Below, piece after piece: positions 1 through 64,000 of a DNA stretch of 64,000 nucleotides. Each line of letters opens with the position of its first letter. Position 1 is the stretch's first letter. A program made the translations under genes and the position numbers. The notes beneath the pieces are model-generated. The model made no database searches. It had not been told where the DNA came from and was given only the letters and a program-made list of their open reading frames with translations. This DNA is from a bacterium (GTDB lineage Bacteria; RBG-13-61-14; DATKZS01). The stretch covers positions 416,001 to 480,000 of the forward strand of contig CAXXFL010000006.1 in the NCBI GenBank assembly GCA_963674965.2, in the 5' to 3' direction.

Positions 1-633
1 CGTGCTCATGCCGTAGGCCCCGTCCTTCATGGCCCCCTCGAGCAGGGCCTTCATCTCCTCCAGTTGTTCCTGGCTGGGCCTTCCTTGCGCGTGCCCCATG
101 GCCGTCTCCCGAATGATTCCGTGGGGCGCGAGCATGGCCAGGTTGACGGAGGTCCCGTTCGACTCGACCTCCTTGAAATAATCGGCCAGGGTCGCGAACT
201 GGAGTTTGCCGTCCTCGAGGCCCAGCGCCGCCAGGTAGCCGGCCAGCATGGAGGAGCTTTTCGGCTGAGGGGCCAGGGCGAAGCCGCATTGGCCTCCCAC
301 CACCGTGGTCACTCCCTGCCTGACCACGTTCTCGGCCAGGGGCTGGCGCGTGAGCTGGAAGTCCAGGTGGGAGTGCATGTCGATAAAACCCGGGGCCAGG
401 ACCATGCCCTTGGCGTCGATCACGCGCGTGCCCGCGGGCCAGTCGAGGACCTCGCCTATCTCCTTGATCCGATCTCCCTCGACCAGCACGTCGCCAGTGA
501 AAGACGGGGCCCCCGTCCCATCCACTATACGGGCCCCCTTGAAAAGCACCGTCTCGGACGCGGCAGTGGAAGCGAGGAAGACGAACGTTAAGAAAAATAC
601 CGGCAGGGCGCGTAATAAGTCTTTCGCGCGCAT
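1..633 (-). CDS. N-acyl-D-amino-acid deacylase (D-aminoacylase) family amidohydrolase, runs off window
   Basis: Manual translation from ATG at 633 (RBS AAGGAGG upstream): signal-like N-terminus, IVDGTG, LAPGFIDMHSH, QGVTTVVGGQCG, EGAMKDGAYGMST. Not in ORF track because no stop inside the window. Confidence 0.85.
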   Translation of the reverse strand, partial: MRAKDLLRALPVFFLTFVFLASTAASETVLFKGARIVDGTGAPSFTGDVLVEGDRIKEIGEVLDWPAGTRVIDAKGMVLAPGFIDMHSHLDFQLTRQPLAENVVRQGVTTVVGGQCGFALAPQPKSSSMLAGYLAALGLEDGKLQFATLADYFKEVESNGTSVNLAMLAPHGIIRETAMGHAQGRPSQEQLEEMKALLEGAMKDGAYGMST

Positions 634-697
634 GATCTAGCCTCCTTGCTGTCCGGAAGACGACGAAGAAGTCGGATTTCCCCCGGATAATTCAAGT

Positions 698-1480
698 TTA
701 TTTTTCGGCCTCGCGGTGGACCCGCTTAATCGAGGAGGCCTTCCCCGTTTCGGAGTCGCACTCGATGAGCACGCCGTTAAGCTCGACCGGGCCGCCGGCG
801 GTCTCGAAGCGGTTGGGCATACCAGTGATGAACTTGCGGAGCACGGGCTCGATCTTGACGCCGATGACCGAGTGGCTGGGTCCGGTCATTCCCACGTCCG
901 AGATATAGGCCGTTCCCTTGGGCAGGATTTTCTCGTCGGCCGTGGGCACGTGGGTGTGGGTCCCCACCAGCGCGGTTACCCTTCCGTCCAGGTAATACCC
1001 CAGGGCCTCCTTTTCGCTGGTGGCCTCGGCGTGAAGGTCGACCAAAATCACGCGCACGTCCGGGTCTATCTCGGCGAGAAACCTGTCGGCTGATAAGAAG
1101 GGACAATCGACCGGCGGCATGTAGACCCTGCCCGCCAGGTTGGCCACCGCCGCCGGGCCGCAGTCGGTCTCGACCACCGCCCATCCCCGGCCCGGCACGC
1201 CGTCGGCGTAATTGTCGGGCCGGATGAGGCGGGGACAATCGCCGATTTCCCCGATGAAGTCGCGCCTGTCCCACACGTGGTTGCCCGTGGTCATGACGTC
1301 GACTCCCAGGCCCACGAGCTGGTCGTATATCTGGCGGGACATGCCGAAGCCCCCCGCCGCGTTTTCCACGTTGGCCACCACCAGGTCGGCCTCCAGCTCG
1401 TCAACCAGTTCCGGCAAAAGCCTGGTGAAAAGCTTTCGGCCCGGCTTACCTACCACGTCCCCGATGAAGAATATATTCAA
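698..1480 (-). CDS. ymdB: YmdB/TIGR00282 family metallophosphoesterase
   Basis: GDVVG, NVENAAGG, TGNH, DLHAEATSEK, GTHTHV, DVGMTG motifs; directly downstream of rny. Confidence 0.92.
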   Translation of the reverse strand: MNIFFIGDVVGKPGRKLFTRLLPELVDELEADLVVANVENAAGGFGMSRQIYDQLVGLGVDVMTTGNHVWDRRDFIGEIGDCPRLIRPDNYADGVPGRGWAVVETDCGPAAVANLAGRVYMPPVDCPFLSADRFLAEIDPDVRVILVDLHAEATSEKEALGYYLDGRVTALVGTHTHVPTADEKILPKGTAYISDVGMTGPSHSVIGVKIEPVLRKFITGMPNRFETAGGPVELNGVLIECDSETGKASSIKRVHREAEK

Positions 1481-1543
1481 ACCATCGCCTTTCCATGTCC
1501 GTCTCCATGGCCCGCGCCTCGTTTCGAGGGCGGCCCAAAGTCC

Positions 1544-3103
1544 TTACTTCGCGTAATCGATGGCCCTGGTTTCCCTTACCACCATGACCTTGATCTGTCC
1601 GGGGTAGGTCAGTTCCTGCTCGATTTTCTTGGCGATGTCCTTGCTGAGGATGACGGCCTGCTCGTCGTCCACCTTGTCGCTTTGCACCATGATCCTTATT
1701 TCCCGCCCCGCCTGGATGGCGAAGCTCTTCTCGATGCCCTTGAAGGTCCCGGCGATTTTCTCGAGTTCCTCGAGCCTTCTCACGTAGGTCTCGAGGGTCT
1801 CGCGGCGCGCCCCGGGCCTGGCCCCGGAGAGGGCGTCGGCGGCCTGTATCAGGTTGCCCAGTATGGTCCCGGGCTCGTCGTCGTGATGGGAGGCGATGGC
1901 CTGGACCACGGCGGCGGACTCGCCGTGCTTCTTGGCCAGCTCGGCGCCGATCTGGGCGTGGGACCCCTCGACCTCGTGGTCAACGGCCTTGCCCACGTCG
2001 TGGAGAAGGCCCGCCCGCTTGGCCCGCTTGATGTTTATGCCCAGCTCCGAGGCCATGACGCCGCATAAAAAGGCGACCTCCATGGCGTGCAGGTACTGGT
2101 TCTGGCCGTAGCTGGTCCGGTACTTGAGGCGGCCGATCAGCTTGATAAGCTCGGGGTTGACCCCGTGGACCCCGAGGTCGAAAGTGGCCTGCTGCCCGGA
2201 CTCCCGCACCCCGTCCATGACCTCCTTCTCCGCCTTGCGCACTATCTCCTCGATGCGCGCCGGATGGATGCGGCCGTCCTGAATCAGCCGCTCGAGGGAA
2301 AGCCTGGCTATCTCGCGAGCGATGGGGTTGAAGCTCGAGAGGACCACCGCCTCGGGCGTGTCGTCCACGATCAGGTCCACGCCGGTGGCGGCCTCGAGCG
2401 CCCGGATGTTGCGGCCCTCCCGCCCGATGATCCGACCCTTCATCTCGTCCGAGGGAAGGGCAACGACCGTAACCGTGCGCTCGGTCACGTAGTCGGCCGC
2501 GTAGCGGTCGATGGCCAGGCTGAGTATCTTCTTCGAGCTCTTCTCCGCCTGCTCCTTGGTCTCCTCCTCGATCTCCCGAATCTTGCGGGCCGCCTCGTGC
2601 TTGGCCTCCTCGAGCATCGAGTCAATGAGCTGCTTCTTGGCCTCCTGCGAGCTCATGCGAGCCACTTTCTCCAGCTCCTTTTGGGTTTCCTCGATGAGCT
2701 GGTTGTATTTGTCCTCCCTGGACTTGAGGTCGTTGTCCCGCTGCTGGAGCTTTTTGTCCCTCTCCTGGAAGTCCATCTCCTTTTTGTCCAGAAGCTCCAT
2801 CTTCTTGTCCAGGTTCTCCTCCCGGTGGATCAGGCGCTGCTGCATGGACTTGTGCTCGTCCTGCAGCTTCCTGGACTCGGTGTCCATCTCCAGCTTCGCC
2901 TGGTAAAGGAAATCCTTGGCCTGAAGCTCGGCCTCCTTCACGATCCGCTTCGAGTCCGAGTCCGCCTCCCTCCTGATTCGCTCGGCCTCCTCGGCCGCCG
3001 CCAAAACGCGGCTGCCGCCCAGCTTCTTCAAGCCCATGTAAAGGCCGGTGGCCCCCAGTCCAGCGCCGATTAAAAACAGAAAAACGTAAGCTAAAGTCTC
3101 CAC
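1544..3103 (-). CDS. rny: Ribonuclease Y
   Basis: N-terminal TM, coiled coil, KH motif [16 protein letters not shown] motif [20 protein letters not shown]. Confidence 0.97.
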
Positions 3104-3128
3104 GGTTTGTCTCCTTCCCTATATATAT

Positions 3129-3737
3129 TCAGCCGCCGCTCCGATCGCCGGACGGCAGTACCTTGCTTTCCGTGACGATGGCCGATAAAAACACGTCGTG
3201 CTCGTCCATGGGGACCTCGCTCACCAGTTGGAAGTCGTAGCCGACCCCCACCAGCGCGGCCCCCGGCCTGGTCTTCTCGAGCACCCGGTCGTAACAGCCC
3301 ATGCCATATCCAAGCCTTCCCCCTCTCCGGTCGAAGGCTATGCCCGGAACGAGGACGAAGTCGAACTCGCCGTAGTCCGCGGCCTCCCCTTCCGGACCGG
3401 GCTCGGGAATCCCGAGAGGGGAGATGATCAGGCCGTCCCAGTCCGAGACCCGGAAGAAATCCAGCTCGGGCCCTTTTCCCCGCACCCGGGGGAGAAAAAC
3501 CCTGACTCCTTCCCGAATCAGGTCCTCGAAAAGAGGCCGGGTGTTCACCTCGAGGTCGGCCGAGGCGTAAAGGGCCACGTTCCGGCGTCCCTGTAAAAGG
3601 CCGCTTTCCTTAAGACCGGCCATGACCCTGGCGCTCATGCGCCGGGCGCTTTCCTCGGACAATCCTTGCCTCATGGCCCGGATTTCCCTTCGCAGCGCCT
3701 TTTTTTTCTCCCGTATCATCGCGGACGTTTCGCTCAT
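3129..3737 (-). CDS. 5-formyltetrahydrofolate cyclo-ligase
   Basis: KKALRREI, GIPEP, VPGIAFDRRGGRLGYGMGCYDR, DEHD; typical position downstream of 6S RNA; start codon uncertain. Confidence 0.92.
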   Translation of the reverse strand: MSETSAMIREKKKALRREIRAMRQGLSEESARRMSARVMAGLKESGLLQGRRNVALYASADLEVNTRPLFEDLIREGVRVFLPRVRGKGPELDFFRVSDWDGLIISPLGIPEPGPEGEAADYGEFDFVLVPGIAFDRRGGRLGYGMGCYDRVLEKTRPGAALVGVGYDFQLVSEVPMDEHDVFLSAIVTESKVLPSGDRSGG

Positions 3738-4116
3738 ATCCAAACTAAAGGTCGGATCGGACCAAGGGCGCAAGACGCCCCGCCTGGGGAAGGCCGTTAT
3801 CGAGGAGAGTAAATGGACCTATTTGGAAATATTGATACTATGGCTCGCGACGTTGGGCTATATCGCCCTGGGCTTTTGTTGTCCCACTATCGAGTCCCAA
3901 ATACAATATTGCGCCGACGCCGGGAGAGCAAGGCACTACCGATACGAAATTTTCCCGTCGTCTTATTACTTCAAAACCATCAAAGGCCATGGACTTCTCC
4001 GTTTGAAACGGCTCTCATTTTCCCGCTTTGGCGAAAGCGCGCCAGGCTATAAATACTACTTTTATCGCCTGGTCCGCGGTTTCGCCGCCTTGGCGATCGA
4101 TCCGGATTAATTGTCA

Positions 4117-4305
4117 TCCCCCGCTTCTGCCGTGTGGACGGCCATTCTCAGAACCCGGTGAAACCAGGTGGGCGCCGTATTGACGCTTTTGGATCCTGAA
4201 CGAGACGGTAAGCTCTCCAGGTTCACGCCACGACAAGGAACAGCCCCCAATCATGAGATATCGGTTCAAAAGATACAACCGGCCAATCACGAGCAGCGCA
4301 GGGGA
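4117..4305 (-). ncRNA. ssrS: 6S RNA
   Basis: ~190 nt between zapA and 5-FCL (conserved ssrS synteny); complementary ends TCCCCTGCGCTGC...GCAGAAGCGGGGGA, internal TTGAACC and CGCCCACCTG segments typical of 6S. Confidence 0.85.
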
Positions 4306-4320
4306 TAGACCTCCTAATTC

Positions 4321-4590
4321 CTATTCCGGCAAAATGGACAAAAGCTCATCGACCCGCTCATTGAGGTCGGAAAAGACTCGGTCCATGTCCGCCTTGTCTT
4401 TAAACCATTCATCGGCCACGTTCAGGGCCGTGAGAACGCCTCCCTTGGCGCTCAGTCCCTGGTTGGGCCCGCCTAACAGCCTGTTCATCATCTGGTCAAC
4501 GTAGAGCGCGACCCGCTCGATCCGCCTGGGGTCGTCCCCCTTGATCGAATAGGTCTGGCCGTAGATTTTAACGCTGTGATCAACGCTCAC
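4321..4590 (-). CDS. zapA: Cell division protein ZapA
   Basis: VKIYGQTYSIKG...VALYVDQMM...VLTALNVADE; GTG start at 4590 overlapping upstream gene. Confidence 0.88.
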   Translation of the reverse strand: MSVDHSVKIYGQTYSIKGDDPRRIERVALYVDQMMNRLLGGPNQGLSAKGGVLTALNVADEWFKDKADMDRVFSDLNERVDELLSILPE

Positions 4591-4900
4591 CCTCGATGAC
4601 CCCCGCTTCCCGCGTCTGGAAGGAATCGGACTCGCCGTCTTCCTCCCGGCTGGACGAGTCGCCAAGAGACTCGATACTCTCGATCAGGTCGCCGATCATG
4701 GCCGAGGCTTTGGTCCTTACCGACCTCTCCTCCTCGAGCACCACCCGAAGTCGCGAATTCTCGGCCTCCATGGACCGGACCTTTTCCCTGAGCGAGGCGA
4801 CCTCATCTCGCGTCGAGCGGTTCTCGACCGCCATCTTCCTCACGCGGCGCTCAAGTTCCGCGAACTTTTCCAAAAACATACGAAGGGATTCTTCCACCAT
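4580..4900 (-). CDS. ZapB-like coiled-coil protein
   Basis: Short all-coiled-coil protein immediately upstream of zapA. Confidence 0.65.
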   Translation of the reverse strand: MVEESLRMFLEKFAELERRVRKMAVENRSTRDEVASLREKVRSMEAENSRLRVVLEEERSVRTKASAMIGDLIESIESLGDSSSREEDGESDSFQTREAGVIEGER

Positions 4901-5153
4901 TACTTGACTATATCCTTACCCCTGAGGCAAGTCAAGATCGGCTTTACAAACGATTATATTTTGAGCGCAAACCGATGGGACGCGAGGCAATAAGCGGGTT
5001 TTTCATTGGGCCACGAGGCCTTCGCGGGGCGTCTATTCTTTACCGTTATAAATGCCTTTGCCGGATCGAGAACGGCGGGAACCATCATTGAAAATGAAAA
5101 AAACCGGCGATCGATTTTCATTGACGGCCGCGCTCGTGCTATCCTTATTGACC

Positions 5154-6665
5154 ATGGCTGAAAAATTCAACGCCCTGGTCATAGGCGCCGGGCTGGGTGG
5201 ACTGTGCGCCGCCGCCAGGTTGCGGCGCGAAGGGCTCAAGGTACTCGTCCTCGAGCGGGCCCCGCACCATGGGGGCACAAGTCACGTTTTCCACCGCCGG
5301 GGCTACGACTTTCCCATGGGTCCCCTTGGCTTCTCGAGCCCCGCGCTGGTCAAGCGAAGGCTCGAGGAACTGGGAGCGCGCTCGGACCTCGAGTTCAGCC
5401 GGGTCGATTACAGGGTCAGGGCCTTCGGGCTCGACCTGCCACTAAGCCTGCCCTTCGAGAGCATGAAAAAGGAATACGGCGCGGCTTTTCCCCTCGAGGC
5501 CGAGGCCGTTTCCAGGTTCTTTGACGACATGGCCTCCATCGCCGCCGCCATGAAAAACCCGGAAAAGGCGGATGCCATAGGACTCGCGACGCGTGCCGCC
5601 TCCACCAGCGCCTTCGACTACGTGGAGGAACTGTTCGAGGACGCCCGTCTGAAAATGACGCTTGGCGGCATGGGCGCGGACGAGCCCTACTCGAGCCAGG
5701 CCCTTTTGGCGGCCATGTTCCACCTTATGTGCGAGGTGGGGGTCTGGTTTCCCCAAGGCGGGGTCCGGACGATTGGGGACCGCCTCGCCGAAGTCGTCTC
5801 CTCCCGGGAGGGCGATGGAAAGGGAGAGATCAGGCTGGGTAGCGAGGTAATCGAGGTACTGATCGAGGACGGCGTGGCCAGGGGGGTGGCCCTGGCCGAC
5901 GGGACCAAGATCGACGCCGACTTCGTGGTTTCCAACGCCGACTATAAGAGCACCTTTTTGAAACTGGTCTTCCCCGAGTTCGTGCCCGAGGAGTTTTTCA
6001 TGGAGGTATTCAACTCGAGGCAGACCTCGTCCAACCTCCAGGTCAGCCTCGGCCTCGACCCGGCAAAGGCCGACCTGGGGGCCTTTAAACGGGCGCAGAG
6101 AATCGTCTACCGCCGCGGGGGCATGCCCCCCTTCGCCGAGCCCGACTGGCGCTCGCTCGAGATAAATCCCAGGGACCTGGCCGGCCAGAGCATGGAGATC
6201 GCCCTGTGGAGCGCCCACGACGCGTCCGTCGCCCCCGAGGGCAAGGCGGCCGTCGTCATCAGGGTCGAGGCGGACTATCCCCATTTCACGCGCTATCGTC
6301 CGGGACGGGGCAAGCGCGTGGACTCTTATCTCGAGTACAAGACGCGGCTGGGCAAGGCCCTGGTCGAGGAGGCGGAAAACCTTATTCCCGGACTCGGCGC
6401 GGCCGTCGAGTTCATGGACGTGGCCACTCCGCTCACCTTCGAGGAAAGAGGGGGCCGGAGCGGCGGCGCGGTGGCGGGTTGGTCCTGGAACTTCGAGGAC
6501 AACAAGGACTTCCAGGCCCGGGAAATGATACGAACGCCCCTTCACCGCCTCTACATGGCGGGTTATCAGGCTTATTCCTCGCTTTTCATGGGCGGAGTTC
6601 CCATGGCCATGGAAAGCGGAATCAAGGCGGCCGAGCTGGCGATGGATGGCTCCGGCCCCGGATAG
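5154..6665 (+). CDS. Phytoene desaturase-like FAD-dependent oxidoreductase
   Basis: VIGAGLGGL Rossmann motif, LERAPHHGG, PQGG, VVSNAD, ATPLTFE; likely start ATG 5154. Confidence 0.85.
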   Translation: MAEKFNALVIGAGLGGLCAAARLRREGLKVLVLERAPHHGGTSHVFHRRGYDFPMGPLGFSSPALVKRRLEELGARSDLEFSRVDYRVRAFGLDLPLSLPFESMKKEYGAAFPLEAEAVSRFFDDMASIAAAMKNPEKADAIGLATRAASTSAFDYVEELFEDARLKMTLGGMGADEPYSSQALLAAMFHLMCEVGVWFPQGGVRTIGDRLAEVVSSREGDGKGEIRLGSEVIEVLIEDGVARGVALADGTKIDADFVVSNADYKSTFLKLVFPEFVPEEFFMEVFNSRQTSSNLQVSLGLDPAKADLGAFKRAQRIVYRRGGMPPFAEPDWRSLEINPRDLAGQSMEIALWSAHDASVAPEGKAAVVIRVEADYPHFTRYRPGRGKRVDSYLEYKTRLGKALVEEAENLIPGLGAAVEFMDVATPLTFEERGGRSGGAVAGWSWNFEDNKDFQAREMIRTPLHRLYMAGYQAYSSLFMGGVPMAMESGIKAAELAMDGSGPG

Positions 6666-6681
6666 GAGGCAAGGAGGACAA

Positions 6682-8406
6682 ATGGAACTGAGAATAGGCC
6701 GCGGCATAAAGCCCGTAAATCCCAGGAGCTTCATTCCGGACGACGCGGACCTGGGCGACCCGGAGGTGGTCGAATCGTTGTTCGACAAACTGGCCGGGCT
6801 TGCCCTGGAGGGACGCGAGGGTCTCGAGTCCTGGCTCCTTAAATGGAGCGAGCTGGCGTCGGCCATTCAGGAGGAGGAGGCCACCCGCTACATCCGGATG
6901 ACCCTGCAGACCGACGACGAGGACAGGGAAAAAGACTTCATGCACTTCGTGGAAAACATCTCGCCCCGGATCAAGCCCCGGCAGCACCAGATGGCCAAAA
7001 AGTTCCTCGAGTCTCCCTTCGTCGCCGAACTCGACCCCGATCGCTACGGCGTGTTGATAAGGGACCTCAAGAACGAGGTTTCCCTCTTCCGCGAGGAAAA
7101 CGTGGCCCTCCAGACGGAGGACGAGAAGCTGTCCCAGTCCTACCAGAAAACCATCGCCGCCATGACCATCGAGTGGGAGGGAGAGGAGATTACCCTCCAG
7201 CGGGCGGCCAAATACCTCGAGGTCACGGACCGGGAGGTGAGGCGCTCGGTTTGGGAAAGAATCACCGAGCGCAGGCTGAAGGACGCTGAAAAACTCGATG
7301 ACCTCTATGATGAAATGATCCGGATAAGGACGAGGATCGCCCAAAACGCGGGGTTCGAAAACTTCCGGGATTACGCCTTCAAGGCCCGGGGCCGCTTCGA
7401 TTACGGGGTGTCGGACTGCGAGAACTTCCACGCGGCCATCAAAGAGGTCGTAGTGCCCCTGTATCGGGAGAGGGAGGAACTCAGAAGAAAAAGAATGGGC
7501 CTTGACAAGCTTCGTCCCTGGGACCTCCAGCCCGATCCGCTTGGCCGGCCTCCCCTTCAGCCTTTCGAGAAGGTCGGCGAGCTACTGGACGGATGCGGGC
7601 GCATATTTGACGAACTCGATCCCGCGCTGGGCGAGCGTTTCAAATACATGGCCGATCACGAGCTCATCGAGCTCGAGAGCAGGAAGGGCAAGGCCCCCGG
7701 GGCCTACAGCCACAGCCTGGAGGAGACGCGGGTCCCCTTTATTTTTCAAAGCGCCGTGGGAAGGGACTCGGACGTCAACACCCTGCTCCACGAGTCGGGG
7801 CATTCCTTTCACACCCTCGAGAGCCGGGACGAGCCGCTCGTGTTCTACCGCCACGCTCCCATCGAGTTCGCCGAGGTGGCCTCGATGAGCATGGAGTTCC
7901 TCGGGAGCGACCACCTCGAGGTCTTTTATGGCGAGGAGGACGCCCTGCGCTCGAGGGAGCAGCATCTCGAGAGCGTGATCTGGATTTTCTGCTGGATCGC
8001 CGCGGTCGACGCCTTCCAGCACTGGGTATACACCCATCCCGGCCGCGGCCGGGAGGAAAGGGCCGCCGAGTGGACTCGTCTTCGCGATGAGTTCGGCGGC
8101 GTCGAGGACTGGTCGGGGCACGAGGAGGCCAGAAAACGCGAGTGGCACCGCCAGATTCATATTTTCGAGATACCATTTTATTACGTCGAGTACGGGATAG
8201 CCGAGTTGGGGGCGCTCCAGATTTGGGTCAGGGCCATGGATGACAAGAAGACCGCTCTCCAGGATTACCGCCGCGCCCTTTCGCTGGGGGGGTCCAGGCC
8301 GCTTCCCGATCTTTTTCGGGCGGCGGGCGTCAGGTTCGACATGACGGCCGAAACGCTGGCCCCCCTGATGGCGAGGGTCAGGAAGAAACTTGACGAGACG
8401 GGGTAG
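6682..8406 (+). CDS. M3 family oligoendopeptidase (PepF-like)
   Basis: HESGH zinc motif, RKGKAPG, EFAEVASMSME, HIF..PFYYVEY; RBS AGGAGG before 6682. Confidence 0.92.
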   Translation: MELRIGRGIKPVNPRSFIPDDADLGDPEVVESLFDKLAGLALEGREGLESWLLKWSELASAIQEEEATRYIRMTLQTDDEDREKDFMHFVENISPRIKPRQHQMAKKFLESPFVAELDPDRYGVLIRDLKNEVSLFREENVALQTEDEKLSQSYQKTIAAMTIEWEGEEITLQRAAKYLEVTDREVRRSVWERITERRLKDAEKLDDLYDEMIRIRTRIAQNAGFENFRDYAFKARGRFDYGVSDCENFHAAIKEVVVPLYREREELRRKRMGLDKLRPWDLQPDPLGRPPLQPFEKVGELLDGCGRIFDELDPALGERFKYMADHELIELESRKGKAPGAYSHSLEETRVPFIFQSAVGRDSDVNTLLHESGHSFHTLESRDEPLVFYRHAPIEFAEVASMSMEFLGSDHLEVFYGEEDALRSREQHLESVIWIFCWIAAVDAFQHWVYTHPGRGREERAAEWTRLRDEFGGVEDWSGHEEARKREWHRQIHIFEIPFYYVEYGIAELGALQIWVRAMDDKKTALQDYRRALSLGGSRPLPDLFRAAGVRFDMTAETLAPLMARVRKKLDETG

Positions 8407-8577
8407 ATTTATATAGCCGCGGAAGGGGCCCTGGGCCTCTCCCGGTTGGTTCCCGGGCCGATCTTCCAGGTCAAGAATGAAAAGGAATACGCGCGTGAAA
8501 ATTGTATACTACCATGGCCGCGGGGCGCGGGCCTCCCGCAACCCGACGCCCGCGGCGCCGGTTAAAAGGAGCGGCTG

Positions 8578-11500
8578 ATGTCGGACGATCGCAACCTGCT
8601 TTTCGGGGTAATGGCCGTCCAGCTCAAGTTCGTGACGCCCCAGGACCTCATGCTGGCGGCGGCCGCCTGGGCGGTCAACCGGGACGCCACTTTAAAAGAG
8701 CACCTGCTCGAGAAAGGCCTGATCACGGACCGCGTGTGCAACATGATCGAGGGCCTTCTTGAGGAACAGGTGGCGGCCCACGACGGCAACGTGCATAAGA
8801 CCCTGCAGAGCTTCGGAGGCGACCGGGCGGTCCACGAGAGCTTCGCCGCCTCCTCCGTCATATTCGAAAAAGGCGCCCTGGACAGCTTCGGGGGAGGCGA
8901 GCCGGCCACCGTCGCCATCCGAAAGGAGCCCGAGGCTTTTCCCGAGATAGGCTGCGTCTCCTCCTCCGGTTCTCCCGTCAACGCCGACGGGGGCGCCAAC
9001 GGCGAGCCCCTCGAGGACGTGGACGCCCTCACCTTCGAGCATCCCGGCCGCTATACCATCAAGGGCGAGCACTCGAAGGGAGGCATAGGCCGCATACTCG
9101 TGGCCTACGACTCGCACGTTGGCCGCGAGATAGCGATGAAGGAACTTTTGCCCGACGGCTCGATCGGCACCCCCAGCTTCGAGAGCGGCAGCCGCAAGAC
9201 GACGGCCCTGTTGAGGCGCTTTCTGAGGGAGGCCCGGGTAACGGGCCAGCTCGAGCATCCGGCCATCATTCCGGTTTACGAGGTGGGCAAGAGGCCCGAC
9301 GGCTCCATTTACTACACCATGAAGCTGGTGCGGGGAAGGACCCTGCAAACGGCCATCAAGGAGGCGGGCCGCCTGGAGGAAAGGCTCAAGCTTCTCACTC
9401 ATTTCCACGACCTGTGCAACGCTATCCGCTACGCTCATTCCCGCTGCGTGATCCATCGCGACATAAAGCCCCAGAACGTGATGGTGGGAGAGTTCGGCGA
9501 GACGGTGGTCCTTGACTGGGGCCTGGCCAAGGTCAAGGGCAAAAGGGACGACCGGGCCAGGAGCATCGAGCGCGACCTCCAGCTTATTCGCGAGGCCGGG
9601 GCCATGGAGACGGTCAAGGGGACCCCCATGGGCACGCCGGCCTACATGAGCCCGGAACAGGCGGAGGGCAAGCTGGAGGCGGTCGACGAGCGCTCCGACG
9701 TATGGAGCCTGGGCGCGGTGCTCTATGAGATACTGACCGGCGAGATTCCGTTCCAGGGGGTCAACGCCTACGAGATCATGGGGCACGTGTTAAAGGACGA
9801 CCCCCGGCCAGTGCGGTCCGTCGATCCACTGGCCCCCGACGAGATGGCGGCCGTGGCCATGAAGTGCCTTCGCAAGGAGCCCGAGGAGAGGTACCAGTCG
9901 GCCGAGGAACTTGCCCTCGACGTGGAAAACTATCTCACCGGCCGTCTCGTCTCGGCTTACGATTATTCCAGGGTGGCCCTGGCCAAGAGATGGATAAAAA
10001 AGAGATGGCCCATCGTTCTCACGGCCTCCGCCGCGATATTGGCGCTTCTAATAACCTTTGGCTGGTCCTACGTGAACATAAGGGCCGAAAAGGACAGGGT
10101 CGTCGAGCAGAGAAACGCGGCCCTTCGCAACATCGCCGAGGCCTATTTCGCCTATGGCCACTGGGCGGCGGCCGAAGCCAGGTGGCCCACGGCCGAGGTA
10201 TACCTGGCAAAATCCCTGTTAATGGACGATCGCGACGAGACTCGCTACGCCCTCAATTACGCCCATACCATGCCCCGGGTCCAGGCCAGGCTCAAGTTCC
10301 TCATGGCGGGACACGAGGGAAGCGTAATAAATATCGAGATCAGCCCTTACGGCGAATACCTGGCCTCGGCGGGACTGGACGGGACCGCCAGGCTCTGGAA
10401 CATGGAGACGGGCTCCGAGTTGGCGGTCTTTAAAAATCACACCGACAAGGTCTTCAACGTGGCCTTTTCCTCAGACGGCAAATATTTCGCCAGCGCCGGA
10501 GCGGACGGCCAAGTCTGCGTTTATGAGACGGGGAACGCCCGGTTTGTAAAGTGCATGCCCGGCACGGGCAAAAGGCTGTTCCGTCTGGCCTGGAGCCCCA
10601 CGCGGGATTTATTGGCGGCCGTCGGCGACGACCCGGTGGCCGTGGTCTGGGACACGGCCACCTGGAGCCGCAAATACGAGCTAATAGGCCATGACGCCAA
10701 GATATGGGGGATCGGCTTCAACCCGGCGGGAGATATCATCGCCACCTGGAGCCGGGACTGGACGGCCAGGACTTGGGACTCGCGGACGGGCAAGCCTCTC
10801 AGCCGTTTCGTGGGCCACCGGAACTCGGTCTCGAGCGCCGAGTTTCTTCCCGGCGGCAGGCTGATGTCAACCAGTTGGGACAAGACCCTTCGCGTCTGGG
10901 ACCTTCAGACGGGCGAGCAGATATTCGCCCATGACCATCCGGGAGCGCCCATCAGGGTCTTCCTCTTTCCCGACAAGCGCCGGGCCCTCATTGGATACGA
11001 GGAGGGCATGGTCAGGCTCATCGACACGGACGAGGACGAGGAAATCCGCTCGTGGAAATCGGCCCACTCGGGCCAGCTTCTGCACCTCGCCGGGCTGGGT
11101 ACCAGCGGCGGCTTCATCACCAGCGGCGGCGACGGTTTCGTACGGCTTTGGGACGTGGACGAGGAGGAGCCGGCCGAGACGCTTCAGGGGACGGAGGGGT
11201 TCTCGATCGAGCGCGTCGCCTCGGGCCCTTACGGCGACTCGATCGCCGCGGCGGGAAGGGACGGGATTATCCGAGTCTGGTCGCTTCGGGACAAGGGCGG
11301 GGTAAGGCGCGTCAAGGCCCTTGACTCCGACCTCCTGGACATGGCCCTTGACGGCGAGGGCAAGGTGGCGGCCGTGTCGGGCGACAAGGGAAGCGTGTCC
11401 ATCATCGACGCGGCGGGGGCCGAGCGCGTCGCGGTGCTCGTGGCCGACACCTCCGGGGCCGCGGTGAACGCCGTATCCCTCAGCGGGGACGGCCGGTTCA

Positions 11501-12447
11501 TGGTCACGGGAAGCGACTCCGGCCGGATCGGGTTCTTCGATCTTTCAGGACTTTGGCGCGAGGAGTCGCTCGAGCCGATGCGGTCAATCCTGGCCCACGG
11601 CGACACCGGCGGTCCAGTTCCGGTCAGGGCCGCCGCCGTCGGCGGTGACGGCAAAATCGCGGCCAGCGTGGGCGACGACGGCCGCGTCATAGTATGGGAC
11701 GTAAATTCGGGGGAGATGCTTCACCGGTTCTACTGCGAGATTGACAACGTAAGGCGCGTAATGGAGATCAGCCCCGACGGCAAGCTCCTGGCCGTCGGGG
11801 GCAAGGACGCCGACGTCAGGATATGGGACCTCGAGTCGGGCGCGCTCAAGTTTACTTTGAAGGGGCACTCGATAGGCGTGAGGCCGGTCAAGTTCAGCCC
11901 GGCGGGAAAGCTCCTGGCCTCCGGCGGCAAGGACGGCGACGTGAAAATATGGGACATGGCCGCGGGCAAGCTCCTCGCCACCCTGAAAGGGCACGGCCAT
12001 TGGGTCCGGATGATCGAGTTCTCGAACGACGGAAAGTTCATCGTCTCGGCGAGCATTATCGACAAGAAGGTGATTATCTGGGACACCTGGAAATGGAAGC
12101 CTCGGCATGAGGAAATCCTGACCGACCGTCCCCAGTCCATCGCCATCAGGCCCGACTCGGGTCTCGTCGCCATAGGATCGAGGGACCGAAAAATATGGCT
12201 TTGGGAGCCGAACTCGGGCAAGTTCCTCCACGTCATGGAAGGCCACCAGGGGTCGGTGGACCGCATGGCCTTCTTCAAGCATGGAAAAACCTATGACCTC
12301 CTTTCGATGGACTCCAAGGGCAAGGTATTCATCTGGCCCTTTAAAGACGAGATACTAAAGGGAGACTCCAGGAAAATTTTCGAGAAGACCCAGCAAAACA
12401 CCGGCCTCACGGTAAGGGGCATGGAACTGGCCCCCTGGAGTCCATAA
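8578..12447 (+). CDS. Hanks-type Ser/Thr kinase with TM segment and C-terminal WD40 repeats
   Basis: GGIGRI, IAMK, HRDIKPQN, DWG, GTPAYMSPEQ, DVWSLG; TM WPIVLTASAAILALLITFGW; many GH...WD repeats. Confidence 0.93.
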   Translation: MSDDRNLLFGVMAVQLKFVTPQDLMLAAAAWAVNRDATLKEHLLEKGLITDRVCNMIEGLLEEQVAAHDGNVHKTLQSFGGDRAVHESFAASSVIFEKGALDSFGGGEPATVAIRKEPEAFPEIGCVSSSGSPVNADGGANGEPLEDVDALTFEHPGRYTIKGEHSKGGIGRILVAYDSHVGREIAMKELLPDGSIGTPSFESGSRKTTALLRRFLREARVTGQLEHPAIIPVYEVGKRPDGSIYYTMKLVRGRTLQTAIKEAGRLEERLKLLTHFHDLCNAIRYAHSRCVIHRDIKPQNVMVGEFGETVVLDWGLAKVKGKRDDRARSIERDLQLIREAGAMETVKGTPMGTPAYMSPEQAEGKLEAVDERSDVWSLGAVLYEILTGEIPFQGVNAYEIMGHVLKDDPRPVRSVDPLAPDEMAAVAMKCLRKEPEERYQSAEELALDVENYLTGRLVSAYDYSRVALAKRWIKKRWPIVLTASAAILALLITFGWSYVNIRAEKDRVVEQRNAALRNIAEAYFAYGHWAAAEARWPTAEVYLAKSLLMDDRDETRYALNYAHTMPRVQARLKFLMAGHEGSVINIEISPYGEYLASAGLDGTARLWNMETGSELAVFKNHTDKVFNVAFSSDGKYFASAGADGQVCVYETGNARFVKCMPGTGKRLFRLAWSPTRDLLAAVGDDPVAVVWDTATWSRKYELIGHDAKIWGIGFNPAGDIIATWSRDWTARTWDSRTGKPLSRFVGHRNSVSSAEFLPGGRLMSTSWDKTLRVWDLQTGEQIFAHDHPGAPIRVFLFPDKRRALIGYEEGMVRLIDTDEDEEIRSWKSAHSGQLLHLAGLGTSGGFITSGGDGFVRLWDVDEEEPAETLQGTEGFSIERVASGPYGDSIAAAGRDGIIRVWSLRDKGGVRRVKALDSDLLDMALDGEGKVAAVSGDKGSVSIIDAAGAERVAVLVADTSGAAVNAVSLSGDGRFMVTGSDSGRIGFFDLSGLWREESLEPMRSILAHGDTGGPVPVRAAAVGGDGKIAASVGDDGRVIVWDVNSGEMLHRFYCEIDNVRRVMEISPDGKLLAVGGKDADVRIWDLESGALKFTLKGHSIGVRPVKFSPAGKLLASGGKDGDVKIWDMAAGKLLATLKGHGHWVRMIEFSNDGKFIVSASIIDKKVIIWDTWKWKPRHEEILTDRPQSIAIRPDSGLVAIGSRDRKIWLWEPNSGKFLHVMEGHQGSVDRMAFFKHGKTYDLLSMDSKGKVFIWPFKDEILKGDSRKIFEKTQQNTGLTVRGMELAPWSP

Positions 12448-12746
12448 TGACAAACGGACTTTAAAATTTCATAACCCATGGCGGCTCGAGGCAATTTGGA
12501 GAGCTTCCTCAAACTGAATTATGGTATGGATTACGAGATCACCTGAAGAAGCTGAAGGGATTGGTCGTCACGGATTTCATAACCGATCGCGTCACTGAGG
12601 CCTGGATAGACTTTTCGTATCGAGGCCATGCATTTTCAATAAACGATCAATTCGGGGAATACTGGTTTTTCGTTGAGGACCCAAATTGCCCTGACGAAAT
12701 TTTGTTCGACGTTTTAGGCCATTGCGAGAAGTTTTTAAAAAATTGA
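12447..12746 (+). pseudogene. Small hypothetical protein with premature TAA at codon 6
   Basis: ATG overlapping the kinase stop (TAATG) is in frame with the 12561 ORF: MTNGL*NFITHGGSRQFGELPQTELWYGLRDHLKKLKGLVVTDF... Confidence 0.55.
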
Positions 12747-12813
12747 AGACGGGCCGCGGTTGGCCCACCTTTATTATCCTTCTTATATTTTTCACGTCGC
12801 AATAAAGTCTTTC

Positions 12814-13230
12814 TTACGCCATCAGGTCCTCGGGCTCGACTCCCAGCGCTTTGGCCAGTTTGCAGGCGCACGATTTCGTGACCTTTTTGTCTCCCGCCTC
12901 GATTTTCTCGAGGTGAGACCTTGAGAAACCCGAGAGGCTGGACAACTCGTCCAGGCCCAGTCCGGCCTGAAGGCGCGTATATTTGAGCGGACAGCGCCCG
13001 AGTTGTCGGCAAAGGTCATCGTGCTCGATGACCTCCTCGTCCCGGTCGAGGCCGCCGGCTTGCTCATACTCGCAAAGGTCCACGTAGTCCTCCAGGTCTT
13101 CCATCAGCCTCTCCCAAACCTCCATGGGCACGATCACCGCCCGCTCGGTCCCTACCCTTATCTCCTGCACGCCCGAGGGCCAGGCCGGCCTTTTCCGTTT
13201 CTCTTCCTTCCCGGTCTTTTGCTTCGCCAT
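12814..13230 (-). CDS. Antitoxin with C-terminal XRE/Cro HTH
   Basis: AVIVPMEVWERLMEDLED antitoxin-like N-terminus; RLQAGLGLDELSSLSGFSRSHLEKIEAG...LAKALGV HTH; 4 bp downstream of relE-like gene. Confidence 0.8.
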   Translation of the reverse strand: MAKQKTGKEEKRKRPAWPSGVQEIRVGTERAVIVPMEVWERLMEDLEDYVDLCEYEQAGGLDRDEEVIEHDDLCRQLGRCPLKYTRLQAGLGLDELSSLSGFSRSHLEKIEAGDKKVTKSCACKLAKALGVEPEDLMA

Positions 13231-13234
13231 TAGG

Positions 13235-13498
13235 TCACCTCTTATACACGTCTCCGCGGGGCCTGATAAGGACCACGAGGATGATCATTTCTCCATCCCT
13301 TAGCTCGAATATGATTCTGAACGCCCCGGCCCGGAGCCTGTAGGCGGGGCGATAGGCCAGACGCTTGACGCCGAGGCTCGGAGAAAAGGGGTCCTCAGCC
13401 AGGCGCTCGATCCGGTCCAGAATTTTTTCTCTTCGCTCCCCGGTCAGGCGCTTTAAATAGGAAACCGCCCTCTTCCTGTATCTTACCGAGTAAGCCAT
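13235..13498 (-). CDS. RelE/ParE family toxin
   Basis: YSVRY, VKRL, YRLRAGAFRIIF, IRPRGDVYK C-terminus. Confidence 0.88.
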   Translation of the reverse strand: MAYSVRYRKRAVSYLKRLTGERREKILDRIERLAEDPFSPSLGVKRLAYRPAYRLRAGAFRIIFELRDGEMIILVVLIRPRGDVYKR

Positions 13499-13556
13499 GA
13501 GGGAGATTATGCCCGAGGATGATGGGCGGGTCAAAGGTAAGAGGGACTTGGGCCGG

Positions 13557-14441
13557 CTACTCCGGTCCGGCCCAGAAGGCGGAGATCATGGTGTAGATAA
13601 GCGAAGCCGCGGTGAAGCTCGCGTGGTGAAGACACTTGATGGGCGCCATCTCCATCACGTCGAAGCCGACCACCTTCCTGCCCGAGGCCGACAGGGCCAG
13701 GACCAGGTCGATAATATGGTAGTAGTCGAGTCCTCCCGGCTCGGGCGTTCCCGTGGCGGGCATGATCGAGGGGTCAAGGACGTCCACGTCCAGGGTCAGG
13801 TAGACCTCCTTGCCCAGGGGGGCCAGGGTCTTTTCTATCCAGTCGTCCCGCTTCATGACGTAGCTCGCCGGAATGACCTCTTTTTGATTTTCCTCGAGCC
13901 AGTCCCTTTCGGCTTGTGACATGGACCTGATCCCGACCTGGACGAAGTCCATTCCCATGTCCGCGACCCTTTTCATTACGCAGGCGTGGGAGTGGGCCGT
14001 TCCCTCATAGGAGTCCCGAAGGTCGGCGTGAGCGTCGAGCTGGAGCACGCAAAGTCCAGGATGAAACTCGAGACAGGCCGCCGCGGCCCCGGCCGTAAGG
14101 GAGTGCTCGCCGCCGACGGTCACGGGATACTTGTCTGATTTTAAATGCCGGGTCACTTCCTCTTTCACCGCCTGAACGGCCCCTTCCGGTTCCTCGTGCA
14201 TCTTGATGGGAGGAACGCCGTGAATGCCGATCTTGTAGGCTTCCCTTTTAGTGGTGAAGTCGTAAAGCTCGATATTGGGCGAGGCCTCGAGGATGGCGTC
14301 GGGTCCGTTTGCCGTGCCTTCCTTCCACGATACGGTCCCCTCGTAAGAGGCCGGAATAATTACTACTTTAGACGTTTCGAGGTCGCGATATGGAGACTTC
14401 AGCCCAAACCACGCCTCGGGTGTTTTATTTATTTTGCCCAT
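13557..14441 (-). CDS. speB: Agmatinase
   Basis: GGEHS, DAHADLR, SHAC, DVDVLDP..PATGTPEPGG ureohydrolase motifs; near pdaD. Confidence 0.93.
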   Translation of the reverse strand: MGKINKTPEAWFGLKSPYRDLETSKVVIIPASYEGTVSWKEGTANGPDAILEASPNIELYDFTTKREAYKIGIHGVPPIKMHEEPEGAVQAVKEEVTRHLKSDKYPVTVGGEHSLTAGAAAACLEFHPGLCVLQLDAHADLRDSYEGTAHSHACVMKRVADMGMDFVQVGIRSMSQAERDWLEENQKEVIPASYVMKRDDWIEKTLAPLGKEVYLTLDVDVLDPSIMPATGTPEPGGLDYYHIIDLVLALSASGRKVVGFDVMEMAPIKCLHHASFTAASLIYTMISAFWAGPE

Positions 14442-14600
14442 TTATTGTCTCCCGAGATTCTTGCAAAAGTCCTTATTCTTGGCGGCATAGCCGCTTTGGA
14501 GCGCGGTCGCTTGAGACCGCTTTTAATGGCCTTGGCTTGACAAGGCTTAATACAGAGGCTTGCCTCGCGTCAAGCCGCTCGGAAGAAAAGCGGCGTCGAG

Positions 14601-16048
14601 TGTACAGACCGGAGACATGCTTCACAAGTGTTCGGGCACATAGGTAACATATTTCCTCGCTTGCTCGCGCTCCTGCTATTGACCTATTTTTCCTCGACCT
14701 AAGTTTATCTATGCATCGATCACGTGGCCAGTCAAGGGCGGCGCAGCCGTCCCGCAGGGATTTACCCTTGACGGGCCTCGTGGAGATGCTATCGTCCTCA
14801 TGGTCGAGAAAACCTTTTATCACGTTTGCCTCCAGCTATGGTCTCGCAGATCGACGACCATGATCCGTTGGCGGCAGTAATAAACCTCGATCACGCCGTC
14901 CACTTGTGTATTTCGCAAGCCGACCTTTTCACCAACGAAGGCCCGCCCCACTGGATAAAACTCGCCTTTGATTCTAACCGCCCCGCCCGGGTTCACCTTG
15001 CAAGTCGGCCAATCATCCCGATACCAGACTTCGGGCAGAGTCTCGGGATAGGCAAAGGGGCTCATCGCGTAACGGCTGGCCGGCGTGTTCATGTCCAGGG
15101 CCTCGTGGGGACGTTCATGGTTATAGCAGTCGCGAAAACGGTCGAAGGCTTTCTGACAGTCGTTCAGGTCGCCGAAGTTGCGTCCCCTTATCGCCTCCTC
15201 CTTAAGGGTCCGGTTGAACCGCTCGTTCTTGCCCTGGGTCTGGGGATGAAAGGGACGGCCGTGGCTGATGCCGACGCCGAGCCTGATCAGCCAGGCGCTC
15301 ATGTAGTTGTAACGCGAGTTCGGCGCGCAGAAGCTCGATCCGTTGTCGGTAAGTATGCGGCTGGGCAGGCCGTAGCGCATGAAGACCGGCGCCAGGCTTG
15401 CCCGCACGGTGTCCGCCCGTTCGTTGGAGCAGGCGGTGACCGTCAACGCGAACCTGGAGTGGTCGTCCACCACGGTGAGAGGGTGACAGGAACCGGCCGC
15501 CGTCGGAAAATGTCCCTTGAAATCCATCTGCCACAACTGGTTGGGAGCCTCTCGTTCGAAACGCTTCATGGGACCGCGAGCCTTGCGCTGGGCGTCCCGC
15601 AGCCTGCCGTTGCGGTCGAGGATCGCCGTGATCGTGCTCGGCCTTGGCACTTCGTCGTGACCAAGATCGATCAGCCGCCGCTCGATTTTGCGCCCTCCCC
15701 AGGTCGGATGCTCGTCGCGAACCGAAAGCACCAACTGCTCGACCTCCGGGCAAACACGCTGGGGAGATCGCCTGGGACGGCGGGACCTGTCACATGCCCA
15801 GTCCTCTTCACCGCTTTGCCCACGGCTGATCCACTTGTAGCCGGTGCGGCGACTGATACCGAATCGACGGCATAACTCGCTTATGTTGGAACCTGGCTGC
15901 ATCGCTAAATAAACAAAATCCTTCCTCTGAGACACTTCGGTAACCTCATTCCATGGCATCTTTCTTCTCCTGTATTGACATACAGAAGAATGTACCAACT
16001 GTTACCCATGTCTCCGAACACCTGTTACCCATGTCTCCGGTCTGTACA
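14601..16048 (-). mobile_element. IS481-family insertion sequence
   Basis: TIRs TGTACAGACCGGAGACATG / CATGTCTCCGGTCTGTACA; repeated subterminal TGTTACCCATGTCTCCG; 4-bp target duplication CGAG. Confidence 0.93.
14820..15959 (-). CDS. IS481 family transposase
   Basis: MPW start, HTH ISELCRRFGISRRTGYKW, WQMDFKG, DDHSR, TDNG, PQTQGKNER, YNHERPHEAL. Confidence 0.95.
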   Translation of the reverse strand: MPWNEVTEVSQRKDFVYLAMQPGSNISELCRRFGISRRTGYKWISRGQSGEEDWACDRSRRPRRSPQRVCPEVEQLVLSVRDEHPTWGGRKIERRLIDLGHDEVPRPSTITAILDRNGRLRDAQRKARGPMKRFEREAPNQLWQMDFKGHFPTAAGSCHPLTVVDDHSRFALTVTACSNERADTVRASLAPVFMRYGLPSRILTDNGSSFCAPNSRYNYMSAWLIRLGVGISHGRPFHPQTQGKNERFNRTLKEEAIRGRNFGDLNDCQKAFDRFRDCYNHERPHEALDMNTPASRYAMSPFAYPETLPEVWYRDDWPTCKVNPGGAVRIKGEFYPVGRAFVGEKVGLRNTQVDGVIEVYYCRQRIMVVDLRDHSWRQT

Positions 16049-16096
16049 CGAGCCGCCGCACTCCAAAACAGGACTTTTGCAGGAGGCTCTCCCGAT

Positions 16097-16137
16097 AAAA
16101 AAAGCGGACGGCGGTCGCGAGAGGGACCACCATCCGC
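16097..16137 (-). terminator. Rho-independent terminator after pdaD
   Basis: Minus strand stem GCGGATGGTGGTC/GACCGCCGTCCGC followed by T7. Confidence 0.7.
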
Positions 16138-16149
16138 CCTACCCTTCTT

Positions 16150-16692
16150 CTACATTACAAAAACGGCCGCCGCCACCGCCGTGGTCCATCGGCCCGACTC
16201 GTCGCCCTTGGCCGAGGCGGTCATATGCCGGGCAAGAAGCCGTGTCTTGCTAAGCACATAGACGCCGTCTTTCTTTTGCGGCGGCAGGTCATGATCGAAC
16301 GAATCGTCGATAAGTGACGCCAGCATGGCCACGGCCATCCTCTCGGAATCCCTGGCCGCTTTTTCCTCGCCGAGTCCGACGCCGGCGTGCTCGGATAGGT
16401 ATCCGTGTTTGATCCGGTCCTCCGGGTAGGCCAGGCCAATGGACGCGGCGATGGGTTCGCCCGCCTGGTTGGTCTGGGTCCTGGCCATGACGCAAAAGGT
16501 GATCTGTCCGTCTTTGAGTTTTTTCTTTCCCTCCTCGGGCCCGATTATCTCGCAATCGGGCGGCAGAATACTGGATACCAGCACCAGGTTGCAGCCTGAA
16601 ATGCCGGCCTGGCGAAGCGCCATCTCGAAACTCACGAGCTTGTCGGCGTGGGTCCCCACGCCCTTGGTCAGAAACATTTGTTTGGGGATCAA
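16150..16692 (-). CDS. pdaD: Pyruvoyl-dependent arginine decarboxylase
   Basis: FLTKGVG, SFEMALRQAGI, NLVLVSSILPP (S-S self-cleavage site), GYLSEH, WTTAVAAAVF; TTG start with RBS GGAGGAGG. Confidence 0.9.
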   Translation of the reverse strand: MIPKQMFLTKGVGTHADKLVSFEMALRQAGISGCNLVLVSSILPPDCEIIGPEEGKKKLKDGQITFCVMARTQTNQAGEPIAASIGLAYPEDRIKHGYLSEHAGVGLGEEKAARDSERMAVAMLASLIDDSFDHDLPPQKKDGVYVLSKTRLLARHMTASAKGDESGRWTTAVAAAVFVM

Positions 16693-16866
16693 CTGTGTAA
16701 TCCTCCTCCCCGCCACTGGAATTAAAACGGCGGCCCTTCTCCCCCGGCTGATCGTCAGGGGAGGGCCGCTGTCATTTGGGCCTATGATAATGCCGGAAAG
16801 CGCGCAAATCAAGGGCGCCCCCGCGGAATATTTCCGCGAGGCCGGGACGCGCCTCCCGGACCCCGG

Positions 16867-17487
16867 CTACATCATCATCAGCGGCGTAAGCTGCATGAGG
16901 ATGGTCATGTCGCCGCTGATCTGAATCCTGCCGGCCATGAAGGCCGACTGGGGGTTGAGACTTCCCGAGGCCATCTCCTTCATGGTGTCCAGGTCCACGA
17001 CCACGGTGGCGGTGGGCTCGGGAGTAATGGGCCCGGCGAACTTGATGGTGGCCTCGAAGGGTTTGGACTCATCATCCACCACCCACTTGATCGAGCCGCT
17101 TATGTCGCGCAGGGCGGCCATGTTCTCCTTGGCCTGGCCGACCATGGCCGCGGGGTTGCCGCCCCCGCCGCCGGGCGGCTGCATCCTCAGTTCGTCCCTT
17201 TCGCCCGTCACCGCCTCGATGAAGTTTTGCTTGTTCAGGATAAAGGTCACGAGAGCGTCTTCCTTTACGCCCGAGGAGAACTTAACCTCGCCGTTCTCGA
17301 TATCGGCCGTCCAGTCCCCGCCGCCGTCGCCGGTCACGCGGGTGGAAATGGAGAAACTCACGTCCCCGGCCAGTCCCTTGATGATTTCCTGGAAGCCGGA
17401 AATCTGCTCGGGCAGCCACTGGTTGAAGAATTTTTCAGGGGTGATGTCCTTGGGAGCCCTGGGCGGCTCGAATGCATTGGCGTTCAT
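16867..17487 (-). CDS. SCP2 sterol/lipid-binding domain protein (tandem SCP2)
   Basis: TGDGGGDW and LNPQSAFMAGRIQISGDM motifs. Confidence 0.8.
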   Translation of the reverse strand: MNANAFEPPRAPKDITPEKFFNQWLPEQISGFQEIIKGLAGDVSFSISTRVTGDGGGDWTADIENGEVKFSSGVKEDALVTFILNKQNFIEAVTGERDELRMQPPGGGGGNPAAMVGQAKENMAALRDISGSIKWVVDDESKPFEATIKFAGPITPEPTATVVVDLDTMKEMASGSLNPQSAFMAGRIQISGDMTILMQLTPLMMM

Positions 17488-17572
17488 GACGTACCTCCGT
17501 GCTGGCGGTTGACGGACCCGGCGCCTTTACGCCGGACAAAGAGCCATATCTTTAGCGCCGGGCGCGAAAGAT

Positions 17573-17842
17573 TCATCCATCGTTATCCGGGACGCCGCTG
17601 AACAGGGCCTCGAGTTCCTCCTCCACCCCCGGCAGCCGGAGGCAGTCGGCGCAGGTGACGACGAAGCGGGGGTCGTTTAATTTATAGAACTCGAGTATCT
17701 CCGTTTCGTCTCTCGGGTTTTGTATGGCCACCCGCTCGAGGTTTCCCGTGAGAAGGCGGTAGTAGTCGACTCGATAGGGGTTTTCCGTTTCCCGCCTGTG
17801 CGTCGTGGGCCCCACTTCCCGTCCGCATCGCGAACACCGCAA
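17573..17842 (-). CDS. Small hypothetical CxxC...CxxC protein
   Basis: CSRC and CADC pairs; co-oriented with neighbours. Confidence 0.55.
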   Translation of the reverse strand: MRCSRCGREVGPTTHRRETENPYRVDYYRLLTGNLERVAIQNPRDETEILEFYKLNDPRFVVTCADCLRLPGVEEELEALFSGVPDNDG

Positions 17843-17918
17843 CGTGCCTTCTTCTTTTTCCAGGGAGCGACCTCCTAAGACAATTTATGTATAAGCGGCA
17901 AGCCGGACCATGGCCGCT

Positions 17919-18305
17919 TCAGGCCGTCAGGTCCAACTTGTCTTTCACTATTTCCTTTACCTTGTCGACCATGCTTCCAAAGTCGTTGGATTTGATGATA
18001 AACGCCTCGGCGCCCGCCTCGTAGGTCAGGTCCATGAGGGCGGGGTCGTTTTTACCCGAGTGAATTATTATCAGGATGTCCTTGGTGACCGGGCTCTTTT
18101 TCAGTTTCTGGCAGACCTCGATGCCGTCAATGCCCGGCATCATGATATCCAGGAGGATGACCTTGGGCTTGAAATCGAGCACCTTTTTGAACACCTCGAT
18201 GCCGGAATCGACGGCCGCCACCTCGAAGCCGGCCTCGGCCAGGGCGTCCCTGGACATGGCCAGGAGAAGCCTGTTGTCGTCGGCAATCAAAATTTTTAGC
18301 GCCAT
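17919..18305 (-). CDS. Single-domain response regulator (receiver)
   Basis: ILIADD, LLDIMMPGIDG, FIIK. Confidence 0.92.
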   Translation of the reverse strand: MALKILIADDNRLLLAMSRDALAEAGFEVAAVDSGIEVFKKVLDFKPKVILLDIMMPGIDGIEVCQKLKKSPVTKDILIIIHSGKNDPALMDLTYEAGAEAFIIKSNDFGSMVDKVKEIVKDKLDLTA

Positions 18306-18335
18306 AAAAACCTCTTTACTTACTTTGAGCCCAGT

Positions 18336-18866
18336 TCACATCCTTCTGGGCTTTCGCATGGCGATGGACAGGGCGGTGGTCAGCTTCTTCACGTCCATGT
18401 TGGTCTTTCTGAGCCTGGCCGCGATGGTCTGGGCGATATTCAGGAGAATGCGATGGGCGCTGGCCAGGTCATCCTCCGTGAACTTCCTGAAGTCCTCGCT
18501 CCCGACGCGCAAAAGCTTGCCCTCGCTCAAGGCCGTGATGGTCGCCGACCTCACGTCCCGGTCGAAAAGGAAGGCCATCTCGCCGAACATGTGGCCCGGC
18601 CCGAGCTTGACCAGGATTTTATCCAGGTTCTCGGCCTCGTCCAGAAAACCCGAGGCCATGGTAATGGCCATGGACACTTCCACCTGCCCCGTCTCTATTA
18701 TATAGACGCAGTCGCCTTCTTCACCTTCCCTAATTATCACATCACCGGCGTTCATTTCAAACGGCCGGCAAATTTTCGCGAGCCTTTTCAGGCCCTCGTC
18801 GCTGACGCCGGCGAAAGCGCTAACTTTTTTCAGGAACTCGACGGATTGATCACTCATCCTCGTCAT
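18336..18866 (-). CDS. Stand-alone cyclic nucleotide-binding domain protein
   Basis: IIREGEEGD, GHMFGEMA, RSATITA; no Crp HTH. Confidence 0.88.
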   Translation of the reverse strand: MTRMSDQSVEFLKKVSAFAGVSDEGLKRLAKICRPFEMNAGDVIIREGEEGDCVYIIETGQVEVSMAITMASGFLDEAENLDKILVKLGPGHMFGEMAFLFDRDVRSATITALSEGKLLRVGSEDFRKFTEDDLASAHRILLNIAQTIAARLRKTNMDVKKLTTALSIAMRKPRRM

Positions 18867-20130
18867 CCCCCTGGACCGCGCCCGACCCGATGACCTCCTC
18901 GGAGGAGGAGATAATCAGCACCGCGTCGTTTCGCTGGGCCCGATAATTATTGGGCGGGTTAAGCCGGACCTTGATGGCCTTGCCCTTGAAGAAATACTGT
19001 TCCTCCATGCCCTCGAACTGCCGCTTGATAAAAAGGTCTATGGCCGACATGTCGTCCGACAGAATGTCGGAGAGGTTCATGCCCTTGGCCTCCTCGCTGA
19101 CCACGCCGATGGCCAGGGCGCCCTTCTTCTCCCGGAAGTAGGCGCTGACCGCCGAGAACTCCTGGTCCACGAGGCCGGCGGGAAGCCTGGTCTGCCGAAT
19201 GACGGACCCCCGGAAAGGATTTAGAAGCTCCTGCGCCGCGATGGTCACGCCGGGCGAGGTTACCGAGTTGGAAAGCAGGAAGTCGTTATGCTCACCCAGG
19301 ACCACGATGTGGTCCACGTGGGCGCGCTTCAAGTGGGACACGTTGGCCTTGTCCACGATCTCGGCGCAGACGCTGACCGAGGAACTCATGGACTTCACCG
19401 CGAGGGAACCCAGCACGGTGCGCTGATCGGCGCCGGCGTAGCCGTTATGAATGCTTCCGTCGGCCAGGATGACGACCGACTTGGCGTGCTGCACGTTGGC
19501 CCGCTCGAGAACGTTCTCGTGCTCGAACTCTCCCCGCACGTAGCGCAGGCCCTGCCTCCGGTAGTGGTAGAGGACCTCACTTATGGCGTCCTCCGAGACG
19601 TTGTTGATCATAACCACCTGGGCCCCGTCCTGGGTATTGTGGTATATGCCCTCCAGAAGAGACCTGACGCTCGAGTTCCAGCCGCAAATGACGAAGTGGT
19701 TCCGCCAGGTTATTTTCTCCATTCCCTTGCCCTCCAAGAGCCTCTTTTCCACGAACCATGAAGCTATCGTGGCCGTAAGCACCGAGGTTAAAACCATGCC
19801 GGAAATGATTATCGCCACAGTGACGATTCTTCCCAGGGTCGTATGCGGAGTTATATCCCCGTATCCCGTGGTGGTACCCGAGATAAAGGACATATACAGG
19901 GCTTCCCAGAAATTATGCACGTACGATTTATCGTCACTTGGAATGTAGGCGTTGCTTTCCAAAAGCCAAAGAAGAATGGCTAAGAGGACGATCAAAAGGC
20001 CGAGGGCCGACATGAGCCGTATTGACCTTTCCCGCGTGAGAAGATCGCGAAAGTCGCGAAACGTCTCCCGAACGGAAAGGCCGGCCCGTCTCAACACGCC
20101 CGAAAAGCCGTGATATAGCTGGTCGTCCAT
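18850..20130 (-). CDS. 2-TM potassium channel with RCK/TrkA-N domain
   Basis: Selectivity filter TTTGYGD, flanking TMs, HFVICGW RCK start. Confidence 0.9.
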   Translation of the reverse strand: MDDQLYHGFSGVLRRAGLSVRETFRDFRDLLTRERSIRLMSALGLLIVLLAILLWLLESNAYIPSDDKSYVHNFWEALYMSFISGTTTGYGDITPHTTLGRIVTVAIIISGMVLTSVLTATIASWFVEKRLLEGKGMEKITWRNHFVICGWNSSVRSLLEGIYHNTQDGAQVVMINNVSEDAISEVLYHYRRQGLRYVRGEFEHENVLERANVQHAKSVVILADGSIHNGYAGADQRTVLGSLAVKSMSSSVSVCAEIVDKANVSHLKRAHVDHIVVLGEHNDFLLSNSVTSPGVTIAAQELLNPFRGSVIRQTRLPAGLVDQEFSAVSAYFREKKGALAIGVVSEEAKGMNLSDILSDDMSAIDLFIKRQFEGMEEQYFFKGKAIKVRLNPPNNYRAQRNDAVLIISSSEEVIGSGAVQGDDEDE

Positions 20131-20309
20131 TTAGACAATCTTCCGTAATTATCCAGAATATCATGGTAAAATGGTATATTTCAAGCCGGGGGCCGCGAAC
20201 CGCGGAGCATGGCCAAGTGCGCCTCCATGTCCGGGCCTTCCTTGGCCGGCTTGCATATGCGCTCGCCACCCGGCATTATCGGACTGAAAACCAACGAGGA
20301 GACCGATCA

Positions 20310-21401
20310 ATGGCCTTAATAGATGAAGTAAAGATAATACCGTCACCCGACTTTAGCCGCTTCCTGAAGACATTGAAAAGGGAGGACCACGGGGTCGTTC
20401 CTCTTTACGAGTTCTTCGCCGATAAGCCCATCAAGGACAAAATCATGGGAAAACCCACTCTCCTTCCCATGGCCTTCCCCCTCGCGCCGGACATGGACGA
20501 GATCATCCGAAACGACGTCGAGTTCTGGTATCGGCTCGGGTACGACTACGTTCCCTCCGGCCCTCCCCTTTTGAATTTTTTCAGCGCCGAGTTCATAAAG
20601 GACACGGCCGAGCTTTCCATGGGAGCCAGGATGTGGATAACCGAGAAGTCCAGCTCCCGGATCGGGAGCAGGGAAGATTTCGACAAGTTCCCCTGGCCCG
20701 ATCCCGAGAAAATAGATTTTACCGTCTTCGATATGATTCCCCGGTTCCTGCCCGAGGGCATGGGACTTATCGCGCAGGGGCAGGGCATCCTCGAGCCCGT
20801 CATGTGGAGCATGGGCCACGAGGGCATGGCCTACGCCCTGGCCGACGACCCAGAACTGGTGAAAATGACCTTCGACCGGGTGGGCCGGATCATGACCCGC
20901 TTCGTCGAGCGCATGGCCGAGCGGGATTTCGTGGGCGCCATCGAGGTTGGAGACGACATGGGCTTTAAGACCGGCACCATGATCTCGCCGTCAATGCTCC
21001 GCGAGTACGTTCTGCCCTGGCACAAAAAGATGGCCGACAAGGCCCATGAGCGAGGCAAGCCCTACATCCTCCATTCCTGCGGCAACCTCGAGGCCATCAT
21101 GGACGACCTCATCGATTTCGTGGGCGTCGACGCCAAGCACAGCTTCGAGGACGTGATCATGCCGGTGGCGAAAGTCAAAGAGAGGTGGGGCTCCCGGACG
21201 GCCATCCTCGGCGGCGTGGACATGGACTTCCTCACCAGGTCAACGCCCGAACAAGTGAGGTCCTACTCCAGGAAGGTCCTCGAGGACTGCGCCCCCGGAG
21301 GCGGCTACGCCCTCGGCTGCGGCAACACCGTGGCCAACTACGTGCCCCCCCAAAACTTCCTGGCCATGATCGAGGAGGGATGGAAATTCAACGAAAAATG
21401 A
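20310..21401 (+). CDS. Uroporphyrinogen decarboxylase-family (URO-D/MtaA-like) protein
   Basis: GDDMG, ILHSCGN, AKHSFED, ILGGVD, GYALGCGNT; RBS GAGGAG. Confidence 0.85.
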   Translation: MALIDEVKIIPSPDFSRFLKTLKREDHGVVPLYEFFADKPIKDKIMGKPTLLPMAFPLAPDMDEIIRNDVEFWYRLGYDYVPSGPPLLNFFSAEFIKDTAELSMGARMWITEKSSSRIGSREDFDKFPWPDPEKIDFTVFDMIPRFLPEGMGLIAQGQGILEPVMWSMGHEGMAYALADDPELVKMTFDRVGRIMTRFVERMAERDFVGAIEVGDDMGFKTGTMISPSMLREYVLPWHKKMADKAHERGKPYILHSCGNLEAIMDDLIDFVGVDAKHSFEDVIMPVAKVKERWGSRTAILGGVDMDFLTRSTPEQVRSYSRKVLEDCAPGGGYALGCGNTVANYVPPQNFLAMIEEGWKFNEK

Positions 21402-21542
21402 GGCGAGCGGGCCAGACATGCTTGAAAAATGCGTGGATGGAGTAGCCTCATTGAATTCATTTCTATCACGGTATCCGGCGCGTAACTTAACGCGGAAGGC
21501 TCCAGAGGGAAACGGATAACGGCGTAATGGAGTGACCTTTAC

Positions 21543-22409
21543 TTATGATCCTTTCAGCGCGGCGGCGACGTAATAGGGCAGGCGCTCGAGGGATGACTCC
21601 TCGGGGAGGTTGGCCGCGTACCACTCGATGGCCTGGTAAATCTCCGTCCGGGAGAAGCCGTCCTCCAAAAGCTCGGTGATCACGGTCATGGCGACCTGCC
21701 TAGCGCGGACGCCGGGCTTTTGGTTCTTCAGCTCGAAAAAACGGTCCGCCAGCTCGGCCAGTCCCGGGCCTTTGACGCCGCGGCCGGAAAGGTCCGAGAA
21801 GCTTTCCTCATTTAGCGGGCTCTCGAGGGGCTTCTCGCGGCGGGGGATGGGCGCCCCGGCTTCTTTCCGCTTTACCTCGACGGATTTTTCCTCGATGGGG
21901 GCGGGGGCCTCTATCTCCTTGGCGGGAAGCTCCGCGGCCGGCTCCTCATGGGGAAGAAAGACCCGGTAGAGGGTACCCTTCACGCTTCTGTGCAGGGGCT
22001 TGATGTGGCCCTTTCTGACCAGGCCGTCAAGGGCCACGTTAAGCCGCCGGTCGGTAAGGCGAGAGCGGGAGGCCAGTTCCTTTTTACCCACCCGGCAGAA
22101 GTTGACGCCCGCGCCGCGGGAGAGCCGGAAGAGGTGGAGATATACCGACTGCTCGAGGGCGGACAGATCAAGGGCCACGTCGTCGAAAACGGAGAAAGGC
22201 ACGGTCACGCCCGAGTCGGGTGTCACCGGCCCGAGGGTCTCGCCGTTATATTCGAGCGAGCGCGGCTCCTCTCCCTCGCCGGCCTTGCCGCTCTCGGCGA
22301 TCGTCTCGAACGCGGCCAACTCGTCGTCGTCCTCGAGGGCGCGCGTGACCAGGTCGCGGCTTCCCGGCACCGCCCTGTAGTAGTAAGGCTTGTCCTTTTT
22401 TTCGGGCAT
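21543..22409 (-). CDS. Hypothetical winged-helix DNA-binding protein
   Basis: EQSVYLHLFRLS...KELASRSRLTDRRLNVALDGLVRKGHI...TLYRVFLP wHTH pattern. Confidence 0.6.
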   Translation of the reverse strand: MPEKKDKPYYYRAVPGSRDLVTRALEDDDELAAFETIAESGKAGEGEEPRSLEYNGETLGPVTPDSGVTVPFSVFDDVALDLSALEQSVYLHLFRLSRGAGVNFCRVGKKELASRSRLTDRRLNVALDGLVRKGHIKPLHRSVKGTLYRVFLPHEEPAAELPAKEIEAPAPIEEKSVEVKRKEAGAPIPRREKPLESPLNEESFSDLSGRGVKGPGLAELADRFFELKNQKPGVRARQVAMTVITELLEDGFSRTEIYQAIEWYAANLPEESSLERLPYYVAAALKGS

Positions 22410-22460
22410 CCGGTTAAGAGTAGCCCACGCCGGGAGGGCAAGTCAAAATCGGGCGGCGCG

Positions 22461-23864
22461 TCACAGCCCGTGCTCGTCGATAAGGTCCAGGCAAAGGGCC
22501 GGCCAGTTGAAGTCCTTCGTTCCCATGCCCTCCCCCGTCGAGGGATCGTAGAACTCCCTCATGCCGGAGGTCAGGATGAGGGCGGCCGCGTGGCGGGTGA
22601 TTTTTCGGGCCAGGTCCGGCCGGCCGTATTTTGCCGCTCCCCTGGCCGCCAACCAGTTCATGTTCGCCCAGATGCAGCGGCCGCGCCAGAGCATGGTCTC
22701 CGCGAGGGGCAGCTTTTCGCCCTCGATCTCCGAGACGGAGTTGAAGGGCACGAGCCAGGGGGAGTTGAAGTGATCGGCCGAAAGGAGCTTCTCATCTATC
22801 ATCCGCTCGGCCTTGTCCTCGCCGATCATGCCCGTTATCAGCGGCAGAAGGCCGGTGAGGCAAGTTCGGTTGGATTTCAGTTTCCTCTCGAGGTCGTATC
22901 GGGGATAGAAGAACCCCGCGGACTCGTCCCATAAGGTTTCCTCCATGGCCTGGACCAGGGACCTTGCCCTCGCTCGCCACTTCGCGGCGCCCTCCCCGTC
23001 TCCCCTGGCCTCGAGAAGGTCCGAAAGCTCGATCAACCCGGCGGCGAGGATCGAGTTGAGCCCCACGTCCTCCATGGCGAAGGCGTTTTCCTTCTTCACC
23101 CTTTCCATGTCCCATCCCAGCCGGTCCAGCCGGGAAAGAAGTTTCAGATATGAGAGCGCGTAGTCGATCTCGAAACTCGGATCGGAAGGGTCGGTCCCGA
23201 TGGGCCCATCGAATATGGGGGCCGAGTCCGTGCCCGACTCCCAGGGGTGGACGATCGAGGCCAGGCCGTCTCCAAAAAGGTCTCGTCCGGGAAGAAAAAA
23301 CTCGGCGCTCCTCTCCATGGCGGGAACAAGATCGAGCACCCGCTCGTCCCCGGTCTTCTTATAGAGCAGACCGGCCGCCAGAAGATATGAGGGCGGGTCG
23401 ATAAACATTGAGCTTCCCGCCTCGTCGTACTGCTTTCTCACCATCCATATGGTGGCCCTTCTCGAGAGGTGTTTATCAGCCACCCCCGGGATTCTCGCCT
23501 CGTGGGGCACGCGTCCGTCCTCCGCCTGGAAGGCGTAGATGGCCTGAAGCTCGCGCATGGCGGCCTCGGGGTCCAGGTGCATGAGCCCGATAACGTGCCA
23601 GCCCGAGTCCCAGGCGAAAAATGACCTGTAACCCGCCTCGCTGGGCACGTGGAACCGGCGGCCGTTCCACTCGAGGTAGTTCTTTTCAAAGACGGCCCGG
23701 CACTGGTCCTCGATGGCCCGGCGGGCGGCCTCCTTGTCCGCCAGGATGGACTCGAGGTCCGGCGGTGAAGCCATCGGCGCCTTCCCCGCCCTCGCCTTAA
23801 AACCCGGCATACCAACGGCGAAGGCCGCGGCGCCCCCCGCTCGCATGAAGTTCCTTCTGTTCAT
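22461..23864 (-). CDS. Tat-exported (alpha/alpha)6 glycoside hydrolase, GH63/MGH1-like
   Basis: MNRRNF Tat motif, FAWDSGWH, HPWESGTD, WRG..WANMNW, REFYDP.TGEG. Confidence 0.82.
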   Translation of the reverse strand: MNRRNFMRAGGAAAFAVGMPGFKARAGKAPMASPPDLESILADKEAARRAIEDQCRAVFEKNYLEWNGRRFHVPSEAGYRSFFAWDSGWHVIGLMHLDPEAAMRELQAIYAFQAEDGRVPHEARIPGVADKHLSRRATIWMVRKQYDEAGSSMFIDPPSYLLAAGLLYKKTGDERVLDLVPAMERSAEFFLPGRDLFGDGLASIVHPWESGTDSAPIFDGPIGTDPSDPSFEIDYALSYLKLLSRLDRLGWDMERVKKENAFAMEDVGLNSILAAGLIELSDLLEARGDGEGAAKWRARARSLVQAMEETLWDESAGFFYPRYDLERKLKSNRTCLTGLLPLITGMIGEDKAERMIDEKLLSADHFNSPWLVPFNSVSEIEGEKLPLAETMLWRGRCIWANMNWLAARGAAKYGRPDLARKITRHAAALILTSGMREFYDPSTGEGMGTKDFNWPALCLDLIDEHGL

Positions 23865-24048
23865 TCTTTCTCTCCGACGGTTAATCCGTAAGGTTTCGCG
23901 GATGGCCCATGCATTTTCCCAAAATGCATGGGTGGCAAAGCCGCGGGCTGAGAAATGCATGGGTGACCCGTCCGGTTTCTCAAGAAACCGCGCGGGTCCC
24001 GCGGAGCGGGATAGGTAGCCCGCTCCAACTCTCCCCTCGTGACCTCAT

Positions 24049-24450
24049 TCACACGCCAGTCTTTGCCATTTTGCCGAAGTGCTTGTCCGGCCGGCTGGCG
24101 CGGTATTCCCAAAATCTCGCCATCCATCCAATATGCAAACAAATCTTATCGCCCATGAGGCGTACATATCTAAGCCCGGGGCGACATGATTCGGCATAAC
24201 TGCGGGCGGCAGTTATTCGGAATTTCCGAATAGTTGCCTCGCGGAACAACTCCCCGGTTTCAAAGATATTTTTCAGATGCTCGTTGATGGTGGGCGCGGT
24301 GACGGCAAACAGAGTGCCCATCGTCTTCTGAGTCATCCAGACCGTTTCGTCCTCGTAGCGGACCTCGATGCTATCCTCCCCCGCCCGGGCGGTGAAGATG
24401 AGAAATTCCGCCGCGCTATCGCGGATGAGCTTTATCTTGTCGTCACTCAA
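24049..24450 (-). pseudogene. RhuM-family protein remnant
   Basis: IRDSAAEFLIFT, IEVRYEDETVWMTQK, TINEHLKNIF, ATIRKFRITAA then loss of similarity. Confidence 0.75.
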
Positions 24451-25158
24451 TTTTAAGCCTCTTATTAATCAGCTTCTTGACGAAGGGCGACCCATCCGGT
24501 TTTGAAGAAACCGCGCCGGCCCCGCCAAGCAAAATGGGCAGCCCTTCCCGACCCATCCGATTTCTTCTCGATTTTCAATTTCCTCTTTGTCTACATATGG
24601 CTAGTTGGAAATTATAAGCTATCATTCGCGTTACTGAAAGCGGGATCTCCCGCAAAAGATATCCTCAAGGTTTCGACCGCCGCGCCGAATTGTCTGTGGA
24701 AAGGCGAAAAGCCGCGTTGAATAATGACTCTCGGGCTTAAGCCGTAACGTCCGCAAGGGACTTTTCTTTCATTGCGGTCTGCTAACAAATCGAGGAATAA
24801 GCCCGGAGGGCTTAAGCCCATGAGTGGCCGTAGGCGCCACAGCCCACGGGAGGCGTGAGGTCCCCCCTCGGGGGAGGGCGGCCGCGTCAGTTTCAGCGGC
24901 GGCGGCCGGCCGTTCGAGGAGGAGGCGTTTGATTTCCACTTCGAGCGTCGGACAACTTGCCTGTAAAAAAAAATAGCCAAGAGTGAAACGGACAAAATGG
25001 GGGGAAGTTACGGCCGCATTTTTCACGCTTGCCAATCCCGCTTCAGTTCACTTATCGTACGGTAGGCCGTCCGCCGGTTCGAGGTTTTCTTGACCTTGCA
25101 GTCGCCGCGATATATATTGCAAGACGTGCCTTAGATTAATTTTACAGGAGTATGGCCA

Positions 25159-25827
25159 ATGAGGAAGTATTTTCATATAGTCGCTTTTTCCGCTCTTTCA
25201 ATTTTAATAAGCTCGCCGGCTTTTTCGGAAAGCATGATTTCCCTGGAGGGCATGACCGGCTCGGCGCTTGTGAGCCAGACCTGGCTCCGCGTCCACCAGG
25301 CCGGAGAGCGCCCCATTTACATGGACAACGCCCGCTACCAGGTCAAGCCCTTCGAGGGCATGCCCTATTTCAGCGCCCGCGTGGGTTTGTGGAAGGAGGA
25401 AAAGGCCTGGGAGCTTGAGGTCCTCAACATGAACCTCTACCTTGATAACCCCTGTCCCGAAATCCAGGAGTTCGAGATATCTCAGGGCTATACCATGATC
25501 ATGGTGAACCGGGCCTGGCGCACATGGGGCGCCGAGGCCAGGATCGGCGGCGGCATCGTCATGGCCCGCGCCGACGGCGTGGTTCGAGGCCAGGAGTTCG
25601 ACTGGGACGACGCCGACTCGGGCGAGTACATAGTCGGCGGCCCGGCCGTGCAGGCGGCCATCGGCAAAAGGTTCTATCTGGCCGGCGACTTGTTCCTCAA
25701 CCTCGAGGGCAAGACCACCCTGTCACAGGCGACCACGCCCGTGGCCAACGGCGAAGCCTACGTCCCCTGCCTCGCCCTCCACGGCCTCATCGGCCTGGGA
25801 TACGATATCCATCGGGGAGCAATATAA
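25159..25827 (+). CDS. Exported hypothetical, probable outer-membrane beta-barrel
   Basis: Signal peptide, alternating beta-strand pattern, LHGLIGLGY near C-terminus. Confidence 0.65.
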   Translation: MRKYFHIVAFSALSILISSPAFSESMISLEGMTGSALVSQTWLRVHQAGERPIYMDNARYQVKPFEGMPYFSARVGLWKEEKAWELEVLNMNLYLDNPCPEIQEFEISQGYTMIMVNRAWRTWGAEARIGGGIVMARADGVVRGQEFDWDDADSGEYIVGGPAVQAAIGKRFYLAGDLFLNLEGKTTLSQATTPVANGEAYVPCLALHGLIGLGYDIHRGAI

Positions 25828-25999
25828 GCGAAAAAAGCGCCAATGATTTGAAAAAACTCCAGAGTCAGGCGGCCCCTTCGCGGCCCTTTACATTACAGGC
25901 CGAACCTCTTTGGGGGAACCGCCGATCAGAGCATAGCAATCCCCCAATCCCCATGTCAAACGATAACGAGCGGGAGAAGGGACCGAAAATCTAAGCGCC

Positions 26000-27529
26000 C
26001 TATTCCGGGCTTTGGGCGAGGTGGGCCGGCACCTGGGCCAGGGGCAGCCGCACGGTGAAGGTGGTACCCTTGTTAACCTGGCTTCGGACCGTAATGTCTC
26101 CGCCGTGCTGTTGTATTATGCCCAGTGAAACGGACAGGCCAAGGCCGGTGCCCTTGGTGTTGGGTTTTGAAGTGAAGAAGGGGTCGAAGATATTGGGCAG
26201 CATCTGCTCGGGAATTCCCATTCCCGTGTCCTTGAACTCGACGGCCACGTAATCCCTGGCCTTAGTGTTGAACACGGAGATATCGAGCCTGCCTCCCCCA
26301 GGCATGGCGTCGAGTCCGTTTAGGACCATGTTGAGGAAGACCTGGTTAAGCTGCTGCCTGTCGCCATATACGCGGGGAAGGTTGGGCGCGAACTCGGTAC
26401 CGACTTTGACCTTGGCCAGCTTGATCTGGTTGCTGGCGAGCTGGAGGGTTTCCTCGATAAGGTCCGGGACCTCGAGCTGCTCGGACTCGATTTCGCTCTC
26501 CCTGGCGAAGTCGAGAAGGTTCCTTACGATCTTTCTTACTCTTTCGGACTGTCCCACCATGTCCTGGACCATGTCCAGCCTGTCCTCATCGGACAATTCC
26601 GCGTAGTCCTCTAGGAGCATGGCCGAGGTCAGCATGATGTTGTTGATGGGGTTGTTCAGCTCGTGGGCCACCCCGGCGGTCAGGGTGCCGATGGCCTTGA
26701 GCTTGTGGGCCTTGACCAACAGCTCATGGCGGTGCACGAGTTGGTGCATCATGTGGTTCATGGCCATGGCCAGCTCGGAGAACTCGTCGTGATATTTTCT
26801 CCTGGGGGTGATGGGCGTGAAGTCTCCGTCGGCGATCCTTCTCGTGGCTTGCATCATCCTGGCCAGGGGCGCCAGCATCTGTCCGGCGATGAAGAAGGTC
26901 AGGTAGGCGATGAGGAGCACGAGCAAAAAGAGGAAAGCCGCGGGAATGCGCTGGGAAATATGGAGCATGGAGTTGACCGCCTTTCTTTCCTTGGCCACCA
27001 GTTCCTCCGCCACCTTCACCATCTCGGCCCCGTGCTCGCGAAGCTCCGTTTCAATGCGGGCGTAATCCGGCCCGGCCTCGACTCTATCGCGTCCCTTCAT
27101 GTCCCTTAGCTGAGTTAGAAGCTCCTCGTAGCGCTTTAAGTGCCCGGACATGGTCTTAAAGTTCGTCGCCCCGATAACCGAGGCCATGTTGTCCCCGTCT
27201 TTCTCGAGGATCGCCCGGGCGTTGCTCACGTGCTCGAGAGCGTCGTCTATATTGGTGCCGTAAAGAAGATAGTTCTTCTCGAAACGGCGCGCCTGCTGGA
27301 TCTCGAAGGTGTAGTGGCCGGCGGACTCGGTGAAATACAGCTTATGCTTGATGCGCGAGATGGTGACCATCGAGATGATGGTCACCCCCAGGCTGAGGAT
27401 GAACCATAGAAGGAACCCCAGGGTCAGGCGGGTACGGATCGAGAAGCTGGGGCGTTCACGAAGCGCCCTCTGCGCCTCCTGCTCCACCGCGTCCAGGGAT
27501 GAAAGGTTTTCGTCGGAAGGCGTGGACAT
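26000..27529 (-). CDS. HAMP sensor histidine kinase
   Basis: Two TMs, HAMP, GVAHELNNP H-box, NGLDAM, DTGMGI, GTGLGL. Confidence 0.95.
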   Translation of the reverse strand: MSTPSDENLSSLDAVEQEAQRALRERPSFSIRTRLTLGFLLWFILSLGVTIISMVTISRIKHKLYFTESAGHYTFEIQQARRFEKNYLLYGTNIDDALEHVSNARAILEKDGDNMASVIGATNFKTMSGHLKRYEELLTQLRDMKGRDRVEAGPDYARIETELREHGAEMVKVAEELVAKERKAVNSMLHISQRIPAAFLFLLVLLIAYLTFFIAGQMLAPLARMMQATRRIADGDFTPITPRRKYHDEFSELAMAMNHMMHQLVHRHELLVKAHKLKAIGTLTAGVAHELNNPINNIMLTSAMLLEDYAELSDEDRLDMVQDMVGQSERVRKIVRNLLDFARESEIESEQLEVPDLIEETLQLASNQIKLAKVKVGTEFAPNLPRVYGDRQQLNQVFLNMVLNGLDAMPGGGRLDISVFNTKARDYVAVEFKDTGMGIPEQMLPNIFDPFFTSKPNTKGTGLGLSVSLGIIQQHGGDITVRSQVNKGTTFTVRLPLAQVPAHLAQSPE

Positions 27530-27585
27530 GGCTTTACCGTCCCCGAGATGTTTTGAAAGGGTTCGTCATTTTCTTTCCAGGGTAT

Positions 27586-27984
27586 CTAAATGGAATTATA
27601 CAAACCCTTGTGTCCCAATGACAACGCCGCCTTGTTGATAACGTCTCGCAGGTCCTTGGGCTTGATGGGCTTGGCTATGAAGTCGAAGGCCCCCTTGACC
27701 AGGGCCTCCCTGGCGACCTCGACCGTGGCGTAGCCGGTAATGAGGATGACCTTGGTCCGGTCGGACTTGGCCATGATGTGCTCCAGGACCTGGATGCCGT
27801 CCACTTCCTCCATTCTAAGGTCCGTCACCACAATGTCGAAATCTTTCTCGTTGATCCGGGCGATGGCCTCGGACGAGTCGACGAACACTTCCACCTCGAA
27901 GCCGTATTTTTCTATCGCCGGTTTGAGACGTTTTCCCACTATCGGCTCGTCGTCGAGAATCATTACCGTAACCGTTTTTTCCAT
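27586..27984 (-). CDS. Response regulator receiver
   Basis: ILDDE, VVTDLRM, ITGY, FIAKP. Confidence 0.93.
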   Translation of the reverse strand: MEKTVTVMILDDEPIVGKRLKPAIEKYGFEVEVFVDSSEAIARINEKDFDIVVTDLRMEEVDGIQVLEHIMAKSDRTKVILITGYATVEVAREALVKGAFDFIAKPIKPKDLRDVINKAALSLGHKGLYNSI

Positions 27985-28007
27985 CTTCCTTTTCTCCCCT
28001 TCGCCAT

Positions 28008-29555
28008 TTATTGTTGGGCGTACTTTTTGATGAAACCATCGATGCGCTCGGATGCCCCGACGCGGCTCCAGCCGGAGAGGTCGCCGTTCTTAAGGAACCC
28101 GAAGAGCCTTCCCAGCACGGCCATCTTCCGCTCGGCCTCGGGTCCGTCCAGCCGGCTCGACCAGGCCGCCACCGCCCGGTTGGTCTGGGTGGCCGCGAAG
28201 TCCAGTCGAGTGAGAATCTCCAGGGCCGCGTTGGGGCGCGCGAACTTCTGCTCCAGGTCCCACGTCCTCGAGTCGAACCTGCAATAGACGTGGTTGAGCT
28301 CCTTCTTGTCGATATAGGAGTCTACCATGTCGAAGTCCTTTTCCGAGGGCATAATAATATTCGTCCTTTTCCCATTGGACGAGACGACCATGGTCCCTTT
28401 TTCGGTTTCCTTTTTATCCGCGTTGTTTTCCTTTTCATATTCCCCGAGACCCCGGAGAAAGGCCTTCAGCGCCGGCGACTCGGGCATGGTTTGGGAGGGA
28501 CCATCCTCCCCTTCCATCTCCAGGTTCAGGGTCATAATGGAATAGGGGAGCCCGGCCTCCATGGGAGAGGCGTTTCTTTTCAGCGCTCTTCTGTTCATGG
28601 CCCTTTTGACCAGTGCTTCCCCGGCCAACTCGTGGGCCAGATGCACGAGGTCATGGAAGGTCCCCACGTCGTCCGGTCCCGGCAGATGGTCGCGCGCGTT
28701 GCCGAGGGTAAGGGGAAACAGCCGCCGCCGGAACCTGCGGAGCACGCTGTATTCCATTTCCTCCTCGATCTCGGTCCCCTCCCGCTCGCGGAAATAGGCC
28801 ACCAGCTCGGGTATCTCCCCCTCGTAGACCACGTTCTCCTCGGTGTCCACCGTCACCAGGGTCCCGCTTTTCAGGCGCTCCGCGGCGTCTTTAAGTCCCA
28901 CGATGGTGGGTATGCGGCTATTCCGGGTCAAGCGGCAGACGTAGTCGCTGGGGCTTCCCTTGTCCAGGAGCACGGCGCCCACCTTGTTCATGACCCCGAT
29001 CAGGTCCGTGGCGTGGGCCTGGTCCGGGGCCACCCAGACGCCGCCGTCGGGAAAGCTTTTGGGGTCGTCGCCGGCGGCGAGGTTGAAGACCTTGCCGGAG
29101 GCTATGCCCCGGGCCGCCACCCGTCCCGCGTCACGGTAGATGGCCTTGTGGCCGGCTATGGCCGAGGCCATGTCCTTGGCGCTCACGCTCGAGGCGGGGG
29201 GATCGGCCGAAGCCCCCTCCTCTTGCCTCGCGTTTTCGCCCAGGGCCACGATCCGGTCGCCCTCGTCCTCGAACCTCTCGAGCAGGTCCAGAAGCCAGAG
29301 GTGATGCTTGTCGGAAAGAATAATGGTATCGAAAATGACCGCCTTGGCCAGGTTGAAAAGGCCCTCGGACAGGTCGTGGATGTACCTTCCATCCAGGATA
29401 TACTGTTCGCCCTGCTTCTCGGCCGCGTCCTCCATCAGGTCCAGGATGCGGCCGTAGTTCCAGAGCAACCGGCCGAACCGGGCCGTCCACTGGGGAAAAA
29501 GCTTTTCCCACTCGGAACGGGACGGCTCAAGCCTGAGCCGGTCAAGAAGCGCCAT
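28008..29555 (-). CDS. PEP-utilising enzyme mobile-domain-like protein (degenerate)
   Basis: AARGIASGKV, IPTIVG...LKSGTLVTVD..VYEG, TFHDLVHLAHE; catalytic His apparently absent. Confidence 0.75.
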   Translation of the reverse strand: MALLDRLRLEPSRSEWEKLFPQWTARFGRLLWNYGRILDLMEDAAEKQGEQYILDGRYIHDLSEGLFNLAKAVIFDTIILSDKHHLWLLDLLERFEDEGDRIVALGENARQEEGASADPPASSVSAKDMASAIAGHKAIYRDAGRVAARGIASGKVFNLAAGDDPKSFPDGGVWVAPDQAHATDLIGVMNKVGAVLLDKGSPSDYVCRLTRNSRIPTIVGLKDAAERLKSGTLVTVDTEENVVYEGEIPELVAYFREREGTEIEEEMEYSVLRRFRRRLFPLTLGNARDHLPGPDDVGTFHDLVHLAHELAGEALVKRAMNRRALKRNASPMEAGLPYSIMTLNLEMEGEDGPSQTMPESPALKAFLRGLGEYEKENNADKKETEKGTMVVSSNGKRTNIIMPSEKDFDMVDSYIDKKELNHVYCRFDSRTWDLEQKFARPNAALEILTRLDFAATQTNRAVAAWSSRLDGPEAERKMAVLGRLFGFLKNGDLSGWSRVGASERIDGFIKKYAQQ

Positions 29556-30669
29556 TTAAAGCTCCTTTCACCTCCGGCGACCCTCCCGTCGCCTGAAACA
29601 AGGTAGTCTGTATCCGACGTTTCACGATATAGGCCTTGATCACGTTGTAAAGAATGATCAATACCCCCGATATGCCCGCCACGAAAAGCATGACCTTGCT
29701 GGCCCCGTTAAAATAAACGTCCCAATCGGCGTTATAGGATATCCACTCCAGTTGGCGAAGATATACGGGCATGGCGATAAAACGGCTGATAACGCAAAGC
29801 AAAATGATGGTGCCGGTCACGAACCTGATGATTACCTCCTTGACCACCTTGGTGCCGTAGACCCCCACGTAAATCCCGATCAGCGACCCCAGGTAAAGGA
29901 GCATGGTCATCCTTATGTCAACGAAACCCTGGTAGGCGTAGTTGACGGCGCCGAAGGCCCCCATGAACATGGCCAAATAAAGCTCGGTACCGGCCGCCAC
30001 GGCCGTGGGTATTCCGAACACGTAGATCATGGCCGGAACGCCGATGAACCCGCCCACCCCGATGGTACCGGCCAGGTAGCCCGTGGCCAGGCCCACGGCC
30101 ATCAGCACCCACAGGGACACCCGCACGTTGGCCACCTTGAACTTGATATAGGGCGGCAGATGGAGCCGGCTTAGAAAGTTGGCGATGTCGGTGGACGGTC
30201 CCGATCCTCCCTCTTCTCCCCTGGACTTGAGCGCGTCGTAGAGCATGGAGATGGCGACGAGGGAGAGGATGCCCACGAACACGACGCTGATGTAGAGGTT
30301 GGAGGAAGCGCTTCCACCCCCTCCGTGGCCGTCTCCTCCGCCCTTGAACAGGGCGCTGTTTATCCAGACGGCGATCCTTATGCCCACGAAGGAGGTGAAG
30401 ATGAGGAAAGCCCCCAGTCTTTTGTCCACGTTCCCCAGCTCACCGTGTTTTTTGGACCCCATCATGGCCTTGCCGAACTTGTGGGTGATGTTGCTGCCCA
30501 CCGCGACCACGCCCGGGACCCCGAGGTTCATCATGCCGGGGGTCATGAAAAACGCCCCGCCGCTACCGATGAAGCCCGAGAGCATGCCCCCGATAAAGCC
30601 GAGTATTACGACCTGTATGGCGTTGACGGGCGTCAGGTGTATAAAATTTTCCGCGAGTAACTGATCCAT
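29542..30669 (-). CDS. TauE/SafE (TSUP) family exporter
   Basis: GFIGSGGAFFMTP and IGVGGFIGVPAMIY repeats, multiple TMs. Confidence 0.9.
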   Translation of the reverse strand: MDQLLAENFIHLTPVNAIQVVILGFIGGMLSGFIGSGGAFFMTPGMMNLGVPGVVAVGSNITHKFGKAMMGSKKHGELGNVDKRLGAFLIFTSFVGIRIAVWINSALFKGGGDGHGGGGSASSNLYISVVFVGILSLVAISMLYDALKSRGEEGGSGPSTDIANFLSRLHLPPYIKFKVANVRVSLWVLMAVGLATGYLAGTIGVGGFIGVPAMIYVFGIPTAVAAGTELYLAMFMGAFGAVNYAYQGFVDIRMTMLLYLGSLIGIYVGVYGTKVVKEVIIRFVTGTIILLCVISRFIAMPVYLRQLEWISYNADWDVYFNGASKVMLFVAGISGVLIILYNVIKAYIVKRRIQTTLFQATGGSPEVKGALNGAS

Positions 30670-30688
30670 TAGATCGCTCCTTGTTTTA

Positions 30689-32215
30689 CTATTCCATGTT
30701 GATAAGCTTCATGAGGGACTTGGCCACGTTGCCGTAGGTATAGGCGATGAAGGGCACGAATAAAAACACCGCCACCGACACCGCGGCCTTAACCATCATC
30801 CCTCCGCCGCTCCAGGTCCCGGATACGAACTTGAGGATCGGCTCCTGATGAGTGAAAACCAGGAAATAGACGATCAGGACGACTATCAGGTATCCCACCA
30901 GCTTGAACACGTCGCGGACGCCGAACAGGTACTGGGCCTTCAATTCGTCGGACGTGACAACCGGGGCCTTGATCCGGTCGGTGACATAGCTCTGAAGCTC
31001 TCTGGTCTCGCGCATTTTCGTTTCATGGCCCAGGTCGTTGAACACGTCTCCTATTACCACCAGCGTGTAGGGATTGGACTTGGAAATGGATTTCATGAGG
31101 TCCTTGGCCCCGCCGCATACGATATGCCCGCCGCCGGAGCGGCCGACGCCCGCCAGTTCCCGCAGGGCGTCGGTCATGCCTCCGTCCTCGCAAACCGGCT
31201 CGTCAACGTCGTCCTCGATTCCGCCGTTGTATTCCGCGGGGACCTCGGAGACCCCGGACTTCACCTCGCCGGCCTCGGCCGGGGCCTCCTCTTCCTCGGC
31301 TTCCTCGCCCTGGTAGAGCCGCACGAGCTCGACGGCCGCGTTCCATTTGTTCGCGATCTTGACCACTTCCCGGTAGGCCTCGGAGTTGGCGTCGAAGGTT
31401 TCCTGAATCCAAAGGATATTGGTCGAGGCCATGGCGGCGCTGAATTCCTTAATATCGGGCACGGTCGAGACGACCTCTGGTATCCACTTCGAAATGGACG
31501 AGTCCTTGGGAAGGTAGGTCAAGGACACGGAACCGTTTTGGGACCACACCTTGAAGCCGGCCCCGGACGTGCGCTCGTCCCTGGCCAGGGCCAGACGCGT
31601 CCGCGCCGCCAGCGCCAGGTCGTGCATGGTCCTTTTCGAGGCCGGGGTCATCTGGAAGTCGGGAAGCTGAGCCACTCCAATAAGGGCGGCCACGGCGTTA
31701 TCCACGCTCATCTGCTCGAGGTTGACCGTAAGATCGTATTGTCCCGCGTCCTCCCAGGACGTCTGGTACATGGAACTGACCCAACGGTTCCAGTCCTCAT
31801 CCACGTCCTCGATGTACTTGACCGCCTTCTCGTGATCGAGGCCCAACTGGGACATGGCCGCCCGAACCCGCCGCTCGTCGCTCGTCACCACCCGAAGCCG
31901 GAGCACGTGACTTACTCCCGGCAGGAGAAGATGGCCCGTGCGGCCGTGGTAAACCAGGCGGCCCTCCTCCGCTCGGTCGCAAAGATAAGCGGTGCTGAAG
32001 GCCCGGTAATGCTCCTTCTCCACCGCCAGCCTCTCGCTGAAAATACTCGGCTTGAGCATGGCCATCTCCAGCTTGCCCACGTGGATGCCATCCTTGATCG
32101 CGGCCTCCACCATCTCCTCACGGCTCAGGCAGGCGTAATCGAGCTTTTGAGCCAGCCGCTCGGCCATCTCCTTGCCCCCGGAGTAGGGGCCTCTTGAAAT
32201 ACAAATAATCTGCAT
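30689..32215 (-). CDS. Cytidylate-kinase-like family protein with C-terminal TMs
   Basis: IICISRGPYSGGKEMAERLA, VYHGR, YDLTVN; two C-terminal TMs. Confidence 0.8.
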   Translation of the reverse strand: MQIICISRGPYSGGKEMAERLAQKLDYACLSREEMVEAAIKDGIHVGKLEMAMLKPSIFSERLAVEKEHYRAFSTAYLCDRAEEGRLVYHGRTGHLLLPGVSHVLRLRVVTSDERRVRAAMSQLGLDHEKAVKYIEDVDEDWNRWVSSMYQTSWEDAGQYDLTVNLEQMSVDNAVAALIGVAQLPDFQMTPASKRTMHDLALAARTRLALARDERTSGAGFKVWSQNGSVSLTYLPKDSSISKWIPEVVSTVPDIKEFSAAMASTNILWIQETFDANSEAYREVVKIANKWNAAVELVRLYQGEEAEEEEAPAEAGEVKSGVSEVPAEYNGGIEDDVDEPVCEDGGMTDALRELAGVGRSGGGHIVCGGAKDLMKSISKSNPYTLVVIGDVFNDLGHETKMRETRELQSYVTDRIKAPVVTSDELKAQYLFGVRDVFKLVGYLIVVLIVYFLVFTHQEPILKFVSGTWSGGGMMVKAAVSVAVFLFVPFIAYTYGNVAKSLMKLINME

Positions 32216-32229
32216 CGCAACTTCCTTTG

Positions 32230-32697
32230 TTAACTTCCCGAGCCGCCGACGTCCCGGCGACCGTCCCCGTTGCCCACCGGCGACGTCTTCCTGGAGGGAA
32301 CTATCACCGGACATCCCAATTTATCTTGAATTTTCAGCAGCCAATGAGATTTGTGCCGCCTGGTCTTCTCGTCCATCAAGTCATGGCCGCCGCCCCACAC
32401 GATCGACTGGACCCCGCCCGACTCGGCGAAGTACTTCATAAGCTCCGAGGAAAAATCCCCCGTCCTTACAAGGCCGTCCACGGAAATACCTTCCTTTTTC
32501 ACGGACTCGACCTGGCCATTAAGATCATTCATGGCCGCGTCCAAATTCTGGCCATCATCGGGACCGGGACCGTCGGAGGATAAAAGGCGGAAAAGTACTA
32601 TCGAGGAATCGGTGCGCTGAGCAAGGCCCACGGAGTATTCTATCGCCTCCGAGCGCGCCTCGTTTTGATCGAACAGAACTAGAATTTTTTTCGCCAT
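32230..32697 (-). CDS. Universal stress protein-like
   Basis: KKILV, AIEYSVGLA, CPVIVP; start placed downstream of the sigma54 promoter. Confidence 0.72.
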   Translation of the reverse strand: MAKKILVLFDQNEARSEAIEYSVGLAQRTDSSIVLFRLLSSDGPGPDDGQNLDAAMNDLNGQVESVKKEGISVDGLVRTGDFSSELMKYFAESGGVQSIVWGGGHDLMDEKTRRHKSHWLLKIQDKLGCPVIVPSRKTSPVGNGDGRRDVGGSGS

Positions 32698-32734
32698 AAT
32701 TGTTTTTCCAAGATGGATTTGTAATCCCATTAAG

Positions 32735-32749
32735 GCAACGGGCGTGCCA
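32735..32749 (-). promoter_or_regulatory. Sigma54 -24/-12 promoter
   Basis: TGGCAC-GCCCG-TTGC, exact consensus spacing. Confidence 0.85.
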
Positions 32750-32842
32750 TGCGGAAAAAATTAAATTGCAAGTAGCTGAAATAAATAAAATAAATCTTGT
32801 CTTTTGAACGACATTTTAATCTTGCATAAGCGGGGGTTTCTC

Positions 32843-32948
32843 GTTGCAGATTTCAACGGCAAGATGGCATAAAATGTTTAAGCGTAAGATTTAAAAGGCA
32901 TTAATAGTGGAAGGTGAATATTACAACGCTCATGTTGCGAAATTCAAC
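32843..32948. promoter_or_regulatory. Putative enhancer (UAS) palindromes for the adjacent bEBP
   Basis: GTTGCAGATTTCAAC (32843) and GTTGCGAAATTCAAC (32934), 95-200 bp upstream of the promoter across an AT-rich spacer. Confidence 0.65.
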
Positions 32949-32950
32949 GG

Positions 32951-34306
32951 TCAGTCCTCGATCTCGGAGCGCTTAAGGTGACGCCATAAGGTCGCCCGGT
33001 CGATCTCGAGCAGCTTGGCCGCCTGTGTTTTGTTCCGGCCCGTTTGCTTTAGCACCCATTGGATGTACTCGCGCTCGATTTCGCTGAGGGGCTTGATCTT
33101 CTGGTCCGGATAATCGAAGGAAAAGAAGTCCATCTCCGAGAGGTCGGAGGGAAGGTCCTCGACCTTGATCTCCTCGCTCCGCGCCATGGCCACGGCGTGC
33201 TCGATAATGTTCTCGAGCTCGCGGGCGTTGCCCGGATACTCGTAGTCCATAAGCAGCTTCATGGCCTTGTCGGAGACTCCCTTGATATCCCTTCCCGACC
33301 GCCTCGCCGCCCGGTCCAGGAAATAGTGGGCCAGGAGGGCGACGTCCCCGCCCCGCTCTCGAAGCGGCGGGATATGGATCGAGATCACGTTGAGGCGAAA
33401 ATACAGGTCCTGCCGGAATATCCCGGCCTTGACCGACTTCTTCAGGTCCTGGTTGGTGGCCGCGATGACGCGGACGTCGATGGGCACGGGCTGGTTGCCG
33501 CCGACCCTTATTACCTCCTGTTCCTGGACCGCCCGGAGCAGCTTGATCTGCATGGGCATGGGCATGTCGCCCACCTCGTCGAGGAACAGGGTCCCGCCGC
33601 TGGCCGTCTCGAGGAGCCCGGCCTTGCCCGAGTCCGCGCCGGTGAAGGCGCCTTTTTCGTGCCCGAAAAGCTCGTTGGCCAGAAGCTCGTCGGTAAAGCC
33701 GCCGCAGTTGATGGCCAGGAACTTCCCCTCCGCCCGAACGCTGTGGCGGTGCATGATGGAGGCGGCCAGTTCCTTGCCCGTGCCGGACTCCCCGGTGATG
33801 ACCACGTTGCAGTCGGCCTTGGCGGCCTGCTTGAGGAGCTTGACCACCTCGACTATGCCGGGGCTGCGGCCTATCATGACCGGCTCGCCCGGATCGGCTC
33901 GAAGCCGCGACTCGAGGTCCTTCACCTGCTCGCGGAGCCGCCGCTTCTCGATCGCCCGGCTGGCCAGGTGCCGGACCTCGTCGGGGCGGAAGGGTTTCTC
34001 CAGGTAGTGGTAGGCGCCCCTCTTCGTGGCCTCGATGGCGGTGGGGATCGAGGCGTAACCCGTGACCACTATCACCTCCGTGTCCGGATACTTGAGCTTG
34101 ATCTCGGAAAGAAGCTCGAGCCCGCTCATGGGCTCCATGATAAGGTCCGTGATCACGAGGCTGAAAGACTCGCGGGAAAGAAGTGACACGGCCCCCTCCC
34201 CGTCCTTCACCACCCGGACCTTGTAGCCGTCCTTGGACAGGAGACGCCGCAGGTTCTTGCCCGCGGTCTCGTCGTCGTCAACGACCAATATAGCAATTTC
34301 ATTCAT
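32951..34306 (-). CDS. Sigma54-dependent response regulator (NtrC family)
   Basis: Receiver, GESGTGKE, ELFGHEKGAFTGA, FLDEVG, Fis HTH. Confidence 0.96.
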   Translation of the reverse strand: MNEIAILVVDDDETAGKNLRRLLSKDGYKVRVVKDGEGAVSLLSRESFSLVITDLIMEPMSGLELLSEIKLKYPDTEVIVVTGYASIPTAIEATKRGAYHYLEKPFRPDEVRHLASRAIEKRRLREQVKDLESRLRADPGEPVMIGRSPGIVEVVKLLKQAAKADCNVVITGESGTGKELAASIMHRHSVRAEGKFLAINCGGFTDELLANELFGHEKGAFTGADSGKAGLLETASGGTLFLDEVGDMPMPMQIKLLRAVQEQEVIRVGGNQPVPIDVRVIAATNQDLKKSVKAGIFRQDLYFRLNVISIHIPPLRERGGDVALLAHYFLDRAARRSGRDIKGVSDKAMKLLMDYEYPGNARELENIIEHAVAMARSEEIKVEDLPSDLSEMDFFSFDYPDQKIKPLSEIEREYIQWVLKQTGRNKTQAAKLLEIDRATLWRHLKRSEIED

Positions 34307-34502
34307 CTAACGCTCCCCGGGCAATCCGCCCGGAATGAACGCGAGTATAACAAAATCGAACTAACCTGACAAAAGTGGAGATCATAGAAAGGAATGGCCG
34401 GGTAAAGCGAATGGTTATATAATATAGCATATCAATTCAGTCGCGGGCGCGTCAAAAAAGCCCGGGGCCTGAAAGCCCGCGTAAAAGAGCTATTAAAACC
34501 GC

Positions 34503-34538
34503 GGTCCCCATCCGACTGCTAAGGGGCGGATGGGGACC
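34503..34538. terminator. GC hairpin downstream of GH97 gene
   Basis: GGTCCCCATCCG...CGGATGGGGACC 12-bp stem; no clear U-tract. Confidence 0.45.
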
Positions 34539-34555
34539 GGGCTGCTTGCAAGGTT

Positions 34556-36439
34556 TCAGCCGGGCGTGATCATGGCCACCAGGCCGCCGCCGGGTCGCAT
34601 GGCGGCCTCGATCTTTCCGTCCGAATCGAGCTCGATCTCTTGGCGCCTGAACGCCGCGGGGTTGTCCATTTCGTCGGACAGGACCACGGCGTGGCCGGGA
34701 CCGTCCAGGAAGTCGGTCTCGATGGTTATGTCCCGCCGTCCGCTTCCGTTCAGCACGCCAACGTACCACACGTCTCCCTTGCGCCGGGCAAAGGCCGCCA
34801 GTTCTCTTATCTGGCTCTGAGGGAGGACTATGGTCTCGTCCCAGGTGGCGGGAAGCTTTTTCATGATCTCGATGGCGGGAGCGGCCGGCGGGTTTTCAAG
34901 GTACATCTCCGGCTTGTCCGCGTAGTGGGTGACCGAGGAGAAAAGCGCTATGGGCAGGGCCAGTTGATGGGCGTAGCTGGTCTTGCCGAGCTTTTTGGGA
35001 TTGAAGGTCACGGGCGTGTAGTCGGCATGTCCGGCCAGGAGCCTGGTAAAGGGCAGTCCGCAGTTGTGCTCGGGCGTAAGGGGTTTCAAGGAGAACTTGT
35101 TGTACTCGAGTCCACGGACTCCTTCCCTGGTCATCTCGTTCGGATATGTCCTGGACTCGCCCGCCGGCTTGTTGGCGCCGTGGAAGTTGATCATCAGCTT
35201 GTGGCGAGCCCCGTCAATCAGCGCCTTCTCGTAGAACTCGAGTTTCTTGTGGCTCTCGCTGTCCATGAAGTCGATCTTAACCCCCACGGCCCCGGTTTGC
35301 TTGACGTTGGTGAAATAATAGTTTCGCCGCTCGTCGTCCAGGATCATCTGGTGGGCCTTCCACACCCACACGTCCACGCCCTTTGTCTTGGCGTAGTCCA
35401 CCAGGTCCGCCATCACGGCCCACTTGTCCTTGCCCAGGCCGCCCCACCGCTCCCATCCGTCGTCGACCAGGATGTACTCGAAATTGAGGGCCGCCGCCGC
35501 GTCCACGTATTCCTTCTGGCGCTCGGGGGGGGAGGTGTTTTCCGACCACCAGGACCACAGCGACCTGCCGGGCTTGATCCATTCCTCCGAGCCCTCGAAA
35601 AGCCCGGGGTCGGGAGCGGGACTAAGGTTATGGACCGCGTCGCAGTTGACCAGCCCGTTAAGGTCGTCGGCCGTCATGATCACTCGCCATGGCGAACGGA
35701 CCATCCCGTCTCCGTCGGGGGCCACGCTCCAGGTTTTATCGTCCTTGAACTCGGCCTTGAAAAGACCACCGCCCGCGCCGTCGAGGGACATGCCGCTCCA
35801 GCCGTGGACGTCGGCCTCCGTCACGGCGGCGTAGCCCGAGCCGGGAAGCTTGAAGGTAATGGGAACGGCCACGTCGGCGCCAAGCAGGTCGGCGGGCGTT
35901 TGTCGAATCCAGCCCTCGTGGTTTCGAAGGTTCTTATGGTAATAAGCCACGCTTTTCCTGGGGACTTTAAAACTCGTGGCCTCCCCCTTTACCTCGAGTG
36001 GCGAAGACGAGGCCACCACGTACCTGAAGGCCGCCGCGTCGTCGTAAACCCGGACCTCGAGACTCCACCGGTTTCCAATTGGCAAGAGCGCGCTCGAGCA
36101 ATGGTCAACCGCCACCGAGTGAGCGCCGCGAAGGGGGCTTTCGGTTTTTATGGTCAGGACCTTGTAAGTCCCCTCGACCCGGGCGCCAACGCCCATGTCT
36201 CCGGCGTCCGTCACAAGGCCCAGGCGCGAGCGCTCGATAATCGCCTTGCCCGCGCGTCGCATCTCGTAACAAAGACATCCGTCCGGGACGGTCATGACCG
36301 TAAACTCGACGGCCCCCTTCGGGCTTTTTACCGCGGCCTTCCCACCGGCGGCCTCCTCGGCCCCGGCCTCGAGCACGGCCGTGAAAGTGGACGCCGCCGC
36401 GCCCGCTCCTATTACTTTAATGAAATCTCGTCTGTACAT
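34556..36439 (-). CDS. Tat-exported glycoside hydrolase family 97
   Basis: RRDF Tat motif, SPWRV, WIKPG..WSWW, YILVDDGW, GVKIDF, INFHG, EGVRGLE, DYTP. Confidence 0.92.
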   Translation of the reverse strand: MYRRDFIKVIGAGAAASTFTAVLEAGAEEAAGGKAAVKSPKGAVEFTVMTVPDGCLCYEMRRAGKAIIERSRLGLVTDAGDMGVGARVEGTYKVLTIKTESPLRGAHSVAVDHCSSALLPIGNRWSLEVRVYDDAAAFRYVVASSSPLEVKGEATSFKVPRKSVAYYHKNLRNHEGWIRQTPADLLGADVAVPITFKLPGSGYAAVTEADVHGWSGMSLDGAGGGLFKAEFKDDKTWSVAPDGDGMVRSPWRVIMTADDLNGLVNCDAVHNLSPAPDPGLFEGSEEWIKPGRSLWSWWSENTSPPERQKEYVDAAAALNFEYILVDDGWERWGGLGKDKWAVMADLVDYAKTKGVDVWVWKAHQMILDDERRNYYFTNVKQTGAVGVKIDFMDSESHKKLEFYEKALIDGARHKLMINFHGANKPAGESRTYPNEMTREGVRGLEYNKFSLKPLTPEHNCGLPFTRLLAGHADYTPVTFNPKKLGKTSYAHQLALPIALFSSVTHYADKPEMYLENPPAAPAIEIMKKLPATWDETIVLPQSQIRELAAFARRKGDVWYVGVLNGSGRRDITIETDFLDGPGHAVVLSDEMDNPAAFRRQEIELDSDGKIEAAMRPGGGLVAMITPG

Positions 36440-36492
36440 GATCGTCCTTTCCAACGTTAAAGTACCGGCCCCGGGGGGGGCCTTCGCTCCAT

Positions 36493-37473
36493 CTATTTAA
36501 CCGTCGCCTCGACCACCCCGGTGAAGACGTTGGCTTTAAGTCTTATGGTTATTGGCGACTTGCCGTAGGCCTCGTTCACGTAGGCGCCGCCCTCGTATTT
36601 TAGTCCGTCAACGTTCACGGTCCCCACCTTGGATTTGGCCTCGAGCCTGACGCCCACGTCCCGGGGAAGAGTCAGGGTTATCTTTCCGGCCCTGGTGTTG
36701 AGGTTGCCGGTCACGACCTTTTTCCAATCGCCGCTTAAATCGGCGTTGATGGAGCCGGTGGTGGATTTAAGATCTATGTTTCCGCCGCCGTCGTATGTCC
36801 CCTTCATCTCGAGCTTCAGAGCTCCGGCGGCGCCGTCCAGGTCCACGTCCACGGCCGAGCCGAAGTTTCCCGAGGCCAGGACCGCGAGGGACCCTCCGTT
36901 TACCCGTCCCCTCAGGGAGGTCAACTGGGGATAGTCGCCCTCCATCTTCACGTCCACGTCTCCCGCGTCGGTCTTGAAATGGACCGTCTGAAGAGATGGA
37001 TACCTGCCGGCCATGTCAATGATATTGTCTCCCGCGTCGGAATCGAGGTCGAGCGTTTTGAGGTCGAGTCCCTCCAGGATGAGCCTTGACTTGCCCGCGT
37101 TAAGATCGACCTTCAGGTCGATGGGAAGGCCGTTATTCAGCTTTATGTCCCATTCGTTTTCCCTGTAGGCCACGTGGCCCTTGACGGCCTCCTGCCTCAC
37201 CTCGAGGCGACCGTGCCCTTCAACCACCTCGTAGCCGACGTCGGGCTTCCAGGCCTCGTGGCCAAAGCGAAACTCCGCGTCCATAAGGTCTTTGGCCCCG
37301 CCCTTGACGGTAAGCTCGCCGTGAAGCATCTTTAAAAACACGGAGGCGCCTTGCGCGCCGCCTATCTCAACGTTTTTCGTCTCGATGCTGAGCTTGGCCC
37401 AGGCCGCGGCGCTCGCGGCCAGAATGACGAACGACAAAGCGATCGCTTTCTTCCCTCTCAGTAACGGATTCAT
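36493..37473 (-). CDS. Exported beta-repeat protein (toast-rack/DUF2154-like)
   Basis: Signal peptide, GELTVKGGA, NEWDIKLN, repeated AG-containing beta units, YVNEAYGKS. Confidence 0.65.
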   Translation of the reverse strand: MNPLLRGKKAIALSFVILAASAAAWAKLSIETKNVEIGGAQGASVFLKMLHGELTVKGGAKDLMDAEFRFGHEAWKPDVGYEVVEGHGRLEVRQEAVKGHVAYRENEWDIKLNNGLPIDLKVDLNAGKSRLILEGLDLKTLDLDSDAGDNIIDMAGRYPSLQTVHFKTDAGDVDVKMEGDYPQLTSLRGRVNGGSLAVLASGNFGSAVDVDLDGAAGALKLEMKGTYDGGGNIDLKSTTGSINADLSGDWKKVVTGNLNTRAGKITLTLPRDVGVRLEAKSKVGTVNVDGLKYEGGAYVNEAYGKSPITIRLKANVFTGVVEATVK

Positions 37474-37746
37474 GCGTCTTCCTCCTTTAGCGTGAAACGC
37501 CCGGCCATTGGTTACATTGAATGTATTCACAGGACATGGGATTTTGCCCGTTTCCCCTTATGTTGTATACCACGTCAAGATGAAAATACAATATGGGGGA
37601 AGGCCGCCCCGTTGGCGTCCGTATGATTATTTTCCCCGAGCCTAAAAAGTTCAGTTGCTTAAAACTCCCAGTCTGTCGTATTATTATGTTCGAGACCGGG
37701 GCCCCATTTAGCTGGGGCGTTTGGTTTTCTCGCTAATTCACGGAAC

Positions 37747-38871
37747 ATGACGGACATGACCAAGGAAACCTTGAAGTTTGGGCGATACGAGGCCATAGGC
37801 GAACTTGGCCGCGGCTCGATGGGCGTGGTTTACAAGGCCCGCGACCCGGTCATAGGGAGGATGGTCGCCATCAAGAGCATCCCCGAGACCTTCGGCCTGC
37901 GCGACAACAAAAGGGAGGAGTTCATACGGCGCCTTCGCCAGGAGGCCATGACGGCCGGACGTCTTCAGCATCCCTCCATCGTGACCATCCACGACGTGGG
38001 CGAGACGGAGATCGGCCCCTTCATCGCCATGGAGTACCTGGACGGGGTCACCCTGCGGGACGTGATCTCGGCGGGCAAGCAGCTCAGTATGCCCCAACTT
38101 CTCGACATCGTGACCCAGGTGGCGGACGGCCTGGACTACGCCCACTCGAAGGCCATCATCCACCGCGACGTCAAGCCCGCGAACCTGATGATAGTGGCCG
38201 ACAACCGGGTGAAAATAATGGACCTCGGCATAGCCCGCATACCCATGAGCGAGCTTACCAAGGAGGGCAAGCTGGTGGGGTCGCCGAGCTACATGTCGCC
38301 CGAGCAGCTTACGGGCAAGAAGATCGACGGACGGTCGGACCTTTTCAGCCTGGGCGTGTGCGTCTATCAGCTTATGACCTTTAAAAAGCCTTTTCCCGGC
38401 GAGTCGATCAGCGAGATATGCTACAAGATCGTCAACGACGACTTCGTAGCTCCCTCCGAGCACTGGAGCGACGCCCCTCCCGAGTTCGACGACTTTATGA
38501 GGGTCGCCCTGTCCAAGCGCCCGGAAGACCGCTTTCAGACGGGCAAGGAACTGGTGGACGCGTTGATGGTGGTGGCCGAGCGCTCGGGCATAGACTTAAG
38601 TCCGTCCGAGGACCTGGAGACGGCGACCTCCAGCATCAAGGTCTCGGCCATGTCCGGCCGCAAGGACGATAAAGGGACCGTCTCGAACCCGGCCATGACC
38701 CACAGCTCCACCATAGACACAATCTTCAAGGACCTGACCTATACCGCTCGCACGGTGGACCTTAGCAAACAGAGCGCGGCGGGCTCGTCGGGCCCGAGCC
38801 CGTGGATGATAATAGTGGGCGCCGCCCTTTTGGGCGCGGCCGTTGTCGCCCTTCTTCTTTGGCTATTTTAA
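37747..38871 (+). CDS. Ser/Thr protein kinase with C-terminal membrane anchor
   Basis: LGRGSMGVVY, VAIK, HRDVKPAN, DLG, GSPSYMSPEQ; terminal hydrophobic helix. Confidence 0.94.
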   Translation: MTDMTKETLKFGRYEAIGELGRGSMGVVYKARDPVIGRMVAIKSIPETFGLRDNKREEFIRRLRQEAMTAGRLQHPSIVTIHDVGETEIGPFIAMEYLDGVTLRDVISAGKQLSMPQLLDIVTQVADGLDYAHSKAIIHRDVKPANLMIVADNRVKIMDLGIARIPMSELTKEGKLVGSPSYMSPEQLTGKKIDGRSDLFSLGVCVYQLMTFKKPFPGESISEICYKIVNDDFVAPSEHWSDAPPEFDDFMRVALSKRPEDRFQTGKELVDALMVVAERSGIDLSPSEDLETATSSIKVSAMSGRKDDKGTVSNPAMTHSSTIDTIFKDLTYTARTVDLSKQSAAGSSGPSPWMIIVGAALLGAAVVALLLWLF

Positions 38872-38886
38872 GGAGGAACTTTTCCC

Positions 38887-39819
38887 ATGAGACTACGGTG
38901 TCCAGGCTGCAAGGTCACGCTCCAGGTTGAGGAGCACCTTGAGGACCGCAAGATGCTTCTGCAATGTCCGGACTGCATGATGGTGTTCATGTCCCGCGAC
39001 GCCGAGAGGGTCGCCGAGGAGGACAACCAGGTCGTCTTCGAGGCCCCCGAGGACGCGACCCTTCTCACCACCGACTACGCCGCCACCGGGGATTCCCGGG
39101 AGTTCCAGTGGAACCTGCCCGGGGCCAGCGTCACGGTCATCGAGGGCGACAACCAGGGCGTTCACATGAAGCTCCGGAAGGGAAGCATGGTTTTCGGCCG
39201 CAAAGGCGCCGACCTCGAGATCGAAGACAAGGCGGTGAGCCGGAAACACTGCGAGATCGCCCGGCGCGACGACGGCTGGTGGGTCAAGGACCTGGGATCG
39301 ACCAACGGGACCTTCGTGAACGGCGATAAGATAGGCGAGTTCAAGCTGCGGCACCTGGACGAGATCAGGGTGGGCAAGACCAGGATACTATTCGCCGAGA
39401 CCATGGCGGAAAAGGACCACACCCTCGCCGAGCGCGAGGATGAAGAGCGTCCGGGCGGCGACGAGACCAAGATCAGCGAGGATGGGCGAGAATCCGAGCG
39501 GCCCCTGCCCCAGGGACGGGAGTTCTATTTCGAGTTTATGACCGGCGCGAAAAAGGCCAGGAGCTACCAGTTCGAGAGGTCCAAGGTCATCCTCGGGCGG
39601 GGCGAGGAGGCCGACGTGCTCCTGGACGACGAGGGAGTCTCGAGAAAGCACGCCCTGGTCGAGGTATACTCGCGCGACCAGGTATACATCCAGGACCTGG
39701 CCTCCCACAACGGGACCTGGCTCAACGGCATCAAGACCAAGAACACCAAGCTCCTTCACGGCGACCTCATCCGCATGGGAGACACGGTGCTTAAGTTCAT
39801 CGTCAAGGATTCTCCATGA
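38887..39819 (+). CDS. Zinc-ribbon + tandem FHA domain protein
   Basis: CPGC...CPDC; two GR...VSRKH...DL.S.NGT FHA motifs. Confidence 0.9.
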   Translation: MRLRCPGCKVTLQVEEHLEDRKMLLQCPDCMMVFMSRDAERVAEEDNQVVFEAPEDATLLTTDYAATGDSREFQWNLPGASVTVIEGDNQGVHMKLRKGSMVFGRKGADLEIEDKAVSRKHCEIARRDDGWWVKDLGSTNGTFVNGDKIGEFKLRHLDEIRVGKTRILFAETMAEKDHTLAEREDEERPGGDETKISEDGRESERPLPQGREFYFEFMTGAKKARSYQFERSKVILGRGEEADVLLDDEGVSRKHALVEVYSRDQVYIQDLASHNGTWLNGIKTKNTKLLHGDLIRMGDTVLKFIVKDSP

Positions 39820-39822
39820 AAA

Positions 39823-39852
39823 TCGCCGGGGCCTTTCTCGGGTCCCGGCGAC
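39823..39852. terminator. Hairpin between convergent FHA and MCP genes
   Basis: TCGCCGGG...CCCGGCGA stem preceded by an A-run. Confidence 0.5.
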
Positions 39853-39871
39853 TTGATATTACTTGGGCAAA

Positions 39872-41779
39872 TTAGAACTCGCTCAATATCTCATGTTCAT
39901 CCATCTCGAAGTCCCGCGGATTGATGGCGGCGGAGCCGTTTCCTTTCCCGCCCCGGGCCTCGGGAGCATAATCGTCTTGCCCACGGCGGCGGGAGGGCGA
40001 TGGATTTTTGCCCCTGGAAGCCGCGGCCTTGCTCGGTACAGCGCTCTTTCGTCTCGCGTCTTTTCCTGCCCCGGCCGATCCTCCGATCACTCCCAGCAGC
40101 TCGTTGACCATTCCCCTCAAGGCCTCGGACTGGGCGTTCAGTTCCTCGGCCGCGGAGGCGCTTTCCTCCGCGTTGGCCGCGTTTTGCTGGGTGGACTGGT
40201 CCACCTCGCTCATGGCCAGCGTCATCTGGTCGATACCGCTCGACTGTTCCTGGGAGGCCGCGGCTATCTCGGCCACCAGTTCCCCCGCCTTCTTGGCGGA
40301 CGCGGTTATTTCCTCGAGCGACCTGGCCGCCTCGTTCGCCACGGAGACCCCCTTTTCCGAGTTGCCGATGGACTCCTCGATCAAGGCGGAGGTGTTCTTG
40401 GCCGCCTCGGCCGAGCGCTGGGCCAGGTTCCTGACTTCCTCCGCCACCACGGCGAAGCCCTTGCCCGCGTCGCCGGCCCGGGCCGCCTCGACCGCCGCGT
40501 TCAAGGCCAGGAGGTTGGTCTGGAAGGCAATCTCGTCGATGGTCTTGATGATTTTCGAGGTCTCGTCGGAGGAACGCTTTATCTCAACGATGGCCTGGTT
40601 GAGCCTTTGCATGGCCTCCTGGCCTTTGGATACCTGCCTGCCCGTTTCCTCCATCAGGAAGTTGGCCTGGTTCGAGTTGTCCGCGTTCTGCTTGGTCATG
40701 GACGACATTTCCTCCAGGGAGGATGAGGTCTCCTCCATGGCCGCCGCCTGCTCCGAGGCCCCCTGCGCCAGGGACTGACTCGAGGAACTGACCTGGCGAG
40801 AAGCGTCCAGCATCTGAATCCCCGCGTCCTTAAGCCCCGAGGCCACCCGATAGACCACCTTGTAAACGTTGCCCGTAACCAGCCAGGTAATAAGGGTGAT
40901 TATGATCATGGCCCCCAGGCCCAGGACCGCGGAATAGGCCCTGATCTTTTTGACCGGAGCCAGAAACTCGGCCGACTCGACCGTGCCCGCCAACACCCAG
41001 CCGCTGCGCTCGTCGGTTACAAAATGGGCTATCTTGTCCACGCCTTCCCAGACGTAATCGATCTTGCCGTTTTTCTTCTCGAGGATGCTCTTCCCGAAGT
41101 CCCAGTCCGCCAGGTTGGTGTTAAGGATGTTTTTCTCGTCGGGATGGGCCAGCACCACGCCGGCGTCGTCCATCATGTAGAGGTAGCCGCTCTGGCCCAG
41201 CTTCACGTGAGATATTACGTCCTTGGAAAACTCGATCAACTCGACCGGAGTGCCCAGAATTCCCACGAGCTTCCCGCCGTCCAGTATGGGCGCGGTGATG
41301 AGCGCGACGGGACGGCCCGTGGCGGGCGACTTTTTGGCTCCTCCCACCCAGACCTTGCCCTCCTGGGCCTTCTTGACGTTAACGGCGTACTCCGGAAGCT
41401 CGCCGACGGGAATGCCCACGGACTTGCCCTGGATGGAGTCCACGAATATCTTGCCGTCTTTATCGGCCAGGAAGACGTTCTCGTAGGACGAGTTGAACTT
41501 ATGCATCTTCTCGAGGGTGGACCTGGCCAGGTCCATCTCTTCCCCTTGGCAGGCCTTCTTGAAAATGGGGGTCTCGGCGAAAACCTGGGCCTGGTTTTCC
41601 CGGTAGGAAATCCAGCGTTCCAGTTCGTCTCCGGTTTTGGTCACGATCTGTTCCATGCTGCCGTCAAGCTGGGACAGGATCGTCTTCGTGGCCACAAAGT
41701 ACGTGACAACGGCTAACGTCCCGATGGTCAAGGCGCCGATGGGTAGTATGGTGGCCAACAGTTTACCTCTGAAACTCAT
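39872..41779 (-). CDS. Methyl-accepting chemotaxis protein with dCache domain
   Basis: Two TMs, Cache-like periplasmic region, [32 protein letters not shown]. Confidence 0.95.
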
Positions 41780-42203
41780 TTAAATCTCCTCCTTGCAGTT
41801 CGCGATAATATTTGCCCTGTCTTTCAGCCAGGATAGGCTTGTCCGCCGGCGCCGGAAATTATTATTAAAGCGCCCGAAAGCGGAAAAAACATAACTTACC
41901 CCATTGATAGAAATTTCCATGCCTATTGAATAATTTTTCCCAAAGTTTTTTTCCGTTAATTTGCGGCTGGTTATTGACGCTCTAGGCGGATAAAAATGGA
42001 GAGGGGGGTGGGCTTTGTCAGGATTGGCAAATCAAAATCTCTCAATAATTGGAGAGAATTGAGATCGATCGATAAGGAAGAATAACGGTTGGGAGGCACG
42101 TCTCAAGATGGGCTTCTACCCGCCTTTCCATGGCGGCGAAAAACAAGGACTTTATCTTTTATATTTTCATGCTACTATTTTATCGTTTCCGCGAGAAGGT
42201 TTT

Positions 42204-43214
42204 ATGCCGATATTTAAGGTCATAATCGAAAGCCATGTTTCCCTGGAACCGACCGGTCCGTTCATCTTGAAGTTCGCCAAGGCTTACGGGATGAGCGCCG
42301 AGGAGTCCCGCTCCTGGATCGAGTCTCGCTCCCGCGTGATCTACGAGTTCGACACCTTCGAGGAGGCCCAGAAGGCGCGCCACTTCCTCGAGACCATCGG
42401 TGGGGCCGCCATGGTCAGGGAGGAAGGCGAGCCGGCGGCCCCGGTCTACTCGACCGAAATATTCTCCGGCCCGGAGAAAACCCGGTCCGCCCCCTCCGCG
42501 CCCCCCAGCGAGCCCTGTCCCAAGTGCGGCGCCACGCTGGCGGGCCTTCCCCAAAAATGCCCCGCCTGCGGCATCCTGATCGGACCTTACAAGGACGCCC
42601 AGCTTCGCCTCAAACAACGAGCCGCCCAGCGGACGCCCGCGATCGCGTCGCCGACGCCGCCACCCCCTTCATACGGCGCTTATTATGAGGAAAAGGACGC
42701 GACGCCCGAGAAGAAAAGGATATCGACCGGCCTCATCGTGGCGCTGACCGCCGCCGCCCTGCTCCTGCTTCTTCTTGTCGTCTCCGGTTCCATAGTGGTG
42801 AAAAGGGTCCGCCAGGCCCGGATAGCTTATAAAGAAAACTCCAGGGAAGTCGAGGAAATCAGGACCCAGTACCGCAACTATCAGAACGTATCCATGCAGG
42901 TTGAGGCCAAGACCAACCTTATGGGCATATTCATCACCCAGATGGCGCATTTCGGCGAATACAACTCCTACGCGGACAACTTCGAGGATTTGAGATGGGG
43001 CCCGGAGGGAAGACACCGCTATTCCTACTACCTGGCCGACGACTCGATCCTGGCGCCGGTCAACCCTCAGGAACTGCCCGAGGAGATATACCTCGAGGCG
43101 GACGATCATGGGTTCCAGGCCGCCGCCGTGGCCAATCTCGATTCCGACTCCGACCTCGACGTGTGGATCATCGACGATAGAAAAAACTTAAGGAATGTCA
43201 TGAGCGACCTGTAG
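42204..43214 (+). CDS. Zinc-ribbon membrane protein with pilin-like C-terminal domain
   Basis: CPKC..CPAC, TM, then EAKTNL.GIF..Q...Y...RYSY...FQAAAVANLDSDSDLDVW resembling deltaproteobacterial PilA head. Confidence 0.7.
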   Translation: MPIFKVIIESHVSLEPTGPFILKFAKAYGMSAEESRSWIESRSRVIYEFDTFEEAQKARHFLETIGGAAMVREEGEPAAPVYSTEIFSGPEKTRSAPSAPPSEPCPKCGATLAGLPQKCPACGILIGPYKDAQLRLKQRAAQRTPAIASPTPPPPSYGAYYEEKDATPEKKRISTGLIVALTAAALLLLLLVVSGSIVVKRVRQARIAYKENSREVEEIRTQYRNYQNVSMQVEAKTNLMGIFITQMAHFGEYNSYADNFEDLRWGPEGRHRYSYYLADDSILAPVNPQELPEEIYLEADDHGFQAAAVANLDSDSDLDVWIIDDRKNLRNVMSDL

Positions 43215-43224
43215 CCGCTTGCCG

Positions 43225-43258
43225 AAAAAAGCGGCCCGGACATGGGTCCGAGCCGCTT
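43225..43258 (-). terminator. Rho-independent terminator after pilY1
   Basis: AAAAAAGCGGCCCGGAC-ATGG-GTCCGAGCCGCTT. Confidence 0.7.
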
Positions 43259-43280
43259 GGATCAGCCGTGGCCGCGAGGT

Positions 43281-46200
43281 CTACTGGATGATCTCGTCTC
43301 CCCAGGAGAGTGGAGTGGCGGGGGTAAACTCGGGCTCTTTGAGTAATTCCGGCTCTCCTTCCGGACTGGTGTCGAAAAGTCCTCCTCCCGACTCGCCGAA
43401 GTTGGAGGTGGAAAGCTCACGGTCCTCCGTTTCTTCGACGTACGATCCTTCCTCCATGACCGCCTCTCCGGTCAGATAGTTGAGGGCCCAAAGCCTGACC
43501 TTGCCGTAATCGCAGGGGTTGCTGCCCTGCTCGGGCAGATAGGTTTTGAACCACAACTCTCCCGAGACGACCGCCAGTTCGGTAATGGGCTTTTCTCCCG
43601 GCTCGAACTCGATGGGCCACAGCGCGGAGTCCCCGCTGATTTCCTCGGGTATTGGCTCGGCGTAGGAGCACGCGGTGGAACCAGGGACGTCGTCGTCCAT
43701 GAGCGCGTACATGTGGTTAACCACCGTCTCGTCAAGGGCGACCTCGGAAAGCTCGACGTGGCCCGTATAGAAGTAGACCAGCTTGGTCCGGTTGGGACCG
43801 GCCACCAGCCGGGGGTGGTACCAGATGGGCTTACGCCAGTTGGGGTTGTCCTCGGAGCCCGTGCCTCCAGTGTTGGGGTCGTCCGAGCTGTCGAAGAACA
43901 GGCAACGCTTCCAGTTGTCCGGATCGGGGTCGGAGAAGTTGAACTTCCATATCCTGCCGTCCAGGTCTCCTATGTAGGCCCAGTCGTAGGACCCGTTGTA
44001 ATCGGAGTCGTACAAGATGGGAGAACCCGGGACCTCGTTCATGTTGGTGTCGCCGCTGTACACGAGCGGGTCGAAGCCGCTAACCTGGTCCGCGCCTGGA
44101 AGCTCGAAGGACTTCAAAAGGTCTCCGGTCAGCGCGTCGATCACGTAGAAATATCCTCCCAAATCCGGGTCGTCATGGTTGGGTTTCATGCCGCCTCCGA
44201 AGAAAGCCGCGTTGACCAGATCGACGTCGGCCCCGTCCTTGTAATAGAGGAAACCGACCTTGGGCTTGGACCAGGTCTGACCAAGGTGCTCGTCGGTAAA
44301 GGTCCAAAGCGGTTCCACGTTGTCGCCCGAGCCGGCAACGGAGTTGGCGTCCGTTATATCGAGGGCGAAATATTCGGTCCCGCCGCCGCCAAGGCCGGAT
44401 ATGAGCACGGTCTTCCACGTCGAGTTGTCGTCAAGAACGTCGGCCGCCACCGGCTCGCCGTCGACTCCGTAAATCTGGATGCCCGAGCGCAGGTAGTGCA
44501 GCTTGTCCAGGACGCCGGGGGGAATAAAGGCGAACATTTCCTCGCCTCCGTCAAAGTCGGAAATGTCCTTGACGGCGAAGGCGTGGAGCAGGCCGTACAT
44601 GGTGCCCACGTAGGCGATGGTCGGCCTGCCGGCGTTATCGAGGGCGAAGTCCCTGTATCCGGGCATCGAGTAGTAATCGAAATTGGAGGGATTCTTGACG
44701 ATGATGGGGGCCGAGTGGTAAACGGGACCCAGGGCCCACTTAACCTGGATTTCGCTGGACTCGAAGGAGGCCCCATCCTCGACGTTGACAAAGTCGATAA
44801 GCTTTTGGGCCTTTTGCGCTCTAACCGAGGAGTTGGATCCCCAGAAAATCTCGTCCGGGTCGAAGTAATCCACCAGGGTCGAGGCGCTGGAGGTCGTGAA
44901 ATCGACCTTGTCCAGGCCGCCCAAGCCGTCGGGAACGGCCGTAAAAACGTTACGGCTGGAAGGCGTCCGGTCGTTAAGCATGATAGCCGCGTTGCCGCCG
45001 CCGTCGCCGTCCTCCCAGGCGTAGCTCGGGGTATCGGACTCGATGTCAAGGGTCCAGCCGTAAAGGTTTCCTTTCCAGAGAGGATAGAAACCGTCTATGT
45101 CGAACCGGGTGGTCAGGATGATCCCCTCGGATATCGACACCTGGGGGGCCGAACGAACGTACTGGCCTTTCATGATCGAGTTCATGATCAGACCAAGAGC
45201 GGTGATGAGACCGTCTTTATTGTCCGCATCGAAAAATTCCGTGATATCGTAGGGGTCGTCACTCATGTCCGAGGCTGCAGCCATGGACACCAACTGTTTT
45301 CCACCATTAGTGTTTGGGTCACTGACGTCTCCTCCGAAGCCGATAAAGAAGCTCTTGACGCCGGTGATGGAAGGATAAGGCGCATCCGTGTCTCCGCCGT
45401 TTTTCAGCCAGTTGACCCACTGTACCTGCCTTAGGATAATACTATCTACCTGGGAGGAACTGGGAGAGCCGGTGTAGTAGCCGAGGGGCTCGCCGTCGGT
45501 CTGCTCGCCGTCGGTCAGGAAGATAAGGAAGTTCCTCCGGCACCCGTTCTCGTAATAGGGGTCATCCTGGATGATATGGTCGTTCTCGGAGCCGGTGGCG
45601 GTGGGATAACCCAGGTCGTACTGCATGTTGTGGTTGCCCGTGTAGCCGGACAGGGAACTGAACAGGTAGTTCTCCCTCGGCACGTGCGCCTGGAGGTCGT
45701 CGTTGAAGAAGTACCGGTAAATGTCGTGAAGCGCCGAGGCGATGGGCGTGGACCCGTTCGGGTTCAGGTCCGAAGTGCTCGCGATGTATTCCTGGAGTAT
45801 CTCGTTCAGGGTTTCCTTGTCGTAAGCCGCGTAAGCGGGAAAATCGGACCAGGCGAAGACGTTCGCCATCAGCTTGCCGCCGATGTCGTCACCCTCCGAG
45901 TCGCGGGGGAAATCCTCGCCGTTATAGCGGAAGGCCATGACGCCGTAGTTCACTTTCTTGTAGGTGTCCAAGAAGCCCAGGTCCTCGAACCCGGCCCGGT
46001 CGTAATAAAGGGAACCGAAGAAACCGCCGAGGGTGTTCCCGTCGCGAGGCCCGAACCAGGGCGTGGTCAGGTCGATGTCGTTCTCGGAGACACCGCTTAT
46101 GCCCACGGCCGTCCGGATGTACTCGTCCAGCCTTACCCCGCTCGAGTCGTCCAGGATGAACTCGTGGGGCTCGTCGGGCAGGTCGCCCGAGCTCACCGCC

Positions 46201-47450
46201 TGGGCGTAGGGGATGGCCCCCACGATGGCGTCTATTATTTCCTGGTCCGTGGGCGGCGGAATCTCCACCACCGGCTTGGGGGCGTTGCCGCTACTGTCAC
46301 AGCCGAAATAAACCACGTACTGGGTCGAGTAGTTGCCGTCATTGGTAAGCCTGCCGCTCCAGTCCCAGGTCCAGTATTTCCCTCCCCAGGCGTTCTCGAG
46401 CGGATAGTCTCCCCGAATCTCACGGAAGGTCGTTCCCGCTCCGTCCCATGTGGCCGGGCACCAGTATTCCTTTTCCTTGCCCGCCACGTGCATGTCCAGC
46501 CAGTCCTGCCAGGATATCTTGTTCTGCTCGATAAGCAGGGCCGTGCTTCCCGCGGGCAGGCTGGCGTCGTTGGCCAGGTTGGTCATGACCTCATCGTAGA
46601 GGATAAACCTGGGAGTATCGTTACTATAGTCGGGGGTCGTTTTATTCGGTATATATCCCGCGCTCCAGTTCCAGTTGGCGAAGAAAAGCTCGCCCCGGCG
46701 CCAGGTACCCCACGGGTCCTGGTACCAGCGGCTTCCATCGGCGGAACGGTACTGCACGGGCACAACGTAGTCGGGAAGAAATTCTCCGGCCGGCGCTCCC
46801 TGTTCCTCATACTTCCAGTAGGCTATTAAGGCGTCGTAAAAGGTCATGGCCCCCGAGTCGGAGCAGTCGGCGTACATCCATATCTCGCGCGTGCCGGAGG
46901 GCCCGTCGTCGTTGACCGTATGGTCGCCCATGAACTTGATGCACTCGGCGTCCATCTCGCGCAGGTATCCGTCAAGGGTGGACAGGGCGCCGAAAACGTC
47001 GCTGTCGTTCCTGGAAACGTCGTCGGGGCTGAGGAAAACGAAGGCCGTGCCCCCGTCGTCCGCGGTAAATGTGCCCCCCCCGACTTCATCGACCAGGAAG
47101 ACCCTGAGAAGGCCCTCGTCTATGTCGTCGAGCACGTTGTACTCGCCCTGGGTGGCGAGGTCGTAATGGGGAATGTAGACCTGGTCGCCCGTGAATCGGG
47201 TGGAACCGTCCGGAAAGTAGACGTACTGCACGCCCGACCCGGTGAGAACGGTGCGCACCACGTCCATCCTGGTCCCGTCGGATCCGCTGGCCCAGTTCAT
47301 ACTTCCCGAGGTGTCTATCATGAGCATGATGTTGGGCGCAACGCTGACGCCGGAGTAGAACGGAAGGTCCGCCGCCTGTCCCATGGCCTGGCCGGCGAAG
47401 AGCGCGGCGAAAAGGGCCGGGACCAACGCTAAAAGTTTATATTTTTTCAT
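43281..47450 (-). CDS. pilY1: PilY1-like type IV pilus adhesin (vWA + beta-propeller)
   Basis: Signal peptide, PNIMLMIDTSGSM MIDAS, TPIASAL, FLTDGE, YHSAP, GLLHAF, GGEEMFAFIP, YFALDIT, LGQTWSKP, DLDGRIWK. Confidence 0.9.
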   Translation of the reverse strand: MKKYKLLALVPALFAALFAGQAMGQAADLPFYSGVSVAPNIMLMIDTSGSMNWASGSDGTRMDVVRTVLTGSGVQYVYFPDGSTRFTGDQVYIPHYDLATQGEYNVLDDIDEGLLRVFLVDEVGGGTFTADDGGTAFVFLSPDDVSRNDSDVFGALSTLDGYLREMDAECIKFMGDHTVNDDGPSGTREIWMYADCSDSGAMTFYDALIAYWKYEEQGAPAGEFLPDYVVPVQYRSADGSRWYQDPWGTWRRGELFFANWNWSAGYIPNKTTPDYSNDTPRFILYDEVMTNLANDASLPAGSTALLIEQNKISWQDWLDMHVAGKEKEYWCPATWDGAGTTFREIRGDYPLENAWGGKYWTWDWSGRLTNDGNYSTQYVVYFGCDSSGNAPKPVVEIPPPTDQEIIDAIVGAIPYAQAVSSGDLPDEPHEFILDDSSGVRLDEYIRTAVGISGVSENDIDLTTPWFGPRDGNTLGGFFGSLYYDRAGFEDLGFLDTYKKVNYGVMAFRYNGEDFPRDSEGDDIGGKLMANVFAWSDFPAYAAYDKETLNEILQEYIASTSDLNPNGSTPIASALHDIYRYFFNDDLQAHVPRENYLFSSLSGYTGNHNMQYDLGYPTATGSENDHIIQDDPYYENGCRRNFLIFLTDGEQTDGEPLGYYTGSPSSSQVDSIILRQVQWVNWLKNGGDTDAPYPSITGVKSFFIGFGGDVSDPNTNGGKQLVSMAAASDMSDDPYDITEFFDADNKDGLITALGLIMNSIMKGQYVRSAPQVSISEGIILTTRFDIDGFYPLWKGNLYGWTLDIESDTPSYAWEDGDGGGNAAIMLNDRTPSSRNVFTAVPDGLGGLDKVDFTTSSASTLVDYFDPDEIFWGSNSSVRAQKAQKLIDFVNVEDGASFESSEIQVKWALGPVYHSAPIIVKNPSNFDYYSMPGYRDFALDNAGRPTIAYVGTMYGLLHAFAVKDISDFDGGEEMFAFIPPGVLDKLHYLRSGIQIYGVDGEPVAADVLDDNSTWKTVLISGLGGGGTEYFALDITDANSVAGSGDNVEPLWTFTDEHLGQTWSKPKVGFLYYKDGADVDLVNAAFFGGGMKPNHDDPDLGGYFYVIDALTGDLLKSFELPGADQVSGFDPLVYSGDTNMNEVPGSPILYDSDYNGSYDWAYIGDLDGRIWKFNFSDPDPDNWKRCLFFDSSDDPNTGGTGSEDNPNWRKPIWYHPRLVAGPNRTKLVYFYTGHVELSEVALDETVVNHMYALMDDDVPGSTACSYAEPIPEEISGDSALWPIEFEPGEKPITELAVVSGELWFKTYLPEQGSNPCDYGKVRLWALNYLTGEAVMEEGSYVEETEDRELSTSNFGESGGGLFDTSPEGEPELLKEPEFTPATPLSWGDEIIQ

Positions 47451-47500
47451 GACCATCCCTCCTTGTATAGGTCTTTTCATTTGCCTTGAAACCCTCATAT

Positions 47501-48049
47501 TCAGTCTATCGCGGCCTTGGCCTGCGCAATTACCTCGACGGTGCGGGAAATAACGGGCGAACCCAGTCCCGCTCCTCCAACCCTGACCACCCCGGTGGAC
47601 CGGACGATGAACTGGCCCTTGGGGCTGGAGACGTCAAGGGCCTCTCCAGCGTCGGCAAACCCCTTGGCTATGCCGCCCTCCGGGTCCGCGTTGAGGACAA
47701 CAACCGTGAACTGGAGGTGGTCCTGCGCGGTCCGGGCGGTGTTGTTCGTCGAATCGAGAGTCACCAGCACCGACGAGGTGTTGCCGTCCATAAGGGCCGC
47801 CCCGATGTTGGTCTGGCCTATGCCCACGAGGCCCGAGTCGCTGGCCGCCCAGGCCATGCCCACCATGACTCCCTCCTCGGCCGCGGAAAGGGCCTCCTCC
47901 GCGAGGCGCAGGTTCCGCGAGGAGTGGATGTCGATGGTCGAGACGCTTATAAGCCCGAAACCCAAAAAGGTGAGCACCAAAAGGAAGATGATGGCCACGA
48001 AAAGAGCTTGTCCCTTTTGGCCTTGCGATGCTTTTCTCGAAGTGTTCAT
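47501..48049 (-). CDS. pilX: PilX-like minor pilin
   Basis: QKG|QALFVAIIFLLVLTFLG (no E5), ALSAAEEG. Confidence 0.82.
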   Translation of the reverse strand: MNTSRKASQGQKGQALFVAIIFLLVLTFLGFGLISVSTIDIHSSRNLRLAEEALSAAEEGVMVGMAWAASDSGLVGIGQTNIGAALMDGNTSSVLVTLDSTNNTARTAQDHLQFTVVVLNADPEGGIAKGFADAGEALDVSSPKGQFIVRSTGVVRVGGAGLGSPVISRTVEVIAQAKAAID

Positions 48050-48077
48050 GATATTTCTCCTTTCCTCGCGCCCATGT

Positions 48078-49145
48078 TCAGGGCGTGCATCCCACTATCT
48101 GGCAGTCGAAGGACTCGACGCTCAGGTTTCTCGGCTTGACCGTGGTGGAGAACCTTCTCCTGATGGGCCGGTCCTCATCCCGGAACTTGTCCGACCGGGT
48201 CCAGAGGCTGACCGTCACCGACCTTAACCGGCAGGGGTTGCAAAGTATGCCTTCCTCCGCCATGATTTCCCCGGCCGACAAGGCGGCCTTGGTCGCGTTC
48301 GCGTTCCGGTAGGTCACCTGGAAATCGTCCACCCCCCGGGCCAGGATAAGGTTCTGGTCATCGTCGTCCAGGTCGCAGCCCGCCGCCGTGCAGTTGCACA
48401 TGTAAAGGTTGTATTCCTTATTGCCCCGGTCGTCGGTCTCGTCGGTGTTGACGTAATAAACGCGCCGGTAAAAGGGAGAGATGATGGCCTTATTGCTCAC
48501 GGCGGTACTGAAGGCGCCGCTGATGGTTATCAAGTCTCCCGAGACCGAGGATATCTCGTACATGTTGGAGCTGAATCCCTCGGAGACCACCAGCCAGCCG
48601 GGCTTGTTGAAATCTGAGGCGTCCGTGAACATGGCCCCGTCCCCGGAAAGAACGGTAATGCTGTTGGTCCCCGCCCCGGCGCCAAAAGTGGGGTAAGTGG
48701 TCTGGCGCTGGAAATTGCCCCATATCTCGACGGCGTCGGTATATTCATCTCCTCCCCCCCGGGAGGAGTTGGCGTTGGTTTTAATATCGTTACCCAGGGT
48801 CACGGACTCGCTGACGCCCACGATGACGCTGTTGCCGTTCTTGACGCTTATCACGGGGTATACCTGGTTGGGGTTAATGGGGTTGGCCAGGTTGGCCACG
48901 CCGCGGGGGGCCCCCGTAAAGCCGGCCATTCGGAGGTCGCGGGCGATCATATAAAGGGCCATACGGGCCGAGGCCTGGCTCCGGGCCAACTCGGACTGGG
49001 TCTGGAAGGTCTTGGACTGGTCGGTGAACACGCTGACCATGGCCGTGAGCACGATGGCGGAGATGACCAGGGCGATGAGGAGCTCGATCAGGGTAAAACC
49101 GCTTTTACCGCTTTTTCCCATTGGATTGTTTTTCATGCCGATCAT
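48078..49145 (-). CDS. pilW: PilW-like minor pilin
   Basis: G|FTLIELLIALVI, ARDLRMAG, ILARGVDDFQVTY, FSTTVKPRN. Confidence 0.88.
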   Translation of the reverse strand: MIGMKNNPMGKSGKSGFTLIELLIALVISAIVLTAMVSVFTDQSKTFQTQSELARSQASARMALYMIARDLRMAGFTGAPRGVANLANPINPNQVYPVISVKNGNSVIVGVSESVTLGNDIKTNANSSRGGGDEYTDAVEIWGNFQRQTTYPTFGAGAGTNSITVLSGDGAMFTDASDFNKPGWLVVSEGFSSNMYEISSVSGDLITISGAFSTAVSNKAIISPFYRRVYYVNTDETDDRGNKEYNLYMCNCTAAGCDLDDDDQNLILARGVDDFQVTYRNANATKAALSAGEIMAEEGILCNPCRLRSVTVSLWTRSDKFRDEDRPIRRRFSTTVKPRNLSVESFDCQIVGCTP

Positions 49146-49156
49146 TTTTCCACTCC

Positions 49157-49795
49157 TCACATGTTATATTGCGTGGTGCTCTCGATAACCACGTGATGGG
49201 CGCCCATGCTCCTGAAGGCGGAGAAGCTCCAGTCCTGCTCGAGGTTGACGCTGGCCGGCCTGTCCTTGGGGTTCTCCCACCAGATGACCTCGACCGTGAT
49301 GAGAAGCTGGCCCGGGGCCGGGATGGGAATGTTGGTCACGTCCAGCGCGGCGGTACTGGCCCCTCCGTTCTCGATCGTCCAGCGAAGGTAATACCTGGTG
49401 TCGATCCCGCCATCGGCCCTGGTCCGCCCGAACTCGTCCACCGGGTCCGAGAAGTAATGCCAGTCCGAGGGAAGGCCGTCGCCCGCCGCGACGGTCCGGT
49501 TCGAGTTCGAGTTGTCGTCAAGGTAATGGTTCAGGTTGGGGTTGTCGTCCCTGATGACGGCCCCATCAACGTAGGGAGCGTCAGTGGGGCGAGTATGGTC
49601 GAATGGCAGGGCTTTCAGAAACTCCATTTGCCGCTGGGCGAGCTGGGTCGCCGCCGTCATGTGCTTGCTGAACTGGATTCCCCTGATGGCGGCGACCTGG
49701 AGCTGGGCTATGGCCAGAAGACCCACCGCGAGAACCACCAAGGCGAATAAAACCTCGATGAGGCTGAACCCGCCGTCCCTTTGTCTACTCCTCAT
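49157..49795 (-). CDS. pilV: PilV-like minor pilin
   Basis: G|FSLIEVLFALVVLAVGLLAIAQLQ, ATQLAQRQME, ITVEVIW; RBS AAGGAGG. Confidence 0.88.
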   Translation of the reverse strand: MRSRQRDGGFSLIEVLFALVVLAVGLLAIAQLQVAAIRGIQFSKHMTAATQLAQRQMEFLKALPFDHTRPTDAPYVDGAVIRDDNPNLNHYLDDNSNSNRTVAAGDGLPSDWHYFSDPVDEFGRTRADGGIDTRYYLRWTIENGGASTAALDVTNIPIPAPGQLLITVEVIWWENPKDRPASVNLEQDWSFSAFRSMGAHHVVIESTTQYNM

Positions 49796-49893
49796 TACGT
49801 CCGGCCTCCTTTGCGATTTATTTGGCACGTTATTTCCAAATGTTTCCGATTTATTACGCTTTTTCATGTCTACCCTTTCGCATAACAGGACAA

Positions 49894-49908
49894 GCACCTT
49901 TTGTGCCA
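49894..49908 (-). promoter_or_regulatory. Probable sigma54 promoter of pilVWXY1
   Basis: TGGCAC-AAAAG-GTGC (one mismatch), ~100 bp upstream of pilV. Confidence 0.6.
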
Positions 49909-51007
49909 AAGACCATCATTGATTTTCATATTTAATTTATTCCAATATTACAGCCTCTTACATGATAACGCCAAGACCGAACAAACGGTAAAAATGAACT
50001 TTTTGCATACCTTTTCCTGGACTGAAATAATGACGGATTTTAAAGATGAATCCAAAGCTTGATTTAGACGTCGAAATTTTGAACGAGGATTCAGTAAAGG
50101 AAACGGGCGTTTTGCCACCCTTCATGGCGGCGTTAATGTAAGCCATTAATATTAATAATAAATTACCAAGCGATAAAAATGCCCGAATAAAATGGGGGAC
50201 AAAAACAAAAAGGCATAAACCGGAAAGTAAAGCGGACCGAATTACTCCGCAAATTTTTCATAGTTGTTCTAAGCGAAAAATCTCTAAAATGGGAATCTCA
50301 AGGGGTTTGACAAGAACATTCGATGAATGCCATCACAAAAACAGCTTTTGTCCGCATTATAAGCCAGACGTTTTTCTCGATTTAAAGAAACATATTTTAT
50401 AAATTATTTCAATAACTAAAGCAATAAATAAATTCTTTCCCGGCCCTTCCCGTATCCATTGTAAATCCGAAGCGCAAAGCCTTTTATCCGACACTTTCGT
50501 TACCATGAAAATATTTCATACTCATTTTAAACGCTTTAAAGCCGAACAACGCGTTCTTTTGAATTTAACCCGCCGCTTTTATAAAAGGTGGCTTTCCATT
50601 CGGGCACAGCCAAGAGGTCCGGCCTTTGAACCATCATCCGGACGAGACGCGGATCGGTCATATGATTGCGAGTTTTTTGGCGCTCCAGCTTGAACTGGAT
50701 TTGCAACGTCGGATCGAGGAAAGAACCGGCGCGCCGATCGCCCGGATGGAAAACCCATGATTCATACCGATCGTTAAAATAAGCCCCTCCGTCCCGCTTC
50801 CCATCCGAAAATCACGGACCTCAAATCAAAGCAAAACCAAGACCGAATATACCCCCAAGTCCCGGCGATGAAAAAGCCAATCTTCCATGCAAAGATACAG
50901 GCGCCGGAGGCCGCGGAACTTTAGCCCCGGCAAGCGGTAACGCCGGCGCGACGCCCGGCGTGGTATTGACGACCCGGCCAAAGTATAATAGGGCAAATTG
51001 AAAAGGA

Positions 51008-53188
51008 GTGAATTCCATGGCCGGTGGAAACGAAACGGATAGTAAAAAACTGCTCGCCCTTATGGGCAGGATATTCGAGATGGGTAGGGGCAGACCCATC
51101 CCGTTCGGGGCGACCATCAAGCGCGGCGGCGTCAACTTCGCCGTCTTCGCCGGCAACGCCACCGAGGTGTCCCTCGTTCTCTTCGTGCCGGGGGAGGACG
51201 AGCCGGTAATGGAAATACCTCTCGACCCCAGGTTCAACCGCACCGGCGACGTCTGGCATACTTTCGTCAGGGGCCTGGACCCGGGCGTGACCTACGGCTA
51301 CCGGGTGGACCGAAAGCCGAACGCCAACCCGAAAATCCATCGCTACGACCGCTCGAAAATTCTCATAGACCCCTACGCCAAGGCCCTGGCCGGAAACGAG
51401 GAATGGGGAGCGCTAAAAGGTCCGGAGGGTTTTCTCTTCCCCGACACCTACAAGCAGCTTCACGGACTCGTGGTGGACGACGTCTTCGACTGGGGAAACG
51501 ACCAGCCCCTCAACGTGCCCATGTCCGAGACCGTCATTTACGAGCTGCACGTGAGAGGATTCACCCGCCACGACTCGTCCTCGGTGTCCGCCCCCGGCTC
51601 CTACGCCGGGCTCATCGAGAAAATCCCTTACATGAAGGAACTGGGAGTCACGGCGGTCGAGCTTTTGCCCGTGAACGAGTTCGACGAGAACGAGAGCGAC
51701 AAGAAGGACCCCGCCACGGGCGAGCGCCTTTTGAATTACTGGGGCTACAGCCCGATCAACTTTTTCGCTCCCAAGGCCAGCTACTCCTCGAGTTTAAAGC
51801 CGGGCTCCTGCGTCCACGAGTTCAAGAGCATGGTCAAGGCCATGCATGAGGCCGGCCTCGAGGTGATCCTGGACGTGGTCTTCAACCACACGGCGGAGGG
51901 CGACGAGCGCGGCCCCACCCTCTCCTACCGCGGGCTGGACAATGAGGTCTACTACATGATCGACCCGGCCACGGGCGAGTACCACAACTTCTCCGGCTGC
52001 GGCAACACCCTTAACTGCAACCATCCCGTGGTGCGCGACCTCATCCTCGACGCCCTGCGCTACTGGGTCATTGAGATGCACGTGGACGGCTTCCGCTTCG
52101 ACCTGGCCTCCATACTCGGGAGAGGACGAGACGGCGAGGTCCTGGCCGACCCTCCCCTGCTGGAAAGGATCGCGGCCGACCCCGTCCTGATGGACGCCAA
52201 GCTCATCGCCGAGGCCTGGGACGCGGCCGGGCTCTACCAGGTCGGGACTTTCCCCTCCTGGGGCAGATGGGCCGAGTGGAACGGAAGGTATCGCGACGAC
52301 GTGAGACGCTTCGTGAAAAGCGACCCGGGCATGACCGAGAGGATCGCCGCCCGCCTGATGGGAAGCCCGGACATATACGCCAACAGCGGCCGCGAGCCTT
52401 GCCACGGGATCAACTTCATCACCTGCCACGACGGCTTCACCTTGAACGACCTGGTCTCGTACTCGAAAAAGCACAACGAGATGAACGGCGAGGATAATAG
52501 GGACGGCTCGGACGTGAACTTCTCCTGGAACTGCGGCCACGAGGGACCGGTGGACGACATGGAGCCCGTCGGCGAGATATCCACGCCCGGCGAGGTTCAA
52601 AAACTCCGGGACCGGCAGATGAGGAATTTCATCGCCATCCTTTTCCTGTCGAGGGGCGTTCCCATGCTGGCCGCGGGCGACGAGTTTAAAAGGACGCAAA
52701 AGGGAAACAACAACGCCTATTGCCAGGACAACGAGGTCGGTTGGATCGACTGGGGCCTGTTCGACGCCAACATGGACCTCCACCGCTTCACGGCCCAGAT
52801 GATCAGGTTCCGGAAAGCTCACCCGTCCCTTCGCCACGACCTCTTCGAGAAGGAGCCGGGCAAGACGGACTTCTCCGTCACCTGGCACGGTCCCGAGCCC
52901 TTCAAGCCCGACTGGTCCGAGAGCTCGAGGACCCTGGCCATGATGATCCAGGAGGAGGCCGCCCAGGATAACGCGGCCGACGACCTTTACGTGGCCATGA
53001 ACTTCTACTGGGAGCCCGTCAATTTCATCCTGCCCTCCCCTTCCAAGGGACGCAAGTGGCGCCTGGCGGTGGACACGTCCCTGCCCTCCCCCGCCGACGC
53101 CCTCGAGCCGGGAACGGAAAAACCCATCCCCCACCAGTCGAGCTACCTCGTCGCTCCCAGAACGGTGATGGTACTGGTGGGCCGATAG
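51008..53188 (+). CDS. glgX: Glycogen debranching enzyme
   Basis: IYELHVRGFT, NYWGY, DVVFNHTAE, DGFRFDLA, IAEAWD, CHDGFTL, GNNNAYCQDN. Confidence 0.96.
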   Translation: MNSMAGGNETDSKKLLALMGRIFEMGRGRPIPFGATIKRGGVNFAVFAGNATEVSLVLFVPGEDEPVMEIPLDPRFNRTGDVWHTFVRGLDPGVTYGYRVDRKPNANPKIHRYDRSKILIDPYAKALAGNEEWGALKGPEGFLFPDTYKQLHGLVVDDVFDWGNDQPLNVPMSETVIYELHVRGFTRHDSSSVSAPGSYAGLIEKIPYMKELGVTAVELLPVNEFDENESDKKDPATGERLLNYWGYSPINFFAPKASYSSSLKPGSCVHEFKSMVKAMHEAGLEVILDVVFNHTAEGDERGPTLSYRGLDNEVYYMIDPATGEYHNFSGCGNTLNCNHPVVRDLILDALRYWVIEMHVDGFRFDLASILGRGRDGEVLADPPLLERIAADPVLMDAKLIAEAWDAAGLYQVGTFPSWGRWAEWNGRYRDDVRRFVKSDPGMTERIAARLMGSPDIYANSGREPCHGINFITCHDGFTLNDLVSYSKKHNEMNGEDNRDGSDVNFSWNCGHEGPVDDMEPVGEISTPGEVQKLRDRQMRNFIAILFLSRGVPMLAAGDEFKRTQKGNNNAYCQDNEVGWIDWGLFDANMDLHRFTAQMIRFRKAHPSLRHDLFEKEPGKTDFSVTWHGPEPFKPDWSESSRTLAMMIQEEAAQDNAADDLYVAMNFYWEPVNFILPSPSKGRKWRLAVDTSLPSPADALEPGTEKPIPHQSSYLVAPRTVMVLVGR

Positions 53189-53263
53189 AACTCCGGCCGT
53201 TTATATTAACGGCTTGCTTGCTACACAACGAAACGCGAGGAGCGTCGGCGATAAAAGGAACTC

Positions 53264-53389
53264 AGCCCGCGGCTTCGCCGCTCATGCAGGATGGGCGACC
53301 CCGGCTTGAAGCTCTTAAACTTTTTTTCAGCCGCGGCACAAATCAGGGTCGCCCACGCATCTTGCGTGGGTGAGCGAAGCGAACGGGCT
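53264..53389. repeat. REP-like imperfect inverted repeat; partial copy at 55064-55089
   Basis: AGCCCGCGGCTTCGCCGC...GGCGACCC paired with GGGTCGCC...GCGAAGCGAACGGGCT; TCAGCCCGCGGCTTCGCCGC recurs at ~55062. Confidence 0.6.
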
Positions 53390-53585
53390 CCCGGCCTCGG
53401 AATTAAACGCGTTTGTTGTCAACAAAAAAGAGGCGGCGCGTAATAATGATCCCAATCTCGCGGGACCGGGTCGTCCTTCCATTGGCCAATAGTATTTTTA
53501 TGCAGAATGGAACATATGCCCGGAAGCGGCCGTCTTAACCCTATCTCCGACCCGTATTTATCGAACAGAACAAAGGGGGACAAAG

Positions 53586-54332
53586 ATGAGTCATTCAATG
53601 AAAACCTTGGCGCTGGGACTGATTCTCGCGATGGGATGCGCGTCCGGAGCGCTAGCCGAAGAAAGCCGGGGTCCCGGTCTAATCACCGTCAGCGGGGAAT
53701 CTCGCGTTATGGTAACGCCGGATATAGTCATAATATCCTTTGGCGTGGAGACGGAGGACCTCGACGTCGAGAAGGCCAGGAGGGAAAACGACGAGATTGT
53801 GAAAAGAGTATTCGATACGGCTCGAAAGCATGGAATTGAAGATAAAAATATTTCAACGGACAGCCTGTCGCTGCGGCCCAGCTACAATTACAAAAAGCGC
53901 GAAGAAAACGGGGCCCGTGTCGTGGACTCCTTCGTAATTACTAAAAACGTCAGGATTATATTGCACGACGCGTCAAAGTACGAGGCCTTGCTCATGGAGT
54001 TGATAAATTGCGGAGTAAAATACGCCTATAACGTGCAGTTCCAGGTCGCCGACCTTAATGAATATCGAGAGCGGGCGAGAGATTTGGCCCTAAAAGCCGC
54101 TCGGGACAAGGCGGAGAAAATGACCGGGGCGCTCGGCCAAGGCGTGGGTAAAGTATACTCGATAACCGAGAACGCGAATGTTTCCAGTTATGGAGGCGGA
54201 TATTACGAACGGCCGAGGTACTTTAACGTGGCCGTGGAAGTCCAGCCGGAGGGCGCTCAGGACCTTGAAGTCACCGCCCTTGGACAAATACCCATCAAGG
54301 CGAGCGTGACCATAAGTTTCGAGATAGAGTAA
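53586..54332 (+). CDS. SIMPL (DUF541) domain periplasmic protein
   Basis: Signal peptide, ITVSGE..V.PD, ALKAARDKAE, ASVTISFEI. Confidence 0.88.
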   Translation: MSHSMKTLALGLILAMGCASGALAEESRGPGLITVSGESRVMVTPDIVIISFGVETEDLDVEKARRENDEIVKRVFDTARKHGIEDKNISTDSLSLRPSYNYKKREENGARVVDSFVITKNVRIILHDASKYEALLMELINCGVKYAYNVQFQVADLNEYRERARDLALKAARDKAEKMTGALGQGVGKVYSITENANVSSYGGGYYERPRYFNVAVEVQPEGAQDLEVTALGQIPIKASVTISFEIE

Positions 54333-54421
54333 TCTTTGATAGGACGGGGCCGCCGTGCTAATCTTTATCCCTGGCGGCTTTATGTCCGCTTGATTGTGGG
54401 AACATATCCGGGAGGTTTATC

Positions 54422-54901
54422 ATGCAGGTATTGATCCTTTATTATTCCAAGAGCGGGAACACCAAGGCCCTGGCCGAGGAAATCAAAAAGGGAGTGGAGA
54501 GCGTGGCGGGCGTGGCGGCCCTCATGAAGACGCCGGCCGACGTGACCAAGGACGACTTCACGGACTCGGCGGGTATCATAGCCGGCTCCCCCGTATATTT
54601 TGGGGTCATGGCCTGGGACCTGAAAAAGATATTCGACGAGTTCGTGGGCGTGAGAAAGAAAATGGAGGACAAGGTGGGCGCGGCCTTCGCCACCTCGGGA
54701 GACGCGACGGGCGGCAAGGAAACCACCATCATGAGCATCATCCAGTGCCTGCTCATCTACGGCATGGTCATAGTGGGAGACCCCATGTCAGCCACCGGCC
54801 ACTACGGCGTGGCCTGCGTGGGAAAACCCGACGACAAGACCTCCCAGAACGCCCAGAAGCTAGGAAAAAGGGTGGCCGAGCTTTGCAAGAAAATCGGATG
54901 A
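54422..54901 (+). CDS. Flavodoxin-fold WrbA-like oxidoreductase
   Basis: YYSKSGNT, GSPVYFG, GGKETT, HYG. Confidence 0.88.
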   Translation: MQVLILYYSKSGNTKALAEEIKKGVESVAGVAALMKTPADVTKDDFTDSAGIIAGSPVYFGVMAWDLKKIFDEFVGVRKKMEDKVGAAFATSGDATGGKETTIMSIIQCLLIYGMVIVGDPMSATGHYGVACVGKPDDKTSQNAQKLGKRVAELCKKIG

Positions 54902-55148
54902 GCCGATAAAATCATTTTCTCGGGGTGGCACATCTATTGATAACAAGCATGGGCGGCGTAGCCGCGGGCTGAGCATTGCCGTTTTCCAAATCGAGCACGG
55001 ATTAATTGTTTTACTTTTCCATTTGCAAGAGGGCCTTTCATTAAATTGACGCCGGAGGCGTTCAGCCCGCGGCTTCGCCGCCCACGCGACATTGAAGACA
55101 ATAATGCGCTGGAATTTTATGGCACGCGAAATCGTTAGATCATTTCTA

Positions 55149-55928
55149 TTATCCGCCGCTTATAAAGCGTGAACTGGCTATTCCCAGGGTGAGGGCAAGC
55201 ACTCTAGCGGCCCCGGCCTTTTTTAAGGTCCGGGCGCACTCGTTAAGGGTGGCGCCGGTGGTCCTGACGTCGTCGACCAGAAGAACGGTCTTGCCTTTTA
55301 TGTCCACGCGGCCGTTGGCCGTAAATGCCCCCTTGACGTTGGCGATCCTTTGGGGCCGGGTCAACCCGACCTGGGGCCTGGTCTCGCGCTCGCGGGCGAG
55401 GGCCTCGGCAAAGAGGGGAACGCCCCTGGCTTTGGCCGCGGCCCTTGCCAGGTCCACGGCCTGGTTGAAGCCACGCTCGCGGACGCGACCGGCGTGGAGA
55501 GGCACGGGAACGACCAGGTCGATATTTTCCTCGTGGAAATTTATCGAGACGGCCTCGGCCGCGAGCGCCCCCAGCGAGGCGGCCGCGTCTCTTTTGCCTC
55601 TGAACTTGAAGGCCTTGATCGTCTCCGCCAGTTGTCCCTCGTAGACGGCCAGGGACCTGGCCGCGTCCCAGGCGGGCCGGTCCTTGAGGCAGTGGCCGCA
55701 GACGCCGGAGGCGGGAAGGCTTGGGCCTTCCATGGGCCGGCCGCAGACCTTGCAGACGTCCTCGCCCAGTATCTTGAAGGTCCCCTGGCAGCGCGGGCAA
55801 AAACCGCGATCATCCTTTCCTCCGAGCGGGGCGGCGCAGGCGGGGCAAAGGGGCGGCCAGATGATATTCCAGACCGTCCCGGCGAAGTCGGCCGTCCATG
55901 CTGAAACGCGGCGGAGGGGAGCGTTCAT
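55149..55928 (-). CDS. comF: ComF family phosphoribosyltransferase-like competence protein
   Basis: Four CxxC, VPVPLH, ERGFNQA, LLVDDVRTTGATL; start uncertain. Confidence 0.9.
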   Translation of the reverse strand: MNAPLRRVSAWTADFAGTVWNIIWPPLCPACAAPLGGKDDRGFCPRCQGTFKILGEDVCKVCGRPMEGPSLPASGVCGHCLKDRPAWDAARSLAVYEGQLAETIKAFKFRGKRDAAASLGALAAEAVSINFHEENIDLVVPVPLHAGRVRERGFNQAVDLARAAAKARGVPLFAEALARERETRPQVGLTRPQRIANVKGAFTANGRVDIKGKTVLLVDDVRTTGATLNECARTLKKAGAARVLALTLGIASSRFISGG

Positions 55929-56060
55929 CGAGTAATCCCATGTCCATGGCATACATAAATGATATAGCCTTGTCAGGATTGATTGCAAATCGGGCGACCC
56001 ATCCCCCGCCCCCGCCTTTATCTCTTTCCCTTCATCCGGCCCGATGCTATACTTCGATGC

Positions 56061-56490
56061 ATGAAAATATCCGTCGTTGCCCTGGGCTCGCGCGGAGACG
56101 TCGAGCCTTTCGTCGCGCTGGCCCTGGGTCTCCAGGCCGCCGGACATGAGGTCAACGTGGGCGCGGGGTCCGACTTCGAAAGCTTCGTCACCTCGCGGGG
56201 CCTGGCCTTCAAGGCCGCGGGGGGTGACATGCAAAAGGCGCTCAGTTCTTCCGAGGGCAAGGCCTTTTTCAAGTCCAAGAACCCCGTCACCTTCGTTCGC
56301 CGGCTTCGCTCGGCGGCCGAGCCCGTATTGGACACCATGCAGGAGGACCTCCTGGCCGCGACCGCCGGCTCGGACGCCTGCGTGTTCTCCTATTTGTGCG
56401 GCCCGGTGGTGGATATCCACGAGGCAACCGGCCTTATCGCCTTTATGGGCCTTCTCATATCCACGGCGCCCACGCTCGAGTTCCCCATCC
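56061..56490 (+). pseudogene. GT1 (sterol glucosyltransferase-like) glycosyltransferase truncated by IS66
   Basis: MKISVVALGSRGDVEPFVALA...GHEV; sequence switches to IS66 TIR at 56491. Confidence 0.85.
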
Positions 56491-57593
56491 GTAAGCGTCC
56501 GGCCAACCACATCTTGTAAATTTCCCTTGGCAATCCATAATGATGCTCATCGAATCGATAAGGAGGGGTGAGTATGCCGAGGGGCGTTGGAGTTGGCGGT
56601 GACCGGGCCAGGTTTTGGCGGGGGAAGTTGCGGGAGCATAGTTGGAGCGGCTTGTCGGTGAGCGCGTTTTGCCGGCGGGAGGGATTTTCGCCCGGCAGTT
56701 TTTATCGGTGGCGGCGGATTCTTGCGGAGCGTGATGGCGTTATTGAATCGCGGGGTTGTTTGCCCGCGCCCGGCCCGGCGGAGGCTTTCGTTCCGGTTTC
56801 GATTACACCCGGACCCGGGAGCGCGCCGGCCCGGAAAAGTTTTTGGCGGGATTTGAAGGATACCTTCAGGCCGACGCTTATTCCGGTTACGACAAACTTT
56901 ACGAGCCCTCTCCAGGCGTCCCGGGCAAGGTGATCGAGGTCGCATGCTGGGCGCACGCGCGGCGCAAGTTCGTCGAGTCAGAAACGAGCGATTCCTCGCG
57001 CTCGCTGACGGCGGTCGCGTGGATCAAGATTCTTTACGAGGTCGAGAAAGAAGCCAGGGAAGCCGGGCTTTGCGCGGAAGAATTTCGCGAAATTCGTCGG
57101 GAAAAAAGCAGGCAATTACTCGAGGATTTTGGCGAGTGGCTGCGCGGCCAGCGGGCGGAGGTCCTTCCCAAGAGCCCGATCGGCCAGGCCATCGCCTACG
57201 CGCTTAGCAACTGGGCCGCGCTTTACCGCTACGCGGACGACGGCGATCTGGCCATCGACAACAACGCCGCCGAGCGCGCCCTTCGCGGGGTCGCGGTTGG
57301 CCGCAAGAACTGGCTCTTCGCGGGCGGCGACCGGGGAGGCCGTACCGCCGCTATCCTCGCCAGCTTCACCCAAACCTGCAAATCCCTCGGCGCCGACCCC
57401 TTCGCCTACCTCCGCGAGGTCCTCGCCCGCATCGCCGGCCACCCCATGAAAAATCTCTCCGACCTCCTCCCAGATCACTGGCAGGCCGAACAAGACCAAG
57501 CCCACCAAACATAAACGCCAGCGCACTCTCCGCGCAACAAATCCATTTGCAATAAGCTCTCCGACTGCAGGGCGCTGTTGGCCGGACGGTTAC
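56491..57593 (+). mobile_element. Internally deleted IS66-family element
   Basis: TIRs GTAAGCGTCCGGCCAAC / GTTGGCCGGACGGTTAC; tnpA start (SGLSVSAFCRREG..SFYRWR) joined to tnpC 3' half (LQADAYSGY, CWAHARRKF, IDNNAAER, RKNWLF); no tnpB; no TSD. Confidence 0.9.
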
Positions 57594-59225
57594 AATAATA
57601 ATACGTTAAATTAAGATCATAGGCTTCTCCAATAAAGAAATGGTCAATTAAAGTAACGCCCGCTCTATCTAACAAACTCCCGAAGGCAAAGTAAAAAAAG
57701 GTGTCCGTTACTGAACCAATAGTAGAGGTCAATGCCTTAGTGGAACCAAGACCATTATAATGGAAGAACGAGACCTCGGCCTTTTCCTGACAGATCAGAT
57801 CGTCTCCAAATGTATAAGCACTTTTTAAACCTGCTCCGCGTCGGTTTCGCGGAGGGCTTGGGAGTAGCCGGTCTGGTTGTTGTTGTCGATGAGGAAGCGG
57901 GTGACGCCGTCGGGCGTCCGCTTGTATATGCGCTCGCCGCGGAAGTCGTAGGCGTAGGCGGCGGCGAGGGCGGCGTCCTTGTCGGCGCGGGCCATCTTGT
58001 TTTCGAGGTCCCATTCGTATTGCCACGTCTCGCCCGGCCCGGCCTTGCCGGCCATATTGCCATTATCGTCCCACGCGTAGGACGTGACTCCCGAGGCCGC
58101 CGACTCGGTGAGGAGCCTGTCGTTCGCGTCGTAGGCGTAGGCCGTGACCAGGCCGCCCGCGTTCATCTCGAGGCGGTTCCCGAAGGCGTCGTAGTCGTAC
58201 TCGATCCAGTAGGTACGGTCGGGCTCGGGGGAGGTCCGCGCCTCGCGGGTGAGACGATACAAGTCGTCATACCCGTAAGCGCACTCGTCCTCGATCACCG
58301 GCCGCTCGGCCGTGTCGCCCTCCGCCTCCTTCGGCTCGCGGTAGCGCTCGATGATCCCCGTCCGGTTCCCCGCCGGGCCAAGCGTGTACTCGTAGCTCGA
58401 TATCAGCCCGCCCGGCCCCGAGTTCTCGAGGTAGGTCAGGCGGTTCAACTCGTCGAACTCGTATGTGGCCAGCGTCCCGTTCGGATAGGCCATGCTCTTT
58501 CGGTTGCCCACCGCGTCGTAGGCATACTGCGTGATTCCGTTGTCGTCGGTCACGGTCGCGAGGCGGCCGAGCGCGTCGTGGGCGTAGGTCACCACGTGCC
58601 CGCCCGAGTAGGCCGTCTCGATAAGGGCCCCGGCGATATCGTACTTATAGGCGATATACTGCCCGTCCTCCTTGTCGTCGCGGAGGAGCTGCCCGGTGAC
58701 GTCGTCGTAGGTGAAGACGCGGTCCCGATACGGCTCGCCCGCGCCGAACTCGTAGCCAATATAAATCACGCGGACGAGCTGGCCCCGGCCGTTGTATTGG
58801 CGGCCGATGGTCTTGCCGTCCGGATAGGTCCGGAGGGTCTCGCGCTTCATCTCGTCGAACTCGTAAATGACGGTCCGGCCGTTGAAGTCGGTATGGGACG
58901 AGGCCATGCAGCAGTCCCGGTATTCCCACGTCTCGGCCATGCCCTCGGGCAGGGTCCGCGAGGTCTTGCGGCCAAGCTCGTCGTAAGTAAAGGAGGTAAC
59001 GTGCCCGTTGGGATCGACGATCGAGAGCAGGTCCCCACCCGCGTCGTAGGCATAGCGGGTCTCTCCCCCCTCGGCGTCGTCCACCCCGATGAGGCTACCC
59101 ATCTCGTCGTAAAGAAACTCGGTCCTCACGCCCGCCTGGTCCACCTCGGCCACCTTCCTCCTCGAAAGCCGCTTATACCTGATATTATCCCTTACTTCAT
59201 TATTTTCTATAGATATACACCTCAT
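57594..59225 (-). pseudogene. Orphan Rhs/YD-repeat core fragment, frameshifted (~57825) and truncated by IS66
   Basis: Numerous YD repeats (YDELGR, YDAVGNR, YDANDRL); continues in another frame YTFGDDLI...GEAYDLNLTYYY up to the IS end. Confidence 0.85.
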
Positions 59226-59262
59226 TTAATAGGTCTAGCTATTTTAAAATATCTGTGAAGCT

Positions 59263-59811
59263 CTATTTAGTATATAATATATTGATATTATCAGTATCAT
59301 GGATAATACTTAGTTCGATTAGATAATATCTGCTATGCTCAAAAAGGTATAAACGATTACCACAGTTTCTAAATATAGCAGGGAAAGAATTTCGGGTCAT
59401 TTCGGAATCAAAGATAAAAACGGCATATTTATTTTCAGTAAAATGGCTTGTAAATGGTACAATTGTTGCTTCTGCCCAATTAAAGGTGCTGTCATTACTT
59501 GTGTCATATATCGCTATCTCACTAGAATATAATAATATATCAGACCTAATTTTAATCACTCTAACTATGTCGTTATTATCACATATTACATGTATTTTAT
59601 AAAGCGGGTTATACTTATGCCATAGAGTAATGTATCCTTTGTATTGTGAAACTGGACGTTTAATTATACAGTTTAATTGCTTTTTTAACATAATGACATC
59701 GATTAATATATATAATATTACAATAGTAGAGGTGACTAAAAAGAGTTTTTTTAATCTTGTTTTATTATTAGATATCATTGTATTAGTCCTCAACGTACCT
59801 GTTATATACAT
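59263..59811 (-). CDS. Putative immunity/partner protein B (N-terminal TM)
   Basis: AT-rich, abuts Rhs CT-B stop; TM; LWHKYNPLY; start may be 59778. Confidence 0.7.
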   Translation of the reverse strand: MYITGTLRTNTMISNNKTRLKKLFLVTSTIVILYILIDVIMLKKQLNCIIKRPVSQYKGYITLWHKYNPLYKIHVICDNNDIVRVIKIRSDILLYSSEIAIYDTSNDSTFNWAEATIVPFTSHFTENKYAVFIFDSEMTRNSFPAIFRNCGNRLYLFEHSRYYLIELSIIHDTDNINILYTK

Positions 59812-60565
59812 TTTCCCAATCAGGATTGATGTCTAATGCTTTGTTGTTTTTAGCATCCCATTTATAGATATCATAGAGAGGATCAGTAAATACAATAGAC
59901 CTTCTGTTAGGAAATTTAGCCCCCCATGAAGCTGGATTACCATGTGCATTATATAATGGATCGAATTCTTGGATCATACATATTTCCCAGCATGCTTTTG
60001 AATAGGTGATATTTTCAATGCCATCTTGAAGAATTGGATCATTATTATTCATTTCAGAATATCTGAGCTTAGAAAAAGCGCTACTCATCCTTGCTCTATT
60101 ATTAGCTGGATTGATTTCTACAATACAAGCACACGTCAATAGCAGATTTGCATTGCTTTGACATTGTGCTGGAGTCCCCATACAAATCTGAGGCCCTTCG
60201 ATGTATATAGTAGCTTTAACGCTGTAAATAGGCGCGCTCTTGATAAATGAGGAAATACAGCTACTTAAAATTGCAATCACAATTATAATTATAACAACAG
60301 CTATCAAAAGTTCCATCAATGTAAAAAAGCCTGAAAAATCCGTAAGTATAATTGGATTATTGTTTACATATGAATATTTATTAAGTGAGGAAGACATGTA
60401 ATACACGCCATAAAAAGGATCGAGAGACGCGAATATCCCATTCACCGGATCATACAACCTCGCCCTCAGATAGTAATACCCTATATTGAAATCGTAGGCC
60501 TCGCCGGTGAAGAGATGTGAGAATTCGGTCGTGCCGGTCCTGGCGAGTATTTGGCCGAAGGCGAG

Positions 60566-62183
60566 TGTCCTGGTTCAGCGGGAAATGGAGTACCCCCGCT
60601 TTTGCTAAGTGAGTACGGCCTTCGCACTCACCCTCAAGATTCCGCCCTTCGGGCGGGAGTTTTAAGAAGGCATTGGGGGTCTATCGTTTGATGAGTTTAG
60701 GCCGGGCGCTGAGGGTGTTCCCCAACGCCCTCTCATCAACGCGATGAGCCCCGCCGGGCTATCCCTCGGCGGGTTGCTCTCCAGCAGTGCCCGCCTCTGT
60801 TTCACCCGGCAAGCTCAGGCTACTCCAACCGCCAACGCCATGTCAAGCCCGCCGCGTTCGACCATCCGCCGCCGCTTCCGCTCTTCCCGCGCCGCTTCCA
60901 GCTTCAGGTCCCGAGCCGCCCAAATCTCCGCCTCCCGGCCAGCCAGTTTGTCCGCCGGCGCAATGTAACCGATCGCGCTGTGCAACCGCACGTTGTTGTA
61001 ATGCTCCACATACTCGCCCACGATCCGTTTGGCCTCATCCAAACTAAGCGGCGTCTTCGGACGGATGCATTCCTTCTTCAGCGTTTGATACCACCGCTCC
61101 TTCTTGCCGTTGCTTTGCGGATAGTACGGCGAGGTCCGAACATGCGTCATCCCGCTCACTCGGATGAACTCCTTGAAATCCCGGGCGATGAACTGCGGCC
61201 CATTGTCCGAGATGATGCGAGGCCGAGCAGCCGGATACTTCTCCTTCGCCCGCTCCAGGATCACTTCAACCTCCCACTCCTTCATGCTCTCTCGAATGTC
61301 CCAGTGGACCAGGTAGCGGCTTTGGCCGTCAATCACGCTGAACAGGTAATAAAACGTCCCGCAAATATTGATGTGGCTCACGTCAATGTGCCAGTGTTCA
61401 TGCGGCCTTTCGGGCTGCTCGAAACCCGTGCCCTTCAGCGACGGCTGGCCCGAAAACCGACCCAGCAAACCCGCTTCCGACAGCACCCGGTAAACGCTCG
61501 CCGGAGACACGCATACCAGATTCTCATCAAGCATCATGAACGCCAGCCGGCGGTAACCCTCCAGCGGGTGATCGAAATGATAGCGGATGATCGCCTGCTT
61601 CTCCCAATCCAAAAGCCAATGGTCCCGAGGGACCTTGCCGTTGTGCTCGTTGGCCAGGCCGTAGCGCTTCTTCCAGTCGTAGTACTTCGAGCTCGATATC
61701 CCCAGCCAATCGATCAGACGGGCCGCCGGAAGCTCCGCGCGGGAAAGCCAGTAGCCGACGTAGTCAACCACCTCGTCCCGCGTGTCGGGGGGGACCCATG
61801 CGGCCCTCAGAGGTCCCCAAGCTCTTTTTTTAACTTGACGTGGTCCTCCATCAGCTCTGAAATCACCTCGTCCTTCTTCCGAAGCTTGGCTTCCAGCGCC
61901 TCGATCCGCTCTGCCTCGCGCCGCTCCGGCCGGGAGGGCTGCCGTTCGAAGGCCGCCGCGCCGTTTTCAAAGAACTGCTTCTGCCAGTTGTAGAACTGGG
62001 TCGGCTGAATCCGCTCCTGCTCGCAAAGCTCCGACACTGCCACCTTGTCAACCAGGTGCCGCCTCAGCACCCGAACCTTCTCCTCCGCCGTAAATCTTCT
62101 TCGTCTCCCTTCCATCGTCCCGCCTCCTTCTCGATATAACTATCCTCGCGGAGGCGTTCTCCATTTTCAACTGAGGCAGGACA
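60566..62183 (-). mobile_element. IS3-family insertion sequence
   Basis: Imperfect TIRs starting TGTCCTG...AAATGGAG at both ends; 4-bp TSD CGAG; orfA/orfB. Confidence 0.93.
60815..62115 (-). CDS. IS3 transposase OrfA (61807-62115) / OrfB via -1 frameshift
   Basis: RRRFTAEEK HTH; A7G slippery run at 61824-61831; WHID, SDNG, PQSNGK.ER, YNNVRLHSAIGY. Confidence 0.92.
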
Positions 62184-62827
62184 CGAGGTAGTCGACGGCG
62201 TCGGTGACGTCTCCGGCGATGGAGGTGAGGGCGCGGGTGGAGCCGAGGCCGTCGTAGTGGAAGAAGGAGACCGCCCCGGCTCGGGTCTGGCTGATGAGGT
62301 CGTCGCCGAAGGCGTAGGCGGCAAGCTCCGCGCCGGAGGCGTTTGTCTCGCGGGCCACCTGCGAGTATCCAGTGCGGTTGTTGTTGTCCACCAGGTAATT
62401 CACGCTCTCCCCCGGAGTCGTTTTCCTTATCCGCTCGCCCCTGTAATCGTAGGCGTACTCCGCCTCGAGGGCGCCGTCCTTCTCGGCCCTCGCCATCTTA
62501 TTATCACATGTCCACTCGTAAACCCAACTCCCCTCGGGGCCCGCCTTCCCCGCCATGTTGCCATTATCGTCCCAACTATAAGACGTAACCCCCGCCCCCG
62601 AGGATTCGGACAAAAGCCGGTCGTTGCCGTCATGGGCGTAAGTCGTCACCGCCCCGCCCGCGTTCATGGACTTCCTGTTCCCGAAGGCGTCGTAGTCGCT
62701 CTTGAAAAAGATGTCTCCACAATTTGCCATAAAAATTCTCACGTACAATTTAGTGACACTACTAAAAGTAAATTAAAATGACCTGCTCGCTATGCTCGCC
62801 CACATAGGCGAACAATGAATTACCTGT

Positions 62828-63355
62828 TTAGTCATAATTTATTATTGATGTTCTATAATATATTTTTTTATTTGAACGATTCCAGATATAAAATACTTTT
62901 CTTTTATTATTATTGTCATAGGCATAATGCCAGCATATTTGAATATTTGTATTGAATCGCCACGTGATAAGATTTGTGTGAGGCCATATTTCGTAGCTAC
63001 TATGATGTATCTTTCCGTGATCCTCATCCGCGTAAAAGAAGATATTATTTAAGCCAATAAATGACTTGCCATCGTATTCGTAATACCTTATATTTTTTTT
63101 ATATGTGGAGTACAGAGGATTATATCTGTACCATAATATAAGATTTTTATCAATCGTAGATATATTTTTATTAATTGATGTTTTCGCTTGAGTAATGCCG
63201 CATAAAATATCTATTGCGGTGTACAATGTAAATATAAATGTCAAAAACGCCGCGATATAGTATTTATATTTATAAATAGTCTTACCAATCCTCTCCAGTT
63301 TTATCAAGATATAGTCTATTCCAGTTATCAATTGATTTGAACTCTGTGTTTCCAT
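62828..63355 (-). CDS. Putative immunity/partner protein A (N-terminal TM)
   Basis: AT-rich, follows Rhs CT-A; TM; LWYRYNPLY; start uncertain. Confidence 0.7.
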   Translation of the reverse strand: METQSSNQLITGIDYILIKLERIGKTIYKYKYYIAAFLTFIFTLYTAIDILCGITQAKTSINKNISTIDKNLILWYRYNPLYSTYKKNIRYYEYDGKSFIGLNNIFFYADEDHGKIHHSSYEIWPHTNLITWRFNTNIQICWHYAYDNNNKRKVFYIWNRSNKKIYYRTSIINYD

Positions 63356-64000
63356 CTTTTTTATTTACCTCCAATGTTCCAATCTTATCTGGTTTCTCAT
63401 TATTCAGAAAATGAACTTTTTCATTGTCCGGCAGAGTGACTCCCCAGCCCTCAGTTAAAGAAAGGTCTTCAACAAGCGGCCCATAGCAGTATTTGTAACA
63501 TGTAGCAATACAAGCATCCTGTATGCTAATCTCATCGCCTAATTGACTGCCATAATTATCATGCATATCTCGAGTGTAATCCATGTACCTTTCTTTAATA
63601 TTGTATGCCGAGATATTCTCTCTATGATATCCGATTAAACAAAAACGTTCAGCAGTATATTCTGCTTCTATTTTGATAATATCTGGGTTTCGTAAGGCAA
63701 TTGCACTTGCACCACCAGTCGCTTTATAAAGAGGACGCGCTGTAATATTATATTTTCTGGTGTCCTGCCAAGATTTGGCACAAGGTAGGGCCAAAAGGAC
63801 TAATATGGTAAGAACTATTAATATAACTGCAAGTTTAATAAGATTAAAATAGCCTGATAAATCTGTAAATAAAATAGGATTATTGTTTACATATGAATAT
63901 TTATGAAGAGAGGAAGACATGTAATACACGCCATAAAAAGGATCGAGAGAAGCGAACATCCCGTTCACCGGATCATACAACCTCGCCCTCAGATAGTAAT
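63282..64000 (-). CDS. Rhs protein 3' end (core end + pilin-like C-terminal domain A); 5' part outside window
   Basis: YYLRARLYDP...LDP...KYSYVNNNPILFTDLSG then hydrophobic helix and Cys-rich domain. Confidence 0.88.
   Translation of the reverse strand, partial: YYLRARLYDPVNGMFASLDPFYGVYYMSSSLHKYSYVNNNPILFTDLSGYFNLIKLAVILIVLTILVLLALPCAKSWQDTRKYNITARPLYKATGGASAIALRNPDIIKIEAEYTAERFCLIGYHRENISAYNIKERYMDYTRDMHDNYGSQLGDEISIQDACIATCYKYCYGPLVEDLSLTEGWGVTLPDNEKVHFLNNEKPDKIGTLEVNKKDGNTEFKSIDNWNRLYLDKTGEDW

Follow-up and report, generated by a model that had tools for sequence, protein, structure and literature searches.

A pilin-like leader helix at the predicted autocleavage boundary of Rhs C-terminal toxins

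Shell toxins with aspartyl autocleavage

The type VI secretion (T6SS) effectors RhsA, Rhs1/Tre23 and Tse5 are described as YD-shell proteins that enclose a toxin, undergo aspartyl autocleavage at the C-terminal end and have a cognate immunity gene; the shell of Tse5 holds a pore-forming, membrane-inserting toxin. These effectors are linked to PAAR or VgrG and have Leu, Trp or Phe at P1. The available portions of the RhsA and Rhs1 reports (PMC8765631, PMC8636562) describe no conserved residues after the cut. In the structures as given in the accessible parts of the reports, the cut follows the residue after the glycine of DPxG. Density ends after W1350 of DPxGW in RhsA (PMC8765631), the toxin of Rhs1 starts at A1343 after D1338-PLGL (PMC8636562), density ends after L2144 in BiTLP, where D2140 is catalytic (PMC13018210), and the proposed cut of SGS1 (2733|2734) lies four residues past the catalytic D2729 (PMC9935623). 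The first-pass annotation of the locus studied here had assumed this register, which these four proteins back.

The mosquito salivary gland surface proteins SGS1 and SGS4 (PDB 8fjp, 9on3) have, like the present locus, a YD/Rhs shell with an aspartyl autoprotease site. Hydrophobic, predicted transmembrane (TM) helices directly follow their cleavage motif and are reported to be shielded within the shell (PMC9935623). Among solved structures they give the best matches to the junction of CT-B, one of the two C-terminal domains (CTs) examined here (SGS4, E 3.4e-8; SGS1, E 1.1e-5), and the SGS1 cut is in the register predicted for CT-A and CT-B. However, SGS1 and SGS4 are eukaryotic, have six predicted helices instead of one, lack the Glu found at position 5 of CT-B (the SGS4 junction reads GE-FAFTLAVLILALVG) and have no immunity gene. 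The available text on SGS1 makes no mention of pilin likeness (PMC9935623).

The Bacillus inaquosorum teneurin-like protein (BiTLP; PDB 9pt5, 9ifo) resembles the clade described below in being a Sec-type surface toxin with a YD shell and Ig domains. It is reported to be cleaved after DPxGL, to have a hydrophobic C-terminal domain (CTD) with a predicted TM segment and to have associated immunity genes; the CTD is toxic and permeabilises E. coli only if exported to the periplasm (PMC13018210). The main Rhs protein of the present genome aligns with BiTLP through the cleavage site. Unlike CT-A and CT-B, the BiTLP CTD begins ICLSK..., with no F-S/T-L-x-E start, and its TM segment lies ~20 residues past the cut (2165-2185; PMC13018210).

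RHS toxins with an inactive transglutaminase domain were described by Zhang et al. 2012 (PMC3482391). Their architecture, consisting of a signal peptide or TM segment, a transglutaminase-like domain, sometimes bacterial Ig domains, and RHS repeats, is that of the intact Rhs protein of the present genome (2900 aa), whose N-terminal anchor, transglutaminase-like domain and Ig domains distinguish it from the T6SS effectors. The 300,000 characters available of that article do not contain the word 'pilin', and the passages located in it describe no leader helix. A T6SS sheath gene and one PAAR gene are encoded elsewhere in the genome. No published description of a pilin-like leader helix on Rhs toxins was found, in agreement with the first-pass annotation, which had not recognised the system as a described one.

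Orphan Rhs cassettes and their core boundaries

The window, the whole stretch of 64,000 nucleotides that was analysed, contains an array of orphan Rhs C-terminal toxin/immunity cassettes that are foreign in origin, low in GC and riddled with IS elements (Table 1). Their GC content is 0.29-0.36, compared with ~0.6 in the flanks. They show Rhs core ends, toxins that match no family and small ORFs downstream, and they are accompanied by IS3 and IS66 elements.

Table 1. Features of the Rhs cassette array, in window positions
Feature	Positions	Strand	Details
Module A orphan Rhs core end	63849..64000	-	YYLRARLYDP...NNNPILFTDLSGY; includes autoprotease motifs; runs past window end; Rhs_assc_core TIGR03696 38.1 bits (cut-off 32.5)
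CT-A leader helix	63780..63848	-	FNLIKLAVILIVLTILVLLALPC; F1, K5, P22
CT-A toxin	63282..63848	-	188 aa counted from F1; 6 Cys; no family match; GC 0.32-0.36
Candidate immunity protein A	62828..63355	-	175 aa; single N-proximal hydrophobic helix
Module B upstream Rhs core piece	62183..62748	-	RHS_repeat E=1.2e-10; severed by IS3 insertion
IS3-family insertion sequence in module B	60569..62182	-	orfA 61807-62115, orfB 60815-61771; HTH_Tnp_1 and rve domains
Module B downstream Rhs core piece	60326..60568	-	LAFGQILARTG...NNNPIILTDFSGF; Rhs_assc_core 28.1 bits, under the 32.5 cut-off (fragment)
CT-B leader helix	60257..60325	-	FTLMELLIAVVIIIIVIAILSSC; F1, T2, L3, E5
CT-B toxin	59783..60325	-	180 aa counted from F1; 7 Cys; GC 0.29-0.36
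Candidate immunity protein B	59263..59811	-	Single N-proximal hydrophobic helix; related to candidate immunity protein A; likely start ATG at 59778, 4 nt past CT-B toxin stop
Third orphan Rhs core fragment, two frames	57475..59225	-	RHS_repeat E=2.3e-43
IS66 fragment, abutting end of third Rhs fragment	56756-57514	+	DDE_Tnp_IS66 E=8.2e-56

The stop-to-stop frame of module A spans 420 aa, of which the core part is ~180 aa, and contains no full shell. The upstream frame of module B stops at ...DAVDYL and is followed by IS sequence. Modules A and B are probably silent, since they lack a shell and module B is split by the IS element. The ends of that element, read by eye as GTGTCCTG...CAGGACA with a CTC duplication, are approximate because a search at a minimum length of 14 reported no inverted repeat.

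CT-A and CT-B are weakly similar (BLASTP E=0.006 over 43 aa). A Pfam scan of the CT-A toxin returned 0 families, and the only match to the CT-B toxin in 1.84 billion representatives was CT-B itself. The ORF for candidate immunity protein A lies directly 3' of the CT-A toxin and overlaps its end; the protein is related to candidate immunity protein B (E=1e-5) and has no family match in Pfam or NCBIfam.

In both CTs the toxin begins one residue past the Gly of the second autoprotease motif, without a linker, as a single hydrophobic helix. CT-B (ORF 59783-60457, minus strand) reads NPIILTDFSG-F-FTLMELLIAVVIIIIVIAILSSC, with the F1 codon at 60325-60323. CT-A (63282-63998, minus strand, open at the window end) reads NPILFTDLSG-Y-FNLIKLAVILIVLTILVLLALPC, with F1 at 63848-63846, Lys at position 5 (AAA, 63836-63834) and Pro at position 22. 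Re-reading the DNA returned these sequences, F1 codons, K5 and Pro22 as first annotated, and the pilin-like start at the core boundary is confirmed. In both junctions, the Gly is where the NCBIfam Rhs_assc_core model ends (profile position 75 of 76). The best 19-residue Kyte-Doolittle mean hydrophobicity of the CT-A leader is 3.16. For CT-B, AF2 predicts a helix at residues 3-29 (block-mean pLDDT 93 and 96 over residues 1-20, and 77 over 21-30); this agrees with the leader helix of the first-pass annotation, but the model is poor outside it (mean pLDDT 48.7) and no pilin fold could be recognised.

Given the cut in the published structures, Phe is the predicted new N-terminus of CT-A and CT-B, and modules A and B would, by analogy, undergo autocleavage. 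Their second motif is DLSG or DFSG, not DPxG; among the matches listed in the clade sample below, Pro occupies that place in 98 of 102 proteins. P1 is variable in the same listed matches (N 27, L 21, K 12 and E 12 of 102). Since P1 is mostly polar in the clade, compared with W/L/F in characterised Rhs proteins, the actual cut could fall one residue further on. Some clade members are off this register by one residue; the junction is GY-SLIE in the intact Rhs and G-x-FF-S-[LM]-I-E in two sample proteins.

The leader across the clade and its likeness to type IV pilins

The clade was sampled by searching with the core only (main Rhs residues 2480-2695), which gave 380 matches; 120 of them were listed and 102 were parsed. 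Among the matches listed, position 1 is F in 64 of 102 related Rhs proteins, position 2 is S/T in 58, position 3 is L/I/M in 65 and position 5 is E in 24. A looser re-parse of the identical list (105 distinct sequences among the matches listed) has its E peak at position 5 (23) and local maxima of G at 14 (19) and P at 22 (9), and a second sample (n=100) has E5 in 18, G14 in 24 and P22 in 10. The samples contain related sequences, so these counts overstate independence. The F[ST]LxE-type start is enriched in this independent, core-selected sample, and the conservation beyond the window that the first-pass annotation called for extends to F1, S/T2, L3 and E5, the last in a minority of members, and to the local maxima at G14 and P22.

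The leader consensus is F-[ST]-[LI]-x-[E/S/G]-phi ... I12-I13-[G/S]14-I15-L16-A17 ... A20, at a fixed spacing from DPxG-x. Members of the clade are Sec-exported surface Rhs proteins with transglutaminase, Ig, cadherin and FG-GAP domains, and the leader opens CTs ahead of many unrelated toxins. Within the genome, three of six core ends of the window's Rhs family continue with FT[LI]xE[LI] and a hydrophobic helix, whereas none of 14 distinct CT starts of the other Rhs families begins F[STN][LIMV]. The helix of CT-A and CT-B is a fully hydrophobic version of the leader helix of a large clade. Most helices of the clade include charged residues or N, S or Q and are too polar for a transmembrane segment. 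None of the 16 F[ST][LIMV]xE sequences in the unbiased sample passed a TM test. These polar leaders precede enzymes, such as a papain-fold toxin, of kinds for which the cytoplasm is the usual site of action, so that a simple anchor role cannot fit the entire clade.

Type IV pilins and pseudopilins (PF07963, TIGR02532) have in common with these starts F1, T/S2, L3, E5 and a ~20-residue hydrophobic run, as well as Pro at 22 and a small residue at 14. Of the ten opening residues (FTLIELLIAL) of the window's PilW-like protein, eight recur in CT-B. In sequence, the clade leader resembles type IV pilin alpha1-N in exact register. An HMM built from 98 CT starts of other organisms ranked the genome's prepilins 1st, 2nd, 4th and 6th of 64,904 ORFs, with all alignments starting at F1. 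When the clade profile was slid along that of the pilins, which was built from 9 pilins of a single genome, shift 0 gave the highest profile-profile score among 31 shifts, whether positions 1-24, 6-24 or 10-24 were compared. Column permutations reached the observed score in 0 of 20,000 trials for positions 1-24, 6-24, 10-24 and 6-21, and in 1 of 20,000 for positions 10-21.

Pilins differ in that PilD cuts and methylates them at a short basic leader whose Gly is at -1; in CT-A and CT-B, Gly lies at -2 and is preceded by a large Rhs core, and the predicted cut is autocatalytic. The pilin-like start is borne out by the zero-shift match of the clade profile, but no CT reached the Pfam or NCBIfam prepilin cut-offs. 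CT-B scored 11.5 bits against Pfam N_methyl (cut-off 21.2; CT-B residues 45-64 to profile 7-26) and 8 bits against another prepilin model (cut-off 16.3), under every curated cut-off, and CT-A matched no prepilin model in Pfam or NCBIfam; the PF07963/TIGR02532 scan did not bear out the annotation. Against an HMM of the genome's pilins, CT-B ranked 12 of 64,904 ORFs. Some clade members have near-perfect pilin helices, among them the Verrucomicrobiota orphan L023 (DPSGM-FTLIELLIVIAIIEILVVLLLP) and P0019 (...YTLTALSLAVAIIGILATIAIP; 18.1 bits against the pilin HMM), where the pilin-like stretch lies three residues outside the usual register.

Proposed function of the leader helix

Overall, the earlier interpretation is partly supported. 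With moderate confidence, we favour the reading that the clade shares a previously undescribed pilin-like leader helix, which would anchor the released toxin in the membrane of the target, or insert it there, and would not need pilus machinery; SGS1 and BiTLP offer precedents. The sequence, register, conservation, statistics and gene order on which this builds are direct observations. In favour of a membrane site of action, all five TM-start CTs of the genome are followed by a low-GC ORF with a TM or lipoprotein-like N-terminus, and the intact Rhs, whose CT is less hydrophobic, has a soluble 138-aa ORF after it.

It is conceivable, though rather doubtful, that the conserved start serves the Rhs protein itself, as P1'-P6' residues for the autoprotease and as a helix-start signal (a hydrophobic residue, an S/T cap, E three residues on, and a hydrophobic residue). 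S/T-x-x-E can be read as a capping box, and the first six leader residues would also fit the generic helix-start motif of capping box plus hydrophobic staple. The helix would then pack on hydrophobic patches of the shell interior, as the post-cleavage helices of SGS1 are reported to do (PMC9935623), and the pilin likeness would reflect convergence of small-residue-faced helices. Consistent with this, the motif follows one core clade, not toxin type, keeps its spacing from DPxG and precedes polar helices and varied toxins in Gram-positive and Gram-negative lineages. However, this leaves unexplained both the pilin similarity that survives removal of positions 1-5 or 1-9 and the pairing of TM-start toxins with membrane-anchored immunity candidates, and YenC2 (DPDGM-APL) and BiTLP (DPSGL-ICLSK) cleave without such a downstream motif.

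Functional pilin mimicry, in which the autoprotease makes a mature pilin-like N-terminus that the T4P/T2SS assembly platform of target or producer recognises, is unlikely. The outcome could be incorporation into the fibre, capping, poisoning, or use of the machinery for entry. The in-register likeness does reach past F1 and E5 to I12, I13, G14, I15, L16 and P22, L023 and P0019 have near-perfect pilin helices, and the genome encodes one prepilin peptidase, 9 N_methyl proteins and 14 T2SSE-type ATPases. Yet besides the failure at the prepilin models, N_methyl matched 0 of 18 clade members at E<=1, CT-B scored 7.7 bits against the HMM of the genome's pilins compared with 26-41 bits for true pilins, and E5, found in just 24 of 102 clade members among the matches listed, is present in 9 of 9 pilins of the genome and replaced by Lys in CT-A. 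Most leaders are insufficiently hydrophobic for a pilin core, and no pilin-like globular domain could be recognised in the AF2 model of CT-B. Nothing ties the cassettes to pilus genes; unrelated genes lie between them and the minor-pilin operon of the window (43281-49909). True pilus mimicry is possible but unsupported.

It is less likely still that FTLxE microhomology with prepilin genes occasionally grafts pilin 5' ends onto Rhs cores, the clade consensus being a remnant of grafts with no current pilin-related function. Rhs loci are recombination hot spots, IS-mediated rearrangement is visible in the window, P0019 is out of register, and the L023 helix ends in ...LLLP, which we take to be the flavour of Verrucomicrobiota's own prepilin-like proteins. 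However, the pattern is kept at the protein level in several phyla and ahead of unrelated toxins, which points to selection, and capture of a whole pilin gene is not demonstrable for L023, since a search of proteins of 96-308 aa gave no relatives of its toxin part. Finally, that ordinary transmembrane helices happen to begin FTLxE is highly improbable and already disfavoured: every pilin-model match is sub-threshold (E 0.05-2.6) and the protein-atlas score of 0.80 is reached by shuffled proteins one third of the time, but against it stand the recurrence of the motif in one Rhs family of the genome and not in the others, its enrichment in the clade, and the outcome of the register scan and of the permutation tests.

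For the favoured membrane-insertion reading, cleavage in modules A and B, membrane insertion, topology, immunity function and any role of E5 are what we infer. A cassette would recombine onto the intact rhs gene, and the YD shell would then surround the CT. Aspartyl autoproteolysis would expose Phe1, with the helix shielded by the shell as in SGS1. Upon delivery, the helix would enter the cytoplasmic membrane of the target from its outer face, and neither prepilin peptidase nor pilus machinery would be required. CT-A and CT-B would keep the helix as an anchor, placing the Cys-rich domain at the periplasmic face, where an equally membrane-anchored immunity protein would block it in sibling cells.

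Orphan cassettes and their core ends

The Rhs region of the window is an array of orphan toxin/candidate-immunity cassettes without a complete shell, which an active toxin would need. The module A frame holds ~180 aa of core with nothing larger upstream, and the core of module B is split by an IS3-family element; the only intact Rhs gene of the same family is located ~370 kb away on the same contig. Visual inspection of the IS3 element showed terminal inverted repeats of 8 bases and a CTC target duplication, and a repeat search found no inverted repeat of at least 14 bases at its ends. GC content is 29-36% in the C-terminal domains (CTs) and the small ORFs, compared to about 60% in the surrounding DNA. 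A separate dip, to 36% GC, occurs at window positions 50000-50499, between the pilV-like gene and a glycogen-debranching-type gene. CT-A and CT-B show hardly any similarity (BLASTP E=0.006 over 43 residues), and CT-B matched only itself when compared exhaustively by phmmer with 1.84 billion representatives. The two candidate immunity ORFs are related to each other (E=1e-5) and lie directly downstream of the toxins; neither matched a family among the Pfam and NCBIfam models.

Features of the window and of loci elsewhere (G000 is the genome that contains the window, with contigs C2 and C6; L023 is a contig of a Verrucomicrobiota MAG)
Feature	Location	Strand	Remarks
Module A, end of Rhs core	64000-63849	minus	
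CT-A	63848-63282	minus	6 Cys
Candidate immunity ORF A	63355-62828	minus	small ORF, one hydrophobic helix; adjoins CT-A
Module B, upstream piece (second Rhs core fragment)	62748-62183	minus	
IS3-family element	about 62182-60569	minus	splits module B core at the L codon of ...TYLAFGQ...
Module B, remainder of core	60568-60326	minus	
CT-B	60325-59783	minus	7 Cys
Candidate immunity ORF B	59811-59263	minus	small ORF, hydrophobic helix; likely start 59778
Third Rhs fragment	59225-57475	minus	two frames; followed by IS66 fragment
Putative type IV pilus minor-pilin operon	43281-49909	minus	~10 kb from the Rhs cassettes
PilY1-like ORF	within minor-pilin operon		1405 aa
PilX-like ORF	within minor-pilin operon		182 aa
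PilW-like ORF	within minor-pilin operon		360 aa; GFTLIELLIALVISAIVL
PilV-like ORF	within minor-pilin operon		250 aa; GFSLIEVLFALVVLAVGL
Low-GC immunity candidates by the intact Rhs gene and its first orphan	G000 C6:849203-849619 and C6:845874-847068		
Second Rhs family	G000 C2:79257-100277, C6:735574-749473, also C6:882104		three giant ORFs (3260-3356 aa), long orphan-module arrays
Orphan Rhs module in L023	L023:219-1076	minus	285 aa; record with a masked stretch

Re-reading of the DNA confirmed the CT-A and CT-B junctions and their codons as first annotated. The Rhs core model TIGR03696 matches directly upstream of CT-A with 38.1 bits and the CT-B ORF, read from the first start codon (224 aa, of which 43 are core), with 28.1 bits (cut-off 32.5); in both ORFs the match ends at the Gly, position 75 of 76 in the profile. 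The Asp and Gly of the autoprotease motif PxxxxDPxG[L/W/F] are kept, and the Pro is replaced (TDLSGY in CT-A, TDFSGF in CT-B), whereas Pro occupies this second-motif position in 98 of 102 proteins sampled from the clade of the intact Rhs.

The cut proposed in the first-pass annotation, after the residue that follows the DPxG glycine, is supported by publications on four other Rhs or YD-shell proteins. Density ends after W1350 of DPxGW in RhsA, where D1346 is catalytic (PMC8765631), and after L2144 in the Bacillus inaquosorum teneurin-like protein BiTLP, where D2140 is catalytic (PMC13018210). The toxin of Rhs1 begins at A1343, after D1338-PLGL (PMC8636562), and a cut at 2733/2734 was proposed for the mosquito salivary gland surface protein SGS1, which has D2729 (PMC9935623). 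By analogy, the CTs of the window modules would be released by autoproteolysis with Phe1 at the new N-terminus. In CT-A and CT-B the Gly is at -2, behind an Rhs core, and the short basic leader with Gly at -1 that marks a prepilin peptidase site is absent.

A junction feature of one Rhs family

Clade members were collected with residues 2480-2695 of the intact Rhs protein, a core-only query that stops six residues before the cut. The search covered 5.8 billion proteins (E<=1e-5); the best 120 of 380 matches were used, and the junction was parsed in 102 of these 120. The sample spans many phyla and many different toxin domains by Pfam, Tox-PL-2 among them. After D-P-[ST]-G-x, position 1 is F in 64/102, position 2 is S or T in 58/102, and position 3 is L, I or M in 65/102; position 5 is E in 24, S in 20, G in 12 and Q in 8. 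The first-pass annotation had suggested a survey of Rhs proteins for the motif; F1, S/T2 and L3 are common across the clade, with E5 in a minority. The residue that precedes F varies (N 27, L 21, K 12, E 12, H 8 and Y 7 of 102). In most of the clade this residue between DPxG and Phe is polar (N, K, E, H, Q), in contrast to the L, W or F of characterised Rhs proteins. F[ST][LIMV]xE is found in 16/102 sequences, as is a helix that passes the strict TM test, and the two sets do not share a single member.

A scan of a genome collection with the pattern D-P-[S/T-like]-G-x-F-T-L-x-E-phi gave at least 117 matches, which serve as examples and not as a census. Among the 117 listed, a stricter pattern identified 24 Rhs junctions (20 distinct), and 23 others include a few Rhs junctions that it missed. 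The remaining matches (70 of the 117, within handles L004-L120) belong to an unrelated conserved protein, ...DP[ST]GxFTLxE[VFM]ECLGACDRAP..., mostly from Acidobacteriota, which we take to be NADH dehydrogenase subunit E. The FTLxE Rhs junctions, at least 20 of them distinct, come from cyanobacteria, clostridia, Acidobacteriota, Verrucomicrobiota, Planctomycetota, Bacteroidota and gamma-proteobacterial symbionts, and most of those listed run on as the polar FTLxE[LV]N[VI]S..I[QR]..L. Because the motif and TM sets are disjoint, and the motif occurs clade-wide ahead of varied toxins with mostly polar continuations, F-S/T-L-x-E is, as judged from the sequences, a junction feature of the whole clade that is independent of a membrane helix.

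The genome itself contains six core ends of the family of the intact Rhs, a 2900-aa protein with an N-terminal anchor, a transglutaminase-like domain and Ig domains.

Core ends and CT starts of the intact-Rhs family in the genome
Core end	CT start	Source
DPSGY	FTIYEIMIAIAVITIL	orphan cassette
DPSGM	FTLFELAIVIVIGSVIL	orphan cassette
DFSGF	FTLMELLIAVVIIIIV	CT-B
DLSGY	FNLIKLAVILIVLTIL	CT-A
DPSGN	MPSLISLIVALSIITIL	orphan cassette
DYSGY	SLIEIMTNIAVRVYL	the one intact gene (2900 aa)

For comparison, the genome also has 20 core ends that belong to other Rhs families, namely three giant ORFs with their orphan arrays and three further ones. These yield 14 distinct CT starts, of which none has F-[STN]-[LIMV] and one begins with F. 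The motif is also absent from the four core ends parsed from relatives within the phylum. Since it is missing from both the other Rhs families and the phylum relatives, the motif belongs to one Rhs family. In the second Rhs family, the C2 and C6 arrays share a number of identical CT starts, suggestive of a recent large duplication, and a pilin-like start is absent throughout.

Likeness to type IV pilins

The view that both CTs begin with a mature pilin helix did not carry over to the pilin family models. CT-B scores below the cut-offs of Pfam N_methyl (PF07963; 11.5 bits, cut-off 21.2, F45 aligned to profile position 7) and TIGR02532 (8.0 bits, cut-off 16.3), and CT-A matches neither. Several pilin equivalog models match CT-B with E values of 0.05-0.5, all beginning at the same Phe. 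A sister cassette (FTLFEL...) reaches 12.7 bits, below the cut-off, with an N_methyl-type model, and none of 18 clade members examined has an N_methyl match at E<=1. An HMM built from nine prepilins of the genome ranks CT-B 12th of 64,904 six-frame ORFs, with 7.7 bits versus 26-41 for the pilins. Position by position, CT-B has F1 and E5, and CT-A has F1 and K5. Both contain an uninterrupted hydrophobic helix (best 19-residue Kyte-Doolittle mean 3.16 in CT-A and 3.39 in CT-B). A single-sequence AF2 model of CT-B predicts a helix at residues 3-29 and is too poor outside it (mean pLDDT 48.7, most of the body <50). Comparison with a protein atlas gave a top score of 0.80, with two N_methyl clusters among the matches; shuffled proteins reach the same level, so this is a lead only.

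Likeness to pilins extends past the first five residues of the clade. In a looser re-parse of 105 distinct sequences, own genome excluded, E is highest at position 5 (23), G has a local maximum at 14 (19, versus 2-12 at positions 10-31), and P has its maximum at 22 (9, versus <=5 elsewhere). A second, helix-biased sample (n=100) has E5 in 18, G14 in 24, P22 in 10 and P18 in 10, the last from one redundant family. The proline near 22 may merely mark the end of a 20-residue helix. With an HMM of 98 foreign CT starts, prepilins rank 1st (E=0.047), 2nd, 4th and 6th among the 64,904 ORFs, aligned from F1; with positions 6-24 only, the major pilin is 2nd and in register, and other pilins are at ranks 189 and 325. 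Conversely, the pilin HMM gives at least 3 bits for 17/98 forward CT starts, 6/98 reversed and 10/490 shuffled.

A BLOSUM profile-profile scan over 31 shifts has its optimum at shift 0 for all three position ranges (score versus runner-up, 2.46 vs -8.97 for 1-24, -2.58 vs -5.54 for 6-24 and -2.38 vs -4.42 for 10-24). When the pilin columns were permuted, the observed score was reached in 0/20,000 permutations for 1-24, 6-24, 10-24 and 6-21, in 1/20,000 for 10-21 and in 7/20,000 for 6-17. It was reached in 4/20,000 after F[ST][LIMV]xE sequences were dropped and in 492/20,000 on the 37 sequences without F1. In all these tests the sequences are mutually related, and the pilin profile represents nine pilins of one genome.

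Role and meaning of the leader

In our reading, the leader of the window cassettes is a helix that anchors in or inserts into the membrane, given the SGS1/SGS4 precedent, BiTLP, and the pairing of TM-start CTs with TM or lipoprotein-like ORFs. Among solved structures, SGS4 and SGS1 match the CT-B junction best, and their hydrophobic helices directly follow the cleavage motif, as in CT-A and CT-B. According to the cryo-EM report, the predicted TM helices of SGS1 lie inside the shell on hydrophobic patches (PMC9935623); such shielding, seen for SGS1, would apply to the Rhs clade by analogy. The hydrophobic CTD of BiTLP, a Sec-type YD-shell toxin, is described as permeabilising E. coli only when exported (PMC13018210). 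Downstream of all five TM-start CTs in the genome lie low-GC ORFs whose N-termini are TM or lipoprotein-like, and the 138-aa ORF after the CT of the intact Rhs is soluble. Near the intact Rhs and its first orphan, the candidates are this soluble ORF, an ORF of 107 aa with multiple TM segments, and one of 280 aa that has a TM helix at its N-terminus followed, by eye, by apparent HEAT-type repeats. For every step from cleavage onward we infer the course of events: held by the leader, the toxin would act at the outer face of the cytoplasmic membrane, and an anchored immunity protein would block it at the same face. N-terminal Phe is an N-degron in the bacterial cytoplasm, and Phe1 might limit self-intoxication.

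The motif would also be explained by a role within the Rhs protein itself, as P' residues of the protease, as a capping motif at the helix start, or in packing within the shell. Such a role would account for a motif that tracks the core clade, but would leave both the likeness beyond residue 9 and the pairing with anchored immunity candidates unexplained. Recombination that captured the 5' ends of pilin genes could account for single cases such as the orphan module of L023. Its CT start, DPSGM-FTLIELLIVIAIIEILVVLLLP, is a near-perfect prepilin-type helix, and its toxin part matched nothing but itself among proteins of 96-308 aa. P0019, a 2811-aa protein from a subsurface metagenome, has the architecture of the intact Rhs (transglutaminase-like, Big_7, DUF6531). 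Its CT reads ISP-YTLTALSLAVAIIGILATIAIP, likewise a near-perfect pilin helix, identical to the major pilin helix of the window genome at 16/22 positions (18.1 bits with the pilin HMM); the pilin-like stretch is three residues off the usual register and lacks the Glu.

Functional mimicry of the pilus is a less likely alternative and has no direct support: there is no pilin model match above the cut-off, E5 occurs in a minority of the clade, and linkage to pilus genes is absent, with the PilV/W/X/Y1-like operon set apart from the cassettes by unrelated genes. The N_methyl matches in this operon were computed, and its Pil names come from reading the sequences. Of the roles first proposed, a pilus effector is less likely on the same three points, and a pilin-like helix used as a membrane-insertion module is the one we would favour. 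Chance likeness of ordinary helices is disfavoured.

A far-reaching version of the pilin connection, which we consider unlikely, holds that the Sec-exported surface Rhs toxins of an entire clade, spread over many phyla, begin their CTs with a true type IV pilin alpha1-N, whose mature Phe1 is generated by Rhs autoproteolysis and not by prepilin peptidase. The toxin, like a retracted pilin, would enter the cytoplasmic membrane of the target on its periplasmic side, where Glu5 would balance the free amino terminus, and would sometimes engage the target pilus or type II secretion platform.

Rhs cassettes, orphan modules and YD shells with membrane helices are already known. In keeping with the first-pass annotation, no description of a pilin-like leader on Rhs toxins was found in the main texts of the non-subscription literature, nor any work there linking RHS repeat, prepilin and polymorphic toxin. 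The word pilin does not occur in a 300,000-character portion of the text of Zhang et al. 2012.

We know of no account of how Sec-exported surface Rhs or teneurin-like toxins pass their payload into or across the target membrane. The conserved leader of 20-25 residues, placed exactly at the new N-terminus, resembles the pilin helix, to our knowledge the one protein helix that can both enter and leave the cytoplasmic membrane from the periplasm. It is a concrete element to mutate, and its reading as a leader predicts Phe1 as the N-terminus of the released CT. The leader may also help to annotate the starts of Rhs toxin domains in clades with a residue other than L, W or F after DPxG. If the pilin link is functional, it would connect the two large fields of polymorphic toxins and type IV filaments. 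Should the leader be a true pilin module, it would be a second, protease-independent way of making a pilin-like protein and would give non-T6SS Rhs toxins a mechanism of entry.
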